Source of the DNA: a virus
Taxonomy: Duplodnaviria > Caudoviricetes
DNA length: 64,000 nucleotides
Reading direction: 5' to 3' (one strand)
Virus record (IMG/VR): IMGVR_UViG_3300035520_000885
Span: 50,128-114,127 of that record
Below are positions 1 through 64,000 of the stretch, piece by piece. A program made the translations under genes and the position numbers. The notes beneath the pieces were generated by a model. It saw only the letters and a program-made list of their open reading frames with translations, searched no databases and was not told the DNA's origin. The number at the start of each line of letters is the position of its first letter. Positions within the stretch are counted from its first letter, which is position 1.

Positions 1-137
1 AATTAAAGAGATTCATCACAGAAAAGATGGAGGACGAGATTCTGGTTGAAAAGAAGGAAACCACGAAAGCCATTACCAAATTGGTGACAAAGTTCATTCC
101 TTCTGTCGAGACAAAAGAATCCGTTTCTGCCGAATAA
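1..137 (+). CDS. 3' end of a gene running in from the left edge
   Basis: Open frame ...LKRFITEKMEDEILVEKK...SAE* ending at TAA 135-137, followed by a terminator hairpin. Confidence 0.6.
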   Translation, partial: LKRFITEKMEDEILVEKKETTKAITKLVTKFIPSVETKESVSAE

Positions 138-149
138 AAAACGGCAGAT

Positions 150-188
150 AAAGAGAGACACTAGAAATTCTAGTGTCTCTCTTTTTTG
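150..188. terminator. Bidirectional intrinsic terminator
   Basis: aagagagacactag-aaatt-ctagtgtctctctt with A/T tails between convergent genes. Confidence 0.8.
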
Positions 189-2789
189 TCATTTTACCAT
201 GATTCTGATATAGTTGGCTAGCCTATTATCTGCATCCGTATTATTTTTTGTATCAATAATATCTACTGGGTACATATTAAACATGTTATTGTGACTGATG
301 ACGAAGATTTGTTCTCCGTCTATCATATTCATCTGTTTCTCGAGTATCTGTAAGAACTTCTCTCGATTAGATGTATCCAAAGTAGAATCAATCTCATCTA
401 ACAACATGATGTTGTACTTGGAGATGGATTGATATATGAGGGCAAAAGAAAATGCTAAGGATATAAAACTTCTTTCTCCCTGGGATGCATAACAGACATC
501 TCCAATTTCTGTTCCTTTCGTAGTATAAGGAATCTTGAACTCATCAGCAGTGATATTGAAATTCTCTATATAGAGTTCATCATCATAGACAATTTCCAGC
601 AACTCATTTGTGATTTCCTGGATACTTTTTAGATATATCTGAATATAGAGAAGAGGAATTCCTTCCTTAGCAGATAAAGCATTCTTGACAAGTTCCATCT
701 CATCATATTTTGTATTATATGCTGAGAGGTCTTCATTAAACGATAAGTAAGACTTGATTCTATACTCAGTATCATTAAACTCTTTCAACGCTTTTTCATA
801 CTCATATTTCAATCGGTCGTACTGCTGGAGGAGGTCTTTCTTTTTTCGAAAAAAATCGGTTAATTCATCATAACTATCCTGGAGTTTCTCTACCTCCAGA
901 ACAAGTTTTTCTCTAGATTCTAATGCTTCAATAAATTCCTTATGGAATTCAATATCTTCAATGGTATCCTTTCTATCGGATTCCAGAGTCTCTATCTCTT
1001 CGTTGATCTTTGTGAGAGAATCGGCAGTTTTCTCTAATTCATCAGAGATATCTCCAATCTTATTAGAAAGATACTCAGAATTTCCAATAGATAGTTTCGT
1101 AAGTTTCAACTTCTCTTTCAGTCTATCCAATTCTGCTAAATCCGTTTGCTGCAAATCATATTCTGTGGCAATCGTTAATAGAGAATAGATAGCTTGCTTA
1201 TTGTAGATGGGTTTCATATCCACAATATTATCCATGAAAGTCTGAAGAATGAAATCTTTCTGAATATCTGTGGGAAGCTTCTCTAAAGTAGATTTGCAAT
1301 CTCTCAGATTCTTCAGAAGCCCCATGATAGTCTGATGAGACATTTTCACATAGGTGACGAATGCTTCATCCTCAATGACGACATCCGGTTCCTCTGTGAC
1401 CAAATCAAATAGAGTATTATAGAAATCCTTGATATCACAAGCATCAGTGCATTTTGTTTTAACAGGCCCGATTTTCTTAAGGATATACTGATACACAACT
1501 TCGGCAGCATTCTGAAATTTGCTTTTTTCAGACTTCTGCTTATTACTGGTCACATACTCAGAAATATCCGTATTGCTCAGAATATAACTAGCAGCTTTCT
1601 TGATGGGTTCTTTTCCAAATTCATACATGGTAAGAACCATCTCAGAGCACTTATCCAGCATGACGATTAAGTCTTCCAATTCTTCCTTGGATACTTTGTT
1701 ATCATACTTAGATAAAGAGCACTCTGTATCACGCTTCTGAATCTTTGCACGAAGCTCAGAAATCATATATTCAAGATTCTTAACGTCAGCAGATTCAGCT
1801 ATCTTGTCAAGTTCATCTTTAATCTCATTAGAATCACAGATGAGCTTATCGTATACATCAAGAAGTTCTTTTCTTTTCTCTCTACTATGAGCGATATCAG
1901 ATTCAATCTGTACTAGATTCTTCTCCAGTTCAGTAGATTCTTCTCTCATTTCTTCCAGAGATTTAGAATCTAGCTTTCCTTTCTGGACAAGTTTCTCCGC
2001 TTTCACACATTCTTTTTTCTTGATATCCAGGTTTTCCTTTACCTCAAGAATAGAATCGTACTTGGAAATCTCATACTCAATCACATCAAGTTGACTCTTC
2101 ATAGAGTCTAGAGCAGACTTCAATGTCTCAATCTGTTTCTGTCTCTCTTTTTGAGATTTCTTAGCCTCATCTATGTCTCCAATAGAAAGCTTTGTAATCT
2201 TATCTACAGTATGAGAGATGACAGATTTGACTTCTCTCATATCTGCAACGATTTTCTTATAGTATTTCAGATAGATATCTACTTCATCAAGAATCTTTCC
2301 CATGAAGGATTTTCTGTCCGTAGTCTTGAGGTCAATGAAGTTTGTTACATTACTCCCAAGCCTAGTAAGCTTCAGATAATCCATCTCAATTCCAAGTTCT
2401 TCATGGATAATATCCTTGAAGGACTTCACATTTCCATTCACATTCAACTCATTCCCGTTTTTCTCTATATAGGATTTTACGGTATGACTGTCCTTAGATG
2501 CAGTATAGAAATGCTTGATGACGTATTCGTCTCCATCATCTTCGATACGGATTTCTTTATATCCATCCTCCCCGCTTACGATAAGAGGATTTTCGCTTCT
2601 TACATCCAGATTACCATTTGTAGCAAACGGATGCATACAACTAAGAATACTGGTTTTTCCACTTCCATTTGGCCCAGTAATCAGTATAATCTTATTTTTA
2701 CATTTCGTGAGATCAATACTAATCTCATCGCTATGATACGCAGTTTTGATATTTGCGAAGTTTCTTAATAGGATATATGTAATTTTCAT
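189..2789 (-). CDS. sbcC: SbcC/Rad50-like SMC ATPase
   Basis: Walker A GPNGSGKT, long coiled coil, signature ASQGE, Walker B LLDEID, H-loop ISH. Confidence 0.9.
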   Translation of the reverse strand: MKITYILLRNFANIKTAYHSDEISIDLTKCKNKIILITGPNGSGKTSILSCMHPFATNGNLDVRSENPLIVSGEDGYKEIRIEDDGDEYVIKHFYTASKDSHTVKSYIEKNGNELNVNGNVKSFKDIIHEELGIEMDYLKLTRLGSNVTNFIDLKTTDRKSFMGKILDEVDIYLKYYKKIVADMREVKSVISHTVDKITKLSIGDIDEAKKSQKERQKQIETLKSALDSMKSQLDVIEYEISKYDSILEVKENLDIKKKECVKAEKLVQKGKLDSKSLEEMREESTELEKNLVQIESDIAHSREKRKELLDVYDKLICDSNEIKDELDKIAESADVKNLEYMISELRAKIQKRDTECSLSKYDNKVSKEELEDLIVMLDKCSEMVLTMYEFGKEPIKKAASYILSNTDISEYVTSNKQKSEKSKFQNAAEVVYQYILKKIGPVKTKCTDACDIKDFYNTLFDLVTEEPDVVIEDEAFVTYVKMSHQTIMGLLKNLRDCKSTLEKLPTDIQKDFILQTFMDNIVDMKPIYNKQAIYSLLTIATEYDLQQTDLAELDRLKEKLKLTKLSIGNSEYLSNKIGDISDELEKTADSLTKINEEIETLESDRKDTIEDIEFHKEFIEALESREKLVLEVEKLQDSYDELTDFFRKKKDLLQQYDRLKYEYEKALKEFNDTEYRIKSYLSFNEDLSAYNTKYDEMELVKNALSAKEGIPLLYIQIYLKSIQEITNELLEIVYDDELYIENFNITADEFKIPYTTKGTEIGDVCYASQGERSFISLAFSFALIYQSISKYNIMLLDEIDSTLDTSNREKFLQILEKQMNMIDGEQIFVISHNNMFNMYPVDIIDTKNNTDADNRLANYIRIMVK

Positions 2790-2865
2790 TCAAATACCTA
2801 CTTTCTTCTCATATAAGAAACGGTCATCTGAAATATGAAAAAGGTGAGTTTGAATAATTTTCTAC

Positions 2866-2877
2866 AACATAAGTTTA
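2866..2877 (+). promoter_or_regulatory. Late-type phage promoter AACA-N6-TA
   Basis: AACATAAGTTTA; the same motif precedes many genes in the window; no + strand ORF follows. Confidence 0.6.
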
Positions 2878-3160
2878 ATCATTCATCTATGATTTCCCAG
2901 GTGGGAGCACTATGTTTATGCTATCAGCATGCCTGTCATGCATAAACTGAGCAGGCTTCTTCGGTGTTGTAGAGCTTTTTTGCATTTGTTTCCTTCACAG
3001 AGATAGATTGCATCTCGTTCACGCGTCTATGGATAACTCCTCCTATATGATATGTTTGGGTGCACGTTACAATTTCTGCGGGGCATGCTGATCCGCTAGG
3101 GTAGCGGGGCCCTGGCAACCTGCTCAGTTTGACAGGAATCGCATCGAAAGATGCGTGTTA
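2878..3160 (+). ncRNA. Candidate structured (pseudoknotted) non-coding RNA
   Basis: Crossed helices 2923-2934/3081-3092 and 2944-2955/3119-3130, GAAA-capped hairpin near 3140-3155, promoter upstream and terminator downstream. Confidence 0.6.
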
Positions 3161-3163
3161 AAT

Positions 3164-3200
3164 AAAGAAGTGGATACAGTTGATTCTGTATCCACTTCTT
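3164..3200. terminator. Intrinsic terminator hairpin
   Basis: aagaagtggatacag...ctgtatccacttctt. Confidence 0.75.
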
Positions 3201-3210
3201 AAGACCCATT

Positions 3211-4467
3211 TTACTTGAGTTTGTAAATATCCTTAACGAGATTATTGACGTAATCGACATTAATCATGATAAGGATTTTATAAGTGTAGTACACATCACA
3301 ATTGTGGAACTGCAATGTGTAATCATCAAAGTTGATGGTATAGTCCTTCCCATATTCAAGAAGTTTTCCTTGTTTCCTTACTCTAATTCTAAAGAAGTCC
3401 ATCAAGGTGATTCCTCTATCTGTATGGAATTTGATTGCAGCTTTGATGCTATTACTCAGTAAGCTATCAATAGATACTGAGTCATTTTTTGTCTCCAATC
3501 TGCAAGATGGAGAAGCATAAAGTTGCCAGCCCATGGGAAGGTCAATATCATCCTTAGTCAATACGTCTGTGAAGATAGGAATGATATTGGAATCGTTAGA
3601 GTTATCAATTGTGATAACCGTTGGATTCACTAAAGCGTCGGAGAACAGATAATAGAAACCAGTAGAGTAGAACTCACATCTCACATTGAAAGAAATACTA
3701 TACCGCTCAGAAATCTGTCCAACCTGAGACCCTTCATCAGGACTAAAGTTCGTGATGATAGTGTCGATATTCACAGGATAGTACCGATAGTATTCATCGG
3801 AATTTGTGCTACCTTGAAGCTTATAAGTGATAGGGAAAGCAGAGTTAGAGTTCAGGTATTTCAGAAATTCCCTGTTGCTTCCATTCTCATCATACATAGG
3901 AATCCCTACGATTTTAGAAAGTTGCTCAAGGAGTTTCGGGGAAATGTAACTCTCCAGACATGTCTGAAGGAAGAATGGAATCTCCTGTCTGACGGCATTC
4001 CTGAAATAGTTGGCCCAGTTAATCTGCTGAATCATAGTCTGGAAAATCAATACAACATCGAAATTCATGACATGTCGATTCATCTGATACTTGATGGCTA
4101 CCTTTCTTCCTCTGTCCATAAAAAAATCTTGCAGATTCGTTCCTGCATATTTTGAATACAGGTCTCCCTGTCTTTCAATCAGCATCGTTCCATTTAAGAA
4201 CTTAGATGTATCCGTCCAGTCGATTTTAGGACGGATGATAAACATAGGAGGAGCTTTCTTCAGAAACTCCTTTGGTGTACTCCGCATTTGAGAATGTGAA
4301 ATCTTAGAATTCACATGGATGGTACGGAATAAATCTTTCGGAAATAGATTCAGTAACCAGTTCTGAATGAATGCCGTCACATTTCCAAATGTATGAGCCG
4401 TAGAGCACTGGCACTGTATATAATGTACAGGGTGACCCTCAAAGAATTCTTTTTTAAAATCCTCCAT
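3211..4467 (-). CDS. Hypothetical protein, probably virion structural (late gene)
   Basis: ~418-aa ORF, SD AAGGAG, late promoter AACATTGTATTA at 4493-4504. Confidence 0.6.
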   Translation of the reverse strand: MEDFKKEFFEGHPVHYIQCQCSTAHTFGNVTAFIQNWLLNLFPKDLFRTIHVNSKISHSQMRSTPKEFLKKAPPMFIIRPKIDWTDTSKFLNGTMLIERQGDLYSKYAGTNLQDFFMDRGRKVAIKYQMNRHVMNFDVVLIFQTMIQQINWANYFRNAVRQEIPFFLQTCLESYISPKLLEQLSKIVGIPMYDENGSNREFLKYLNSNSAFPITYKLQGSTNSDEYYRYYPVNIDTIITNFSPDEGSQVGQISERYSISFNVRCEFYSTGFYYLFSDALVNPTVITIDNSNDSNIIPIFTDVLTKDDIDLPMGWQLYASPSCRLETKNDSVSIDSLLSNSIKAAIKFHTDRGITLMDFFRIRVRKQGKLLEYGKDYTINFDDYTLQFHNCDVYYTYKILIMINVDYVNNLVKDIYKLK

Positions 4468-4703
4468 GATTTTCACTCCTTTCTTTATTGCTTAATACAA
4501 TGTTTTCTAGGCAATTTCTTGATTCCGTTCTATAAGTGAAGCATATATTATAATACTAAGACATAGAAAGATATTCGAATAGATTTTCTAAAAGGAGATG
4601 ATGACTATGTGGATGCGTGGGCCGTAGGTCTCTCCGCACATAAATACATACGGGGTGTACGTATGTATGTTTTTTGTTTTGGATATGAACAAATACGGGA
4701 GAG

Positions 4704-5084
4704 TTGCAATTTGCTATGAGGGACATCACTTTAAATGACGTACAGCTTGCCATGAATAACGGTGGCAAGAGCGCAAAATTTCTTTTGGAAGCCCTGACAA
4801 CTTTGGACGCATGGGATCTGCCTATTATGGCGGGAGAAAAGAGTAATGAAACGGAAAAAATATGTGAAATATCGACAATGAATTCCCCACTTGTGGATGC
4901 AAGTGAGAACTTAAGGCGGGCTCTCGAAATGTTAGTCGAAGATGGGTTTGGAGATGAAGTCGTTTTCTTTACGGATGAAGACTTGACATTGAGTGAACCA
5001 ATTCCATTCAAACAGCCGACAGTTCATACGTATAAGACGTATGATGGAAATCATATAATTTCTATGTCTTATTTGTCCATTTAG
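4704..5084 (+). CDS. Hypothetical protein (start may be ATG 4716)
   Basis: ORF downstream of an early-type motif at ~4543-4552, followed by terminator 5101-5140. Confidence 0.55.
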   Translation: MQFAMRDITLNDVQLAMNNGGKSAKFLLEALTTLDAWDLPIMAGEKSNETEKICEISTMNSPLVDASENLRRALEMLVEDGFGDEVVFFTDEDLTLSEPIPFKQPTVHTYKTYDGNHIISMSYLSI

Positions 5085-5147
5085 TGTAAGAGAGGGTAAG
5101 AAGAACGAGATACCAGCCAGTTGGTATCTCGTTCTTTTTTGTATTGA

Positions 5148-5568
5148 TTAAATCAACATGTCATCCACGTCGATTTGTTTAGACGAAATATTAGAGGTGT
5201 GGAATTTCTTCATACCCAGTCTCAGAAGAGTAGTAGCAATCTTACTACAACCGAGACCAATATTCTGACGGTCAGTCATGTAATTCATTTCTCCAGCACA
5301 GATATTGCAAATCTTGTCTGTAGTGCAGTACATGGGAGATCTCAAATTTACATGCTTTCCAACGTATCTATCAATTACATCAGGGGTGAGAAGTTTGGGC
5401 TTCCCACCTTCCATAATATAACGATAGAAATAGGATCTCTTATTTTTTTCAGTGATTAAGATATCCAGAGTCTTCTTGCATTGGCAATCCGTCCCATGGT
5501 CATCAATCACTTCAGTCTGCATAGCAGCCAATAGCTGCTTTGCAAGATATCCTGATTCTTGAGTTCCG
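5148..5568 (-). CDS. rpoC: Putative virion RNAP beta-prime C-terminal subunit, exon 2
   Basis: GTQESGYLAKQL (bridge helix, cf. TADSGYLTRRL), RSPMYC..ICNICAG zinc site, RLGMKKFH trigger loop; joined to exon 1 gives 399 aa. Confidence 0.85.
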
Positions 5569-6783
5569 CATTACTTGTATTCATAATAGGTCGTTACTCT
5601 ATTATCGCTTTATTCAAGCTGCTCTATATTACTATAGAGAGTAGACTATATCATCACTATACATCCTGTTACCAGACATATAATGCCATGCGCTTCGATT
5701 TAATGGATTTACTATAGACTAATCTCATCTATACACCAACCCAATCACTTGGCTCTACTCTACTTACTTCCTCATATAGGTGTTTCTCCTATACTATGCT
5801 TTCGATAGTCGTTGAACGTCGATTAGAAATCATAATCTTTTGAGATATCCTTTCTTCTTCTATGAGTACGGATATCCTTAACCAATTCTCGTTTAACCCC
5901 AAACAATGCAGCAATCTCTGGGTCTTTATACTTCTTTAACTCAAGCATCTTACAAATCCCATGAATAGTGGATAATGGAATGGTATTAGGAATTGAATTT
6001 CCAAGCTTCGGAAATTTGTATCTGGATGTAATGTGCTTCCAGCACTCACCAGAACGAATGTGTTGTATCGTCTTTTTTCCAATACCAAGTTTTTTGGAAA
6101 TCTCTCCATTATTCATTTTCTTCATAATGCATTCGCAGATTTCAATAGCTTCCTTCTCACTAATTTTAGCAAGATGCGCATTCTCTCCACGAATACCATC
6201 ACAAAGACCTTCTCTCCAGGCGTGCTCTGTATTTTCTTTTCCTGTCACCCACTCAAGATTGAAAGCCGCGTTATGATGTTTATTCCCATCTTTATGATTA
6301 GGAACTAAATCATCGAAGCGCTTTCCATCTTTTTTATGTCGTTTCGGAATCTCACAGAAGTACATAGCAACTAACCTATGAATACTGAATTCTTTCTTCT
6401 CACCATTTATCTTCACATACCCTCTATAGTATATGAGATTTTGGCCAGAGAAATCATTTATTGTTTTCTTCTTGGTATTTTTAAGACGACCATGATTCGA
6501 TATCTGATACTGAGTTCTACTTCCATCATCATTTAGGATCCATTTCCAAACCTCTTTGTACTGACTAAGCATTGTATTATAGATAGCGTCAGGTTGCTTT
6601 GAATTGAAGATAATTTCAAGGTTAAAAGATGTTTTAGGCATTTTGCAATACACTCCCTAATATAAGATTTAGTATAATGTACTGCAAACATTATTTTAAT
6701 AATTTCTAATCTTTCGCTGCTGATTGTCGACACTTGTCGATGTTCCAGCAATTCACATGGTTTAAAGGCTGCCACAACTCAAA
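5569..6783 (-). mobile_element. Group I intron (1215 nt) carrying an HNH endonuclease
   Basis: P1 aaggctgU/Gcagcctt, core AATTGCTGGAA, AATCAGCAG, CAACGACTA, GATATAGTC, terminal G; splicing restores PKAV|GTQESGY. Confidence 0.88.
5823..6653 (-). CDS. Intron-encoded NUMOD4/HNH homing endonuclease
   Basis: YQISNHGR, IHRLVA, NHKDGNKHHN..NLEWVT..EN, C-terminal HTH-like repeats. Confidence 0.88.
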   Translation of the reverse strand: MYCKMPKTSFNLEIIFNSKQPDAIYNTMLSQYKEVWKWILNDDGSRTQYQISNHGRLKNTKKKTINDFSGQNLIYYRGYVKINGEKKEFSIHRLVAMYFCEIPKRHKKDGKRFDDLVPNHKDGNKHHNAAFNLEWVTGKENTEHAWREGLCDGIRGENAHLAKISEKEAIEICECIMKKMNNGEISKKLGIGKKTIQHIRSGECWKHITSRYKFPKLGNSIPNTIPLSTIHGICKMLELKKYKDPEIAALFGVKRELVKDIRTHRRRKDISKDYDF

Positions 6784-7562
6784 ACAGCCTTCGGGTAAGC
6801 GCCTGATACCACAGCAGTACCGAAACTTGGGATGTCTTCTTTACGAATACCATCCATAAAGGAAGACCTCACGATTTCGTACTCACCGCGGTTATTCATG
6901 GTAGCACCCTTAAATAAATTCATATTCTTGTAGTTACCGAAGTTACCACGAGCTTCTGAATTATATAGATCCATACCAGGATCGCCCTTAAGAATCTCTT
7001 TTGCATCTGCAACAAGCTTCTTCTCAATCTTTTCAGAAGTAACAATGTCACCTGCATTGAGTTCTTTATCATACTTCTTAAATAGCTCTTCCTTTTCTTT
7101 CTGTACAGATGGAGGAGTTTTAATTGTATTCATGGTGAAAGAAGTGGTTATGACAGAATTGAGCTGCATTCCCAGATTATCACGGTAGTCGATATATCTG
7201 AAGAACTGGTCAATCGTCATTTTATCTTCAATCAGTGCTTGTGTAAGTTTTCCTTCCAACTTACCATTTACACTCTTCGTAATGGGTTCATTGACATAGC
7301 CCAAGACTTTCTGCAAGCCAACTCTTTCTACAATGTACTTATTATAGATGAATCTTCCTACAGTAGTTTCAGTCTCTTTATCAACGAAGTATTCTTTTGG
7401 AGTTAATACCATAGTATCAGTGGTGTTGAATCTACTTTTCTTAGTAGATTTCATATCTGCACCAATCTGAGTAGTATCTCCAAAGAGTCCAACTAAAGTG
7501 GAGAAAGATAAGTCTTCCGGTTTCAGAGAAAGCAAGTACTTCTTTTCAGAATCACTAATCAT
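6784..7562 (-). CDS. rpoC: Putative virion RNAP beta-prime C-terminal subunit, exon 1
   Basis: TTVGRFIYN, SEARGN, IVRSSFMDG, SGAYPKAV match beta-prime regions; ends at the intron P1 U.G pair. Confidence 0.85.
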
Positions 7563-7564
7563 AA

Positions 7565-8293
7565 TTACGCCTCCTCATCCAATGTCTTCTTCAACATCAG
7601 ACCTCTCGTAACGAGGTCTGAATTTAACCCCATACCAAGTAGATAAGTATCTACTGTATTAAGAGTCGTTTTGTTAGAAGGATCGGATTCCATATCATCG
7701 AGAGAAACGAATCCCTTATTAGAAATCGCAGTATACATCTGCTGCTTCATAACAGGGTCATCGGCACGGGGACCATTCAACTCCTTCAGCACATTCTCCA
7801 TACCAAGAGAAATCAGCATAGAATTCTCCAGGTCAGATTCACGGCCATTCTTATCTGCACCAGTAACCTGACCAGTAAGAGAAGCTCGACTATTAATAGA
7901 AGTAGAAAGTCCATTCTTCTTCGCTAGAGTCTGTTGCGTTCTCTTCACATGACAATAACCAACAGGAATCGGTTCCTTAGATACCACAACGTGGTCTTTG
8001 TCCATTGTATAGTGCGGGAATGCGACTTTCTCCATGAGAGGAATTTTTAGTACCTTGGCTGCTCTCTCGATATCTTCAATTTTCAAATCAATCTCATAAT
8101 CACAGATATTGAGAGGAAGATATGAGGTTTCGCTCTTAAATAACTGAGAGAAGAATCTGTCAAATTGACTATCTGTCATGCTATCGAACATGGCTTTGTA
8201 ATGCTCTGTATTCCTATGGGTAGGATCGAGAGCATCGAAAGTCTTATAGACAAGATCCTCCATTTTTTGCCGTTTTTGCGGTGTAATCGCCAT
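7565..8293 (-). CDS. rpoB: Putative virion RNAP beta C-terminal subunit
   Basis: PVGYCHVKRTQQ, SLTGQV and NGRESDLE resemble beta C-terminal VGYMY.LKL, SLVTQQP and GQRFGEME; late promoter 8326-8337. Confidence 0.75.
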   Translation of the reverse strand: MAITPQKRQKMEDLVYKTFDALDPTHRNTEHYKAMFDSMTDSQFDRFFSQLFKSETSYLPLNICDYEIDLKIEDIERAAKVLKIPLMEKVAFPHYTMDKDHVVVSKEPIPVGYCHVKRTQQTLAKKNGLSTSINSRASLTGQVTGADKNGRESDLENSMLISLGMENVLKELNGPRADDPVMKQQMYTAISNKGFVSLDDMESDPSNKTTLNTVDTYLLGMGLNSDLVTRGLMLKKTLDEEA

Positions 8294-8503
8294 AAACAGT
8301 GTTCCTCCTTTCTCAGTATAGAACTTAATATTTTGTTTCCTATAGGGATTTCTATGAAATCCGTAAATTGGCTCAAAAATGGTGATATAATATACGGATA
8401 GAAATGAGAGAAATAAAACTACAATACTCTCGTTTCTATGTTCCTGGAAATTCTGGGTTAGCAGGTATCCTTAAAACAAAAACTGCATATGAAAGGAGTT
8501 CAC

Positions 8504-8977
8504 ATGAAAGCCACTTTTACCGAGCTGAAGAACATGGCCGTGAATGGATGCGAGAATGAGTTCTTGAATACAGACGGCATCGTCGGAGGCGTCAAGCAGG
8601 GCGTCGCCGCCGGCACCGGCATCATTGCTGGATGTGCTGTCTGGAAAGAGACTAAGTTCTCGGATGCCGGCTTGATCGCAGCCACCGGTGTTGGCGTGGG
8701 CACCTATCGTGCCACCTCCATCGGTATCGACCTGGTAGGCAACCTCGCCAAGAACCTGGCTCTTAAAGCCAAGCTCAATGGGGTTACGCCGAGCGCCGCC
8801 TTTGAAGCGGTAAAATCGAAGATTCCCCATAAAGAATCTTCCGAAACGGTTGCCGCTGAGCCCGTGGCCACTGAGCCGGCCTCGACCTTTGATCCCAATG
8901 TGGCTGAAGATGCCACGTTCATCATTAGCGACGACCCGGTACCTGAAACTGACGCCGATGACGGCGACAACATCTGA
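8504..8977 (+). CDS. Hypothetical Gly/Ala-rich membrane-associated protein with acidic tail
   Basis: SD AAGGAG, hydrophobic Gly-zipper hairpin; early-type motif at ~8384-8394. Confidence 0.65.
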   Translation: MKATFTELKNMAVNGCENEFLNTDGIVGGVKQGVAAGTGIIAGCAVWKETKFSDAGLIAATGVGVGTYRATSIGIDLVGNLAKNLALKAKLNGVTPSAAFEAVKSKIPHKESSETVAAEPVATEPASTFDPNVAEDATFIISDDPVPETDADDGDNI

Positions 8978-8992
8978 GAGGAGGAGAAAGCC

Positions 8993-9136
8993 ATGTTAAT
9001 CAGAATGGGAAGCTATCAGAAGAGCGGGGGCTTGAATAAGCTCCTGGGCAGGTCTTCCAAAAAAATTAAGAAAGCCGCCAATAAGCGGCGTAAGGCTGGT
9101 GGATTTGTATTCACCGGCCTGAAGGGAGGTAAGTGA
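8993..9136 (+). CDS. Small basic protein (47 aa), not in the ORF track
   Basis: SD GAGGAG; MLIRMGSYQKSGGLNKLLGRSSKKIKKAANKRRKAGGFVFTGLKGGK*; fills the gap between neighbouring genes. Confidence 0.65.
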   Translation: MLIRMGSYQKSGGLNKLLGRSSKKIKKAANKRRKAGGFVFTGLKGGK

Positions 9137-9137
9137 T

Positions 9138-9395
9138 ATGGGAGTCAAGAAAGGCCTCGTAGGGATCGGCAATATTATCAACGGCACTGCCGTGTTGGCG
9201 GCGTCCGGAGCGACCGGCATCGTAACCGCCGCGTACGTCATCGACAATCCGGTGCTCGATGACTTTAACTCCAATACCGGATTGGCCATCGGTGCTGGCG
9301 CTGTTGCTGGCGCCGGCACCAGTACTATGATTCTCGGAGTTGAGAATCTGGTGTTGAAAGGCATGAAAAAGATTAAGGAGGTGGCGGAAGGATGA
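9138..9395 (+). CDS. Small hydrophobic Gly/Ala-rich protein
   Basis: SD GGAGG, two hydrophobic segments. Confidence 0.65.
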   Translation: MGVKKGLVGIGNIINGTAVLAASGATGIVTAAYVIDNPVLDDFNSNTGLAIGAGAVAGAGTSTMILGVENLVLKGMKKIKEVAEG

Positions 9396-9718
9396 ACGCC
9401 CAAGCCAGTTTCGAAAACGGGATTGCGACCGGTTCCGCTCTTGCGGTTGGCGTTGGTGGAGCCCTAATGTTGGCCCCTGCAACTGCCTGTCTGGCCGCCG
9501 CAGGCATCACGCTAATCGGCGTGAAGACTTTCTGCCGGATGTCCAACGTTACGGCAGAAGTCAGACACCTTCAGAAGAAGGTGAAGACCAAGAAGATATT
9601 AAAAACCGTCGAAGAGCTCACCGGCGAGGCTGAGGCTCAGATGACGGCTGAGAATATGGCCGCGACTGCTGCGGCTACAATGGGATCCGTGTTACCGAAT
9701 ATTCCGGATCCCGAATGA
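9392..9718 (+). CDS. Small membrane protein
   Basis: ATGA overlap with the upstream gene, hydrophobic N-terminal half. Confidence 0.65.
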   Translation: MNAQASFENGIATGSALAVGVGGALMLAPATACLAAAGITLIGVKTFCRMSNVTAEVRHLQKKVKTKKILKTVEELTGEAEAQMTAENMAATAAATMGSVLPNIPDPE

Positions 9719-9885
9719 CGCCCGTACGGGCTGGGATGCAGTAAGCCTGCATGTGAAGGCCGAGCTGCTCATTAACTCACTCTTAATGAGACACCATCAG
9801 ACGGCTGAGGCACAAACTAATAACTTGGTTGGCCGACCGAGGACTTAGCTGAGCTGGGTATACTCTACATCCCAGATTTCACATA

Positions 9886-9925
9886 CCCCTCACTTATCTC
9901 TGTATAAGTGAGGGGTTCTTTTTTT
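9886..9925 (+). terminator. Intrinsic terminator
   Basis: cccctcacttat...ataagtgagggg followed by a T-run. Confidence 0.8.
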
Positions 9926-9960
9926 GTATTCTGACAATGTATTAAACTATTGAAAAGGAA

Positions 9961-10467
9961 GTGAATGCTATGAGCGTGCCTATTAAACTTTTGCTTTTGA
10001 ATAAAGGGGAGACTCTTGGTTACGGCTTAAGAGCTATCCGTGAGTATGCTGATAGAATGATTGATGTGTCTGATTGGGAACTCGGTATTTCTGACTCTAC
10101 CATGTCTTCTGCCAAGCAGTATGTCATCAAAGACAATGTCATGTACATGTGCATGAAGTCTTTTTTTGATCTGGATAATAACGAGAGAATTTTCGTTTGT
10201 GTGGAGAATACTGAGCCATATGATGTTCTCCCTGAAGAGGAGACCGTCACGACTGCAGTACCCAATCCGGATAATAATCCTGTAGTTGCCGTGGATACCT
10301 CTGAGAAGACTTTAAGTGCAACTCTGACTGAGCTTGAAGAGAGCGACGAGCCCACGATTCTTGTTATGCCGGACGAATCCATTGATGAAGAGGTCACGGT
10401 TAAGACCTCCACCACGTTCGCTGGTTCTAATGCCGAGAAGGCACAGAATCGTAATCAGAGTATCTAA
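9961..10467 (+). CDS. Hypothetical acidic protein
   Basis: ORF preceded by late-type GACAATGTATTA (9933-9944). Confidence 0.65.
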   Translation: MNAMSVPIKLLLLNKGETLGYGLRAIREYADRMIDVSDWELGISDSTMSSAKQYVIKDNVMYMCMKSFFDLDNNERIFVCVENTEPYDVLPEEETVTTAVPNPDNNPVVAVDTSEKTLSATLTELEESDEPTILVMPDESIDEEVTVKTSTTFAGSNAEKAQNRNQSI

Positions 10468-10524
10468 TTTTTTCTTTGGAACACAGAAAATAGAGAGTAG
10501 GATTTTTATCCTACTCTCTATTTT

Positions 10525-11760
10525 TTAGCAGTATTTCTGAATACACATGACAAAATACAAGAAGATTCCCTTGGTATAATCAATCCGGGTTGCCAATCTT
10601 CCATATTTTCCGTATATGCCTGTATCTGTACCCCACTTATCCAATTTCTTCTTGATATTGGAAATATTGGTGTTTTTGCTATTGGATTTCTTGAATAACG
10701 CCAGAGCAAAAGCAATGAATGCTTTACTATTGATTTCCTCAAAAGTGTGCTTCTCATCATACAAATAGATGAAAAGAATGGATTCCACGAAAGACTTCAT
10801 ATCATCACTATTCTTCTCTACGGTAATCTGAGTAATAGCATTTCTCAATTCAATCTTGGATACTCCCGATGCATTGGAAGCAAAGTCACAGATTTTCAAA
10901 TCTACTCCATTGATGAGTATATTCAAGACAATCTTATTTGTGACTGACTCCACTCTATTGGTATCATTCTCTGTATCTACTACGATTGCATCGTCGTAAG
11001 CATCTACAGAAGTATTGACACGGAGATTCAACTTCTTGTTTTCCATATAGGCATTTTTGATTTTTTTCATTAGAGAGTTCTGGTCATTCCGAATTCTCTG
11101 AATGAAAGCAATCACGTTCGAGTCTGCACCATTGATGATGTTCTTCTCATGGAATCTCCAAGAGTTTTGAATAGACGTCGTAAGGGTATTGAAAATCGTA
11201 CCGGCTTTCTTGATGATAAATCTCTGGGAGAGATTATCAATCGTGTATTTCATGACCGCAGGGTCTGGTTGGAAACCAGAATAATACTTATCCCAAATGG
11301 AAGGATAGTAAGCCATAGCAGTAATAGCCAGAGCAGAATTCAAACCCTTATTATCTTTCTTAATGGTATAGAAACGAATGATGAAAAAAAGAAGCGTATA
11401 TACTGGGTTATTCTTAATGAAAAGCCAATTGGCTTTCTCATTGACTTTCTTAAGAACTCCAGAGATTATCTCAATGGTATCCTTTTCAGTCATTCCAAAT
11501 AATCCAAATAACTTACCTTTGTCATCATAGGTGAACGGAATCATATATAGAGGACCAATTGCTGCTAGTTTACTACTATTTCGATTGAAGTAATCTTCAA
11601 CGATTCTCATAAACTTACGATTTCCCTCCGGTGTCTTCAAAACTTCCTCGATCTTTGGATATAAAGCATCCCGCAATTCATATGTATTAGCGGGAGCAGC
11701 TTCGAAAAAAATATCAAAAGGATCGTTGTCTATATTTGCATTTTCGTAAAAAATATACAT
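10525..11760 (-). CDS. Hypothetical protein, possibly virion-associated (late gene)
   Basis: 411-aa ORF, SD AGGAGG, late promoter 11790-11801. Confidence 0.65.
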   Translation of the reverse strand: MYIFYENANIDNDPFDIFFEAAPANTYELRDALYPKIEEVLKTPEGNRKFMRIVEDYFNRNSSKLAAIGPLYMIPFTYDDKGKLFGLFGMTEKDTIEIISGVLKKVNEKANWLFIKNNPVYTLLFFIIRFYTIKKDNKGLNSALAITAMAYYPSIWDKYYSGFQPDPAVMKYTIDNLSQRFIIKKAGTIFNTLTTSIQNSWRFHEKNIINGADSNVIAFIQRIRNDQNSLMKKIKNAYMENKKLNLRVNTSVDAYDDAIVVDTENDTNRVESVTNKIVLNILINGVDLKICDFASNASGVSKIELRNAITQITVEKNSDDMKSFVESILFIYLYDEKHTFEEINSKAFIAFALALFKKSNSKNTNISNIKKKLDKWGTDTGIYGKYGRLATRIDYTKGIFLYFVMCIQKYC

Positions 11761-11934
11761 CCGAATCCCTCCTATTCCTTAATTATGCTTAATACACTGT
11801 TTTTAAGGGTGCTAAAAAATGAATTTTGAGTTGTATGATATATTTGTGTAATCATAATAATGCTGGATTAGGCATTGGTGGTTACGTGTGTTGTCTACCC
11901 AAAATGTGCATGTGGAAAGGAGATTGATGAATGA

Positions 11935-12768
11935 ATGTGCACCATAATTCAGCAAACTGAGGGGCGGCAAAAGTATTGCAGAGGTCAGGTCTGGTTCATG
12001 AGAGAACCGGTAGATATGACCAATGCGAAGATGGTAAGCGGTGATGGAACAACTGCTTATAATCGTCCAGTTCTCATTCTCAGCGTGAATGAGGACAATA
12101 GGGATTGCCGTACCGTAACGGTAGTTCCTCTGAGCACTTCCCTGTCGCATGTCGATGGTGGCGATGTCCTGTTCATGACGAATGGGAAAACTATCAAAGC
12201 CATGTCCTGGCAGATTACTGCTAAGGACAAGAAGTTCCTTACGGAGTACATGTATTCGGTGGATGCCGAAGTTATGGATTCCGTGGAGGCCAAGGTCGCT
12301 GCTCATCTAGGATTTGGTCGGAACTATGACTCCGAACTCGTGCAGAAAATAAACGCTTTGCACGAAAAGGTTGATTATCTTCTCAGTGAGGATAAATCGA
12401 CTGGTGAGAAATATCACTCAAAGAGTATCGTAGACAATCCGAATGTCTCGGTGTCTGTGGATACCAGTACTCCTGAGCCTTATAAGGAAGCCCACGAGGA
12501 GGACAGGATCACCAAGTCCGAAGCTCTTGAAAAGATTACCAGAAGGAGGATGACGAAAGAGGAAGGAAAAGCATTCGTAGATGACTATACTTCCATGTCT
12601 ATGGCTGATATGAAAGCCAAGTATGGGAGTAGTGAGGGAGCTATCCGTCAGAAGTATCGCTACTGGTCGGAAAAGCTCGACCTCAAACCCCAACACAGTG
12701 CCCCCCCCCCCCTTCAGAGGGAACGTCCAGCTCTAGTAGGAGCAAGGATTCCATTACCGCTTTCATAG
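11935..12768 (+). CDS. MazF/PemK-like endoribonuclease domain protein with C-terminal extension
   Basis: RGQVWF...RPVLILS.N..N....VTVVPLST and WQITAKDKKFL match the PemK/MazF pattern; HTH-like segment near the C-terminus. Confidence 0.7.
   Translation: MCTIIQQTEGRQKYCRGQVWFMREPVDMTNAKMVSGDGTTAYNRPVLILSVNEDNRDCRTVTVVPLSTSLSHVDGGDVLFMTNGKTIKAMSWQITAKDKKFLTEYMYSVDAEVMDSVEAKVAAHLGFGRNYDSELVQKINALHEKVDYLLSEDKSTGEKYHSKSIVDNPNVSVSVDTSTPEPYKEAHEEDRITKSEALEKITRRRMTKEEGKAFVDDYTSMSMADMKAKYGSSEGAIRQKYRYWSEKLDLKPQHSAPPPLQRERPALVGARIPLPLS
12701..12712 (+). repeat. C12 homopolymer, possible slippage or phase-variation site
   Basis: 12 consecutive C in an AT-rich genome; one extra C fuses 11935 to the 12774-12983 frame. 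Confidence 0.7.
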
Positions 12769-12773
12769 ATAGC

Positions 12774-12983
12774 GTGTGTATTTTCGGGGAGAAAGAAGTT
12801 TCTTTCTTCGCAGATGTATATAGAGAATACTATAAATTCTGCACGAAGGAAAATATGGTTCCTCGGTCCCGCCAAGCATTGGAACATCGTCTATCTAAAA
12901 AATCCAATGTGTCGACAAATCGAATTTGTAGGTCAGGAGGTCACCCTGAACTGAAAATTACAGGATTGGGCATGAAGCCTTAA
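12774..12983 (+). CDS. Winged-helix-like domain; probably the frameshifted C-terminus of the MazF-like protein
   Basis: Frame is open back through the C tract: KDSITAFIDSVCIF...DVYREYYKFC...PRSRQAL, like the C-terminal winged helix of D5/P4 primases. Confidence 0.5.
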   Translation: MCIFGEKEVSFFADVYREYYKFCTKENMVPRSRQALEHRLSKKSNVSTNRICRSGGHPELKITGLGMKP

Positions 12984-13031
12984 TCAAAAAATACAAATAA
13001 GAAGAGACGGAGAGAAATCTCCGTCTCTTCT

Positions 13032-14537
13032 TCATAATCGCCATATCTGAATGGCTTTACATTTTTTCTTCAAGTGGCTGACTCTAGTCTTATATTGTCT
13101 TTCACAAGTAGAGAAAGCGATATCCACTAAATCAAAGAAGTAGGTATCTTTGTCTTTTGCATACTCTCTCAGTCTTCCGGGTAGCTGATTGCATACGATT
13201 GGAGAACTGAAAGGCTCCAAATTTATGATACAACGAAGACCTGGTATATCTACTCCAGTACCACAGGATCTTATGGTACTACAGATAATATCCGCACTCT
13301 TCGCCTCTTCGTTTACCTCTTTGGTATTAGAAGAATTGATAGTAACGATTTTTTTACCTTGTCCTCTGCAATGCTCAGATATGAGACTCTGAATAAATTC
13401 AGTATCTGCAATCTTTGGCACTGTGACAAGAATCTTTCCCTCTAGCTCAGAAGCCTTATCAAAGACAATGAAGAAATTCTCTATCTGAGTTTGGTCACGG
13501 TCATCGTGTAATGCATACCTTGAAAAATTCAAGACAGAGAAACCATAAGAATTCATTGTGGAAGCAATCTGGGTGTCAGTCGGATTGCTTCTATACAGCA
13601 CTGGAACATAGATAATATGCTTTCTTTTTTCTTCTGTCTCCGTAGGTTCATTCCCATATTTAACAACAGATGAGAAGCACTTCTTGAAAAGTTTCGCTTC
13701 TTTACTGTCGCTTCTTTCAAAGTTTGCAGTCAGATAGAATGTCTTTTTCGTATTGGCAAACATGTCTACCCGTAAGACATTCTTAAATGACAGATGGGCC
13801 TCATCGAAAACTTTCACCCCAACATGGAGTTTTTCAAAGAACTTCTTAACTGCTGGCCACCCATGTGTTCTCGCATAGCTAGTGAGAGTCTGATGATTGA
13901 CAAAGTAAATATGACCAGCGACCTGCTTTCCTTTCATGATACGCTCGACTACGTCAGTGCCAGATATATTGACAATACTCTTAGCTGGGACGTTAGTCAT
14001 CTTCAGCAACGTATTGATCCACTGCTCTTTAATCTTATCTTGATGTGTGATGATGATAGCTTTCATTCTAAGATTCAGTATCGCGCTGATTGTAGAATAT
14101 GTCTTCCCATCACCAGTATCAAGAATAAGAGCTTGTTGGTGAGCACTATCTAGAAATTTAAATTTCCCAGTATTGGATAAGAAAGAAATGCTGTCAACTT
14201 GAAGCTGATTCCTAGGCGGAGATAACATCTCCCACTTTGGAAGTCGAGAGCTCTTTATCTCACTCTCATATTTTATAAAAGCCCTAGAGTTCATCTGTGT
14301 CTCTAAGAGCTTCACGTTATAACCCCTTGGCACATAAAGTCTATCATCACAAATATAGTATCCCATAGGGTCATATCTGTATTCTGCGTCTATCCAGATG
14401 GAAAGAGCTTTTTCGAGATTTTTACACTCTCCAAGCTCATATGGATAAACTTCATAATGTGTATTCATTATGCTAACTTCTTTTTCCTCTTTCGGCGGCT
14501 CGTAATATAACGAGCTGAAAAATGGCGTATTCGGCAT
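13032..14537 (-). CDS. Superfamily II DNA helicase (UvsW-like)
   Basis: LDTGDGKT, FDEAH, LTA, GTGVDIPGL, NQLPGRLR; late promoter 14561-14572. Confidence 0.85.
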   Translation of the reverse strand: MPNTPFFSSLYYEPPKEEKEVSIMNTHYEVYPYELGECKNLEKALSIWIDAEYRYDPMGYYICDDRLYVPRGYNVKLLETQMNSRAFIKYESEIKSSRLPKWEMLSPPRNQLQVDSISFLSNTGKFKFLDSAHQQALILDTGDGKTYSTISAILNLRMKAIIITHQDKIKEQWINTLLKMTNVPAKSIVNISGTDVVERIMKGKQVAGHIYFVNHQTLTSYARTHGWPAVKKFFEKLHVGVKVFDEAHLSFKNVLRVDMFANTKKTFYLTANFERSDSKEAKLFKKCFSSVVKYGNEPTETEEKRKHIIYVPVLYRSNPTDTQIASTMNSYGFSVLNFSRYALHDDRDQTQIENFFIVFDKASELEGKILVTVPKIADTEFIQSLISEHCRGQGKKIVTINSSNTKEVNEEAKSADIICSTIRSCGTGVDIPGLRCIINLEPFSSPIVCNQLPGRLREYAKDKDTYFFDLVDIAFSTCERQYKTRVSHLKKKCKAIQIWRL

Positions 14538-14637
14538 GATTACATTCCTCCTTTCACCACTAAAAAAATGTTTTTTAATGGATAAAGCTTTATTTGGTTA
14601 GGAAGGAGACTGGATATAGAATCCAGTCTCCCATTAG

Positions 14638-15309
14638 TTAGTCTTCAGACGCAACGAAATCTACTAACTTTTCTAGCATAGAATCTGCTGAATTACTTTG
14701 GAATACTTTCAGTTTCTCCATAAATTCGGGACTTCCGATTTTAGGATAGTCTGTAAATTCATCTGGCTTGTGAGTAAGAGTGCTATACGGATATATCCGG
14801 TTAGACCATGGATGTTCCTTTATGTACCCAAGGTGCTCAATATCTCGATATGTATTGTCGATTGCCCTATCTACAAGCGTCACGAGTTTCTTTTTTCTAA
14901 AGAATTTAATATAGAGAGAAATCCCATAATCTTCAAAGAGATGACGTTTCTTAGATACATGGAGCTTCATGAAGTCAACTAAGTACCCCATAATGTAATT
15001 CATAAGGAATTCATAAATGGAAATAAACATAGCCAGACATTCATCCCTATCTAAATCTTTGAGCTGGTCTATCTCATCTATCATGGTATCGTCACGTGCA
15101 GAGTGAAGACCAATAGCATGGAACTTCTTGTACATCTCATCGTGAATAGTATCATAAAGGTCTTTTCCAATATACTCGGCAAGCCCATCTACTTCTACGC
15201 CAAGATCCACAATTGCATTATTCAAAACCCAATTGATTAGAATACGTCTGACAACAGCCAGAGATACGATGACTACTACTGCTATTGCCGCGTAACCTTT
15301 AGCATCCAT
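14638..15309 (-). CDS. Membrane-anchored hypothetical protein, paralog of 15299-15970
   Basis: N-terminal TM helix; shares EDY and RAI.N...DIE motifs with its neighbour. Confidence 0.65.
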   Translation of the reverse strand: MDAKGYAAIAVVVIVSLAVVRRILINWVLNNAIVDLGVEVDGLAEYIGKDLYDTIHDEMYKKFHAIGLHSARDDTMIDEIDQLKDLDRDECLAMFISIYEFLMNYIMGYLVDFMKLHVSKKRHLFEDYGISLYIKFFRKKKLVTLVDRAIDNTYRDIEHLGYIKEHPWSNRIYPYSTLTHKPDEFTDYPKIGSPEFMEKLKVFQSNSADSMLEKLVDFVASED

Positions 15310-15970
15310 CTTTTTCAAGTTCCTTCTTTCGTATTTCTTTTGCAAAGTCCAGAATCTCAACAAGTCGTTTTCTATCAATGATTTGAATCTGATTCTTCAC
15401 GGTATCCATCGTCCATCCTTGAAGCATATAGGGATTGAACGTCAGATATTCTTTGCTCTCATTATAATTACCGTTATTCCGACAAATTTCAATATCAGAG
15501 AAATTATTCGTGATAGCTCTAACAAGAATCCTATTACGTCTCACACGATTTCTCCACACGAATGCGCTAGAAAATGCATAATCCTCAATGTGCATGATTC
15601 GTCTTTCAGAATTTGCAGATGAAAGCATCATTGGTAGTTGAGAAGTCAGATAGAATAGTACGAATTGATAGGTGGAGAGATAGATAGCATCCCATTCTCT
15701 TCTATAGAGAGTTTTGTAATCCAAGTCCTTCGGGTCTTTCCATTCGGAATTATCAATACATGCCTCTCGCTCCCCATAGTTACTCTTCATGATGAAATCC
15801 AAATCGGTTAAAATATAGCCAGATGCTTCATCCAACATTGCAGAGCAGAACTCGATATTGTCATGGCAGATTTTATTCGTCTCGATGAATCTACCAACAA
15901 TGGCGGAAATGATATAAAGACCAACCACTGTTGCGATGACCAATATCAATTGACCAAGAGTTAAATTCAT
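15299..15970 (-). CDS. Membrane-anchored hypothetical protein
   Basis: Start MNLTLGQ after AAGGAAG, N-terminal TM helix. Confidence 0.65.
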   Translation of the reverse strand: MNLTLGQLILVIATVVGLYIISAIVGRFIETNKICHDNIEFCSAMLDEASGYILTDLDFIMKSNYGEREACIDNSEWKDPKDLDYKTLYRREWDAIYLSTYQFVLFYLTSQLPMMLSSANSERRIMHIEDYAFSSAFVWRNRVRRNRILVRAITNNFSDIEICRNNGNYNESKEYLTFNPYMLQGWTMDTVKNQIQIIDRKRLVEILDFAKEIRKKELEKDGC

Positions 15971-16034
15971 AAAATCGCTTCCTTTCCAATATAAATAAAG
16001 GGTCGTATACATCTCCGTATACGACCCTTTATTC

Positions 16035-18113
16035 TTACCAGTTTTTATTCTTCTTTTTCTTCTCGACGCTCTTATGCATCTCAATGAGACGAGAAGTTGG
16101 AGTCGTCTTTCTGAAGAAAGAGTCGATATAAGATTGTCCATGTTTCTTCGTAACCAAGTCATCAGACATAAGCTGTTTCTTGATATTCTGAGAAGCAAGA
16201 CCAATCAGAGGAGATGCGTTAAACTCCAGAGCTTTCAGAATCGTATAAATCTGATAGTCGGGGACTTCATCTTCCGTAAAATCGGGACGACTGAAGTCCT
16301 CGTCAGGGTCATTGCGAAGCATACGATTGATAATCAGCTCACCAGAGAGTGCCATAGCTCCAATTCCAGACTCCAGAAGAAGCTCAGTGAAAGTCTGAGC
16401 CATCCAGTGATAAGTAACCTTCTCATCACTATCCTTCTTGGAAGTATTGAGAAGGTCCATCAGACGATACAGAGGACGAGTCAACTCATTATTCATGATG
16501 ACCAGTTCAAACAGCGCAGTATCTTCATCCATGTCCTTGAAACGGATATATCCACGACCCTTTTTCATCAGGTCGATACATTCATCAGTCATAAACATCT
16601 CACGCTCGTCCATAGTATGGATCTCAACGAGCTCCTTTGTGACCATATTGTAGACATAGAATTTACCACTGATGTAAGTATTGAACGAAGAATCGTCATC
16701 CAGCTCATCAGACTTCTGGATAGTATTCGGGTCAATCCAAACAGCCCAGTTATCGAGGTCTGTCACCTCGTTGTTATTGAGAATCGGATTGATTTCGCCA
16801 GCAGTCATAGAGAAGAACCGATAGAAATCAGGATTGAACTCAATTTTTTCAGAAATGGTAGTCAGAAGATGCTTTGTAGAAAGAACCATCTGGTTTACAA
16901 CCTTAGTGGTTTCTTCAGTTTCGAATCCAGAGACACCATCTGCGATATCCAAGTTCAAAAGAGAAGTAGTACCAAAGCATTTATGACAAACTTCATCTCC
17001 GCATGCACAAGTGATAGGAGAACGAAGATAAATCTTCTTTCCTACCAGCTTTCCTTTATCCCTCTTAGCATTGATGAGAGAGAGGTCGTCGTTCAGATTG
17101 AGCTTATAGTAACGACCATTGTACTTCTTGAGCATTTTCTCAGACTTGATTTCAATCTCAAGAAGATGCTTAGTATTGCAATCAGATACAGTCTTAGAAA
17201 GCCGAAGAGTTCTTGCCAGTAACAGGCAGATTTTTCCGAAATATCCGGCTTTCCCCATCACTTTTTTATTTGTGATTAGACTCTTTCTGGCGCCGAGCGC
17301 ATCAATATACATGGCACTGGGTTTATTCAAACCATTAACCATGGTGCTGCTATTGATAGGAACTGGAATTGTGACACCATTCAGGTCAGGTTTCAAGCCC
17401 TGGTTGATAGTGAACTCACTAAGCTGCTTGTGCTTAATACCAGTCCCGGAACGCAGAATTACACCGACTGCATTGTCCTTGATTCCTTTGAAGATTTCGA
17501 TTTCTTCATTCATGAGACCATTGAGCTCATGCTCAATCTCGGCCGGTTGCATTTCCAATGGGAAAGTTGTTTGCATGATTTGTTGCATTCTCGGATTTTC
17601 CTGATAAACTTTCAAAAAAGTCTCAGACGATACCGTCAGGCCCATAATCAATGCAAAGTCAATAGAGATTCTTCTCATATTGTAGAGGACTTCAGATACA
17701 GAGCGGTTTCGTACTGTGTTTCTGATACTATACTCTTCAAGGACCAGAATGACCTTGTCGTTGATATAGTCTGTGAAATTGGGAATATCATTTTCACAAT
17801 CTACAATAAAAGAAGAATCAAGGATTTTCGTTCCATATAAATTGATGAAGGGATACCATGCAAACACGTTCACTACGAAGTGACGCAGTTGTAAAGTATG
17901 GGTTTCTTCATCGGTCGCATAGAACTTGAATCGTACAGGATACTCTCTGCAAGCTTTATGCTCGAAGCATCCTTTAATGAGGGTATAAATTTTCTCCTGA
18001 AAATCTACATAGTCTTCTTCGCTCCTCATATAATCATTGATGATATAGAGAGGGCTCACGTACTTGCTCAATTCTTCAGGAGTACTAAATGCTTTTACAA
18101 CGTAATCTTTCAT
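16035..18113 (-). CDS. rpoC: Putative non-virion RNAP beta-prime C-terminal subunit
   Basis: GARKSLITNKKVMGKAGYFGK bridge helix, RSPITCACGDEVCHKCFG zinc site, QMVLSTKH trigger loop; early-type motif at ~18195-18205. Confidence 0.85.
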   Translation of the reverse strand: MKDYVVKAFSTPEELSKYVSPLYIINDYMRSEEDYVDFQEKIYTLIKGCFEHKACREYPVRFKFYATDEETHTLQLRHFVVNVFAWYPFINLYGTKILDSSFIVDCENDIPNFTDYINDKVILVLEEYSIRNTVRNRSVSEVLYNMRRISIDFALIMGLTVSSETFLKVYQENPRMQQIMQTTFPLEMQPAEIEHELNGLMNEEIEIFKGIKDNAVGVILRSGTGIKHKQLSEFTINQGLKPDLNGVTIPVPINSSTMVNGLNKPSAMYIDALGARKSLITNKKVMGKAGYFGKICLLLARTLRLSKTVSDCNTKHLLEIEIKSEKMLKKYNGRYYKLNLNDDLSLINAKRDKGKLVGKKIYLRSPITCACGDEVCHKCFGTTSLLNLDIADGVSGFETEETTKVVNQMVLSTKHLLTTISEKIEFNPDFYRFFSMTAGEINPILNNNEVTDLDNWAVWIDPNTIQKSDELDDDSSFNTYISGKFYVYNMVTKELVEIHTMDEREMFMTDECIDLMKKGRGYIRFKDMDEDTALFELVIMNNELTRPLYRLMDLLNTSKKDSDEKVTYHWMAQTFTELLLESGIGAMALSGELIINRMLRNDPDEDFSRPDFTEDEVPDYQIYTILKALEFNASPLIGLASQNIKKQLMSDDLVTKKHGQSYIDSFFRKTTPTSRLIEMHKSVEKKKKNKNW

Positions 18114-18283
18114 AACTAGCTCCTCCTCATTGCCCAAACATAGGGTTTGCTTAATTTAGATGTCCACAGGATTATTAATTTTGACTTCTGAGGTTATAAT
18201 ATATAGCTTACCCAAATTTTTAGGCCATCTTTTAAAATGGACAGACAATCTTTTAAAGTATACCTCAGAAAGGCGGTGAGAGA

Positions 18284-18967
18284 ATGAACAGCGAAACCAC
18301 AACGTGGTTAAACAGCATTGGTGCCGGGACATTCATTTGTATCTGCATCACATTATTCTTATTTGTGTCATTCCTCTATAAGAAGTATAAGAGCTACAAA
18401 GATGCACTCAAAGAGAAAATCGCAACTGAGATTAATGACGAGAATAAGATGACAGATCTTATCAAATCGGTAAATGAATTAGTCCCAAAGATAGAAGGAT
18501 TGGCAACAACAGTTCAAAGAATTTCAGATGATTTTGAATCATACGTTGATCGGAGTGAGAAAAGATTTGAAGAAATTGAGCAGAAAGACGGCTTAATGAA
18601 GGATCTATTGGATATCATCACGCATTCAAGTGAAACAGATATCCGTTCTGACATTATTGATGCATACCAAAAGTGGATGCCACTTGGATACATCGACGTG
18701 TATACAATGTCAGTACTAGAAGACAAGTATGATATTTACGATAAACACTTGCACGCAAATCATTTTGCACATGATATGATGATTGGTCTTAGGACATTAC
18801 AAACGAAACCAGTCATTACAACAGACGGGGGAGGCGACCCAATTCCCTATTTCATCTTACATCCAGAGGATCATCCCGCAGTCAGACAGGAAAACTACCA
18901 GAACGAATTGGAAAATGGTAAACCTTATCGACTGGGTGCATCTCATGAAAAGATCACAAGCGAGTAA
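18284..18967 (+). CDS. Single-TM coiled-coil protein (holin-like?)
   Basis: N-terminal TM helix, coiled coil; late-type promoter 18244-18255. Confidence 0.55.
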   Translation: MNSETTTWLNSIGAGTFICICITLFLFVSFLYKKYKSYKDALKEKIATEINDENKMTDLIKSVNELVPKIEGLATTVQRISDDFESYVDRSEKRFEEIEQKDGLMKDLLDIITHSSETDIRSDIIDAYQKWMPLGYIDVYTMSVLEDKYDIYDKHLHANHFAHDMMIGLRTLQTKPVITTDGGGDPIPYFILHPEDHPAVRQENYQNELENGKPYRLGASHEKITSE

Positions 18968-19068
18968 GAAAAAAGAGTTGATAGACGGCTAACCATAGGC
19001 GTCTATCAACTTTTAACCCAAAAAACAATAATATAAATCCAAATCCAATGAAAGGAAGTGGTATTCTT

Positions 19069-22000
19069 ATGGATAGACCCGTGACGAAATATCCTACTCG
19101 GGTATTGAATATCAACACAAATAATACCTTTAACGAGGATTTGATGAATAGCACTATCAAGGCTGCCGTAGAGACGTCTTTCAAGTACTTGAGAAATCTC
19201 CAGCGGTCTTATGTGAATATTCTTCGATTTAATCTGACGAATGATGATATCTACTCGGATATCAATCACAAAGTCTGCGTTAGCTTGGATAAGGACTTCA
19301 TTGATGCAGTAAAGAGAAAAGAGTATAAGAATAGTGAATATTACGGGAACTATGTAACTCTTGACGAGATTGCAAAGAACCGTGACATATTCACCTGGAT
19401 TCCTATTGTCTTTATCAACGATGAGTTCAATCCTTTTATCAAGATAAAGTGCTCGTTAGATGGAACTACTGAGATTCAGCTCAGTAATCTCACATATAGC
19501 GCTGGATTCACAAAGAGAGAACACAGAATTTCTGTTACTTTCTTGAAGGATTGTGACTATACGAGTTTCACGACTCATAAGTATGCTATCAACGCATACC
19601 ACAATCTGATTCCTACTTCTAGTACTAAATCTACATTAGAACCTGGAATTGCTTTTGCTGCTCTGGTTTCTGATGATGGGAATCGTGCTACAAACTTCTC
19701 TAATGTTACAATCAATGAGGATTTATCTATTTCTCTTGATCTTGAGAATGAGGATGTTTCTTCTTTGGTTCAGAATAGTAGAGAAGTTACTGTGCATGTA
19801 TTTAGGATGAATCACTTCTATCCGATTGCTCATGTTAGTAATCCTAAGATGAGACTCGATGGAAAGTATTCATCTCTTATTACTGTGATTTCTCCAGATG
19901 ATAAAGACTCCAACGAGGTACTGAATATGCCGGTTCCTCCGCAGAATCTTTTCATCCTGAAATACGATACTACCACCAAGGAGTATACGTATATCAATGA
20001 TGCAGAAATCATTCATCACTATCCGAATATTTACGAGGTAAAGGCTGAAGAGGATGAAAATTCCCAGTACTTTGCCTGGTATTTTTACTACACCCCATCC
20101 CTAAATTTGAAATACAAGAACGCCTTTGACTATGTACACAAGTATTACATGTATAAAGCCGATACGAGTTATCTGAGTGAAGCAATCTGTAAGTTGCTTT
20201 ACGAGGGTCTGGATAATGATGCTCTAGAAGAGTACTTCTTTGATACCTTTGATTACGATGAAGCCGATTTCATCTATAATCATGGTGACTTTTTTGCTAG
20301 TGAGGAATATCCTTATACCCTGGATTACAAACTGGCAAAATTGAAAGCATTCATTCAGAACGACCCGTCCATCTTGACCGAATACTCTAAGCAGGTTGGG
20401 CCTGACTATGACTCTTACTTCTTAGACGTTCGGAATATTGACCTAGAGAATCGGAGACGTTCTGATACTGCTGGAGAAGCCGAAGTCGATTCCGACATCG
20501 TTCACTTCAGTGAAGACCACTATGTCCTCATGTTTAAGAATGACAGAATGGAGCCTCTGGACTTCAGAGTATTCATTGATGGCATTCTTTGTACTCATAC
20601 ATATGTGGTTGAGACCGAGGATATGGGATATATCTATATCCCTGTGGCATCTGTGAAAGAAGATTCCTATATCGAAGTAGAGAGATTCTATCAGTACACA
20701 CAGTTCACTCCTATCACGTTTGACTCTGTCGGACTGGATGAGAAAGAAATCGTATATACTGAGGACGAGAATATCACTCCTACTTTATTTGACCTCTTTG
20801 TGACAGACAAGAGTTTCAATCGGATTGACAGAACTAAATTTAAAATCTACTGCTTAGTAGATGAAGAGTATATTGATGTCAGTGACTATCTGGATGAAGA
20901 TATTGACTATGTGGAGAGTCCTGAAGATGGAAAGGTCTATGTCAATATTGACTATCTTGCATATGTCAACATCAGCGATTCCAGAGTTCCTCTTCGGTAT
21001 CTGAAACTGAGTAAGGTAAAAGTCATTCTGAATGATTCTTCTCTGATTGGAGAGAAACTCTATTTTGTCGTGAATAAGAATCCTTATTTACGTCATGAGC
21101 AGATGGCCACTACTGGTCTTCCGAAGGTGAAACTTTTCAATGGAAAGAATCCCTGGAAAGAGAGTTCCTCTTATATCCGCACATTTGTGAATGGACGTTT
21201 GGTTCATATCACTATGGACATCTATGAGGAAGACCCAACTCATACGTATTGCATCCCCCGGTGTTATATCCAAGAGAATGATATTCTCACAATTGATGTA
21301 TCTCCGTATTCTTATGAACTTGCATATTACACGGAAGAGATTCCTGAATCTTACATGATTGATTTGAGTGGAATCCTCACCAAGCCTGCTGATTTGGCAT
21401 ATTACGATATCTATCTAAATGGTAGACGTATGACTGACCGAAACATCCAGATGATTGGTGAGAATAAGATTTACTTCTATCATGTGGATTCCAGAAAGAA
21501 TCTTGCTATCTATCGGAAAGATTGGGACTATGACTTCTTTGGTCTGATGTCTCCTGTAGAGACTCCTATTGATAAACTCTTAAATTCCAATATCTCTGAT
21601 GAGGATAAGAGAGTTATCATGGACTCTATCGTTTATGCAAATCATGAGACAAAAGGTGATAGTACTGATACAGAATCTGATGTGGATGACTACACTTCTG
21701 TCGATGACTATGTGTATGAGTTCTATAGATTCTATCTGGATATCATTCAACCCACTGGAGTCTGCAAACCGAATGAGCTGTTTGTCTCTAAGACTGCTGC
21801 TGAAACTATCTACACTTCTGTGTATGAAGAGTTCTCTAATAAAGAAGACAGATTGGTGATTCGTCCCAATGTCAATTATGATGCTCCTGTCATTCTTATG
21901 ATTGGTAAAGAACATAATGCTTATTATGAGACTCAGGTTAAGAAGATGGCTCAGTATGTGGGAGATACTTCTCTTATCAGTGCATTCGGAGATGGTTCTA

Positions 22001-22098
22001 TTGCTGGTGCAGTAGTCGAACTCTTCTCTCGTCTGAAGGTCAAGTTCAAATTTAATGACAATGGTATTCTTACAGCATCTAAAGAAACTGATGATTAA
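19069..22098 (+). CDS. Large probable virion structural protein
   Basis: ~1010 aa, beta-rich with repeated (V/I)(F/Y).(N/D)G motifs; late promoter 19024-19035. Confidence 0.6.
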   Translation: MDRPVTKYPTRVLNINTNNTFNEDLMNSTIKAAVETSFKYLRNLQRSYVNILRFNLTNDDIYSDINHKVCVSLDKDFIDAVKRKEYKNSEYYGNYVTLDEIAKNRDIFTWIPIVFINDEFNPFIKIKCSLDGTTEIQLSNLTYSAGFTKREHRISVTFLKDCDYTSFTTHKYAINAYHNLIPTSSTKSTLEPGIAFAALVSDDGNRATNFSNVTINEDLSISLDLENEDVSSLVQNSREVTVHVFRMNHFYPIAHVSNPKMRLDGKYSSLITVISPDDKDSNEVLNMPVPPQNLFILKYDTTTKEYTYINDAEIIHHYPNIYEVKAEEDENSQYFAWYFYYTPSLNLKYKNAFDYVHKYYMYKADTSYLSEAICKLLYEGLDNDALEEYFFDTFDYDEADFIYNHGDFFASEEYPYTLDYKLAKLKAFIQNDPSILTEYSKQVGPDYDSYFLDVRNIDLENRRRSDTAGEAEVDSDIVHFSEDHYVLMFKNDRMEPLDFRVFIDGILCTHTYVVETEDMGYIYIPVASVKEDSYIEVERFYQYTQFTPITFDSVGLDEKEIVYTEDENITPTLFDLFVTDKSFNRIDRTKFKIYCLVDEEYIDVSDYLDEDIDYVESPEDGKVYVNIDYLAYVNISDSRVPLRYLKLSKVKVILNDSSLIGEKLYFVVNKNPYLRHEQMATTGLPKVKLFNGKNPWKESSSYIRTFVNGRLVHITMDIYEEDPTHTYCIPRCYIQENDILTIDVSPYSYELAYYTEEIPESYMIDLSGILTKPADLAYYDIYLNGRRMTDRNIQMIGENKIYFYHVDSRKNLAIYRKDWDYDFFGLMSPVETPIDKLLNSNISDEDKRVIMDSIVYANHETKGDSTDTESDVDDYTSVDDYVYEFYRFYLDIIQPTGVCKPNELFVSKTAAETIYTSVYEEFSNKEDRLVIRPNVNYDAPVILMIGKEHNAYYETQVKKMAQYVGDTSLISAFGDGSIAGAVVELFSRLKVKFKFNDNGILTASKETDD

Positions 22099-22147
22099 AG
22101 AGTACGAGCGACATTAAATTAATCAATAGAAAGGATGGTGGATATGC

Positions 22148-23029
22148 ATGAGTGAAGAAAAAAGCCTCCGCTATGGCATCTCTGCTCTTGATATGAAATA
22201 TCTGCAGTATGCAGAAAACGATGAGCTGATGGTTGTTGGCGAAACTGGTCGTATTGTCTATAAGCGCTCTGATGGTCAGATTGTCACTTATGAGGATACT
22301 ATCTATAACGACCGTATTCTTGCTATCTCTATTGCAGATGCTTTGAATAAAGCAAATGCATTTTCTCCCACAGATGAATCTGCAAGCACCATTGTCTATC
22401 AGACAGTGTCTCTTGCTCAGAAGTTATCCATCTTGGATGGCGTAAAGTTTAACCTGGAGATGAATAGTAAGTTTATCTCTAATGGTAAAGCTGGTGGATT
22501 TTTTTATCGCATTGGTGCGAATTCCAATATTTGCGCTATCATACGGTACCTTGAAACTGTCGGTAAAATGTATGGAGATTCTCCGAGTGCGAAAATCACG
22601 TTTGGCATTTATATGAATGAAAATGAGAATACCGAGCAGGAGTTCGACATCACTTATTCCAGTTTCAATAGTCTTGTGTATGTGAATGTGAGTCCTCCTG
22701 AGGACGCTGAAACTTACACAATCGTGTTGAAGGGAATCGACTTTACTGCCTATAAAGAGGTCTATGATGCTCTTGATAGTGCAGAAATGAGTCAGATTTC
22801 TCAGTTGAACTATGGCAACTCTAGGTTTGAAGTTAATAACTTCGATATTGTCACTTATAATAGTGACATGACGAAAGTCGCTCTCTGTGATGAAACAGAT
22901 GGGATGAGACTTGTTAATATTCTGCCTGTGGAGTTTGTCGAGGAGTCTACTACTGGTTCTGGTAGTAGCTTTGCGATGTCTGTTGACCAGCCTGATATTA
23001 CTGGTCTGTGGGCAAAAATTACTGAGTAA
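22148..23029 (+). CDS. Hypothetical protein, probably virion structural
   Basis: 293-aa ORF, late-type promoter 22110-22121. Confidence 0.6.
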   Translation: MSEEKSLRYGISALDMKYLQYAENDELMVVGETGRIVYKRSDGQIVTYEDTIYNDRILAISIADALNKANAFSPTDESASTIVYQTVSLAQKLSILDGVKFNLEMNSKFISNGKAGGFFYRIGANSNICAIIRYLETVGKMYGDSPSAKITFGIYMNENENTEQEFDITYSSFNSLVYVNVSPPEDAETYTIVLKGIDFTAYKEVYDALDSAEMSQISQLNYGNSRFEVNNFDIVTYNSDMTKVALCDETDGMRLVNILPVEFVEESTTGSGSSFAMSVDQPDITGLWAKITE

Positions 23030-23144
23030 AGTCTCACTTGGGGAAGCATCAAACGATGCTTCCCCTTTTTATTACATTATATTAAATGTGCAATGGGTCT
23101 ATGGATTCAATGCATAAATTTTTACTGAAAGGTATGATAAGATC

Positions 23145-24404
23145 ATGGCTAATGTTAAAAACGCTATTCTGAAGAAGAAGATTGGCGATATTATCTATGA
23201 CTTGATGGTCAAGACTACCACCAAGATGGTGGACTTCGACGACAATACCACGCTGGCTGCTAAGCTGGAGACCATGCTGTCGGATATCGCCGACTCCAAG
23301 GAGAAGCTGGCTACCCTGCTGGGTGATGACGCTGCCGATTCCATCACTTCTCAGATTTCTACCGCTGTTCAGAACGCCGTTGACAGCCTGACCAATGAGG
23401 ACGATGCTACCTCTCTGGCCGGTAAGATCAAGACTCTGAACGCTGCTGTGACTGCCATCAACGATGCCTCCACTGGTATCCTGGCAACCGCAGAGCAGTA
23501 CACCGATGACAAAATTGGTCTGAGTGGTACTGCGTATACCACTGTGAAGGCGTATGTCGATGCCGTTAAGAGCGACATCAACTCCGCCACCGCTGGCGCT
23601 TTCCACTTCAAGGGCAAGGTTGACTATGTCGACCAGCTGCCCACTGAGGGTAGCACCGAGGGCGACGTGTATCAGGTCCAGTATGCTGGTACTTCTGACA
23701 AGCCCTCCAGCACTGTCCTGAACGCTGAGTATGCGTATGATGGCACCAGCTTTATCGAGCTGGGCTCTGTCATCGATCTGAGCAGCTACTACACTGCTGA
23801 GCAGACCACTGAGGCTATCAACACCGCTAAGCAGGCTGCGATTGATGCTGCTGCTGCGGATGCTACTAGCAAGGCGGATGCCGCTCAGGCTGCTGCTGAG
23901 GCTACCGCTGCTGCGGATGCTACTAGCAAGGCCAATGCCGCTCAGGCTGCTGCTGAGGCTACCGCTGCTGCGGATGCTACCAGCAAGGCCAATGCTGCTC
24001 AGGCCGCTGCCGAGAAGACTGCTGCCGATGACGCTACTTCTAAGGCTAACGCCGCTCAGGCTGCTGCCGAGAAGACCGCTGCTTCTGATGCGACTTCCAA
24101 GGCAGATGCTGCGAAAGAGGCTGCTATTTCTGCTGCCGCCACCGATGCCACTACCAAGGCTAACGCTGCCCAGGCTGCTGCTGAGGCTACCGCTGCTGCG
24201 GATGCTACTTCCAAGGCTAACGCCGCTCAGGCTGCCGCTGAGGCTACCGCTGCCGCGGATGCTACTTCCAAGGCTAACGCTGCCCAGGCTGCTGCGATTG
24301 CTGCTGCTTCCGAGGAGTGCGCCACCAAGTGCCGTTTCCTGGTGTCTGCTGAGCAGCCCGAGGATCTGACCGAGGCTGACGTGTGGGCCGAGCTGGTTGA
24401 CTAA
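23145..24404 (+). CDS. Ala-rich repeat protein, probably a fibre or virion appendage
   Basis: Strong codon bias, FHFKGKVD...GDVY fibre-like module, eight 19-aa repeats. Confidence 0.7.
   Translation: MANVKNAILKKKIGDIIYDLMVKTTTKMVDFDDNTTLAAKLETMLSDIADSKEKLATLLGDDAADSITSQISTAVQNAVDSLTNEDDATSLAGKIKTLNAAVTAINDASTGILATAEQYTDDKIGLSGTAYTTVKAYVDAVKSDINSATAGAFHFKGKVDYVDQLPTEGSTEGDVYQVQYAGTSDKPSSTVLNAEYAYDGTSFIELGSVIDLSSYYTAEQTTEAINTAKQAAIDAAAADATSKADAAQAAAEATAAADATSKANAAQAAAEATAAADATSKANAAQAAAEKTAADDATSKANAAQAAAEKTAASDATSKADAAKEAAISAAATDATTKANAAQAAAEATAAADATSKANAAQAAAEATAAADATSKANAAQAAAIAAASEECATKCRFLVSAEQPEDLTEADVWAELVD
23849..24304 (+). repeat. Eight tandem 57-nt (19-aa) coding repeats
   Basis: Consensus AAADATSKANAAQAAAEAT; boundaries approximate. 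Confidence 0.85.
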
Positions 24405-24499
24405 CCAGTATCTAATGGGATGCACTTCGGTGCATCCCATTTTTTACACTGGTAAAACCTTTATATAATTAACTATATTATGAAAGGAGATGCTATAAA

Positions 24500-24760
24500 A
24501 TGGCTAAGATTATGAGTGACTCGAATCATGTCATTTTGCACTCGGTTGATAAAAAGACTAAGAAAGCGGAGCAGATGTTCCCGACCAATACCACCGATGA
24601 TGTGATTATCAACGATGATGGCGATGTTATCACCGAGTTTGTCATAAAGATTACTGACAGTGGTAAGGATTATCCTGTTGGTGTGACTCAGCTCGGTGAA
24701 GTAACTATCGAGGACGCTTGTCTGAATGTCATCAACGGTACGGCATCTGAGACGACCTGA
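24500..24760 (+). CDS. Hypothetical protein
   Basis: SD AAGGAG, 86 aa. Confidence 0.65.
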   Translation: MAKIMSDSNHVILHSVDKKTKKAEQMFPTNTTDDVIINDDGDVITEFVIKITDSGKDYPVGVTQLGEVTIEDACLNVINGTASETT

Positions 24761-24817
24761 GTTTTTCATAATAACTACAAAAAAGAAGAGACAGAGAGAA
24801 AATCTCTGTCTCTTCTT

Positions 24818-25450
24818 TTATAGCGACCACTTATATTCATGGATGAAGATGGCAAACTCATTCGGCCCTACGATAAGTTTACTATTCAAATCCAATGGAA
24901 CTTTCAACGGGTCTCCAGGTTCAAAGAAATATGCGCCAGTATTCTCATTTGTCCCAGTATCATAAAATAAACTTTCTATGATATAATAGTCTTCTGCATT
25001 CATCGCAGCAGACATAGATGTGTATCCGATTGTACCCAAGGCTTCCTGATATTTTTTCAGAAGACATGGGATTGTAAATACATAGAGACATCCAAAGACT
25101 TCTTGAGATAATAAATCCTCAGCCCATCCATATCGAACATCTGATTTCTCCTGGTGAGTCATCACGACATGCACTGGTCGTCCGTTATGGATGCACTTTA
25201 CTTTCTCTAAGACAAATCTCTCCATATTCTTCAATTCTCCACCAGGGCCATTGTCATCCAATTCCCTCTTAGTGACAATGAAGATATCTCTTCTGGTTTT
25301 CAGGAACTCTTTCAGGAGTTTCTTTTCATCTGTTAGCCCATATAAGATATAGTCGTTACTACCGGTGGAGTATTCGACTTTTGGAAAAATTGAGTTATAG
25401 ACATTTTCTGGCACTATGTCTTTTCTTACGTACAGAAAGTAAACTTTCAC
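24818..25450 (-). CDS. Hypothetical protein
   Basis: SD GAGGTG, 210 aa. Confidence 0.65.
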   Translation of the reverse strand: MKVYFLYVRKDIVPENVYNSIFPKVEYSTGSNDYILYGLTDEKKLLKEFLKTRRDIFIVTKRELDDNGPGGELKNMERFVLEKVKCIHNGRPVHVVMTHQEKSDVRYGWAEDLLSQEVFGCLYVFTIPCLLKKYQEALGTIGYTSMSAAMNAEDYYIIESLFYDTGTNENTGAYFFEPGDPLKVPLDLNSKLIVGPNEFAIFIHEYKWSL

Positions 25451-25500
25451 AATATCACCTCGCTTATCTTTTTCTTCTCTATATATTACAGCATTAAAGA

Positions 25501-26466
25501 TTACATCTCTTTTAGAAACCTGGCCATTGCTTCGGCCACGGTTTCTTTTTTAGGCGCAGCCTGAACGAGTAACTCATCGTGTTGGAAACCAGATGCACCT
25601 TTATGGCCTCCTCCACCATACTTGGTGGCAATCTGACTCACGTCCACCTTATCAGAATACAAACTGTAAGACCACTTGAGTCCATTGTAAGAGAACATCA
25701 TCAGAATGTCATAAGACTTCTTCAGGCTATCAAACCATGAGCTATTGACATTGTTGATAGCTGCGATATTCATGGCAAACGTAGGATGGTCTTCGAAGAC
25801 ACATTCGAATCCTTTACTCCCACAGTAATCTTTTGCCAATCTATCACGGAATCTTTTTACAATCTTCCCCTCTTCAATGAGATCATTTACAGAATCGGGA
25901 TTGCTCCACAGAGTATTCCATTCAGTATCACAAGGATTATAGTCGCTCAGGCCAAATCCAAGATTGAAAAGTTTTGTACGCTCACCATACTCAAACTTCC
26001 ATACATCCTGGTCAGAAATTAGTTTCACATACTCAGGAGCATTCTTCACCATATCAGGATTGAATTCCTTGATAACTTTTCCATCTTCATCTGTCATACA
26101 GAAAAGATAGATATAGCAAAGCATGCAACCAGCGATCCCCTCTTCATTTCTAATTCCAACAACTTCAAAGGGTAAATCTTTCAGTTTCTGGATAGCACTT
26201 ACATGATGGTCAATCCAGATGATATCGGTCGTGATTTCATGGAGTTGTTCCATTTCCTCAGGAGAAAGAGAATAATCTACAATGTAGACTTTTTCTCCTT
26301 TAGAGATGATATTGAATGGAAATTTCATCCCATAGTTAATCATATAGAAATCGTCAGGGTTGGCATTCAGTTTACCATTTCCAGAGATAGGGTATCCGTT
26401 CTCTTTTAAGAGAACCATAAATGCAGAGCACTTACCATCAGCATCCACATGATGAAAACATTTCAC
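25501..26466 (-). CDS. DHH/DHHA1 family phosphoesterase
   Basis: H.DADG, IVDYS, WIDHH, GGGGHKGASG. Confidence 0.88.
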   Translation of the reverse strand: MKCFHHVDADGKCSAFMVLLKENGYPISGNGKLNANPDDFYMINYGMKFPFNIISKGEKVYIVDYSLSPEEMEQLHEITTDIIWIDHHVSAIQKLKDLPFEVVGIRNEEGIAGCMLCYIYLFCMTDEDGKVIKEFNPDMVKNAPEYVKLISDQDVWKFEYGERTKLFNLGFGLSDYNPCDTEWNTLWSNPDSVNDLIEEGKIVKRFRDRLAKDYCGSKGFECVFEDHPTFAMNIAAINNVNSSWFDSLKKSYDILMMFSYNGLKWSYSLYSDKVDVSQIATKYGGGGHKGASGFQHDELLVQAAPKKETVAEAMARFLKEM

Positions 26467-27311
26467 GGCAACTTCACTCCATTCACTTTCAGATTCTGAG
26501 CGCGAGCTTTCTCCATAAACACATGGAGTCTATTGTATGCAATCTGAAGATTTTCCTGGATATTGTCCGCAGGACTCTGACCAGCAAATGTCTTCCAATC
26601 CAGGAAGAGCTGCCCAAGTTCCATACTGATATGAACCAAGTCTTCAGCACAGAACTGAGAACGAGCCTGACGCTCAACGTCACTCTCTTTCGTATTCTTC
26701 TTATTTTTCTCCATGATGTAAGAATAGAGCTCCTTGATGATATTATGCGTATACTCAGCAATCCGATTCGGCATCAGAGCAAGGATACTACTATTATCCT
26801 CTACACGAATCAGTTTATCATTGACAGCCATGTAAGATGCAGGAGCAAAGCGATGCTTCGTCTCAGTCCCGATATAATTCACATAAACGACAGCGCGATT
26901 CTTTAAAATATGTCTAGGAATGTCATCTACGTACTGGTACACGCCTGCAAACTCAGATGGTACAACATCACCGCATTCTGTCTTTGCAAACAGATTCACG
27001 AATTCAGGACCGATATTCTTCTCTTCCAGAATGGCAGAGTTAGAAATACCATCCGTTATATTCAGAATGGTATTGCACATGATAGGAATCACAGCACTGA
27101 GGTTACAATCGCCAATATTGACATTGACTCCTCTGTGCTTTTTCCACCCCTCATCAGTCTCCCCTTTAATCGTAGCAAGATAATCCACAACGGAACATGT
27201 ATTCAGAACTTCCAGACTGTTCTCCAGCATCTGAATCATACCGAAGTAGTAGAGTTGCTTATTTGCAGATTTGATTTCCTTTCGCAAAGTAGCATTTAAA
27301 TCGAAATCCAT
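26463..27311 (-). CDS. Hypothetical protein
   Basis: 282-aa ORF overlapping the next gene by 4 nt. Confidence 0.65.
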   Translation of the reverse strand: MDFDLNATLRKEIKSANKQLYYFGMIQMLENSLEVLNTCSVVDYLATIKGETDEGWKKHRGVNVNIGDCNLSAVIPIMCNTILNITDGISNSAILEEKNIGPEFVNLFAKTECGDVVPSEFAGVYQYVDDIPRHILKNRAVVYVNYIGTETKHRFAPASYMAVNDKLIRVEDNSSILALMPNRIAEYTHNIIKELYSYIMEKNKKNTKESDVERQARSQFCAEDLVHISMELGQLFLDWKTFAGQSPADNIQENLQIAYNRLHVFMEKARAQNLKVNGVKLP

Positions 27312-27392
27312 GATAATTCCTTCTTTCTAGTATAGTATGGGTAAGGGCTTAAATTAACGTCCTTCAGATTAGAAAAAAGAAATACCGGAAGA

Positions 27393-28127
27393 TTACAGCT
27401 CTTCCGGTATTTCTCTTGTCGGGTTCAATTTCACCGTAGTTGGTAGTCTCTCAACCGTTGGAGTTTCTTCTATGATTGGAAATGTGAGATCGGGTTTCTT
27501 CCCATCAGACCCTCCAGAATTCTTCATAGAAAAGTAAAGATTGATAAGTTGCATCGTGAGATTATCCATATTAATGGATTTCATCACGTAGTAAAGATAC
27601 TTTGCTTCTGTGTATGTTATCTGACAGAAATTCTCTGGAGCGTTAATCATGAAAGTGAGTCCTTCATAAGCACACTCTAGATTATCTCTCTCATAGACAA
27701 TGCTGTGCTGCACCTTGAGAGTCTTAAACTGTGTCACGACTTTCTCCGCTGCACTATTTGATATCTCATTGGCAATGCACAATTTGTCATTCTTATAGTA
27801 GTAGAGGTCTTTCAGGGATGTGAACTTCTGTATCATAGAGGTGAGCGTTTCGATGAATTCATACAGTGTAAATTTCGACATGCTGAATTGCATGTTTGCA
27901 TTCCAGCTATCTCCTCTATCTTTAGAATCTGATATATCCAAAACCACGAAGGATTTTGGCATGATTCTTAAATAATCACTCCCCCTAAATTGAAACTCAC
28001 TGATTGGTTGAATGAAAAGACGAGAGCCAGTCTTATAGGCTGGCTCGTCGTCCTTTATGATTGTAGTAAACTTCACTCGGAGTCTACCAATTCGTGCTAG
28101 TTCAATCGAGCTTTTGTACATTTGCAC
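27393..28127 (-). CDS. Hypothetical protein
   Basis: 244-aa ORF downstream of the RNAP beta-N gene. Confidence 0.65.
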   Translation of the reverse strand: MQMYKSSIELARIGRLRVKFTTIIKDDEPAYKTGSRLFIQPISEFQFRGSDYLRIMPKSFVVLDISDSKDRGDSWNANMQFSMSKFTLYEFIETLTSMIQKFTSLKDLYYYKNDKLCIANEISNSAAEKVVTQFKTLKVQHSIVYERDNLECAYEGLTFMINAPENFCQITYTEAKYLYYVMKSINMDNLTMQLINLYFSMKNSGGSDGKKPDLTFPIIEETPTVERLPTTVKLNPTREIPEEL

Positions 28128-28146
28128 TCGAGCCTTTCATTGAATT

Positions 28147-28452
28147 TCACTTGGAAGACGTATCAGTGGACTCTGTACTGTTCTCTTCGTTCTCAACGAT
28201 GACAGTGCATTTATCCTTACTGACCCCATAGACAGTCATGCTGTCTTTGTTAAACTTCTGAAGCTCATCCAGAAGTCTATAGTAGTCCTCCTTCGTCTCT
28301 GTCGTGATTTGGATGTGTTCCACGTCCTCACTGGACAGGATTCTATCCATATCATTCTTGAAGTCATACATAAAATCATCAGGTTCCTTGGACTCATCGA
28401 AGTAGAGTCCTTGGATTTTGCTGAATGGACTTAGGACACCACTTGTGCCAGG
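28147..28452 (-). CDS. rpoB: Putative non-virion RNAP beta N-terminal subunit, exon 3
   Basis: PGTSGVLSPF continues GNSD| after intron removal. Confidence 0.8.
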   Translation of the reverse strand, partial: PGTSGVLSPFSKIQGLYFDESKEPDDFMYDFKNDMDRILSSEDVEHIQITTETKEDYYRLLDELQKFNKDSMTVYGVSKDKCTVIVENEENSTESTDTSSK

Positions 28453-28877
28453 CAAGTATAAAAATTATACTTAGACTATATCATCATCTACTATACTCTG
28501 TTACCAAGTATAATAGAGCTCTTCGTTTCGGATTATTGGAATTTCTTCCTCACCTACATTTCACCCTATGATTGGGTCTACTCGCTTCGTGCAGATATTT
28601 CAATCTACCTTATTTTCAATCTGGCTAAGATAAATCTTATTTATGTATTTCTACAAATCCAGATATCTAGCTTTCCCTAGTCGTTGAACTCATATCTTAT
28701 CTTACTAAGATACTTTGCTGCGTCGATTACTCAACATCTCAATCTTTTTACTATACCTTTGGAGTTACCCATTGCCACTATAGTATTGCTACTATAGTTT
28801 AGTAATTGAGACTTACAAGTTTCCCGCAATTAGAAGAGGATTTAAACTATAGATTTCTCTATAGCCCGACCAAGTCG
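28453..28877 (-). mobile_element. Group I intron, ORF-less (425 nt)
   Basis: P1 tccgaU/Gtcggg, AATTGCGGGAA, GTTCAACGACTA, GATATAGTC, terminal G. Confidence 0.85.
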
Positions 28878-28974
28878 ATCGGAGTTTCCGCACACTAGAA
28901 TGTCTATATGCCCAAGCATGGAAGGATGTAACCCTCTATACCTAATGGAAATGTTGTTACTGTTTTTGCCTCCT
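28878..28974 (-). CDS. rpoB: Putative non-virion RNAP beta N-terminal subunit, exon 2 (97 nt)
   Basis: GGKNSNNISIRYRGLHPSMLGHIDILVCGNSD, cf. beta RDVHP.HYGR. Confidence 0.82.
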
Positions 28975-29400
28975 CGGACAATACAATTCATATCTCTATG
29001 AAGCCAGACTATATCTTCATTGTATTTCTACAATGCCTCCCGTTTCGGTTTATTACATCCGAAGATGCTCACCTACATTTCGCTCTATAATTGAGCCTAC
29101 TCGGTTCTACCTATTTTATAAGTAGCCTTTCCCTAGTCGTTGAACACACATCTCAATGAGATGCTTCGCTGCACCGATTGTCTCTACCTCTAATCTTTTT
29201 ACTATACCTTTGGAGTTACCCATTGCCATCAGATGTGTCACCACTCTGATTTAGTAATTAGAGTCTAGCGAGATGTCCCTGCAGTTAGAGAGGTTTTAAT
29301 TCTTCCAGAGGTGCCAAAAAGCTTACAGAAGTTAAAGAAATTAATGGACCTTTATTAAGCATAATTTCCTAAACCCAGGCAAACTCCTGGCGACAGGTTA
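28975..29400 (-). mobile_element. Group I intron, ORF-less (426 nt)
   Basis: P1 attcttU/Gaagaat with long L1 loop, GTTCAACGACTA, AAGATATAGTC, terminal G; restores KGPHSL|GG. Confidence 0.82.
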
Positions 29401-30734
29401 AAAGAATGGGGGCCTTTTGTTGTATATTTGTAGTGCGAGAAGAAATCAAGATCATTGATAGTGTCATCGAATCTCAGAATGCCACTGGAATGCATCTTTT
29501 GAATTAAGATTTCACCACTAAATTTGAACATGTCTTGATAATCCTGAAGGGTTGCCTTAGAGCCCAATGTGATAATACGATTCAATCTCTTACTGAATTC
29601 CATCGTAAGCAAGGATGCGACATACTCATTGCATCTGAGCCGTTTATTCTCGAGTGCGAGGTTGTCCTTCATACGTAAGTCATTGAAGTTCTGCATAATC
29701 CATCTCAAAAGACAATAGATATCATCCTTATTGTAATCATTGAGCATCAATGTCTTGCGGGTGGTTTCATCCAAGAGTCGATTACAGAAGGTGAGAATGT
29801 CATTCCCCTTCTCAACGCTATTATTATTGGAAAGCTTCCTTATCCAGATTTCCTTGTCATACATATCCTGTACGGTAAATCTGTTTGTCGATACAAAAAG
29901 AAAAGCTCCCACGATAGACTGAATGTATGGATACTTCAGAAAGAGTTCTTTGTTAATCTCGATAAAGCATTTGGAAGAAATCTGAAAATACAGATTCTTA
30001 TCATGGTCAGCATTATCGAGATTCTCCACAAAGTGGAGGATGTTGTCTACTCCTAAGAAAGACAGAGCCCAATCCATACCATTCGCTGCGAATAACAGGA
30101 CTACGGGGATTTCCTTTCTAAAGACGAAGACATTGTATACAGGAAGAAGATACTCTGTACCGTTCACATCTTTCTTCTCTGCGATACCTTTCACGAGGTT
30201 CTCAGTCCTAATGGAGTTGCGCTTGACTGCAACCGGCATCAGAGACTTCAGAGTAACGGACGAAGAGCTTGTATAAGTAGACTTATCCACAAGCTGATAG
30301 ATGATGTAGTACTTCTTGCCCTTTATGAAGTAATACCCATCATCATCCTGCAGAGGAATCAGAATCTTCTTTTTGATGATTTTCTGACGTACCGTCTTCT
30401 CCAGAGTCTTCTGGTCAGTTTCCTCGACAGTAATTTGAATATGGACCGTCAGGCATCCATATCGGTCATCATTGACAAATTTGTAATCAACACGATCTTT
30501 CTTCCGTTTCTTCTTATCTCTCTTGAAGATGAAATCGTTGATATCAATCTCAGATTCTTTCTCAGTATACTCGAATTTGAGAATCTTGATATTCTTCACA
30601 ATCTCGAGAGACTTGAAGGCGTCCATGACATACTCTACGAGAGGTCTATCTGCTTCTTTATTCATCAAAGGAATATTCAATTCCTTATCGAATTCAGAAA
30701 CGTAGTCCTTGATGTAGTGCCTCAATTCACTCAC
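29401..30734 (-). CDS. rpoB: Putative non-virion RNAP beta N-terminal subunit, exon 1
   Basis: IPLQDDDGYYFIKG, DNLALENKRLR, KYTTKGP; spliced product 578 aa. Confidence 0.85.
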
Positions 30735-30869
30735 ACCCTTTCAAAAGTTTAGCGACGCATATACGCAAAAGTATGACATATAAATTTCACCCTAAAAATG
30801 GGTAATTTTTCAAAAAAGAAGCGGGATTAGTAAAATTCAATACTAATCCCGCTTTCCTTATGCCATCAA

Positions 30870-31592
30870 TCAGTCCTCATCCTTGCCACTGGCAATCTTA
30901 TCGGACTTGAAAAGAAGCTTCAGAGAGATGCTGGGAACGAAGTAGATATTCTCCTCAGCATCGTCAGTCTCTTCAGCACAAATGTCGAAAAGACCGGCGA
31001 CGTTCAGCTCATAATGAGCAGTCTCGTTCTCCCGCCGCTTCAGCTTGATATAATTGATGAGCTGCTCGTGGATGATGCAGAACATCGGGATGATGAACTC
31101 CACGTTGTCGAGCTTGATGTTAATCATCTCGCTCAGAGCTTTCTTACCACGAGCGGCAACCGCCTTGATGGTCTCTGCCTGGGTCTTCACATTCGCAGCA
31201 TTCCACTGCGTGCAGAGAACGATGGTGTCGGTCTCCTCCTCATCCAGAGAATCATTGCTTGCCGGAGTCTCCAGATGATTGATGTAGACCATGAAGTTAC
31301 CCATCTTCTCATCATCCTCAGAAGAGGTGGTGGTATAACCAACCTCCAGACGATTCGCGATGTTCAGACGGAAGCTCTCATAATCCTCCTCTTTGGAAGC
31401 AACCTCTTCACAAATTGCCTCAAAGATCTTGGCATAGATCGCAATGGTGGTCTCAGGGTCATTCAGGCCCAGGCTGATTTTGTCATGCAGATTCCGGTTG
31501 GCCAACTCACCAACCTCAATCAGCTCAGCCTTATTGTCGGCCACATTCTCAGCAAACCACAGTTTGCTTTTGCTAATAGCGTTCTTACTCAT
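30870..31592 (-). CDS. Hypothetical acidic protein, probably highly expressed
   Basis: SD AAGGAG, strongly biased codon use. Confidence 0.7.
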   Translation of the reverse strand: MSKNAISKSKLWFAENVADNKAELIEVGELANRNLHDKISLGLNDPETTIAIYAKIFEAICEEVASKEEDYESFRLNIANRLEVGYTTTSSEDDEKMGNFMVYINHLETPASNDSLDEEETDTIVLCTQWNAANVKTQAETIKAVAARGKKALSEMINIKLDNVEFIIPMFCIIHEQLINYIKLKRRENETAHYELNVAGLFDICAEETDDAEENIYFVPSISLKLLFKSDKIASGKDED

Positions 31593-31680
31593 CTTAACTA
31601 AGTCTCCTTTGTTGAAATATATACAAAACTGGAATGCAAACTATCATATCCGATAGGTGCATTCCAGTTTCATACCAAAA

Positions 31681-32097
31681 TTACTTATCAGACTTCTTCT
31701 TCCCAGGATACTTCTTATCCTTGGTCATCTTAGCATTCTTCCGAGGCTCGACCTTCATACCGACCATGTTCCGGATAGAATTATCCAGATAACGGCCAAT
31801 ATATTGAAGGCCATATTCAGCGGCATCCGGAGAAGTGCTATTGTAGACGATATCGTGGTTGTCACAATTCACGAAAATCGCAGCGGTGCGCTTCTCAGCT
31901 TCAACCAGATACAATGCGGTAGTCAACTCACGAGGCGCGTCATTAATGACTGCGATTGCTTTTGCGATGAATGAAACACAACCACTTGCCTCCTTTTTCG
32001 TATTCACAGTAACCTCAAACGAAGTCAAACCCTTGTAGGTTTCCACCTGAATCAGGTCAACCAACTTCTGCTTCAGTTCCTCGATGTTAGTACGCAT
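31681..32097 (-). CDS. Hypothetical protein with basic C-terminal tail
   Basis: SD AAGGGG before MRTNIEEL. Confidence 0.65.
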   Translation of the reverse strand: MRTNIEELKQKLVDLIQVETYKGLTSFEVTVNTKKEASGCVSFIAKAIAVINDAPRELTTALYLVEAEKRTAAIFVNCDNHDIVYNSTSPDAAEYGLQYIGRYLDNSIRNMVGMKVEPRKNAKMTKDKKYPGKKKSDK

Positions 32098-32206
32098 GTT
32101 TACAATCCCCTTTATGAAAGTATTTTTGGGCGATAATAAATTGTAGCAATGGAGATTTTTTATCAATCAACATTCACTAAATTATTACATATATCTGAGA
32201 GCTCTA

Positions 32207-34333
32207 TCAGGGCTTGTTTGCAAGAGAATTGAAATACTCTCTTGCTTCAGAAATTGACATAATCTGAATCCCAAGATTCTTAGCCTTCGAAATCTTCGTA
32301 GAGGTTTCACTTAGACTTGGAACAACCAAGATATTCGTAGACTTTGTCACACTATCTACGACTTTTCCACCAGCAGATTTAATAACACCCTCCAATTCAG
32401 AATCTCTTACCTTTGTGAAGCAGACATTAAGATTGGAAGACCCAGATTGTCCCTTCGTCTCGATAATCGTGAGCTCCTTCTCCAAGAATTCAATCAGCTT
32501 CTTATTCTCTCTTAATCCATAGAGAATCTTAGACGCCGTCTTTTCTTTCACAGAGGGAACTTTCATCAACTTACCAAGTTCCTTATTCTCGATAATCTCA
32601 AGAATAACATCCAGGTTATAAAGAGAACAGACTTTCTCGAATGTCTTGGTGGAGGTTCCGGTAATTCCAAGAGCTCCCAGCATTATATAATCTTCGACCT
32701 CTCTGTGAGCATCAATTTCATGAACCCAGCTATTGACGAGTTTATATCCAAACCCATCAATCTCCATGATTCTTTTGGCATTCTTCTCAATCCGATAGAT
32801 ATCTTTAATGGTATCCATATAACCCTCAGCATGTAGCTTGTCAATGATACCATACGAGATTCCATCAATTCTCATCTTATTGAGATAATTGAGAATCTTA
32901 CCTTTGATTCTGCATGGGCACTCTGGGTTCTGGCATTCTGCAGTTCCACCATTTTCACTAATGACTAAGCTAGAACCACATTCAGGACACTCGTCGGGCA
33001 TCTCTACTTTCTTTCCTCCCATATGCTCACAATCCTCATCAAAAGTAAGATACGGAATGATGTCATAGAGAACTTTCACTCTATCTCCAATTCGAAGATT
33101 TAGATACTTTGCGCGCCGGAAAGAGCCTAGCGACACATTGTCGATTGTGTTACCTTTTAACTTTACAGGCTCCACGTGAGCTACTGGTGCAATACGTCCA
33201 AATAACCCCACATTGAACGTCACGCTCTTCAGAGTTGTCATAGCAGATTCCTCTGTGAACTTATATGCGACTTCATAGTTATTCTTATCATTTTCTCTCC
33301 CAAGGATTCTTTGAATCTCGGGGTCGATGATATAAATCACCGCACCATCGCATCTCAATCCATCCACATATGCATGAGCAAGAGCGAACTCACGAATTCT
33401 TTCACGGTCTTTCAGACGGCATCTGATATACGGATAATCGGTAAAGACTTCTTTTGCAAGGTCTTGTCCTCCATCCCCATATCCAACTCTTAATGGTACT
33501 ACTGTGAGAAGTTTAGACTTACTCACATCGAATTCATCCGAGTTGATAATTGCTGATACAATCGACCGAGTATTCTTATAGTCCGTATGATACGTCTCAT
33601 TATAATACTTGAGAGAATCATTCAGCATCATAATCTCGGTCTTTAATCCATACGGAACATTCTTTCTCTCTGGGTCTCTCCTCTTCATAATATGAGAGAA
33701 TACATGTGTGATATCCTCAGCTTCATTTGTCTGAGTAAATCCTCTGGTCAATACTCTATCCAAAGTTCCATCTGCATTATACTCAAAGATGCCAGAAACC
33801 CCATCATATTTAGGGAATACATAGATTTCTTGATTATCTAAGTCAATTCTCTTACCAGACCTCTCAAAAATCTTTGCTTCCATAGTCGCTTTCCACTCAT
33901 CCAGATATCTACGACTTTGATTCTTTCTCTCTTCATCTTGGGTGAGATAAAAAATCTTTGTCAGAGTACCCCGAAGCGCAGGATATTTGTGAAATACTGT
34001 CTTTGAGGAATGCTCTGCTAATACAGGGACCGAAACAATATCTGCTCCACCATTGGCGAGCATAATTGCATAGAGAGTATCATAGTTACTATCAGTCAAT
34101 CCTGTACTGCAGCCAGAATCATTATAGATGAATTGCGCGATGTTAATAATCATCATAATATTCTGGAGATCTTCCTCAAAGTACGGAATCAATCCATTAA
34201 TGGATTGCTTATTAATATAAGCATTCACAGTGGATTTTACTTCTGGAGAATTCATAATCTCAGAAGCTTCCTCACAACTGATTTTTCCATCAACCAGTTG
34301 CTCATAAAGATTACTAAAGTTCATATCGTTCAT
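32207..34333 (-). CDS. ligA: NAD-dependent DNA ligase
   Basis: KYDG, TRG, DGAVI, VAYKF, OB fold, Cys4 zinc finger, HhH, BRCT. Confidence 0.92.
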   Translation of the reverse strand: MNDMNFSNLYEQLVDGKISCEEASEIMNSPEVKSTVNAYINKQSINGLIPYFEEDLQNIMMIINIAQFIYNDSGCSTGLTDSNYDTLYAIMLANGGADIVSVPVLAEHSSKTVFHKYPALRGTLTKIFYLTQDEERKNQSRRYLDEWKATMEAKIFERSGKRIDLDNQEIYVFPKYDGVSGIFEYNADGTLDRVLTRGFTQTNEAEDITHVFSHIMKRRDPERKNVPYGLKTEIMMLNDSLKYYNETYHTDYKNTRSIVSAIINSDEFDVSKSKLLTVVPLRVGYGDGGQDLAKEVFTDYPYIRCRLKDRERIREFALAHAYVDGLRCDGAVIYIIDPEIQRILGRENDKNNYEVAYKFTEESAMTTLKSVTFNVGLFGRIAPVAHVEPVKLKGNTIDNVSLGSFRRAKYLNLRIGDRVKVLYDIIPYLTFDEDCEHMGGKKVEMPDECPECGSSLVISENGGTAECQNPECPCRIKGKILNYLNKMRIDGISYGIIDKLHAEGYMDTIKDIYRIEKNAKRIMEIDGFGYKLVNSWVHEIDAHREVEDYIMLGALGITGTSTKTFEKVCSLYNLDVILEIIENKELGKLMKVPSVKEKTASKILYGLRENKKLIEFLEKELTIIETKGQSGSSNLNVCFTKVRDSELEGVIKSAGGKVVDSVTKSTNILVVPSLSETSTKISKAKNLGIQIMSISEAREYFNSLANKP

Positions 34334-34422
34334 AATGATAATCCTACCTCATTTCTAGAATTACTATCTGAAAATATTATATATAAATAGGGAAGGGTGG
34401 AGAAAGAACTCCACCCTTCCCA

Positions 34423-34818
34423 TTAAGTAAGTATTCCTTCCAATATTAAAACCTCATTCAGAAGTTTTAAGAATCTCTTTGGCTCGAATACCTTGATAGT
34501 TTTTTCCAGGTTAAAATCAATGACGGAATACATGTAGTTTACTTCCAGTAAAGCAGACCACAATTCAGTTGTCCCATAAAGGTCAAGCGACAATCTCTTC
34601 GGTTTGAATTTGTACTTGTAAACTTCAGCAGTCGTAAACTGCGCTTCTACGAGAGTACTCTCAAAGTATGGGAGATAGTTTCTCACGACCGACCCATAGG
34701 GAACCTTAATGGCTTCATCACCATTCTGAATGACGGCATTCGTATGAAGATTGCGATAACTAATCTCCATATTATCAACTGAGTTGATTAAGTCAGTTAT
34801 TGTAGCGTAGTATGCCAT
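34423..34818 (-). CDS. LysM-like baseplate wedge protein (T4 gp53-like)
   Basis: KPKRLSLDLYGTTELWSALLEVN motif. Confidence 0.6.
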   Translation of the reverse strand: MAYYATITDLINSVDNMEISYRNLHTNAVIQNGDEAIKVPYGSVVRNYLPYFESTLVEAQFTTAEVYKYKFKPKRLSLDLYGTTELWSALLEVNYMYSVIDFNLEKTIKVFEPKRFLKLLNEVLILEGILT

Positions 34819-34820
34819 AA

Positions 34821-35216
34821 TTAGCACCCCCGCTTTCCAAGGTAGAGCTCATAATTCTGTACCAGATAATCAAGGTCGGTTTCTTCCTCAATGTACTCAG
34901 GATATGCAGGAAACGTTCCAACCATGGCCTGAATATCTTGGAAAGGAATACCATGAGCTCCACAGAAAGTCTTCACCCAGTATTCTGTGTACTGACTGAG
35001 ATAATAGACTCTCTGCTCCAATTTACGAATTCTATCCTCAGGAGACCCTTCCTCAGGAGATTCTAATGACTTTTTGAATTTAATAAGGCGGACATCTCCG
35101 CCTGAATAAAAGTGAGCCATCAGATAGAAATCATCACTTTCTGCCTCTTCTCCAGGAATTGGAGTAAGATATAATTCACCGATGGGCTTACTGCCCATAT
35201 TCATAACATATGCCAT
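34821..35216 (-). CDS. Hypothetical protein
   Basis: 131-aa ORF in a late operon. Confidence 0.6.
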   Translation of the reverse strand: MAYVMNMGSKPIGELYLTPIPGEEAESDDFYLMAHFYSGGDVRLIKFKKSLESPEEGSPEDRIRKLEQRVYYLSQYTEYWVKTFCGAHGIPFQDIQAMVGTFPAYPEYIEEETDLDYLVQNYELYLGKRGC

Positions 35217-35233
35217 TTGGTATTACTCCCTTC

Positions 35234-35599
35234 TTACTTCGTCGTCACATACGGAGTCGCAATGTTTCCATTCAAGAACTCTACATTAAATCTTGTTCCC
35301 TTAGGTACAAGACCGGCAGAGTTTAATTTATCGAGCCAATTACAGTTTGTATCCACTGTGGGAGAAAAAGCTTTTGCTCGATTTACTGTCTTGGAGTACG
35401 TGATTTTACAGGCGTCATCATTGTCGAACATCTTATTTGCAACGATTGTATCCTTGCCCGTACCGGTGATGGCACCCATAATCTTTGGAACATAGATGCT
35501 AATGTTTTTTCCTGAGTGAACAGGTTTAAAACTCGATGCCGCATATCCATATTCAGATGATTCAACAGTAAAAATTTTATTAAATCCTGTTATCGACAT
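35234..35599 (-). CDS. Hypothetical protein, possibly baseplate-related
   Basis: SD GAGGTG, late promoter 35636-35647. Confidence 0.6.
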   Translation of the reverse strand: MSITGFNKIFTVESSEYGYAASSFKPVHSGKNISIYVPKIMGAITGTGKDTIVANKMFDNDDACKITYSKTVNRAKAFSPTVDTNCNWLDKLNSAGLVPKGTRFNVEFLNGNIATPYVTTK

Positions 35600-35705
35600 A
35601 TTTACAACACCACCTCTGTGAAATAGTATCGTCATTAATCTAATGTTTTTTGGCATAAAAAACTATACTATTGGAAAAACCATATGAAAGGAAGGATCTT
35701 TAAGT

Positions 35706-37730
35706 ATGGGAATTGACCTCAATATGGAACAAGTCCATGCACTCTATGACATTGAAGCATGGTGGAAACAATCAAATGAGCAGGTGTATAATCTATCAGG
35801 GTCTGCTGGAACTGGTAAAGCACAGCCAGTAGATACCATGATACCGACTCCCAATGGAATGGTTAGATTGGGAGATTTAAACGCTGGAGACACGGTATTT
35901 GGGAGATTAGGAGAAGTCGTTGTAGTAGATGGTGTTTACGATAAAGGCATGCTTGATTCTTATGAGGTAGAGTTAAGCGATGGAAGAAAAACGAGATGTA
36001 ATGACGATCATATCTGGATGTGGATTGACGAGAATAAGAATATCCATACAGATACATTGCGTTCCATTATTGATTCTGATTACTACCATGAAAACAAGAG
36101 AGTTTATATTCCACGTTCTGGTCCAATCCACTGTAGTTCACTGACAATGGACGAAGACTTCTATGAATATGGATATAATAACTCGGATACAGAGCTGCCT
36201 GAGAAATTCATTCGTGCCAATACACTGCAAAAGTGGGCATTGATACAGGGATTATATGACCGCACTGGACTTGTACTCGTAGTAAATGGTGTATATACCT
36301 ACATGATTCAATCCAAGAATAAAGAGTATCTGAGAGGATTACAGACAATTCTCAGGTCTATTGCAGTAGATACTTCCATTGCAAGTATTAAGCAACAGCA
36401 AGGAAGTACCACTGAGGAGTTGGCTCATGTGCTCCTGTCGTATCCGAATAAATCTAATTACTTGAATTTTTTCCGTGATACCGATACCTATAATAAAATT
36501 GCAGGATTAGCTCTTTCTGACCCAGATAAATTATTCTCTGAAAGAAGTTTGTATATCACAAAGATTACAAAGCTGGAAGAGCAGGAAGAGATGCGTTGTA
36601 TTCATGTGGACAGTGAAGAGCATTTGTATCTCACGAACGATTTCATTGTCACTCATAATACAACTCTGATTCGATATTTCATAGAGAATATCGGATTAAA
36701 TCTGGATGAGGTTGCATTTGTTGCATATATGGGAAAGGCCGCTATGCAGATGGCTAGAAATGGCTTACCTGCTCAGACAATTCATAGTCTCATCTATACC
36801 TATGACAAAGTGGTTGACCGTGATGAAAAAGGAAATATCTTATTCGATGAAAAAGGTCGAGTAAAATCATCCTTTAAATTCGTCCTACGAAAACATCTTC
36901 CTAAAAAAGTAAGATTATTCGTTCTGGATGAAGCATCTATGGTCAATAAGGAAATCGCAGAAGATTTACTCTCCTATGGAATCCCATTGATTGCATTGGG
37001 GGATTTGAATCAGCTTCCTCCTGTATTTGGAAAACCTTATTTTTTGGAGAAACCAAATTGCATTCTTACAAAGGTCATGCGCCAAAATGAGGATAATCCA
37101 ATTGTCTATTTGGCGCAACGTGTGTTAAATGATGAGGGTCTTCCTTATGGAGTATATGGAAACTCATCTGTCATTCGTAAGGATGAACTGACTGACTATG
37201 CTCTGAAGAATTCAAACATCGTTATTACGTTTACCAATAAACTCCGTCACGAAATCAATATGATGTTTCGGAGAGACATTCTTGGTATTCGTAGATTGGA
37301 TTTCCCATCCATGGGAGAAAAGGTTGTTTGTAGAAGAAATAACTGGAATAGATGCCTGAATCATTCTATCTACCTTACGAATGGTATGTCGGGAACGATT
37401 GACTATATTGACCGAGAGACGTTCAATGGGAAAACCGTCAAGATTGATTTCAAACCTGACTTCTTGAATAGGTCATACAAGAATGTGAATCTCGATTATG
37501 AGCGTCTATTTGCTAATCCTGGCGAATTAGATGATAGGCCAATGATTGAAACTCTTGGAAAAGACCAGTTTGAATTCGCGTATGCAATCACTTGCCATAC
37601 TTCCCAAGGTTCTCAGTATGAGAAAGTCATCTTTATGGATGAGACAATGGGAAACTCCAGAGAAGACCAGAGAAAGTTTGAGTACACTGCAATCACAAGA
37701 GCACAACAAAGTATCATCATTGTAAGATGA
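35706..37730 (+). CDS. Dda/RecD-like SF1B helicase containing an intein
   Basis: GSAGTGK|T, LDEASMV, GDLNQLPPV, YAITCHTSQGSQY, YTAITRA. Confidence 0.9.
   Translation: MGIDLNMEQVHALYDIEAWWKQSNEQVYNLSGSAGTGKAQPVDTMIPTPNGMVRLGDLNAGDTVFGRLGEVVVVDGVYDKGMLDSYEVELSDGRKTRCNDDHIWMWIDENKNIHTDTLRSIIDSDYYHENKRVYIPRSGPIHCSSLTMDEDFYEYGYNNSDTELPEKFIRANTLQKWALIQGLYDRTGLVLVVNGVYTYMIQSKNKEYLRGLQTILRSIAVDTSIASIKQQQGSTTEELAHVLLSYPNKSNYLNFFRDTDTYNKIAGLALSDPDKLFSERSLYITKITKLEEQEEMRCIHVDSEEHLYLTNDFIVTHNTTLIRYFIENIGLNLDEVAFVAYMGKAAMQMARNGLPAQTIHSLIYTYDKVVDRDEKGNILFDEKGRVKSSFKFVLRKHLPKKVRLFVLDEASMVNKEIAEDLLSYGIPLIALGDLNQLPPVFGKPYFLEKPNCILTKVMRQNEDNPIVYLAQRVLNDEGLPYGVYGNSSVIRKDELTDYALKNSNIVITFTNKLRHEINMMFRRDILGIRRLDFPSMGEKVVCRRNNWNRCLNHSIYLTNGMSGTIDYIDRETFNGKTVKIDFKPDFLNRSYKNVNLDYERLFANPGELDDRPMIETLGKDQFEFAYAITCHTSQGSQYEKVIFMDETMGNSREDQRKFEYTAITRAQQSIIIVR
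35820..36659 (+). mobile_element. Class 3 intein (280 aa) in the helicase P-loop
   Basis: Starts AQP, ends VTHN followed by T; WCT triplet (DHIW, MRCI, VTHN); LAGLIDADG-like LIQGLYDRTG. Confidence 0.88.
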
Positions 37731-37832
37731 GAGAAAATGAGTAGAGGATTCCTTCCTCTACTCATTTTTTTGTCACTTAAAACCGGAGATGAAAAACAGA
37801 TACTTAATCATTAAAGAAAGGGGTTGCTCATA

Positions 37833-38840
37833 ATGAACATCATCCAAAGTATCCTTACAAACACCGCTGCTTACAAAAAGCGCTATAATATGACTGCCGT
37901 AAAAGGTCTTGTTCTGCATAGCGTTGGCTGCCCGCAGCCGAAGGCGTCCGTCTTTGTGAAAAACTGGAATACTGCTGACCGTACCGTCTGCGTCCATGGT
38001 TTCATTGACGCTCTGACTGGCGACGTTTACCAGACGTTACCTTGGGAGACTCGTGCTGCTCATGTTGGTGGGTCGGCCAACAACACCCATATCGGCGTAG
38101 AGATGTGCGAACCCGACTGTATCAAGTATACCTCTGGTGCGAACTTCACTTGTAGTGATACGTCTCGGGCTAAGACTCAGGTCACTACTGCGTATAACGC
38201 TGCCGTTGAGCTGTTTGCATATCTGTGCAAAGAGTATGGCCTTGACCCTACTGGGAAGAATGTCATCATCTCTCACTCTGAGGCGTATACTCTGGGCTGG
38301 GGTTCCAACCATGGTGACCCTGTCCATCTGTGGAAGGGCCTCAGTATGTCTTATACGATGGATGGCTTCCGCAAGGATGTTAAGGCTGCTCTTGCCAAGA
38401 TTACGACTGGTACCACTTCCGTACCTGATACGACTAATGATAGTCTCTATCGTGTGCAACTGGGTGCGTATACGGTTAAGACCAACGCAGATGCTATGCT
38501 GACTAAGGTCAAGGCTGCCGGGTTCACTGATGCTTTCGTCAAGAATATCGGTGGACTCTACAAGATTCAGATTGGTGCATATAGCGTTAAGACTAACGCT
38601 GACAATATGCTCGCCAAGGTGAAGGCTGCCGGTTATACCGACGCTTTTATTACTACTAACACTTCCGCTACCGTTGCTGCTTCTACTGTAACCGCTAGCG
38701 TCAAGGTCGACCTGACTACGATTGCTAAGGAAGTCATTGCCGGTAAGTGGGGTAATGGTCAGGACCGTATCGACAAGCTGACTTATGCCGGCTACGACGC
38801 TTCTGAGGTCCAGAAGATTGTCAATAGTCTCATGAAGTAA
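37833..38840 (+). CDS. Endolysin: N-acetylmuramoyl-L-alanine amidase + 2 SPOR + CW_7
   Basis: VLHS, AAHVG, IGVEMCE, SHSE, HGDP; YRVQLGAY and YKIQIGAY; IAKEVIAGKWGNG; late promoter 37795-37806. Confidence 0.9.
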   Translation: MNIIQSILTNTAAYKKRYNMTAVKGLVLHSVGCPQPKASVFVKNWNTADRTVCVHGFIDALTGDVYQTLPWETRAAHVGGSANNTHIGVEMCEPDCIKYTSGANFTCSDTSRAKTQVTTAYNAAVELFAYLCKEYGLDPTGKNVIISHSEAYTLGWGSNHGDPVHLWKGLSMSYTMDGFRKDVKAALAKITTGTTSVPDTTNDSLYRVQLGAYTVKTNADAMLTKVKAAGFTDAFVKNIGGLYKIQIGAYSVKTNADNMLAKVKAAGYTDAFITTNTSATVAASTVTASVKVDLTTIAKEVIAGKWGNGQDRIDKLTYAGYDASEVQKIVNSLMK

Positions 38841-38918
38841 ACAAAAAAAGAAGGTAGATTTCGGTCTACCTTCTTTTTTACTCTTCCGAAAACTGTCTTA
38901 TAAAATTTCTTATATGAA

Positions 38919-40163
38919 ATGAGGAATACTATAATGGGTAAAAACTTATTAATGGAAGCCCTTCGGGCTAATGACAAGACCGGAGATTTATTCCAAGCAA
39001 ATGGTACTTTTATTGCATATAAAACTGGATTTCCCACATTAGACTATTACCTTGGATGTATGGTAAATGTTTTCGATGATAATGGGAAGTTGACTAGCCA
39101 ATATCCTGCATTGGGCATCACCAACGGTTCTATTAACACCATTATTGGTAAAACCCATGTGGGTAAAACTTCTGCTGCAATTGCAATCGCATCTAACATC
39201 GTGCGTCCTTTTCCAAATGGAATTGTCATGCATTGCGACATCGAGGGTGCAACTTCTTATACAAGAATTGCAGCACTGAGTAGATATACGCCCAATGAAA
39301 TGAAAGAGGGCAAGTATGTACTCCGTCAGATGAAGTGCTCCATTGAGGATATCAAGTTAATGATTTCCAAAATCTATCTGGAGAAGACTTCTAATCCGAA
39401 AGAGTACATGTATGATACCGGTAAGGTAAATGAGTTCGGTGAGCCTATCAAGATGTTTGAGCCCACTTGTCTTATCGTCGACTCTGTTGCATCTCTGACG
39501 ACTACTGTCAATGAGAATACAAAGGATGGTATTAAGAGTCTTGAAGAAGTTTCTACGCAAACTGACCAGATGCGTGTCACTGGTGAGATTGGTAGATTCC
39601 TGAAAGAATCTATTGAGATGTGCAAGACTGCGAACATCATTCTGTTCCTGATTAACCATATTAAGGAAAAGCCTGGTATGGGTATGCCTCAGGCCCCTGA
39701 GATGAGATATCTGAAGCAGAATGAGACGATGCCTGCTGGTAAAGCTCTTCAGTACTACACCAATACGATGATTCGTCTTATCAGTGTCGGTGCTGAGAAG
39801 TATGAGAAAGATACTGACGGCTTCAATGGATTCGGGGTCAGCGCTCAGTTCATTAAGAATCGGACTAACGTCGATGGCACGTTTGTGCCTCTCGTTTTCG
39901 ATAAGGTCCGTGGTTATGATTCTCTCCGTTCTTCTGTTTCTTATGCCAAGAGTCTCGGACTCGTTGGTGGTAATAAGAATGGATATTACTTCGGGGATGA
40001 TAAAGAGAATAAGTTCACGATGGTGAATATGCACAAGGATTTCGCCGATAATCGTGAGCTTTACAAAATTATGTATTCTTACATTCTTCCTCCTCTGGAG
40101 CAGGTTCTTTCTAGAACTGACCTCGAAGACAATCAAGTGATTGACGAAGAGATGGACTACTAA
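38919..40163 (+). CDS. recA: RecA/UvsX-like recombinase
   Basis: TGFPTLD, GKTHVGKT, IVDSVASL, LINH, AGKALQYY, IKNR. Confidence 0.85.
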   Translation: MRNTIMGKNLLMEALRANDKTGDLFQANGTFIAYKTGFPTLDYYLGCMVNVFDDNGKLTSQYPALGITNGSINTIIGKTHVGKTSAAIAIASNIVRPFPNGIVMHCDIEGATSYTRIAALSRYTPNEMKEGKYVLRQMKCSIEDIKLMISKIYLEKTSNPKEYMYDTGKVNEFGEPIKMFEPTCLIVDSVASLTTTVNENTKDGIKSLEEVSTQTDQMRVTGEIGRFLKESIEMCKTANIILFLINHIKEKPGMGMPQAPEMRYLKQNETMPAGKALQYYTNTMIRLISVGAEKYEKDTDGFNGFGVSAQFIKNRTNVDGTFVPLVFDKVRGYDSLRSSVSYAKSLGLVGGNKNGYYFGDDKENKFTMVNMHKDFADNRELYKIMYSYILPPLEQVLSRTDLEDNQVIDEEMDY

Positions 40164-40209
40164 TACAAAAAAAGAAGAGACCTAGAATTTCTAGGTCTCT
40201 TCTTTGCCG

Positions 40210-40578
40210 TCACTCATCGTTACCGTTGATGGTAACGTGAATGTCCTTGTCAGCATACGAGCTCTTATAGAGCAACGCGAAGCTGTACGCAGACTCATAG
40301 TCGGAGAATCCGAAGAAGCTCCGCTTGACTCCGCCCCTGCCGCTCCCTGGATGCTCCCAGTACAGTAGCTTTCCGTTCTTGTCACAGAACCGCTTGGCTT
40401 CCATAGCCTCGCGGCTCAGGATATGAATCCAAACGGAGAATCCCTTGGGAGTGATAGCCCACGGGCCGTGGTCATCGTGGTGGATGATCCGCTCCCGGCT
40501 CTCATTCTCGAAATCCCACGTTACGTTCACATTCTCCGTCACCTCGGAGATCATCGCATAGAAATTGTACTTATCCAT
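40210..40578 (-). CDS. Hypothetical protein
   Basis: SD AAGGGAG, 122 aa. Confidence 0.6.
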   Translation of the reverse strand: MDKYNFYAMISEVTENVNVTWDFENESRERIIHHDDHGPWAITPKGFSVWIHILSREAMEAKRFCDKNGKLLYWEHPGSGRGGVKRSFFGFSDYESAYSFALLYKSSYADKDIHVTINGNDE

Positions 40579-40654
40579 ACTACTACTACTCCCTTTCTAT
40601 CTTTGTGAAAGTTAAAAATGTAGGGGACTACCCAAAACTATGAGTAGTCCTCTA

Positions 40655-40731
40655 TGGTGACGATGGCGAGGCTCGAACTCGCGACCCACTGCTTAAAAGG
40701 CAGTTGCTCATACCTACTGAGCTACATCGTC
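40655..40731 (-). tRNA. tRNA-Lys (UUU), CCA encoded
   Basis: Acceptor GACGATG/CATCGTC-ACCA, anticodon arm ACTGC-CTTTTAA-GCAGT, T-loop TTCGAGC. Confidence 0.95.
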
Positions 40732-40810
40732 ATAAATAATGGTTAGAGAAGTGATAAAATAAAATAGGTGGTGGAGTGAGTTTTTGACTTCTCACTCCAC
40801 CACCATCTTA

Positions 40811-41311
40811 TCACCTCTCAAAAATCTCCGCCCACCATTCTTTGGTGTCACAGAGATTATCAGTGAACCCATGCGAACGGGTTCTGTCTTTTTGAGCGTC
40901 CCACTTCTCCAAGTATTTCTCAGCGATTTTCTCATCACCGAGATATGGAAAACTCCCGGGAAATGCAAATCCAAAGTCTTCCGACGTGAATTTGTAGTTC
41001 CCTTTCTGCAACTGACCAGGTTTTCGTTTCTCAATGGAGTTGAGAAACTCTTTCATGATGACCTGGGACATGCCGGGGTTCCCATGGAAACAGTACTCCA
41101 GCATGGATGCGGCGCCGACCGTCCAGTTGAATTCGATTCCGAGGAACATCTTCAACTTCGGTCCGATCATGGAAATAATTCGGAATGCCGGCTGATAGAG
41201 TTCATCATAACCCATTACGTACTTGGTTCCGTCTGGCGCAGGGTCATCCATGTCCAAGAATGCCCACTGCATGAGGATTTCGGTACACGCCTCGATACCA
41301 GTTTTAGCCAT
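40811..41311 (-). CDS. Hypothetical protein
   Basis: SD AAGGAGG, 166 aa. Confidence 0.7.
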   Translation of the reverse strand: MAKTGIEACTEILMQWAFLDMDDPAPDGTKYVMGYDELYQPAFRIISMIGPKLKMFLGIEFNWTVGAASMLEYCFHGNPGMSQVIMKEFLNSIEKRKPGQLQKGNYKFTSEDFGFAFPGSFPYLGDEKIAEKYLEKWDAQKDRTRSHGFTDNLCDTKEWWAEIFER

Positions 41312-41329
41312 TTTGTTACCTCCTTAGTT

Positions 41330-41926
41330 TTAACAGACGCAGGAAGATGTGACTTCCTCGTCCCGTTTGTTCTGTAGTTCTGAGAGAAGCCAAATTTCTC
41401 GATTCGTAGCTTCCCCGCTTTCGATGCGTGGGGTGATGCACTCTATTACATCATCCACCGTCGGCCAACGGCGCATGCTGTAGAGTACGATCTCGAGCTT
41501 CTCCATCCCATCTTTGTCATATACCCTACGGTATAAAAACTTGCAGATTCGATTTCTCTGCACCTTATACGGAATTTTATTTTCCATATAGTAGTGCAGT
41601 GTATTCTCGAACTCCGCATCTGGGACGCACTGCTTTCTGGGCAGGACTCGTGCCCATACCCATTTGTCGAAGAGACGAGAGGGCATTACAACTGGACGTA
41701 CCGCAAAGTAATCTTTGCGGATATCAACCATGATTGGATGATTACTGGCTGCCGTCATCTCAATCCTTTGAGTATTCGAATCATTAACAGCTTCCAAATC
41801 ATACATCCCATTGCCCGCATCCTTAACATTGAACGAGATTTCATAATCCCATCCAGCAAGAATCATAGGTTCGCCATTCTTACATACTGCCTCCATTTCA
41901 ATTGGAGTGAGGATTTCTTTACTCAT
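41330..41926 (-). CDS. Hypothetical protein
   Basis: SD AAGGGG before MSKEIL; early-type motif at ~42005-42016. Confidence 0.65.
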   Translation of the reverse strand: MSKEILTPIEMEAVCKNGEPMILAGWDYEISFNVKDAGNGMYDLEAVNDSNTQRIEMTAASNHPIMVDIRKDYFAVRPVVMPSRLFDKWVWARVLPRKQCVPDAEFENTLHYYMENKIPYKVQRNRICKFLYRRVYDKDGMEKLEIVLYSMRRWPTVDDVIECITPRIESGEATNREIWLLSELQNKRDEEVTSSCVC

Positions 41927-42205
41927 AAAAATGCCCCTTTCTAGAAATTTATGAACAGCAATAAATTGACCCTCACTCAGTCCATTCCCTTGCGTTTCAT
42001 TAAAAATATAATATAACACCAAAAATCAGCGATTTAACGGATTTTTCTATGTTCCGATGAATTTTTATTATGGATTTGACTTCTAATATAAGGAAACCCT
42101 AAAAATATGGGTCAGGTTATATGTCATAACTTTAGCCTATATTTTATATTGGTTTTTAGGTGAAGAATGAGATGAGTGGTGCATAAGAAAGGAGGAGATT
42201 TTATT

Positions 42206-44479
42206 ATGGCCGAAAACCAGAAATATAATCTCAAGGACGAGTTACTAGCAGCTGACGAAAGACTCACAGGTTCATCATCGTTACTGGGAATGACAATGCT
42301 GTCATTTCCTCAATACAACAACAGCATGCGCTCGGTTATGTGGACGAGCCATGTAAAGCAATACGTCAATCTGAATAATCCGGATTTTGCGGGAGTATTC
42401 ACCAATGGTGAGAATACTGCTGGCAAAAATAGCTCTGGATATAAGAAAACGAAGAACGACATCGTTATCGTGAAGAAGATTTATAAGTATGGGGATTTAC
42501 TGGAAAATCCCTTCATCTATACAGTCATCTATTACGATAAGAAAAAGAAGCGGTATGAAATTTTCAATAGAAAGGATTCTGAAAATCTCACCGAGGTATT
42601 CGGATTCAACTACGATAATACCGTAATTGATTCTCTTCAGGAGGGAGATGAAGTTCCTGCTGGGACGATTCTCTATAAGTCTCGGTCTTATGACGATGAC
42701 TTAAATTATGCTTTTGGTAAGAATGTACATTTGATGTACACATCGGATCCCTTTACATCCGAGGATGCATGCGTTGCATCTGAATCTCTTGCCAAAAGCA
42801 TGACTTCTCCAGAAATTGTGACTGAGTCTATTGGTATCAACCAAAACGATTTTCTTCTCAATTTGTATGGAAAGAATGGAAAATATAAGCCGTTTCCTGA
42901 CATTGGAGAATGGGCGGATGGAGAACTGTGTGCTAGACGCACGTTGTTCAGCAATCAACTTCTCTCTGATTTCAAAGATTCTTCGCTTTCTAAGATTCAA
43001 GATTCCGATGTACGATTCTTCGGAACTGGTCAAGTCATTGATATTGATGTATATTGCAACAATCCTAATCTGGATAAGAATCCGTTTAACAAACAGATTC
43101 TGAAATATCTGGATAGTCAGACACGATATTATGAGGAAGTCGCATCTGCGTGTAAAGAAATCATGGACTCTGATGAAGAGTATTCGAAAGATATCGAGTA
43201 TTCCTACAAGAGAGCTTGTGAGTTCTTGGATCCTGATAAGAAGTGGAAAGACGAAAACTCCGTGTTCGGTAACATAATGCTTGATATCACTATCAAGAAT
43301 ACAATCGGACTCCAGCCGGGACAAAAGCTCTCAGGCAGATTCGGGAATAAATCTGTTATCTCCCAAATCCGTAAAGATGAAGATATGCCGTATTATTACG
43401 ATGACAATGGAAACAAGGTTGTTGTAGACCTGCTCTTCAATGTACTGGCTATCATCAATAGAACTACGGCATTTCCTATGTACGAGTTGTCTATCAACTA
43501 TATCTGCAACAAGGTTCGTACGCAGATGTCTAAGTGTAAAACCATGAAGCAGAAAGAGAAACTTCTCTTTGGTATTATTGAGGATTTCAATCAGGAGCAA
43601 GCACTCAAGATGAGAAAAGTCTATGATGGGCTTAGTAAGGAAGATAAGAAAGATTATATTGATTCTTGTATCAATGATAGAATCTTTATTCACCAAAAAC
43701 CGATTGGTGAAGAAACTCCTATCTTCTTCAGACTTCTCAATATCTACAAGAAGTATGACTTCCTGACTCCCTATACGATGTACATTAACAAGTGGGGTCG
43801 TCAGATTCAGATTCAAAACCCCATGTATATCGGAGAGATGTACATTGTGAAATTGAAGCAGACTTCTCGGAAAGGATTCTCTGTTCGTAGTACTGGTTCT
43901 ATCAATACAAAGGGACTTCCTGAGAGAAGCTACAAGAACAAATCGTTTACGGAACTTCGTAGTTCTACTCCGATTCGATTTGGTGAGTTCGAGACTCTGA
44001 ACTTCTCTATTGGTATGGTACCTGAAGACATTCAGTTGTTCCATCTCCTGTATCGTACGTCTATCAAAGGACGCAGAGACTTGGCAGAAAATCTTCTGTC
44101 TGCAAAGGAAGAGTTTAAGATTAGCAATACATACACTTCTCGTGTTGCAGAAATCTTCTCTGTTATTCTGAAATCTCTTGGTTTCAGATTGGACTTTGTG
44201 GATGAGGAGGAATATCTGAAAGAGTATGATGACGAAACGGTATCTCTCCATGTATTGGATGGAAGAGGATACCTCTGCACCGACTATCAGTTTATGCTGG
44301 TAGAAAGAAAGGATGCTATCCGAAAAGAGCTTCTTTCTAAATATGGTGCTATAGATGGAGATGAACTGGAAGATCTGGTTATGCAGGAATTGGTGAATCG
44401 GAATTTCATTATCGGCCCTGACAAGGAAGATTATGAAATGACGCAAGCGTTCCTGCCAGACACAGTTCCCATTGAATGA
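42206..44479 (+). CDS. rpoB: Putative non-virion RNAP beta C-terminal subunit
   Basis: FTSEDA, GQKLSGRFGNKSVI, GEMYIVKLKQ, PIRFGEFE. Confidence 0.9.
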   Translation: MAENQKYNLKDELLAADERLTGSSSLLGMTMLSFPQYNNSMRSVMWTSHVKQYVNLNNPDFAGVFTNGENTAGKNSSGYKKTKNDIVIVKKIYKYGDLLENPFIYTVIYYDKKKKRYEIFNRKDSENLTEVFGFNYDNTVIDSLQEGDEVPAGTILYKSRSYDDDLNYAFGKNVHLMYTSDPFTSEDACVASESLAKSMTSPEIVTESIGINQNDFLLNLYGKNGKYKPFPDIGEWADGELCARRTLFSNQLLSDFKDSSLSKIQDSDVRFFGTGQVIDIDVYCNNPNLDKNPFNKQILKYLDSQTRYYEEVASACKEIMDSDEEYSKDIEYSYKRACEFLDPDKKWKDENSVFGNIMLDITIKNTIGLQPGQKLSGRFGNKSVISQIRKDEDMPYYYDDNGNKVVVDLLFNVLAIINRTTAFPMYELSINYICNKVRTQMSKCKTMKQKEKLLFGIIEDFNQEQALKMRKVYDGLSKEDKKDYIDSCINDRIFIHQKPIGEETPIFFRLLNIYKKYDFLTPYTMYINKWGRQIQIQNPMYIGEMYIVKLKQTSRKGFSVRSTGSINTKGLPERSYKNKSFTELRSSTPIRFGEFETLNFSIGMVPEDIQLFHLLYRTSIKGRRDLAENLLSAKEEFKISNTYTSRVAEIFSVILKSLGFRLDFVDEEEYLKEYDDETVSLHVLDGRGYLCTDYQFMLVERKDAIRKELLSKYGAIDGDELEDLVMQELVNRNFIIGPDKEDYEMTQAFLPDTVPIE

Positions 44480-44549
44480 TGGATAAAGAGAGAAGAGGAG
44501 TGAAATACTCCTCTTCTCTTTTATAAATTTTATACGAGGTGATATATAC

Positions 44550-45179
44550 ATGACGCCATTAGAAAAATTCTTAGATGCGTATGACCAGTGGCAGAAAGCT
44601 GAGAAAGAGCTCGAGCTTGCTACACAAAAAGCTGACGAAGCCAGAGAGTACATGGAGAATTGTAAAAACTACTATGACTCTACACAGAAGATATATACAA
44701 ATAAGGAAGTAACCCCACTGGATATTGCAAAGTATGAGCAAGACTTGAGCGTGTCTATCTATGCCCATAATACTCTGACAAAGACGGCATGTCTTGCGAA
44801 TGCACTTCAATTAACTCGAATCAAACAATTCAAATATCGGCTCGAGTTTTCCGTGTATGACTATACAGAGATGCAGTGCCTTGCAAAAGATAAAGTCATT
44901 GAGCTTCCGTTTGTGCTATGTGAGAAAGCTTCAACTCGTCATGCTCTTGGGATTCCTTCGGATTTGTATCTTGCAATTCCTCAATATGAATGGGAGTCTC
45001 TTCCTGTTCGTCAATGGAGTCCCACTAAAATCACAATCATGACAGAAACAGAGACTGGCACAAATAAGATTGCAGAATTGAGCTTCAGAGATGAACCTGC
45101 TATTGTTGCTCGTAGCTTCGATTATCTTCCTTTCAATGGAGGAAGATGGGTCGCACTTAGAGCATACAGAAAACCGTGA
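44550..45179 (+). CDS. Hypothetical protein
   Basis: SD GAGGTG, N-terminal coiled coil. Confidence 0.65.
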   Translation: MTPLEKFLDAYDQWQKAEKELELATQKADEAREYMENCKNYYDSTQKIYTNKEVTPLDIAKYEQDLSVSIYAHNTLTKTACLANALQLTRIKQFKYRLEFSVYDYTEMQCLAKDKVIELPFVLCEKASTRHALGIPSDLYLAIPQYEWESLPVRQWSPTKITIMTETETGTNKIAELSFRDEPAIVARSFDYLPFNGGRWVALRAYRKP

Positions 45180-45823
45180 AAGGAGATACAAACATGACTG
45201 ATTACACGAATCCTGAGACAATCTCGATTGAGTCCTGGCTCAAGTCTGAGAAAAATGAAGCTCTAATTACGAAGAACTTCTTAGTGTCTTTCGCAGAGGA
45301 AGACAAAGCTACTAGGATTGAAGAGCACGATCCTTATGGAGCAAACGTTGCGTATCCCACTGAGAGTAATCCGAATTGCATTCCTGATGTTTCTTTTGAT
45401 GAAATCTTTGAAAAAGTCAAGAGACATTTAGTGAACGAGGGCTGCTCTGTCTCCAAACATCCTGGGGCACTCTTCTCGGTTTATGCAAATGATAGTATTG
45501 GAAATGCTGGGAATCTTCTCAAGGGTTATTCCTCTCACATTTTCTCTATTATGCGTGATACTGATAGGGTATATGATGGGAAACCGTCGACAGTTGAAAT
45601 TGTCTGCTGTATGAATACAATTTCGGAGCTTCCCATCAATTTTGAAAATTATACCCTTACGCAGCTCAACATCGAGCTTCCTAGGCAGCGTCCGATGTAC
45701 TTCAATTGTATCAATAATGGTGTTGCAAAATATACCATTGGTCAACTCCGTCGCATGGGTCAGTTCGTTACTGAGCTTGGCGATGGATGGATTGCTCTGT
45801 GTGCAAAATATCATATCCGATAA
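45176..45823 (+). CDS. Hypothetical protein
   Basis: ORF in the same operon; start may be the ATG of MTDY. Confidence 0.65.
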   Translation: MKGDTNMTDYTNPETISIESWLKSEKNEALITKNFLVSFAEEDKATRIEEHDPYGANVAYPTESNPNCIPDVSFDEIFEKVKRHLVNEGCSVSKHPGALFSVYANDSIGNAGNLLKGYSSHIFSIMRDTDRVYDGKPSTVEIVCCMNTISELPINFENYTLTQLNIELPRQRPMYFNCINNGVAKYTIGQLRRMGQFVTELGDGWIALCAKYHIR

Positions 45824-45866
45824 GGTGAGAAAAAAGACAGGTGAGAATTCTCACCTGTCTTTTTTC

Positions 45867-47078
45867 TTATTTCGTAGAAAGAAAATCCTGGACAACTGTC
45901 TGAATGATGTAGAGAAGAATGGGAGTGAAGAAATAAACTTCTTTACTTGCTTCCAGATTCAGAAGCTCTTCATTCAAATCAAGAGGAATATCATAAATTG
46001 TGATATCCTCTTTTCTTGCAAACTTCTGCATCAGTTCCACATATTTCGATTCTTGAGGAGCGTTATACTTAAAAGAAGAAATCATCTCCTGAGAGAATAA
46101 TGTGTCAGTTCCGGTCGTTGTGCCCAGAGGAATGTCTACCATCAGAATGGACGAATCATTCCATTTTGCAAAAGCAGAGTCTACCTTATCAGTACCAGAG
46201 AGGGTATAATAATAGAACTCTTTAATCGTAGAAATATCCCGTCTTTCGAAGAAACGATAGATGGATTTTTCATACTTAATCTTTCTCTTATTGTCCATGA
46301 ATCCCTCAGAGAGAATCATCGTATTGTAGCTACTCTTCTTATTGAGGAGTCGATGGGTATTGATGAAAACAGACTGAAGGGGGTCAAAGATTTTATATCC
46401 ACCCTGAGTGTCAGAATCTGCCATGAAGCAGTTATATCTCTTATTATAGAAAATGGAGATATAGGTTTTCACCATGTCATCATAGAGGTTATTCAGATTA
46501 TCAATCTGCTCTTTATACTCTTCCATGAGAAGACAGTTATTCTCAGTACCGATATTCTCTAATACACAACTATACTTCGTCTCGACTTGATTGTCGAGCA
46601 TCTCTTCACTTTCATTATCATGATACTCAAGTTTGAATCCAATCTGATAGTAATTATCTGGACGGATTGTATCATACTGAACTTCAGTGACTCTGAAAAT
46701 GAAGGAGCCTTCCTTCGGGTGCGTGATAACAAACAAGTCATTCTGGAGAGGCTTGATTGTATTTGGGAGAATCACTGCACTCGAAGAGAAGCTTGTATCA
46801 ATTCCTTGGTCTTCAGAGCCAATTGCCAATTGAACAGGCTCCAATCCATAGATAGGAAAATTGATAATCTTCTGGAATCGAATGGGGGAACTATCGGACA
46901 GAATAGATTCAACGTCTTTGAATCCACCATCCACGGTAGTCTCTAAGTTATTGATATGGTAATAGGTAACAAAAGACGGGCTTTTATCAAGAAAACGAGA
47001 AATCTGGGAATTTAATCTATCTTCATACTTGAAGATATTATCTTCCACAAATTTCTGTTCATCAAATAGAAATGCCAT
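45867..47078 (-). CDS. Hypothetical protein, probably virion structural (late gene)
   Basis: 403 aa, SD AAGGAGG, late promoter 47110-47121. Confidence 0.6.
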   Translation of the reverse strand: MAFLFDEQKFVEDNIFKYEDRLNSQISRFLDKSPSFVTYYHINNLETTVDGGFKDVESILSDSSPIRFQKIINFPIYGLEPVQLAIGSEDQGIDTSFSSSAVILPNTIKPLQNDLFVITHPKEGSFIFRVTEVQYDTIRPDNYYQIGFKLEYHDNESEEMLDNQVETKYSCVLENIGTENNCLLMEEYKEQIDNLNNLYDDMVKTYISIFYNKRYNCFMADSDTQGGYKIFDPLQSVFINTHRLLNKKSSYNTMILSEGFMDNKRKIKYEKSIYRFFERRDISTIKEFYYYTLSGTDKVDSAFAKWNDSSILMVDIPLGTTTGTDTLFSQEMISSFKYNAPQESKYVELMQKFARKEDITIYDIPLDLNEELLNLEASKEVYFFTPILLYIIQTVVQDFLSTK

Positions 47079-47193
47079 CAGTGTCTACCTCCTTTTAGTA
47101 GTATCAACTTAATAGATTGTTTTTCAGTGAAAATTCTCTGAAAATAGGGAGAGCTTATATATTATAACAAATAGAAAGGATTGGTGGTATCAT

Positions 47194-47889
47194 ATGGCAA
47201 ACTCTAAACGTTTCGATGACAGGCCATTGGTTGTCATCTATACAGACGGAGCGTGCAAAGGAAACCCCGATGGGCCAGGAGGATATGGGGCAGTCGTCAA
47301 ATATCTTGATGATGACGGCAAAGTCCTCCGTATTGATGAATTCACAGGTGCATTCAAATTCACAACAAATAATCGCATGGAGATTCTGGGTGTCGTTGTA
47401 GCAGTAGAATCTTTACAACAGCCATCCTGCATCACAATCATCTCTGATTCCAAATATGTCGTCCAGGCGTTAAGCTGTGGATGGATATGGAATTGGATGA
47501 AAAATGGATGGGTGACTTCTACTCAGACTCCTGTAAAAAATGTGGATTTGTGGCAGAGGCTTCTTGTCGCATTGAGGCCTCATCGTTGTGAATTCCAATG
47601 GGTAAAAGGGCATAATGGTCATCCCGAAAACGAACGGTGCGATTTTCTTGCCTCTGCGTCCGCAAAAGGGAAAGTATTTATAAAAGGAGATGATGGGAGA
47701 TGTATTCTGATAGATGAGAAGACTCAGCAGGAAGAGAAACATGATTATAGCTTCATGGTTCTAAATGCTGCAATGGAAGTCTTTGATTATCTGAAAGATA
47801 CTTTGGATGAAGAGAAGATAAAGGAGAAAGGAGGCACCCAGAAGATGATAGATGAAATTGCTATCATCATAGATGCTAAAATAAAATAA
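47194..47889 (+). CDS. rnhA: Ribonuclease HI with C-terminal extension
   Basis: IYTDGACKGNP, TTNNRME, SDSKYV, VKNVDLW, WVKGHNGHPENERCD. Confidence 0.93.
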   Translation: MANSKRFDDRPLVVIYTDGACKGNPDGPGGYGAVVKYLDDDGKVLRIDEFTGAFKFTTNNRMEILGVVVAVESLQQPSCITIISDSKYVVQALSCGWIWNWMKNGWVTSTQTPVKNVDLWQRLLVALRPHRCEFQWVKGHNGHPENERCDFLASASAKGKVFIKGDDGRCILIDEKTQQEEKHDYSFMVLNAAMEVFDYLKDTLDEEKIKEKGGTQKMIDEIAIIIDAKIK

Positions 47890-47936
47890 TGAGGGAGACA
47901 CACTCATAAAGTTTTGTCAAGGAGGCTGATATTTTT

Positions 47937-49057
47937 ATGGGTAAACAGCTTGTGCGCATGACTCGTCTGAACTGGGACATTGAGTTCTTACAGGATATCA
48001 TTAGCAATAATGGTTTCCTGATTACAGAACCTGCGACGTTCCAGCAAGACGACATGAAGCAAAAATCTCTATATGGTGCTAGGTCTACTTTGTATGGCAC
48101 TAGCTATGACGACGAAACAGCATTCATTGAACGATATCGCTGTCAGTGCGGTTCGTTTAAAGGAAAGGTCTTTGAGGGAGAGATTTGTCCTTTCTGTGGA
48201 AAACCTGTAGAATTTCGAGATGTGAATATCGAATTTACAGGTTGGATTTCCCTCGGGAGTCACTATATTGTCAATCCGCTCTATTACAATCGGCTTTGTA
48301 AGTTGATTGGTAAGACTACTTTTCCGGAGATTGTAAATGTGAAGACTGTCGTGGATACCAATGGTAACATGAGAGCGCTCACATATGAAGATCTGGATGA
48401 GAAGCCGAAGCATCCGTTCTTTGGAATCGGATTGGTGGAGTTCAGGAAGCGCTTTGAAGAAGTCCTGAAATGGTTCAAAGCAAAAAAGAAGGGCAAAGAA
48501 GAAGAGTTCGACCGAATGATTTCGGAGTCCTCTTCTGTTTTCTGCTCTCATATTCCTATCTACTCTACTCTTCTGAGACCTCAGAGTAGCACTTCGGATA
48601 CTTACTACTTCAACCCGATTGACAAACATGTGAATCCCCTCTTTACACTGTCAGAGAAACTCAAGAAAGCAGAGGAAATTGATGAGAGATTCATTCTGCA
48701 AAGAATCCAGTCTCGTGTCAATTCTCTCTGGGATATCAACTTCGATTTCCTGAATGGTAAGGAAGGTTTGATTCGAGGTCAACTCTTAGGAGGAAGCCTC
48801 AACTATACCTCCCGGAATGTTATCATTCCAAATCCTGGATTAAGGGATGATGAGGTGGACCTGAGCTACCACACTTTCTTGGAACTCTACAAGTTCAAAA
48901 TCATCGCATATCTCATGCAGATGGACAACATCTCGCTCGCTAAGGCTTATAACATTTGGGCCAAGGCATATAGATTCGACAATCGAATCTATGAGATTAT
49001 GCTTCTCATCATCAAGAACACGAAACCGTTAATCTTGATGAACCGTAATCCGACGCT
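47937..49057 (+). CDS. rpoC: Putative non-virion RNAP beta-prime N-terminal subunit, exon 1
   Basis: CQCG...ICPFCG zinc finger, GKEGLIRGQLLG, SRNVI, NRNPTL; spliced product 467 aa. Confidence 0.88.
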
Positions 49058-49457
49058 AAAATGTTTGGTGTCATTAAACCTATCTAATTGCGGGAAACTC
49101 GCTTAATCTATGATTACTAACTCATAGCAGTGATGTATATGAGGGCAATGGGCAATTCCAAAGACATAGTAAAAAGATCGTAGATGTGATAATCCGCAGC
49201 GAAGTATCAAGTTCGACTTGATATATGCTCAACGACTATGGAAAGCTAGACATCCAGATTGATAGAAATATCTAAATAGAGTTTTACTCTAGCTGGATTG
49301 AAAATAAGGTAGATTGAAATATCTACACGAAGCGAGTAGGTCCGACAGGGACGAAAGGTAGATGAGGATGGAAACATCCAACAGTCGAAATGATAGGCTT
49401 TTGTTATTATGGTAAAAGTGATAACAACTGAAGATATAGTCTGAAGTGAAAACTTTG
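49058..49457 (+). mobile_element. Group I intron, ORF-less (400 nt)
   Basis: P1 gacgcU/Ggtgtc, AATTGCGGGAA, AATCCGCAG, CAACGACTA, AAGATATAGTC, terminal G; restores NRNPTL-NYYSM. Confidence 0.88.
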
Positions 49458-49563
49458 AAATTATTATTCGATGCTTCTGATGAAAGTGCGGACGATTAAG
49501 AGAGATGTGAATGACTTCACTCTGTCTGTCCCGTTGGCAGTTTTACCAGGATTGAACGCGGAT
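49458..49563 (+). CDS. rpoC: RNAP beta-prime N-terminal subunit, exon 2 (106 nt)
   Basis: NYYSMLLMKV...VLPGLNAD. Confidence 0.85.
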
Positions 49564-50852
49564 CAACTCGAGGTCCGGGTGTGCAGTAATGTACATGAGG
49601 AATCACGTGAACGCTTAACAAGCGGTGTGAGCTATTGCAAAATAGCTTGCTAACGGTAGAAGTTAGATAAGGTACATCAGCAAATTGGTACACGAATACA
49701 CTTTCTAAGAGAGCCTACGGTCCAGCAATGGATAGCAGGTAATACCGTGCCAAGCTTCTTCAATCAAAAGCATATATTATACCGAAGTTATACTAAGGAG
49801 GTATATTATATGAAATTTACCAACAGCAAGCAAATCGATCTCTATGGTGAAAAGGTTAGTTGTATTTACATCGTAACCAACGAGGTTAATGGTAAAGTCT
49901 ATATAGGACAAACTGTCAATTTTCGTAACCGATTGAGCGATTACCAAAATATTCATCACAAAGACTCTAACTCCCAATCAATTAAGAAGGCCATCGTACT
50001 ATATGGCACTGATAACTTCACGATTGACATTCTTGAACTCTGCGACCCAGATGACTTAGATAACCGTGAAGCTCACTATATTGAGGAGTATCAATCCACG
50101 GATAGGAATTTTGGATATAACTACATGAAGCATACCTACCATTCTAACTCTGAAGAATCGAGGAAAGCAAAATCCATCGGTCATATGGGGTTGAAAGCTA
50201 GTAGGGCTACTAAGATGAAGAAATCCAATATGATTCTTGCCGTGAAAGATAATACTTTGATTAGTGCATATGGCGCTAAGTTCTTTGGGGATTATGTAGG
50301 TGCAGGGAAGGATCTTGTGAAGAACTGTCTTAGACAGCCTTGCAAACTTCATGGATACCGTCTCTATTATGATGATTTCTATAAGAGACAGGAAATCCGT
50401 AAGAAAGTGATGAATATGAAAAAGCGTAAAGATACTGAGTATCTTGATGTTTTGGACGCTATTGATATGATTGAAGTTGAAGGTCTAGAGACTATGGATC
50501 TGTATTTCGATAAAGTTTTCATCCTTGTAGAGGATGAGAATTCTGAATCGGGATTCAGACTTGACAACTATACAATCGAAGAAGAATTAGAAGATTATTC
50601 TGTGGACGAGTTCGATTATCCCATTATGGAAGAATCGGAAGAGGAACCGGTAGATATCTTCGATTATCTTTAATTGTAGTCAAGGTACTGGTTAGTTGGA
50701 GTGGCTAACTGGGAAGCGCGTGGCATCCTAATTATGAATACCTAAAATATATTCATAAAAGGATGAAGATATAGTCCGAATTACAAACCTAGTCAAAGTA
50801 GTTAAACCTAAAAGTTTGACTTACAAAAAATTTGATTAGATAAAGTATTCCG
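49564..50852 (+). mobile_element. Group I intron (1289 nt) with GIY-YIG endonuclease, inserted in the NADFDGD motif
   Basis: P1 cggaU/Gtccg, P10 ttcga/tcgag, AATACCGTG, TAGAGACTA, AAGATATAGTCC, terminal G. Confidence 0.88.
49810..50673 (+). CDS. Intron-encoded GIY-YIG homing endonuclease
   Basis: SD AAGGAGG; CIY...NGKVYIGQT..FRNR, E..YI, GYN. Confidence 0.88.
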   Translation: MKFTNSKQIDLYGEKVSCIYIVTNEVNGKVYIGQTVNFRNRLSDYQNIHHKDSNSQSIKKAIVLYGTDNFTIDILELCDPDDLDNREAHYIEEYQSTDRNFGYNYMKHTYHSNSEESRKAKSIGHMGLKASRATKMKKSNMILAVKDNTLISAYGAKFFGDYVGAGKDLVKNCLRQPCKLHGYRLYYDDFYKRQEIRKKVMNMKKRKDTEYLDVLDAIDMIEVEGLETMDLYFDKVFILVEDENSESGFRLDNYTIEEELEDYSVDEFDYPIMEESEEEPVDIFDYL

Positions 50853-51029
50853 TTCGATGGCGATATCCTGAATATAATTGGTATGATGACTGAGGAGATG
50901 AAATACGCATTCCGTAAATTTGATCCCGTTACACGTATGATTATCTCTAGAGACAGTGGTCTTTTGAATGACTACTTCGCTTTGACTAAAGATCAGCTCA
51001 TCAACCTATACTACTTCTGTACTATTTAA
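50853..51029 (+). CDS. rpoC: RNAP beta-prime N-terminal subunit, exon 3
   Basis: FDGDILNIIGMMTEEMKYAF...YYFCTI*; completes NAD|FDGD. Confidence 0.88.
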   Translation, partial: FDGDILNIIGMMTEEMKYAFRKFDPVTRMIISRDSGLLNDYFALTKDQLINLYYFCTI

Positions 51030-51309
51030 TGGTATACTAAGTCACCTAGTAGATTCTTTGTGGGTCTACTAGGTAACTTTTTTATTCTCATATAGAAAAG
51101 ATTGATATTTTCTTCTAATTATACCAGATAGATTCCAACATTTAAACCTAGTAGACTTTGAATATCTGCTAGGTTTTATTTTATCCCTATAAGTGCTCAC
51201 GTGTATAGTTTCCATAGTATTTTACTTAAGTAGAATCATAAAGACGTTAATCATAAGAAAGAGCGTTTGCTCTAGTCTAAATATATTTTTTATAATGGGG
51301 GTTTTGATT

Positions 51310-51933
51310 GTGGCTACTGTATCAATTGATTTTTCCGGCTTAGATGATGGAATGAAGAAAACTATCTTGGACAACTATTTTACGAAAATTAATAATACTA
51401 CTGAGAAAGAAGGAAAGATTTGGTCTAAATCCTTTACAAGTGAGCAACTGAATAATCCTGACGCAAATTCTATTAAGATTAAAGTGGAGGTCGATTCTAA
51501 TTCTGGGGAGAATGAGATTCTCTTAGCGGATGCTATTATGGATGCATTACTAGGAAAAGATCCGTCTCATTCTATCTATAGCGTCGACACCGATAGTTCC
51601 GATGAAGTGAAGAGAGACTTTCCCACTACGTTTAATGGAAACTGTGATGCATTCGATTATGCAATGAATCATGGTCTTGTACAGCCTGATAAGTATCACA
51701 GAGTTTTGCAGGATGGTGCTCCTAAAGAAATCATAGGACTTACTCGGAATATGAATCTGAGATTTCCAATTAATCGTGAGAGAGATTTGACTCCTGATGG
51801 GGTTCGGTATGCAATTGCATATGTACCGAGAGGTGCTGCAATTAAAGATATCAGAATTGGGAAGAATAACTATAAGGGCCCGATGTTAATCATTGAGTAC
51901 CAGACAATGGAAGGAGAGTCTACCGATGACTGA
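51310..51933 (+). CDS. Hypothetical protein
   Basis: ORF 51193-51933; likely GTG start after GGGGG. Confidence 0.6.
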   Translation: MATVSIDFSGLDDGMKKTILDNYFTKINNTTEKEGKIWSKSFTSEQLNNPDANSIKIKVEVDSNSGENEILLADAIMDALLGKDPSHSIYSVDTDSSDEVKRDFPTTFNGNCDAFDYAMNHGLVQPDKYHRVLQDGAPKEIIGLTRNMNLRFPINRERDLTPDGVRYAIAYVPRGAAIKDIRIGKNNYKGPMLIIEYQTMEGESTDD

Positions 51934-52480
51934 TAAATATACTCGTTTAATGGTGCCAATGATTTATCCCGTATTGAAAGATTTAGCACCTGGTTCTCTC
52001 GCATTTGCATATGGAGAACTTAATCAAGCGATCGAAAAGTTGATTACGTATCACAAAATGTCTCTAAGCGAAAAATTTTCTGAGAGATTTAGCAGTCTGT
52101 TATATCCTTCGTCTCATGACTCTGTTGGATATTATCCAGAGTTAAAAATCGAGCAATTGCACGATATCGAGCATGGATATATCGTTGATGTAAAGTTTAC
52201 TTCCATTGACCGTGACTGTATTGTATTTTCTGTCCTGTATGAAAATGGAGAGAAGTCTGACGAATTATCCAGAAGTGTAGACCCTTGGAAGTATGTTGCA
52301 GTTCCGAAGTTGACTAAGGGTAGGAAATATATCGGAACGATTACTCTGTATGACGAGAGCTCCTATAAGGATAAATACAGAGAATATCTTGGGAATACTT
52401 TCAATCTTCTTCAGCTTCCCCAGTTGAGTAAATTCCTTACTGGTAAAGACGTGTTGCTCGATGAATCCCATCCTCTATGA
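51926..52480 (+). CDS. Hypothetical protein
   Basis: SD AAGGAG before MTDKY. Confidence 0.6.
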   Translation: MTDKYTRLMVPMIYPVLKDLAPGSLAFAYGELNQAIEKLITYHKMSLSEKFSERFSSLLYPSSHDSVGYYPELKIEQLHDIEHGYIVDVKFTSIDRDCIVFSVLYENGEKSDELSRSVDPWKYVAVPKLTKGRKYIGTITLYDESSYKDKYREYLGNTFNLLQLPQLSKFLTGKDVLLDESHPL

Positions 52481-52564
52481 GAGATATTTTTTCCATCTCA
52501 AAAGGTTATATACTATATTTGTAGGTAAACACCTATATTTATCTACAAAAGGAGGCATATTTAT

Positions 52565-52744
52565 ATGCATAATAAGAATGACCTGATGCGCATTATGCAC
52601 GAGTCCGTACGTAGTGCTCTTGAGAACGAGGAGTTCCAGGATGCCATGGTGGTTAAAGCACTGCTGCGGAACGGTGCCGATGTGGAAGATGTCAAGAGTC
52701 TCGGATATGACGACGAAGACATCGACGCAGCCAATAGCATTTAA
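52565..52744 (+). CDS. Small acidic protein (59 aa), not in the ORF track
   Basis: SD AAGGAGG; MHNKNDLMRIMHESVRSALENEEF...AANSI*; early-type motif at ~52507-52517. Confidence 0.7.
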   Translation: MHNKNDLMRIMHESVRSALENEEFQDAMVVKALLRNGADVEDVKSLGYDDEDIDAANSI

Positions 52745-52770
52745 CCCAGAATGATTAACATGGAGGTATA

Positions 52771-53490
52771 GTGACAATGGCAAGTAAGAAAGATACTGAG
52801 ACTAAGGCCACCGAGAATACGGCCGAGCCCTTAACTCCTAAGGAGTATTTTGATCTCCTGAAGGGAAAAAGAGAAAAGATTGACTCTGGTGAGATTCAGT
52901 CTCTTCTCGACAACGCCATCAAGATGATGAACCGCTATCGGATTACCGGTCAGAAGGCTGGTGCTGTGAAGCTCTACAATTTCGCATGTTTGTGTGAGAA
53001 AGAGCTTGGTGTCGTGAAAGCTGGTATCACTACCTATGTGAATCGGGTGGATATCGACGAGTATATCACAAAGATTGCTGATAAGGCAGTCTGTATCATC
53101 GAGCTCGAGAACTTTGAGCGTGATTTGCCCGACAGCATTATCGACAAAGTGGCTCAGCTCAAAGCAGATAACATCTTTGATGAGTACTATGTTGTCTTCT
53201 CTGACTACACCGGCAAAGAGCGTAAGAAGGTGGAGCAGAAGCGCAGAGACAAAGACCCCATTCTGTTTGGAGCTCTGAAGATTGGAGAGCAACTCAACAG
53301 CCGGCTGTATTACATTGATAGCTGGACTGACGAGTTCTGCGACCTGACTCTGGATAAACTGGTATCCCAGTTCAAGGCCGATAAGAACTACGGCGAGACT
53401 CCGGTTAAATCAATCCGTGAGACATGGAAAACGGAGGATGAATTCAAGAAAGCATATGATACCTACAAGAAGGGCGACGGTAAGAAGTAA
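52771..53490 (+). CDS. Hypothetical protein
   Basis: SD GGAGG, biased codon use, DKDPILFG motif. Confidence 0.7.
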   Translation: MTMASKKDTETKATENTAEPLTPKEYFDLLKGKREKIDSGEIQSLLDNAIKMMNRYRITGQKAGAVKLYNFACLCEKELGVVKAGITTYVNRVDIDEYITKIADKAVCIIELENFERDLPDSIIDKVAQLKADNIFDEYYVVFSDYTGKERKKVEQKRRDKDPILFGALKIGEQLNSRLYYIDSWTDEFCDLTLDKLVSQFKADKNYGETPVKSIRETWKTEDEFKKAYDTYKKGDGKK

Positions 53491-54800
53491 TGGAAAAGAT
53501 CAGTGCCGGTATACCATCTGACATTGATCTCACCGATAGACGAGTTTTCCAGGATGGTGCGAGGGATGTATTTGGATACATCCCTCACCATCCCGGAGAG
53601 CTCCCGTGGGATTCAGATGGTAAAATAACCATCTCTCCTGAAAAACGGAGAGCTATTGCAGAGCGTCCATATACCCAGGAAGAATTTGATTTTTTCATGA
53701 ATATGGAGATAGACTTGATCGATGATGATAGAGATCTCCTTTCTCAATATCAAGAGATGGAGATTCTTTATCAGTACCAACGAAGTAGTGGTACCAATAA
53801 AGATGTCATGACTTTCAAGGTACAAATCGACAATACGATTTCCGACCTCATGGAAAAAATGAAGGACGCTCTGACAGAAGATGATTTCATGGAGTTTCTT
53901 GAGCAAGTCACGAATCTAGGGATGTCTGCAGAAGTTAAGGGTGGAAACATCATTACATCATATCCGAAATCTGTCGAGTACAAAGTCAGATCCATGTATA
54001 AGTACTATATGACTCAGTCACTTGGATGGGAGTCCAGGGATAATAATAGTTGGCAACTATATGATTCATCAACTGGCCTAGACATCCAGTACAATGTAAG
54101 TGAGACTGATGAGAAATCTAAGCTAACACCACGGTTCCTTAGAGATGTGAAGCTCACTAAAAAGGAACTAAATGGGTTCCTCCCTACAGGTACAGGAGAA
54201 GAAGTATATTTGAAAACTTTAAAGCTTCATCTCTTAAAACGAGTAAAAGAATTCCTTGGCACAGAACAGATTTCCAGGTATATCTATGATGTACGCACTT
54301 GTTCTGAAAGTAAAAGAACTTGGATTCCTCTTATAGAATCCGAGAGATACAATCTGCTTTGCCCAGAGAAGAAGCTAGAAGAATACTTCTCATTATCTCT
54401 CCCTGAATACAATAGGGCAAGTGCTATCCGTGGAAACTTCCGTAGCTTCACTGAACCACAATTTAAAGATTGTGCTGGACGGAATCAGATTGAACTGAAT
54501 TATCCTCAATCGGATTGGTACTATGCGAGAGATGACAAAGCAATCGACTACTTCTTCCAACCGGTTCCTCAAGACCGAGGTGTAAACCTCATGAGAATAC
54601 CAAGAGGAAGCCACGAGCTAAGAGTTGCAATTGGATCTCAGGTATTGGACGATGATGATAGCGATGAACGTAGACAGAATCTCTATGACTCTAGATTGAC
54701 ATATGAGAAATATGGAATCACTGTAGGAGTATCCATGCTTGGAGTAAGGAGCGAACTTTATAGGCTCAGTAGTAGAGACAGACGCTCGAGACGGGCGTAA
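53490..54800 (+). CDS. Hypothetical protein
   Basis: 436 aa, TAATG coupling to the upstream gene. Confidence 0.65.
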   Translation: MEKISAGIPSDIDLTDRRVFQDGARDVFGYIPHHPGELPWDSDGKITISPEKRRAIAERPYTQEEFDFFMNMEIDLIDDDRDLLSQYQEMEILYQYQRSSGTNKDVMTFKVQIDNTISDLMEKMKDALTEDDFMEFLEQVTNLGMSAEVKGGNIITSYPKSVEYKVRSMYKYYMTQSLGWESRDNNSWQLYDSSTGLDIQYNVSETDEKSKLTPRFLRDVKLTKKELNGFLPTGTGEEVYLKTLKLHLLKRVKEFLGTEQISRYIYDVRTCSESKRTWIPLIESERYNLLCPEKKLEEYFSLSLPEYNRASAIRGNFRSFTEPQFKDCAGRNQIELNYPQSDWYYARDDKAIDYFFQPVPQDRGVNLMRIPRGSHELRVAIGSQVLDDDDSDERRQNLYDSRLTYEKYGITVGVSMLGVRSELYRLSSRDRRSRRA

Positions 54801-54840
54801 AAAGAAGACAGGGAAATTTCCCTGTCTTCTTTTTTTGTAA

Positions 54841-55977
54841 TCATTTAGAAAGATTCGGATTTTGCACTTCCTCAGCACCCAGACTGATCAGGTATTTTCT
54901 GATGTTGCGTCTAATGCCGGGCCCTCTCTCAAAATTTAAAATTCTTGCCCATTCTGTCGCATAATGAATTTCTCCATTAAGCTTAAAATACACATTATTA
55001 TGTCTGTTTCCACCCTGCTCTGCTAGAGGAATCCATTTACAATTCTCCGGACAATAATCTTTATCATAATTTATTCTCTCGATTGAAAGACCTGGTTCAT
55101 AACCATTTTTGATGGCCCACCTGATAAAATCTTCTGCATTATAAACCCAAGCATCACATACACGAATTCCTCGTCCTCCATAGTATGAATACTTATCAAC
55201 AGTCGGTTTATAACATCGCTCAATCATATTTCTGCGAATAATAATTAACTTGTCGTAGATTAGCTTAAAATTTTCCATATCTTTGAATTCATCTAACCCA
55301 CAACCACAGCTAGTGATTGTATGACTGAGGAGATGCCGTTCTTTTACAACCGACTTATTCCCACAATCACACTCACAATTCCAGTAGTAATCCATTTTAC
55401 TCCAAGTCATTTTGGCACAGAGATACGATTTTACAGTAAGCTTCCCAACTTTTCTATTCGGAAGAGTATCCTTATTCGGGCTAACCAACTCATCTACTAA
55501 AATCACAGTGCATGTTTCTGGAGAATATTCCATAGCACCTTTTTCAAGATTTATATAAAATGCTCCACCATTTGTATGTGAAATCAACCATTTATAAAAT
55601 TCTGGAAAATTATCTTTCCATTCCTCACAAATTGTGACCCCACGACCACCGACGTGGTTATATGACTTATTTTTTGGATTATGGCACTTCTGTCTCATAT
55701 CTAGCCATGCTTGATGCTCCTTCGTCCCAGCCATTCCATGGACTTTCTGGTTCTCACCCTTCTTGCATCCGCAATGTAAAGTGTGGCCTAACATAAGTTG
55801 GCCGGTAGAAGCAGAACGATACCCTCCACACGCATGGCACTTACATTTCCAATATATTTGTCCATGATACACACCCTCATCTTTTTTCTTCTGTATCATT
55901 TCGTCGTCTCTATCAAGTACTTCCAATTCGCCAAACCATTTCCCTTTTAAATTATACTTGTCAGATCGTTCACTCAT
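54841..55977 (-). CDS. Free-standing HNH-type homing endonuclease with duplicated module
   Basis: Two copies of G.L.V...W.C.C..G...(H/S)CGC followed by GGRG(V/I).(I/V)C..W; SIERINYDKDYCPENCKW. Confidence 0.75.
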   Translation of the reverse strand: MSERSDKYNLKGKWFGELEVLDRDDEMIQKKKDEGVYHGQIYWKCKCHACGGYRSASTGQLMLGHTLHCGCKKGENQKVHGMAGTKEHQAWLDMRQKCHNPKNKSYNHVGGRGVTICEEWKDNFPEFYKWLISHTNGGAFYINLEKGAMEYSPETCTVILVDELVSPNKDTLPNRKVGKLTVKSYLCAKMTWSKMDYYWNCECDCGNKSVVKERHLLSHTITSCGCGLDEFKDMENFKLIYDKLIIIRRNMIERCYKPTVDKYSYYGGRGIRVCDAWVYNAEDFIRWAIKNGYEPGLSIERINYDKDYCPENCKWIPLAEQGGNRHNNVYFKLNGEIHYATEWARILNFERGPGIRRNIRKYLISLGAEEVQNPNLSK

Positions 55978-56053
55978 ATTGCGTTTATTTCCTTTCTCAC
56001 AATATATAAAAATGGGTGTCTACATAATATTATGTAGACACCCAACTTAAATC

Positions 56054-59000
56054 TTATGAACGATAGATATCCTCAAGCTTTCTCTTCAATTCAACAATTA
56101 CTTTATTTCCAAGAACAGTAAGCATGATAGAGGGAACCTGGCGTTTAAGAATTGCACTCGGACTAATGATGGAAGAAATTTCCTCATTTGGTCTGAATTC
56201 AGAGTACGGTTCGTATCCTTCTGGAATTACTTCGCCAATGATACTCTTTAACGCAGTAAAATACGCAAGTTTATCACCGACACCCATGATATCGCCATGC
56301 TCAATGTAGAACTCGATAAGAACAGAGTCTTCGACCTTTTGCCCCTTGATGACACCATAGATATTTGGCTCAACTTTCCCAGTCGTCTCATTCAAGAGCA
56401 ACCCACACTTTACGATAGATTTGCTCTTATCGTACTTTGAAACGAAGTTATTCTTGTTGTTGACTCTGGCGTAGTAACTCTTCACAATCTTCTGAAGAGA
56501 TGGAGACAGTTCTCCTGTATCTACAGTGGAATAGATCTTAATATCTACAATATGCCCAGCATATTTAGATTTTACACTATTCATGCTAGTTTCCTCAAGT
56601 GTCTGTTTATTTTCGTCAGACAAATGAGCGAGTAATTTATTAAGATCCGTGTCATCGAAAGACGTGTCAAAGTCAATCAGCGAGTCTCCGATATTCACGG
56701 AATCTCCGACTTTTTTGATATTGTAGACATTCGAGTTTTTCCCAATGACTACGGACTTACAGAATGTCATATTAGCTGTCGCGTCCTTTGACAACTTATA
56801 TGTCACAGCAGTGGAGTCATTGTATGTGTCATACGAAGAAGCAATACATACTTTCTCAAGAACACCAACATTCATTCTAACTCCATTCACAGGGTCGTTT
56901 GTAAAAAAGTCTTTATGGTATGCGATCGGTTCATCTTTTTTGACCTTATCTCCAACTTTAAAGGTCGTCTCAAGTTGGTTATTAAGGAAGAATCCACCCC
57001 CACCATTTTTCACAACTTGAGGAGCAAGATTCACTGCTTGGTGCTTTCCATTCTTGTACTCAATCATCATGATTTTAGATTTGTCATCATAGTCAACAAC
57101 AACTCCATCATCTTCAGCATTGACCACAAAATCTGTGGAAAGATCAAATCTGATAGCCTCGTCAGCGCCGTTAGTAATTAACGCCGGTGAAGAGTTCTGT
57201 ACCGGAATCACATGGCCAGACTGACGTTTTGCCATTGCGGTACGAATGCTATCATCTCGAGTATTTCCAAGAGGATACAACAGCTCCGAAGCAGAGAAGA
57301 GATTCACATCCTTCAGGGATTCTTTGTCGTTCTCCTTAATATCAACATAACCTCTAGCGGTTGTGATATTTGGCTCTAACGTCAGGAATCTGTTAATTCC
57401 ACAATTTCCGTCAGGTGATGTAGACATCGCCTGGACGCCAATCATTGACGCATCATAAGAACGTTTCTCCTCCGTGTATGCTCTCTCCACGTTAATTCCT
57501 CTGAATCCCTTAGATGTAATTGCTCTGTCCTTTTCTAATTCTACTACTGGATTCAGTGTAGAATAATCTTCAACCGTCTGCAATTTAAGTAATTGCTTAA
57601 TAACGGCATCCTTAGGAATAGACAGTTTTTTCTTTCCAGCACTATTCTTGTATTGGATATATGCGGTACTGATTTCATCATAAAGAATGGCTGGAATAAT
57701 CTCTGTGGATCTGACACGAGAGAGCGTCTGACTATTTTCAATAGTATAAGATTCATCCGCAAGTAAACTACTTGCATAAATACAAAGCTCGACCAAATCA
57801 GTCGGAAGATTCGCGTCATTCAGAATCTCTTTTGTGATAGGGTCAATGGAGAAGTCATATGCATTGGATAATGCATTCACAATAGAGACCTTACCATATA
57901 CTTTCTTGAAATACGGTAAGTACGGCTCTGCACTATTATAGTCTTGCATATTGTAGTTCTCAGTATCGAGGACTCGAATTCCGTTCATCAGCAAACTTGT
58001 CGCCAAGTCTTCCTCATATACAAAGTAAGAATCTTTGAATCGAATCACAGATTCATTGGACTTCAAAGAGGATGGATACTTTGTAGAGAATCTATACTTC
58101 AGACCAATCTTTTTGAATACTGTGGAGATTCCTTCCCAGTACATCAGAAGCACAATAAACGGAATAGACTGACTCATGATAGTGACAGTGTCATACATGA
58201 GCTTCTTAGTAGACCGAGTCTTTCCGAAAGACTGCTGCATCTGCTGGGGGAGTTCTGTATAAATCAAATCACAGATACTGAGACCAGAATTCGTAAGCTG
58301 GGTATCTGCATCCAGGAAGATATTTTCTCCATTTACGTATCCAATGAAGATATGATTCTGAGGAATCTCAATATCATGAGCATCTGCGTAATCATTTGCA
58401 TACTTCTGGTTAAAGAAGATAGTGGCTCTCTCAGATTTAAACTGAGTAAGAACTTTTGCAAACTCATCATACTCAATCGTAGTGAGATAAGACTTATTTA
58501 CGGAGCTATTATTGCCCATAGTAAAATACTTGTAGCTCTCATTGGTACTGGCAATCAGTTTTGTCATTCTCTCAACCGCAGAGATAGACTTAGAACCAAT
58601 ACGACGGATAAACATCTTGTTGTAGTTGGTTACGATTTGCACAGTATCAGGGGCAGTTTTCACTACAGGATAAAGGAAGTTCTGTTTGTTGATAATCTTC
58701 TTGTTACCACCGAGATACATGAACTTATTATCCAAGAACTTAGGAATATCCACAGTGATGATGTGCTGTTTCTTCTGCTCATCAACCAGAGTGACTTTCC
58801 AGGTCTCTTTGTAATTCAACTCATTGGAAGTATCTTCAACAGCCACATTCTGAACGTAGAATTTAGAAGACTTCTCATTCAGGCAAGTAAACATATTCAT
58901 GATATCAGAAGGCATCACGTTCTCAATATAGTCTCTATTCATATTGGAGAACTTGACAGTCTTCATATTATCATTGATAGTATGTAGAGACTTGGACACG

Positions 59001-60373
59001 TCTTTCTTAGGAATCTCTTTCTTTGCAGCATTGATAGCAGAGAGTTCCTTAACCGTCATAGTTCCAACTTTCAACTCTTCCTGCTTTTTACGCATAGCCT
59101 CATCTCTAGCGGAACTAACAGGTTTCGTAGGAAGTTTCGTATCCTGCATGACCTGATACATCTTATTGATTAATTCCTTATCGGAATCAATATCCATCTC
59201 GACTTTCGTCTGAATAGCCTGAGTCATCTCAGGGGTCGTAATATCCTTATCAGGAACAATTTCAGACATTTCTTTACGACTCTTCTCGATGGATTCATCA
59301 ATTTTCTTCTCTACTGCTTTCTTAACTTCTTCCTGCTCGGCTTTCTTAACAGCCTCGGTCTTAGGAGGAGTCTTAGTGGTTGCAGTAGACTTTTTCTGCT
59401 GAGTTGTAGTAGATTTTTTTGGCTGAGGCTTTTTCTCCACATCGGTAGATTTAGCAACAGTCTTTTTCTCAGTACTCTTATTCAGAGTCTGGTCAGTAAT
59501 CTCTTCTTGTGCAGAGGTATCACCAGTCATATTGTACTTCTTGGAAAGACTTTCCTTGATAGTCTCCACCTGGTCGACTTTATCAAGTTCGTTCTCATTG
59601 ATTTCAGAGAATTTCGTCTTCTTAGCGAACAGCTTATTCAGCTCACGCTTAAATACGATATGGCTCTTCGCAGTACACTTAGAAGGATTCACCCTCAGTA
59701 CCATATTATTACAAAAAATAAGAAACTCAATGTCGAGGTCTTCGATATACTCGAATTTCTTATACATCGTATAATACAGCATGAAGAGGGGGTTATCAAT
59801 TGCGGTTTTCAGATTATTACTAAACCTATCATACTGGTCAGCATCAATTAAGACAATCTTATTTGGATAATCCTTGGTTAAATCAGAAAACCAAATGCTC
59901 TTAAAGTATACCCAGAAGAGTTGCATCTTCTTTTGGTAGCTATAAGAGGCAGTGAGAGATTTGAAAATCTCAAAATACTTACTCATCTCATAAAAAGTAT
60001 TCCGATTCGGAGTAGCGCTTAGCAAAGAAGGTGGATGAGGTCCAACCTTCGATTCTTTCGCAACTCTTGCGTATACCTCTTTACGAGTTTTCACATTCCG
60101 GATATAATACCGCTTCGCCCCAATCTTTCCCTTATAGTAAAGATTATAGTAGTAATAACGATATTTTCCATCCGGATAACAGTTTTTCGTGTTATTCATA
60201 ATCTTAATGGTGTTGGTCACATTTTCCGTGAAGGGGAAAATGATGTTACCAAAACCAAATCGTCTTGACATATCTGGAGTCGGCTCTTTATATAAAGATG
60301 CTTCATCTTTAGGAAGAGCTATCCGTTTCGGAGTGGCGACCATATACGGGATAACTGCCGGATAAATAGCCAT
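56054..60373 (-). CDS. rpoB: Putative virion RNAP beta (N-terminal and middle) subunit with long N-terminal extension
   Basis: IPKFLDNKFMYLGG, RAITSKG, STSPDGNCG, DDSIRTAM, TYNDS, VGDKLA...LKSII; late promoter 60401-60412. Confidence 0.85.
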   Translation of the reverse strand: MAIYPAVIPYMVATPKRIALPKDEASLYKEPTPDMSRRFGFGNIIFPFTENVTNTIKIMNNTKNCYPDGKYRYYYYNLYYKGKIGAKRYYIRNVKTRKEVYARVAKESKVGPHPPSLLSATPNRNTFYEMSKYFEIFKSLTASYSYQKKMQLFWVYFKSIWFSDLTKDYPNKIVLIDADQYDRFSNNLKTAIDNPLFMLYYTMYKKFEYIEDLDIEFLIFCNNMVLRVNPSKCTAKSHIVFKRELNKLFAKKTKFSEINENELDKVDQVETIKESLSKKYNMTGDTSAQEEITDQTLNKSTEKKTVAKSTDVEKKPQPKKSTTTQQKKSTATTKTPPKTEAVKKAEQEEVKKAVEKKIDESIEKSRKEMSEIVPDKDITTPEMTQAIQTKVEMDIDSDKELINKMYQVMQDTKLPTKPVSSARDEAMRKKQEELKVGTMTVKELSAINAAKKEIPKKDVSKSLHTINDNMKTVKFSNMNRDYIENVMPSDIMNMFTCLNEKSSKFYVQNVAVEDTSNELNYKETWKVTLVDEQKKQHIITVDIPKFLDNKFMYLGGNKKIINKQNFLYPVVKTAPDTVQIVTNYNKMFIRRIGSKSISAVERMTKLIASTNESYKYFTMGNNSSVNKSYLTTIEYDEFAKVLTQFKSERATIFFNQKYANDYADAHDIEIPQNHIFIGYVNGENIFLDADTQLTNSGLSICDLIYTELPQQMQQSFGKTRSTKKLMYDTVTIMSQSIPFIVLLMYWEGISTVFKKIGLKYRFSTKYPSSLKSNESVIRFKDSYFVYEEDLATSLLMNGIRVLDTENYNMQDYNSAEPYLPYFKKVYGKVSIVNALSNAYDFSIDPITKEILNDANLPTDLVELCIYASSLLADESYTIENSQTLSRVRSTEIIPAILYDEISTAYIQYKNSAGKKKLSIPKDAVIKQLLKLQTVEDYSTLNPVVELEKDRAITSKGFRGINVERAYTEEKRSYDASMIGVQAMSTSPDGNCGINRFLTLEPNITTARGYVDIKENDKESLKDVNLFSASELLYPLGNTRDDSIRTAMAKRQSGHVIPVQNSSPALITNGADEAIRFDLSTDFVVNAEDDGVVVDYDDKSKIMMIEYKNGKHQAVNLAPQVVKNGGGGFFLNNQLETTFKVGDKVKKDEPIAYHKDFFTNDPVNGVRMNVGVLEKVCIASSYDTYNDSTAVTYKLSKDATANMTFCKSVVIGKNSNVYNIKKVGDSVNIGDSLIDFDTSFDDTDLNKLLAHLSDENKQTLEETSMNSVKSKYAGHIVDIKIYSTVDTGELSPSLQKIVKSYYARVNNKNNFVSKYDKSKSIVKCGLLLNETTGKVEPNIYGVIKGQKVEDSVLIEFYIEHGDIMGVGDKLAYFTALKSIIGEVIPEGYEPYSEFRPNEEISSIISPSAILKRQVPSIMLTVLGNKVIVELKRKLEDIYRS

Positions 60374-60442
60374 TTCCTTCATCCTCCTTTATGAGTTCAT
60401 TAAAGGAATGTTTTTTGTAGGAAAATATACTGAAAAGGCGGC

Positions 60443-60520
60443 AAAAGAGAAGAGGACAATCCTCTTCTCTTTTTACCATATTTTTTAAGGAGTTAGTCAA
60501 GTTACTACTTTCTACCGTTT
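60443..60520 (-). ncRNA. Candidate anti-SD small RNA 1
   Basis: Promoter AACATAAGAGTA 60520-60531, ACUCCUU, terminator 60443-60473. Confidence 0.5.
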
Positions 60521-60564
60521 ACTCTTATGTTTGGTGATTATGAAAAAATATTCATAATGGGGGA

Positions 60565-60653
60565 AGAAATAGCAAGGAAATAAATCCCTTGCTATCTATC
60601 TTCCAAAGTTATATTTACGGAGGTGTCACATGAAGCCCAAGCAGCTACCGCTT
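60565..60653 (-). ncRNA. Candidate anti-SD small RNA 2
   Basis: Promoter AACAAATAAATA 60653-60664, UUCAU-N5-ACCUCC, terminator 60569-60595. Confidence 0.5.
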
Positions 60654-60677
60654 ATTTATTTGTTGTAAATTGGGGGC

Positions 60678-60790
60678 AAAGAAGCAGAGTCCGAAGAACT
60701 CTGCTTCTTTTATCCACAGGAGGGTTTTTATGAATTTTCAGCTTGTAAACTCGAAAAACTACCACAGAAGATCAATCAACCACTGACCTT
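60678..60790 (-). ncRNA. Candidate anti-SD small RNA 3
   Basis: Promoter AACATATTTTTA 60790-60801, UUCAUAAAAACCCUCCU, C(UUCG)G terminator 60678-60710. Confidence 0.5.
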
Positions 60791-60974
60791 AAAAATATGT
60801 TTTAGAAATTGTAGTGGATAATTTTTTATGAATCTGATCAATCTCATCTTTAGTCAATCTATTGATAGAAAGATAGAGATTATCAATATCAGTCATTGTT
60901 TCGCCACGATTCAATCTAACGATATACGCATTCACGTAAGTTTTCAATTTCATAGCGCTCAGAGTACTTGCCAT
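60789..60974 (-). CDS. Small hypothetical protein
   Basis: SD GGAGG, 61 aa. Confidence 0.65.
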   Translation of the reverse strand: MASTLSAMKLKTYVNAYIVRLNRGETMTDIDNLYLSINRLTKDEIDQIHKKLSTTISKTYF

Positions 60975-61071
60975 AAGGATTCCTCCAATCCAGAAAATTG
61001 CATTTAAAGTAATGTATCAATACAAAAAAAGAAGCTACCGAGAAATTCGGTAGCTTCTTTTTAAATACGTC

Positions 61072-61194
61072 TCACTTTCTAAGCTGGTCTATGACCAGTT
61101 TTACAATCATGACAGTGAGGCAGACCATTAGTATTCCGAGGCACCCGAAAAGAATTGCGAAGAACGACGTAGCCAATTTAGACATGATATCCAT
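61072..61194 (-). CDS. Small single-TM protein (40 aa), not in the ORF track
   Basis: SD GGAGG; MDIMSKLATSFFAILFGCLGILMVCLTVMIVKLVIDQLRK*; overlaps the 3' end of the upstream gene. Confidence 0.5.
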   Translation of the reverse strand: MDIMSKLATSFFAILFGCLGILMVCLTVMIVKLVIDQLRK

Positions 61195-61595
61195 TTTTCC
61201 TCCACCCCTTGGTATACGATATTTGCTCGTGCGACTTTCTCTAGTTCCAGTTTCTTTTCATCTGCTGGATTCCTCTTTATGGAGAATATAAATTCGACTC
61301 GTAAGTCATTTATTCCGAGAATATTGGCAACTTGGAATCCGCCAGTCTCTTCTACCAGCATGCCACAGTCTTTTTTCCTTACATCCCTGAAATACACCCA
61401 ATCCTCTGCACGAATTGTGGATGTGTACGTTGCATCGGATCTTGGATTCTTGTAAACGAAGCAGACAGGAAAACCAACAGAAGGGACACCAGCAACCGCT
61501 TCTTTAATTAGGCGTTCGGCATCATTTGGATTAGAGATTCCATGAAGTACTTGGTTGCTCATAGTTTTATCTCTCTTAATTCTAATATATTTCAT
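61128..61595 (-). CDS. Hypothetical protein, paralog of 61618-62049
   Basis: Shared RIKRD, GISNP, DCG.L.E, ILGIN.LRV.FIF. Confidence 0.7.
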   Translation of the reverse strand: MKYIRIKRDKTMSNQVLHGISNPNDAERLIKEAVAGVPSVGFPVCFVYKNPRSDATYTSTIRAEDWVYFRDVRKKDCGMLVEETGGFQVANILGINDLRVEFIFSIKRNPADEKKLELEKVARANIVYQGVEEKWISCLNWLRRSSQFFSGASEY

Positions 61596-61617
61596 TAGAT
61601 TCTTTCACCTCACCGAA

Positions 61618-62049
61618 TCAATAAGAACTTAAACAAGCCATCAATTCACCTTTACTTCCACAGAACATTATCCGGGCACCAAAAACTTTGTCCAATGCAT
61701 ATTTCTTACCATTCCCAGAATTTTCTTTTGTCAAGAATATGAATCCGACTCGTAAGTTATTTATACCAAGTATACTAACGATTTTTATTGCATTATTTTC
61801 CAAGAGCACTCCGCAGTCAGTATCAGTCACATCTTTGACAAATCCAAACTTTTCTGTGCGGACGACAGTCGCAACATCATACGTATCTGTATCTGAGGTC
61901 TCATATGCAAAGTGAATTGGAATTCCTGTATCCGGATGGCTCCTTATAGTGTCCCGAATGCAATTCTCTAAATATTCTGGATTGGAGATTCCAAAAAGAC
62001 TTGGATTTTCGTCTGCATTGTAATCCCTCTTAATTCTGACGAATTCCAT
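61618..62049 (-). CDS. Hypothetical protein, paralog of 61128-61595
   Basis: Same shared motifs as its neighbour. Confidence 0.7.
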   Translation of the reverse strand: MEFVRIKRDYNADENPSLFGISNPEYLENCIRDTIRSHPDTGIPIHFAYETSDTDTYDVATVVRTEKFGFVKDVTDTDCGVLLENNAIKIVSILGINNLRVGFIFLTKENSGNGKKYALDKVFGARIMFCGSKGELMACLSSY

Positions 62050-62070
62050 GATTTTTCTATCCCTTCACTA

Positions 62071-62712
62071 TTAATTCTTAGAGCCAGGCTCCCACTCAAT
62101 GGTAAGTGAGCATCTGTCTCCATCATGCTGCTGTGGTTTGATCTGAATAGACGATATTCTCATATCGGGTCTATCCATCTCTTTAATGATACAGCCCAGT
62201 AAAGGATCTGAAAACTCGGGCATTTCCTCTTTAGCAGATTTCTCATCAGGTGATTTACTCTTCACGATTTTGCAAAGAACATCTTTGACTATCCACACCA
62301 AGGCCTCTTTAGCTCCCATTGACAGATTCGGCGTGTTCACTCCGATATTAAGGTACACATCATGATTCATGTAATACCAGAATATTTCTTCAGCCTCTTC
62401 TCCGGAGCAAAGGTCATGGTTTGCTGTAATTCTCTCCATGACATCTTCCAGAAACGATTTTCCAAATTCTTCTGAACTGAAGATTGTCATACCCGGGTCA
62501 ACACTTCTCAGCTCTGAACTTAAAATTGCCGCAAATTTTCCTTGCGCATCTCGGTTAGACTTAAATGTGTCATTATCTACCGAAACAGTAACCGACGTTC
62601 CGAGCAGATCGGTCATGGTCGGATAATCGACACCAGCGTCTCCTAATATTGAATTGAGGTGAGACATCATTCTTTGAGACAGCTCGCTGGCTTTAAAGCG
62701 TTTTTCAATCAT
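62071..62712 (-). CDS. Hypothetical protein, paralog of 62739-63746
   Basis: Shared SE.FGK.F block and C-terminal DGD...L.I. Confidence 0.7.
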   Translation of the reverse strand: MIEKRFKASELSQRMMSHLNSILGDAGVDYPTMTDLLGTSVTVSVDNDTFKSNRDAQGKFAAILSSELRSVDPGMTIFSSEEFGKSFLEDVMERITANHDLCSGEEAEEIFWYYMNHDVYLNIGVNTPNLSMGAKEALVWIVKDVLCKIVKSKSPDEKSAKEEMPEFSDPLLGCIIKEMDRPDMRISSIQIKPQQHDGDRCSLTIEWEPGSKN

Positions 62713-62738
62713 TTATATTCCTCCACCATTACACACAA

Positions 62739-63746
62739 TCAAAAAATCGATTTCTTTGAATCTTGCGTATATGTAATAATGAGCTTGCTATTATCTCCAT
62801 CACCGGACGGAGTCCCAATTTTCATTGAGACGATAGTTATGCCAGACGATGGAATAATTTCATCTACAATATATTTCACAGCTTGAGGACTAACCGTCGT
62901 ACAGTCTATGACGAGTTTTGTAGTCGTCTTTGAGTGCATGCTTAGCAATTCCTTAGGAGGTTCCAGAACTTGATTCTCTACGGAATCTGTGCTTTGCGTG
63001 AGAGTAGAACCGCTCAAATATGCGACAGCGGTCTTTACGAAAATCTCTAGGAATTTACTCTCGACTCTTTCCTGAATATGACTGTCGATCGTAAACGTCA
63101 TACTCACGTCGTTGGCTAGCGTCTCAACGAATTCTTTCAGGCCATCGCAGTCCAAGAACATTGGGTCATTACTCATCGCATCACACAAGAGCTCTAAGAA
63201 CCCAGAATTTTTGTCAGTTGGCCTTAAAATACTTGCACACCCGCTGTCAATTTGCACAGGCGATTTTTTATTATTCACACTTTCAGGAGATAAAATCTCC
63301 TTAAAAGTTTTTATAGTAATATCGACAAGGCGTTCTTTTGCAACTGATGACAATACAGTGTCTTCGCACACAAAGATGTTCAATTGCTTGGACACAAGTT
63401 TCTCGATGTCTTCTTCATTGAGTCCGTACAACTGACGATCTCTTGCTATAATTGGATCTTCAAGCGCCTTTTTCTTAATCTGCTGAATGAAGTTCTTTCC
63501 AAAACATTCCGATGTTACAACTCCATCCATCGGGATAGCATCACACAAACTTCTTCCTACAGTGGTTACAAGTTCTGATGTATTCACCGTATTGCCGCCA
63601 AGCGCATCAGCGTTACACATTACCATGATGCTGGTGTCAAATAACTCATTGTCGTCGATGGTAATTCCAGACTCAGCCAGATTTGAGACAATCTTGGCTT
63701 TCATCCCAGTACTTAAATCAGTACCTCTATAACTCCTAGATGTCAT
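62739..63746 (-). CDS. Hypothetical protein
   Basis: SD AGGAGG, 335 aa. Confidence 0.7.
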   Translation of the reverse strand: MTSRSYRGTDLSTGMKAKIVSNLAESGITIDDNELFDTSIMVMCNADALGGNTVNTSELVTTVGRSLCDAIPMDGVVTSECFGKNFIQQIKKKALEDPIIARDRQLYGLNEEDIEKLVSKQLNIFVCEDTVLSSVAKERLVDITIKTFKEILSPESVNNKKSPVQIDSGCASILRPTDKNSGFLELLCDAMSNDPMFLDCDGLKEFVETLANDVSMTFTIDSHIQERVESKFLEIFVKTAVAYLSGSTLTQSTDSVENQVLEPPKELLSMHSKTTTKLVIDCTTVSPQAVKYIVDEIIPSSGITIVSMKIGTPSGDGDNSKLIITYTQDSKKSIF

Positions 63747-63747
63747 A

Positions 63748-64000
63748 TTAATCCTCCTTAAAATTCACAGCTCTATGCTCATTATATCTTACCGCCACAC
63801 GATAGGTCGAGTCAAATGAAACAGACGGACCGATATCGACACTAATGATATGTGCATCGTCTGGGACGAATCTGTTAAGAATAAAATTCATCGTCTCCAC
63901 GTCTACCTTAGATGTCTCGACATCCACTTGTGTAGTTATTGACTGAGTAGCATCTTTCACCCCAAATAGTTTATTAGCAACGCTATCCTTAGACTCATCC
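63748..64000 (-). CDS. Partial hypothetical protein, probably the same family
   Basis: C-terminus resembles that of 62739-63746; frame appears open to the window edge. Confidence 0.5.
   Translation of the reverse strand, partial: DESKDSVANKLFGVKDATQSITTQVDVETSKVDVETMNFILNRFVPDDAHIISVDIGPSVSFDSTYRVAVRYNEHRAVNFKED

Follow-up and report, generated by a model that had tools for sequence, protein, structure and literature searches.

The window, the whole stretch of 64,000 nt analysed here, is part of a 114-kb IMG/VR viral contig that is about 47% complete as a genome. Two of its minus-strand genes are separated by a gap of 421 nt (2790-3210), in which the RNA gene described here is located (Table 1). 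One of the flanking genes encodes an SbcC-like ATPase. The other encodes a 421-aa protein for which no Pfam family was matched. By SbcC, the nearest cultured phages belong to the AR9 group (Bacillus BpSp, AR9/PBS1, Staphylococcus UFV_DC4, Listeria LPJP1 and Yersinia phiR1-37), and the local gene order of AR9 is similar to that of the window, with RNAP beta' upstream of SbcC.

Table 1. Genes, signals and RNA elements of the locus (positions in the window)
Feature	Position	Strand	Remarks
SbcC-like ATPase gene	189-2789	-	866 aa; Pfam SMC_N/AAA_23; PHROG 77; divergent neighbour
AR9-type late promoter AACATAAGTTTA	2866-2877	+	AACA-N6-TA; last A (2877) is the predicted transcription start
Two 5' hairpins	2877-2906	+	from MFE and constrained folds; 2877-2894 AAUCAU..AUGAUU, 2895-2906 UCCC-AGGU-GGGA
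H1 5' strand AUCAGCAUGCCU	2923-2934	+	pairs with 3081-3092 (11 Watson-Crick pairs and 1 G·U)
Linker GUCAUGCA	2935-2942	+	conserved; makes the motif GCAUAA together with U2943-A2945
P1 5' strand UAAACUGAGCAGG, closing helix	2943-2955	+	pairs with 3119-3131
Anti-Shine-Dalgarno-like motif CUCCUCCU	3037-3044	+	first CUCC in the 7-nt loop of hairpin 3025-3051
H1 3' strand GGGCAUGCUGAU	3081-3092	+	conserved CUGCG just before
Hairpin CCGCUA-GGG-UAGCGG	3093-3107	+	in the loop between H1 3' and P1 3'
P1 3' strand CCUGCUCAGUUUG	3119-3131	+	followed by conserved UUGA(A/C)A
3' hairpin CGCAUC-GAAA-GAUGCG	3140-3155	+	equivalent hairpin in relatives
Terminal hairpin, 15 bp	3165-3200 (arms 3165-3179/3186-3200)	both	terminator common to the plus-strand RNA and the 421-aa gene
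421-aa gene, function unknown	3211-4476	-	phrog_21946; convergent neighbour; anchor for finding relatives
Split gene of a phage multisubunit RNAP beta-like subunit (virion or non-virion RNAP)	5148-7562		phrog_2962; HNH/NUMOD4 insert

Conservation of the locus and late transcription signals

Relatives were collected from IMG/VR, JGI metagenomes, ENA and Logan contigs with the 421-aa protein as the anchor. For this protein 285 relatives were found, and the loci collected represent about 25 distinct lineages at 40-74% protein identity; in the lineage comparisons the window's own sequence is labelled WIN. A gap of 266-786 nt is kept in nearly all of these lineages. On the strand opposite to the flanking genes, nearly all of them also carry AACA-N6-TA at 48-77 nt from the sbcC start, and it stands out as the most conserved block of the L003-L008 group. 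In most lineages A(A/C)CUCCUU follows downstream of this promoter on the same strand, inside a closing helix of the P1 type, and L032 has only ACACCUCUUU at the motif. The RNA varies in size from 150 to 680 nt across the clade, and sequence conservation is very low outside the short motifs. The element is absent from L030, L157 and L158, whose gaps are only 85-134 nt, and in L170 a protein gene takes its place. In L042, a B116-like gene on the strand of the RNA lies between the RNA gene and sbcC, which puts the element 660 nt from sbcC. This gene order indicates that the RNA unit is independent of sbcC and is not an sbcC leader.

By blastn, the gap had no nucleotide similarity to the gaps of the relatives. 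Phage records searched with the gap and 8 kb by blastn and megablast gave no match, and a tblastn search of the same kind of records with the 421-aa protein found nothing. The pattern TGTCATGCATAANNTG occurred in 105 stretches of viral contigs, all at chance level, and none of them combined a promoter, a P1 complement and CCUCC.

The region does not behave as a small protein gene on either strand, as frames differ between relatives and indels are frequent. On the plus strand only ORFs of 25-36 aa were found, none of them longer than 36 aa. A 12-codon plus-strand ORF after GGGAG (MFMLSACLSCIN) was rejected because it is not kept in frame in L041 or L034. Minus-strand ORFs following AGGAGG were rejected as well, for 8 of 15 lineages have no start codon there and a ninth (L034) has only a start-stop; where such small ORFs are present, they are unrelated between lineages. 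The first-pass annotation of this DNA, made from the sequence alone, had seen no credible ORF here, and none is conserved on either strand. Since no ORF is conserved, the CCUCC motif is conserved as RNA and not as the Shine-Dalgarno (SD) sequence of a gene.

Searching the whole window against Rfam 15 at gathering thresholds returned nothing in 2790-3210. At E <= 10, the region 2700-3300 and two relatives gave only chance-level miRNA and snoRNA matches far below the thresholds. The families covered were tmRNA, RNase P, SRP, 6S, group I/II introns, ribozymes and riboswitches, and also RsaE, C4, pRNA and GOLLD/ROOL. ARAGORN found 0 tRNA or tmRNA genes in 2700-3300. These searches agree with the first impression, in which the RNA was not recognised as a tmRNA, RNase P, SRP or 6S RNA or a self-cleaving ribozyme, and with no family matched its novelty stands.

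The late promoters of AR9 were defined by dRNA-seq and have the consensus AACA-(6N)-TA/G, whose last base is the start site (PMC5312081). By this rule the predicted start of the window RNA is A2877. AACA-N6-TA has 27 matches in the window, and 14 of the 27 fall within the 11.8% of non-coding DNA. Nine non-coding sites lie 24-44 nt upstream of a gene start on the same strand and show the extended form aAAACA-N5-TTAA. The site at 2866 (cAACATAAGTTTAAT) fits this extended consensus, and the next plus-strand gene is 5.6 kb off. The promoter of an AR9-type late unit is thus found at 2866-2877. A late promoter had been suspected at this place, and the suspicion was well founded: AACATAAGTTTA fits AACA-N6-TA, the motif is enriched before genes, and it is kept in relatives. 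No AACA-N6-TA promoter that could serve sbcC was seen on the gap's minus strand.

At the other end, a terminator had been placed at 3164-3200. The hairpin is indeed present (3165-3200), but it is not the RNA's own and is common with the convergent 421-aa gene. In WIN its U-tract is better on the minus strand and poor on the plus strand, and its primary role is therefore to terminate the 421-aa gene. In most relatives an A-tract precedes the equivalent hairpin and a U-tract follows, and the hairpin can thus act for either strand. Small late RNAs encoded at 60.4-60.8 kb of this genome end in AAGAAG..CUUCUU hairpins like the one at 3165-3200.

Positions 2877 to about 3160-3204 of the plus strand would make up a free-standing ncRNA gene of about 285-325 nt. 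Its transcription is predicted: the non-virion RNA polymerase of the phage would transcribe the RNA late from AACA-N6-TA, starting at A2877.

Closing helix, crossing helix and functional strand

The region contains two perfect inverted repeats, 2944-2955/3119-3130 (12 bp, 100%) and 2923-2933/3082-3092 (11 bp, 100%). The former corresponds to the closing helix P1 and the latter to the helix H1, which reaches 12 bp through a U2934-G3081 wobble. H1 and P1 cross each other (2923 < 2944 < 3092 < 3130). Two crossing 12-bp helices had been read from the sequence before, and the repeats are perfect at those positions, one helix consisting of 11 Watson-Crick pairs and a U·G pair. A 12-bp Watson-Crick long-range stem was obtained in 0 of 200 shuffles of the RNA (p about 0.005).

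Whole-RNA alignments made by MAFFT across subgroups were too poor for column counts, so pairs were counted on anchor-based alignments. For P1, six lineages (WIN, L041, L034, L032, L035 and L037) were aligned around GCAUAA. All cells of the 12 columns are paired (72/72), and 9 of the 12 columns carry double compensatory changes. Six compensatory double changes in P1 are seen between WIN and L041 alone. In lineages farther away, another helix of comparable length surrounds the CCUCC domain, for example one of 12-13 bp in L162, L163 and L164 or one of 19 bp in L172. A Watson-Crick long-range stem reached p <= 0.05 in 10 of 24 lineages, and it encloses CCUCC in 9 of these 10. For the L003-L008 group, RNAalifold gave nothing but local hairpins, which is attributed to alignment errors.

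H1 is found at the same topological place in six lineages, with 12 bp in WIN, 8 in L041, 11 in L034, 11 in L032, 7 in L035 and 14 in L190. Its sequences are unrelated across these lineages. The 5' strand stands directly before the linker, and the 3' strand 0-55 nt before the 3' strand of P1. A compensatory change in H1 turns CAUGCC/GGCAUG of WIN into CAUACC/GGUAUG of L041. Covariation of H1 in the alignable sequences amounts to this one pair, and elsewhere the helix is deduced from its recurrence. When the H1 contact was tested by shuffling in nine lineages, the combined p value was 0.0012. The two helices drawn from a single sequence are therefore seen again in the relatives, P1 through the compensatory columns and H1 through one pair and recurrence.

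The short elements around the helices are shared to different extents. The linker motif (GUCAU)GCA-UAA is kept in WIN, L041, L034, L032, L027 and L035, and CUGCGGGG(C/U)AUG at the 3' strand of H1 is common to WIN and L041. The two local hairpins of the first-pass annotation, CCGCTA-GGG-TAGCGG (3093-3107) and CGCATC-GAAA-GATGCG (3140-3155), are both present. At the place of the former, L041 has a hairpin of different sequence (UUAAGC..GCUUAA). A hairpin equivalent to the latter (GCAUC..GAUGC or similar), with UUUAUAUA after it, is seen in L027, L034, L038, L041, L042 and L190. The competing pairings 2914-2921/2940-2947 and 2932-2938/3130-3136, which had suggested alternative folds, exist in the window but are not kept in L041 or L034. 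The idea of a switch was not sustained, since its pairings, including CCAGG/CCTGG, are lost even in L041, the closest alignable relative.

The strands interleave in the order 5' H1, 5' P1, 3' H1 and 3' P1, each with comparative support, which is the arrangement of a long-range H-type pseudoknot. For the energy of the pseudoknot, H1 was added to a fold that leaves the H1 strands free. The pseudoknotted state was 3-8 kcal/mol below the nested MFE in all five lineages (5/5) before any pseudoknot penalty. Judged from these energies, H1 and P1 probably form together. The RNA would then fold around the closing helix P1, crossed by H1, into a long-range pseudoknot, and P1 and H1 would enclose a domain of about 125 nt that displays A(A/C)CUCCUU, partly in a hairpin loop.

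Compared with shuffles, the folding of 2866-3200 is better by about 5 SD on each of the two strands. As they fold equally well, the energy tells that the region is structured and not which strand matters. The whole-molecule folding z-scores are modest and do not separate the strands either (mean -1.3 versus -1.4). Of 150 bp in H1 and P1, 20 are G·U pairs. When the helices were folded with 6-nt flanks free, the plus strand was more stable in 10 of 13 cases (-231 versus -201 kcal/mol). The clearest case is L190, where six G·U pairs favour the plus strand. The promoter, the G·U pairs and the U-rich tails indicate that the functional RNA is in all likelihood the plus strand.

The architecture of the RNA is well supported by these comparisons, and the locus very probably holds a real RNA gene. 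Synteny, promoter, compensation in P1, recurrence of H1 and the anti-SD motif uphold the first proposal, that of a free-standing, pseudoknotted late ncRNA of no known family.

The CCUCC motif and its possible function

The motif A(A/C)CUCCUU has the same letters as the 3' tail of 16S rRNA. An anti-SD sequence had been noticed at 3037-3044; CUCCUCCU is present there, and A(A/C)CUCCUU is conserved in most lineages. In 13 of 15 lineages the CCUCC motif is predicted to be more open than the molecule on average, with an unpaired probability of 0.47-0.9 against a molecule mean of 0.36-0.5. The RNA is therefore predicted to have the unpaired C-rich, SD-complementary motif by which SD-masking sRNAs are recognised. 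The same genome has three further late-promoter units of 90-110 nt on the minus strand (60.41-60.80 kb), all of which have a CCUCC-type motif as well as a terminator.

C/U-rich-seed small RNAs of Bacillota mask Shine-Dalgarno sites. In the same way, the exposed CCUCC may pair with AGGAGG ribosome-binding sites on mRNAs of the host or the phage and block 30S docking, for which the pseudoknot would be a stable scaffold of the anti-SD segment. Masking of SD sites is put forward as a possible function by analogy with these RNAs, and pairing with SD sites is what we infer from it. For the whole set of observations, a late pseudoknotted ncRNA acting by SD pairing is tentatively taken as the best explanation, at somewhat less than even confidence.

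Targets were searched for in the 114-kb contig, which covers about 47% of the phage genome. No stretch of it complements the CCUCC region over more than 10 nt, and scans for duplexes and for exact complements stayed at chance level. The start regions of sbcC and of the 421-aa gene showed no specific or consistent pairing with the RNA. As a counterpoint, the late mRNAs of the phage itself have strong SDs and would be hit by a generic anti-SD RNA as well.

A wider reading, which we consider unlikely, makes the RNA the large, scaffolded member of a late RNA set by which AR9-like jumbo phages take over translation. As a mimic of the 16S tail, it might soak up SD sites genome-wide or act as a decoy for a factor or nuclease that reads the anti-SD. 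The set would comprise the three small CCUCC RNAs at 60.4-60.8 kb and the miniature units near sbcC of AR9 and BpSp. If true, this would be an RNA-based counterpart of the T4 RegB-type shut-off.

Several other explanations were weighed. CCUCC may be an internal structural or tertiary contact of an RNA that scaffolds a phage protein complex or serves the phage nucleus, replication or packaging. The G-runs beside the 3' strand of H1 (CUGCGGGG, in WIN and L041) could pair with CCUC, as in the stem 96-102/155-161 of L041. The variable size of the RNA (150-680 nt) would also fit such a role, and the anti-SD role leaves the conserved unpaired GCAUAA and UUGAAAAU flanking P1 unexplained. However, the prediction that the motif is unpaired in 13 of 15 lineages and its recurrence in three unrelated small late RNAs of this genome do not suit an internal contact, and we regard this explanation as distinctly unlikely.

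The RNA may instead imitate the 16S 3' end toward a protein, so that ACCUCCUU, exposed on the scaffold, titrates a protein that recognises the anti-SD tail and not mRNAs. Such a protein might be a host abortive-infection or MazF-type ribonuclease, a colicin-like rRNase or a ribosome-associated factor, and ribosomes would be protected or re-programmed. Some MazF toxins cut 16S rRNA at UCCUU. The conserved motif extends past CCUCC to A(A/C)CUCCUU with the same letters as the 16S tail, large, rigid pseudoknots are a more usual feature of RNAs that bind proteins than of sRNAs of the seed type, and no specific mRNA target was found. In spite of these points such titration seems improbable, because the neighbouring genes (SbcC and the 421-aa protein) link no partner protein to the RNA by synteny, and short CCUCC RNAs that have no scaffold occur in the genome as well.

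Alternatively, the plus-strand RNA may act only through its perfect complementarity to minus-strand read-through from the 421-aa gene into sbcC, with the duplex being cut or sbcC expression being blocked late in infection. The RNA does lie between two co-oriented genes, and the comparable AR9 transcript is labelled 'Antisense'. Since the gap has no minus-strand AACA-N6-TA for sbcC, sbcC may depend on read-through. Yet minus-strand transcription would meet a strong hairpin terminator before the gap, and in L042 the RNA and sbcC are kept apart by a gene lying on the strand of the RNA. Moreover, pure antisense action needs no conserved intramolecular helices, pseudoknot or CCUCC. Antisense action of this kind is thus improbable too.

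A minus-strand RNA serving as a long structured 5' leader of sbcC, like a riboswitch or thermosensor with AGGAGG as a standby site, is highly improbable. Watson-Crick helices are neutral to strand and the whole-molecule z-scores are equal on both strands, but the AGGAGG is without a following start codon in most lineages. The conserved plus-strand promoter, the G·U pairs favouring the plus strand (notably the six of L190) and the gene order of L042, with an opposed gene in the 660 nt before sbcC, led to this candidate being dropped. Least probable of all is an element acting as DNA, in which perfect inverted repeats adjoining sbcC serve recombination, replication or SbcCD-related palindromes, for the arms are 148-163 bp apart and cross, which is unsuited to cruciforms, G·T pairs are tolerated (20 in 150 bp), and promoter, CCUCC motif and terminator co-occur across lineages.

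Relation to known RNAs

A review of phage small RNAs published in 2025 names no example from jumbo or AR9-like phages. A structured ncRNA of this kind appears to be undescribed for jumbo phages, and no Rfam family matches it. It is conserved across a broad clade of uncultured metagenomic phages of about 250 kb, some of them from human-gut samples, and would make a good new Rfam entry and an annotation marker for these phages. If the RNA acts on translation initiation, phages that bring their own transcription machinery would also control translation by RNA.

The closest situation in a cultured phage is found in AR9. A plus-strand start was predicted from the motif at 115851, in the gap between g142 and g141, before the mapped sites were looked up. 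This gap is two genes upstream of the SbcC gene g139. Position 115851 (+) is listed as a late 'Antisense' start site with a step height of 278, compared with 14-26 for neighbouring promoters (Table S3, PMC5312081). The unit of AR9 and its counterpart in BpSp resemble the window RNA in that AACA-N6-TA stands opposite to the flanking genes in a gap next to or near sbcC, followed by a C-rich motif and the terminator of the neighbour. The AR9 unit is about 80 nt long and consists of ACCCCUCAA and the neighbour's hairpin terminator. In BpSp the unit measures about 55 nt and immediately precedes SbcC; its C-rich motif UCCCCCA complements the UGGGGGA SD of that gene. Unlike the window RNA, these units have only about 55-80 nt and no long-range helices. 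The flanking AR9 gene g142 has no detectable relation to the 421-aa gene. The mapped AR9 site shows that orphan late promoters of this kind fire in this phage group; it is taken as an analogue, and homology is not claimed. AR9, being cultivable and having a mapped start at a comparable position, offers a tractable test system.

Among bacterial RNAs, RsaE/RoxS, LhrC and the streptococcal csRNAs are similar in having an unpaired CCUCC-type loop motif, their own promoter and a hairpin terminator. The setting is also similar, as the genes of the window phage have strong SDs like those of Bacillota. In contrast to these RNAs, the window RNA is encoded by a phage and has a late promoter of the phage RNAP. 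It is two to three times longer, it has no sequence or Rfam relation to them, and its motif lies inside a domain with a 13-bp closing helix and a crossing 12-bp helix.

Processing of a leader yields the c4 RNA, which has about 77 nt and base-pairs at specific a'/b' sites within a single operon. It comes from a temperate phage, depends on the host RNAP and has no pseudoknot scaffold. The window RNA differs from it in being larger and pseudoknotted and in having no match to the C4 family of Rfam. The c4 antisense RNA of phages P1 and P7 acts in trans on the ribosome-binding region and shuts off translation (PMC12197685). By analogy, the window RNA is also phage-encoded and is proposed to act on ribosome-binding regions.

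Compared with GOLLD, ROOL, raiA and OLE, the window RNA is smaller, has no Rfam match at E <= 10 and shows very low sequence conservation. Like them, however, it is a conserved ncRNA of complex fold that is found mainly in metagenomic phage or Bacillota sequence.

Variation of the RNA locus among relatives

The locus of the candidate late RNA beside sbcC varies among the relatives. In one subclade with long gaps of 735–786 nt (loci L167–L169, L172–L174 and L184–L185), the unit at this position reaches about 630–680 nt. It contains a long-range helix of 19 bp enclosing a UAUUCCUCCUAAU motif and carries a second CCUCC close to the 3' end, which makes it a greatly expanded form of this RNA. At locus L042, an inserted gene similar to STIV B116 precedes the RNA gene and lies on the same strand as the RNA (3090–3368). 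At L170, the same promoter is followed not by the RNA but by a gene that has a strong Shine-Dalgarno (SD) site and encodes a protein of about 150 aa. In the sbcC leaders of L027 and L035, an upstream CUCCUUU can pair with the AAAGGAG SD site of sbcC itself.

Other features of the window

The 1442-aa gene has three tandem units just ahead of its promoter. Each unit has its own AACA-N6-TA promoter (at 60801, 60664 and 60531) and a CCUCC-type motif (AACCCUCCUGU, ACACCUCCGU and ACUAACUCCUUAA), together with a GC-rich hairpin that has UUUGCC after it. From these sequence features, the units look like small late anti-SD RNAs.

The RNAP beta-like subunit gene is divided into two ORFs by a NUMOD4/HNH endonuclease ORF (276 aa), which matches an intron or intein-like insertion. 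The borderline P26 match is probably a chance match to a terminator-like sequence.

Coordinates of features in the window and in related loci
Feature	Location	Strand	Remark
Three tandem units	window 60390–60812	minus	~90–110 nt each; sequence features
RNAP beta-like subunit gene (phrog_2962), split	window 5148–7562	minus	
Group I intron	window 28986–29382	minus	Rfam, gathering score
Group I intron	window 49048–49302	plus	Rfam, gathering score
tRNA	window 40658–40731	minus	Rfam, gathering score
Pseudomonas sRNA P26, borderline	window 9062–9120	plus	Rfam, 38.9 vs 36 bits gathering score
sbcC leader	L027 3065–3126; also L035	sense, before sbcC	possible fold pairing the SD site
AR9 late-promoter unit	L043 (KU878088.1) 3152–3335	antisense	promoter near SbcC
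BpSp late-promoter unit	L044 (KT895374.1) 2840–3000	antisense	promoter near SbcC
Gap upstream of AR9 g142	L043 2097–2464		conserved non-coding blocks common with L044
Gap upstream of BpSp gp209	L044 1737–2125		conserved non-coding blocks common with L043

Comparison with AR9 and BpSp

The gaps upstream of AR9 g142 and BpSp gp209 (370–390 nt) have the blocks GCTACGGGCA..CCGTGTAAATGAACAA..TCGATATCG in common, and by sequence could hold a further conserved non-coding element of Takahashivirus phages. Near SbcC, both of these cultured phages have a late promoter oriented against the flanking genes, which drives a unit of 55–80 nt with a C-rich motif. The AR9 start at 115851 (+) is present in the published TSS table (PMC5312081), and in BpSp the UCCCCCA of the unit is complementary to the SbcC SD site, UGGGGGA.

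Follow-up and report, generated by a model that had tools for sequence, protein, structure and literature searches.

Three related promoter-to-hairpin units with anti-Shine-Dalgarno stretches upstream of the RNA polymerase beta gene of an AR9/PBS1-like jumbo phage

Introduction

What is encoded by a long non-coding spacer upstream of the RNA polymerase (RNAP) beta gene in a phage genome that is 91% coding? The window analysed here is the terminal stretch of 64,000 nucleotides of one contig (114,127 bp, 40% G+C), and it comes from an AR9/PBS1-like jumbo phage of the gut. A 406-nt spacer at 60383-60788, which is among the longest non-coding stretches, separates the RNAP beta gene from a 61-aa gene. 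An earlier note, made from the sequence of the window, had placed in this spacer a tandem array of three late small RNAs, each with an anti-Shine-Dalgarno (anti-SD) sequence and a terminator hairpin. The underlying observation is confirmed and lies beyond chance: the spacer consists of three related promoter-to-hairpin units on the minus strand, without a credible protein frame. Judged by the sequence features described below, it is somewhat probable that short minus-strand RNAs are made from the spacer. The most likely reading of the locus as a whole is that the units are three sibling late small RNA (sRNA) genes whose seeds are directed against translation initiation regions, and for the full chain from transcription to translational control this reading is put forward tentatively, with rather less than even confidence.

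Locus and genome context

The spacer and the two genes that border it are as follows.

56054-60382, minus strand: 1442-aa gene for the jumbo-phage RNA polymerase beta subunit (PHROG E = 2e-164)
60383-60788: spacer of 406 nt, upstream of beta
60789-60974, minus strand: 61-aa gene with a match to phrog_28526

Identity of the beta protein to the counterparts in Listeria phage LPJP1, Staphylococcus jumbo phages and Bacillus PBS1/AR9 relatives is 31-36%, and the 61-aa protein gave no homologue by word search. Every gene from 54841 to the window end, including all genes within 9 kb of the spacer, lies on the minus strand. The beta start is probably ATG 60373 (MAIY...), which is kept in relative L001 and is spaced 9 nt from GGAGG, rather than the listed ATG 60382, which abuts GGAGG directly (region 60371-60393, minus strand). 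Strong GGAGG sites are used by the phage's own genes. A gut metatranscriptome run that contained the phage (7% of sampled words) yielded contigs only at 57184-57556 and 59837-59987, inside the beta gene.

Late promoter cores

In phage AR9 the motif AACA-N6-TA is the mapped late promoter of the non-virion RNA polymerase, defined by AACA at -11 to -8 and T-A/G at -1/+1, of which -11 to -8 and +1 are the only critical positions (PMC5312081, PMC5449584). The same motif is a real promoter class in the present phage and its relatives. Both strands of the 114-kb contig together hold 48 copies, with 21 of the 48 in the 9% of the DNA that is non-coding and 15 placed 1-52 nt upstream of a same-strand gene, and in relatives L002-L005 an AACA-N6-TA promoter is found 16-30 nt upstream of beta. 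The gene-proximal sites gave an extended consensus (A-rich at -14 to -12, T at -2/-3 before TA, A at +2, then T/G), and promoter cores were scored with a flank-only PWM, by which gene-proximal promoters mostly range from +4.8 to +10.9. Genome-wide depletion of the core motif was considered and rejected, with 48 copies observed vs 45 expected under a third-order Markov model. Because the core count equals this expectation, a lone orphan core is unremarkable, and the 6 orphan cores in non-coding DNA are about what composition predicts.

The minus-strand cores at the spacer are listed below in the direction of transcription.

P3, 60801-60790, minus strand: core overlapping the last codons and the stop of the 61-aa gene; predicted start A 60790
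P2, 60664-60653, minus strand: match to the core only; predicted start A 60653
P1, 60531-60520, minus strand: match to the core only; predicted start A 60520
P-beta, 60401-60412, minus strand: late promoter of the RNAP beta gene, which closes the array and lies outside it

Cores at 60520-60531, 60653-60664 and 60790-60801, the last overlapping the 61-aa stop, had been reported in the earlier note, and these coordinates are borne out. Its assignment of all three as late promoters stands for the class, which is real, and for P3, which has a flank score of +6.2, inside the gene-proximal range, and fits the extended consensus in the form AAAACA-N4-TTTAA that is seen in relatives too. It stands less well for P2 and P1, the flanks of which (-2.2 and -5.3, respectively) score as do chance core matches inside genes. 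P-beta, at +10.9, is the best-scoring promoter in the contig. All three cores P1, P2 and P3 are exact to the AR9 late definition, and promoters with the core only, such as P1 and P2, are acceptable by AR9 standards. The P2 12-mer is identical to an AR9 late promoter with a mapped start at 203990, and P1 is similar to the strong g007 promoter of AR9. P1 and P2 both read AACA-N6-TAARCGGTAG, a combination unique to them within the 114-kb contig, and TAA[AG]CGGTAG itself has only 2 copies there, each directly after the P1 or P2 core.

A different, AT-rich motif (TATATTATA / ATATAATATA) recurs contig-wide in divergent spacers, for example upstream of the genes at 47194, 45867-47078, 18284 and 16035-18137. 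It is similar to the AR9 early promoter consensus, and with late and early motifs both present, both AR9 promoter classes seem conserved in this distant relative.

The three minus-strand units

Each of the cores P3, P2 and P1 opens a unit in which 45-80 nt are followed by an unpaired anti-SD stretch and then by a strong hairpin.

Unit 3, 60672-60790, minus strand: predicted RNA of ~115 nt with two small 5' hairpins, anti-AUG, anti-SD and hairpin 3
Unit 2, 60553-60653, minus strand: predicted RNA of ~95-100 nt with 5' AAGCGGUAG in a 6-bp hairpin
Unit 1, 60432-60520, minus strand: predicted RNA of ~85 nt with 5' AAACGGUAG, then hairpin 1

No SD-led ORF was found on the minus strand of the units. 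The predicted fold of each RNA consists of a 5' part, a mostly unpaired middle with the anti-SD, and the hairpin, with z between -3.0 and -4.6. The anti-SD stretches claimed for all three units are indeed present, directly 5' of the hairpin, and are predicted to be mostly unpaired (probability 0.54-0.65). In unit 3 an anti-AUG (CAT) at 60732-60730 is followed by the anti-SD at 60724-60718, which has a predicted unpaired probability of 0.65; the fold of this unit, which doubles as the 3' UTR of the 61-aa gene, has z = -4.0. In unit 2 the anti-AUG at 60632-60630 is followed by the anti-SD at 60624-60619 and hairpin 2. The anti-SD of unit 1 at 60493-60487 (unpaired probability 0.59; fold z = -4.6) is without an anti-start codon. 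Units 2 and 3 accordingly share the form CAU-N6-CCUCC and unit 1 carries the anti-SD alone, in agreement with the earlier description of units 2 and 3 as reverse complements of GGAGG-N6-ATG and AGGAGG-N6-ATG.

The same note had seen a shared YGGUAG near the 5' end of every unit. This is true of units 1 and 2; the unit 3 copy is a generic hexamer (YGGTAG has 84 copies in the contig) that lies 35 nt further downstream. A modular guide with a constant handle, as had been suggested, is unsupported, the 5' motif being common to two units only. Against Rfam, with E allowed up to 10, the units gave nothing but hairpin matches at chance level, and no family reached the gathering score.

Hairpins and possible termination

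The three hairpins are as follows.

Hairpin 1, 60443-60473: stem of 14 bp
Hairpin 2, 60569-60595: stem of 9 bp, extendable to 60562-60604
Hairpin 3, 60678-60710: 13-bp arms with a 7-nt loop

They had been described as terminators, and the strong stems of 9-14 bp agree with this, whereas the canonical U-tract is lacking. In a scan for canonical stem-plus-U-tract terminators hairpins 1-3 all failed, and the sole call of the consensus scan was the hairpin at 61026-61062. On the minus strand the stems are followed by 3-4 U and a C-run, and hairpin 2 is without a U-tract after its extended stem. Hairpins 1 and 3 are symmetric A-tract/U-tract hairpins with slightly better plus-strand tails; hairpin 3 is followed by UUUUAU when read on the plus strand, compared with UUUG and a C-run on the minus strand. 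The C(UUCG)G loop that had been noted in unit 3 exists as the sequence CUUCGG, which is out of register with the 13-bp stem, and the predicted fold is a UUC triloop. Several ordinary gene-end hairpins in the same genome are equally U-poor. Hairpin 3 sits 79 nt past the stop of the 61-aa gene, and most terminators in the genome are at most 16 nt from the stop. Given the weak U-tracts of hairpins 1-3, partial read-through into beta is possible.

If transcription passes hairpin 1, the resulting RNA contains the P-beta spacer sequence (UUCCUUUA, 60401-60420), for which pairing with the beta ribosome site is predicted. RNAs initiated at P-beta lack UUCCUUUA, and the site would be free only in these; such pairing could favour the translation of transcripts from P-beta alone. 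For the unit 1 anti-SD, the prediction gives no pairing in cis that would sequester the beta ribosome site.

One 14-nt arm (AAAAGAGAAGAGGA) is common to hairpin 1 (60443-60473) and to the plus-strand terminator at 44486-44522 that follows a 767-aa gene, a match that could reflect a shared origin or convergence of purine-rich terminator stems. The sequence CGGTAGCT in unit 2 was considered as a half-relic of the 61026-61062 hairpin and rejected, the 11/12 match being, by estimate, at chance level in a region of such size.

Relatedness of the units and choice of strand

Units 1 and 2 align end to end, from the promoter to the C-run after the hairpin, with z = 4.4 (3/500 shuffles), and units 1 and 3 align over their 3' halves (anti-SD, hairpin and C-run) with z = 3.6 (4/500 shuffles); the alignment of unit 2 with unit 3 is not significant. 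The significant alignments of unit 1 with units 2 and 3 indicate that the units are diverged tandem siblings. Between units 1 and 2 the AACA and TA elements and the anti-SD are kept and the N6 spacer is identical at 2/6 positions, so that the divergence within the promoter mirrors what the polymerase reads. The stems of the units differ in sequence yet are perfect over 9-14 bp.

The segments of units 2 and 3 that mirror initiation regions correspond to short frames on the opposite strand.

12-codon frame, 60630-60668, plus strand: GGAGG-N6-ATG, mirror of the unit 2 anti-initiation segment
18-codon frame, 60730-60786, plus strand: AGGAGG-N6-ATG, mirror of the unit 3 segment

Spurious GGAGG-N5-10-ATG sites with a short frame occur at ~8 per 228 kb of strand, or ~0.03 expected in the spacer vs 2 observed, and the initiation-site feature is therefore real on one strand or the other. 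The plus strand of unit 1 reads AAGGAG-N6-AAG, and with AAG in place of ATG this unit has no plus-strand start codon. The CTACCG common to units 1 and 2 falls in different plus-strand reading frames. No plus-strand promoter of the late or early phage class was found in the spacer, and a sigma-A-like match reaches just 3/6 + 5/6. Taken as a sequence pattern, the conservation between units 1 and 2 (core kept, stems perfect, ATG not kept) favours a predicted minus-strand RNA gene over plus-strand peptides.

Search for targets

Particular mRNAs had been proposed as targets of the variable segments. A blastn-short search of the contig matched these segments only to promoter or stem look-alikes and to a 12-nt AU-rich stretch. 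That the window holds no perfect target, as the earlier note had stated, is borne out; the lead it gave at the 15970 gene start amounts to a 12-nt AU-rich match with E = 2.3. In a duplex scan of 422 initiation regions the best partner of unit 2 was the start of the GIY-YIG endonuclease at 49810, with ~11 + 6 bp. When the anti-SD was kept and the flanks were shuffled (n = 60 for units 1 and 2), the best duplex of unit 2 was equalled by 3/60 controls and that of unit 1 by 12/60. A search of 185,579 bacterial or archaeal species genomes for the complements of units 2 and 3, 20 nt and 23 nt long, gave no exact match. With no target beyond the shuffled controls for units 1 and 2, the ideas of particular targets and of guides are without support. 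A generic affinity of the predicted RNAs for strong ribosome sites is possible, and since strong GGAGG sites are found on phage genes, a generic anti-SD RNA would strike the phage's own genes too.

Relatives

No match to the spacer was obtained by blastn in 50,697 phage records, and no near relative was found in the phage, IMG/VR or protein collections. Searches with the beta protein gave relatives at 43-56% identity only, with L002-L005 at 43% over the beta N-terminal region, and the upstream regions of the relatives are not syntenic with the locus. Relatives L002-L005 have a single P-beta promoter in a spacer of 75-312 nt, and that of L001 is ~70 nt long. None of the relatives found has the array, which is lineage-specific. 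The search for the promoter plus 5' motif that had been suggested was made in IMG/VR with AACA-N6-TAAGCGGTAG and the TAAACGGTAG form, and returned chance matches inside coding DNA, none of them followed by an anti-SD and hairpin. In relative L003 a reverse transcriptase gene (RVT_1) at 988-2271, plus strand, followed by three small genes, lies just upstream of beta.

Comparison with known systems

Among the late starts of AR9 in Table S3 of Lavysh et al. 2017 (PMC5312081), 75478(-) and 115851(+) are filed as 'antisense', and the step height of 3757 at 75478(-) is the highest among the Table S3 rows listed. At both of these listed starts the AR9 sequence holds an ORF-less intergenic unit of ~70-90 nt, in which an unpaired UCCUCCU or CCCCUC is followed by a hairpin. 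As their 5' ends are mapped in these rows, transcription of such units by an AR9-type late polymerase has been observed, though not a function. These two AR9 units share their layout with the array units: a late promoter of the form AACA-N6-TA, an unpaired anti-SD rich in C and U, a hairpin, and the lack of a reading frame. They differ in being single and opposite to their neighbours, with the anti-SD at the extreme 5' end and no anti-AUG, whereas the array has three tandem siblings on the same strand as their neighbours and the anti-SD beside the hairpin; there is no sequence similarity between the two. The units at 75478 and 115851 are not described as sRNAs by the AR9 authors (PMC5312081).

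The CiaR-dependent csRNAs of streptococci occur as several siblings per genome, are ~90-150 nt long and present both an anti-SD and an anti-start codon (CAU in 53/61) in the unpaired stretch that separates their stem-loops (PMC3091779). Units 2 and 3 resemble them as putative sibling sRNAs with anti-SD and anti-AUG in an unpaired stretch. In contrast to the phage-type promoters of the units, csRNAs are bacterial with a CiaR promoter, and their siblings are highly similar; unit 1 further lacks the anti-start codon, and the units have no Rfam match. In Listeria monocytogenes, LhrC1-5 is a multicopy sRNA with four copies at one locus, each with its own promoter, and CU-rich UCCC motifs in single-stranded stretches bind the Shine-Dalgarno and block translation (PMC4132741). 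The LhrC copies are nearly identical and host-encoded, with validated targets, whereas the array units are strongly diverged and phage-encoded. The genes lhrC1-4 are arranged in tandem. Other C-rich sRNAs grouped with LhrC as related systems are RsaE/RoxS, RNAIII and FsrA.

Phages also encode short antisense RNAs that cover a ribosome-binding site, such as P22 sar and P1/P7 c4, each directed at a specific neighbouring gene to which its complementarity is full or designed; no partner of this kind was found at the array. In type I toxin-antitoxin systems a hydrophobic toxin peptide, roughly 20-60 aa in length, is expressed from its own promoter, and an antisense RNA overlaps its gene. The plus-strand frames depart from this description, being 12 and 18 codons long, the second hydrophilic, and without a plus-strand promoter.

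Interpretation and alternatives

Under the sRNA reading, the phage polymerase would start at 60790, 60653 and 60520 late in infection and would stop at the hairpins, at least in part, to release RNAs of ~115, ~100 and ~85 nt. The unpaired middle of each RNA would present a copy of the ribosome's anti-Shine-Dalgarno, to which units 2 and 3 would add a CAU six bases upstream. With these elements in the unpaired middle the RNAs would be able to pair with translation initiation regions and may lower ribosome loading, as do Firmicutes anti-initiation-region sRNAs. Firing of P1 and P2, termination of the phage polymerase at the hairpins and action in trans on translation are the steps that we infer, and the RNAs may be aimed at strong ribosome sites in general, not at particular genes. 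A more elaborate form, in which an expandable late RNA set bears a 5' tag, AARCGGUAG, read by a phage protein and differing anti-initiation segments that shut off chosen host or early-phage messages, as guide-like silencing that evolves by tandem duplication, is very improbable.

The main rival, an unlikely one, is that the architecture acts in cis only. The array would have arisen by tandem duplication of the terminator-plus-promoter segment between the 61-aa gene and beta, the hairpins would be stacked, partly leaky terminators and insulators for the upstream operon, and P1-P3 would be additional upstream starts that give beta long structured leaders, with no role in trans for the anti-SD stretches. 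The units are diverged tandem duplicates, the weak U-tracts make read-through plausible, and two starts per gene are frequent in AR9, where leaders reach 491 nt. It is also consistent with the pairing of the P-beta spacer with the beta ribosome site in read-through transcripts, and with the single promoter and short spacer that suffice in relatives. A simple duplication of the region 5' of beta would, however, bring in GGAGG and not its complement, and the occurrence of three anti-SD stretches, with CAU exactly 6 nt away in two of them, is set against ~0.03 expected by chance. Nor is the unit 1 anti-SD predicted to pair with the beta ribosome site, and P-beta is already the best promoter in the contig. 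It is rather improbable that the array is neutral debris, a decaying duplication of the spacer that now serves no function; this would fit the absence of the array from all relatives found and an orphan core count near expectation in non-coding DNA, but the siblings kept promoter core, anti-SD and perfect stems while the rest diverged, in a genome in which 91% of the DNA is coding.

The remaining alternatives give the plus strand a part. It is improbable that the spacer holds micro-genes for 12-aa and 18-aa peptides with strong ribosome sites, each beside a bidirectional terminator. GGAGG-N6-ATG does occur twice against the chance expectation given above, and the 12-codon frame ends 10 nt before hairpin 3, where the UUUUAU tail beats that of the minus strand. 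Against such genes, the promoter searches gave neither phage class and only the poor sigma-A-like match, the 18-codon frame, which starts 20 nt past the strong hairpin 3, would run antisense into the convergent 61-aa gene with no intervening terminator, sibling unit 1 reads AAG rather than ATG, the motif shared by units 1 and 2 changes frame, and all neighbours are on the minus strand. The use of both strands, with plus-strand peptide messages controlled by overlapping minus-strand antisense RNAs in the style of P22 sar or a type I toxin-antitoxin pair, is very improbable. Complementarity between the minus-strand units and the plus-strand initiation regions is perfect, and the hairpins that they share are bidirectional, but the peptides of 12 and 18 aa, the second hydrophilic and basic, are unlike membrane-active type I toxins, a plus-strand promoter was not found, and unit 1 is without a start codon.

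If the RNAs of the preferred sRNA reading are made, the late polymerase of AR9-like jumbo phages would itself produce small RNAs, and these would compete with ribosomes for access to start sites. If that reading is true, this would be a layer of control for which no description in the AR9-like phage group was found in the literature searched, and it would explain why the highest late 5'-end signal among the listed rows of AR9 Table S3 is an otherwise unexplained 'antisense' RNA. The tandem, diverging array would then show how such RNA genes multiply.

Other features of the contig

A further ORF-less late unit is present on the plus strand at 2866-3201, with an AACA-N6-TA core at 2866, ~300 nt of G+C-richer sequence with ACUCCUCCU near 3037-3045, and a 15-bp terminator hairpin at 3163-3202. 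The 60-aa minus-strand ORF called over 2866-3201 is probably spurious, a product of crude gene calling. Beyond the 61-aa gene, a strongly hydrophobic 40-aa frame on the minus strand (61072-61194) stops 10 nt before the 61026-61062 terminator and overlaps the end of a 155-aa gene; it has no Pfam match and is likely to be a small membrane protein gene. The 155-aa gene and a 143-aa gene (61128-62049, minus strand), for neither of which a Pfam or PHROG family was matched, resemble tandem paralogues, with a common ...RIKRD... start and a GINDLRV/GINNLRV block. Two group I introns were identified at the Rfam gathering score (49048-49302, plus strand, and 28986-29382, minus strand), and the GIY-YIG homing endonuclease gene at 49810-50673, plus strand (Pfam E = 3e-11), lies within the RNAP-gene region. 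Two plus-strand hairpins 100 nt apart, at 51044-51074 and 51144-51176, have a common arm, CCTAGTAGA, and are sited in a 519-nt stretch without a called gene.
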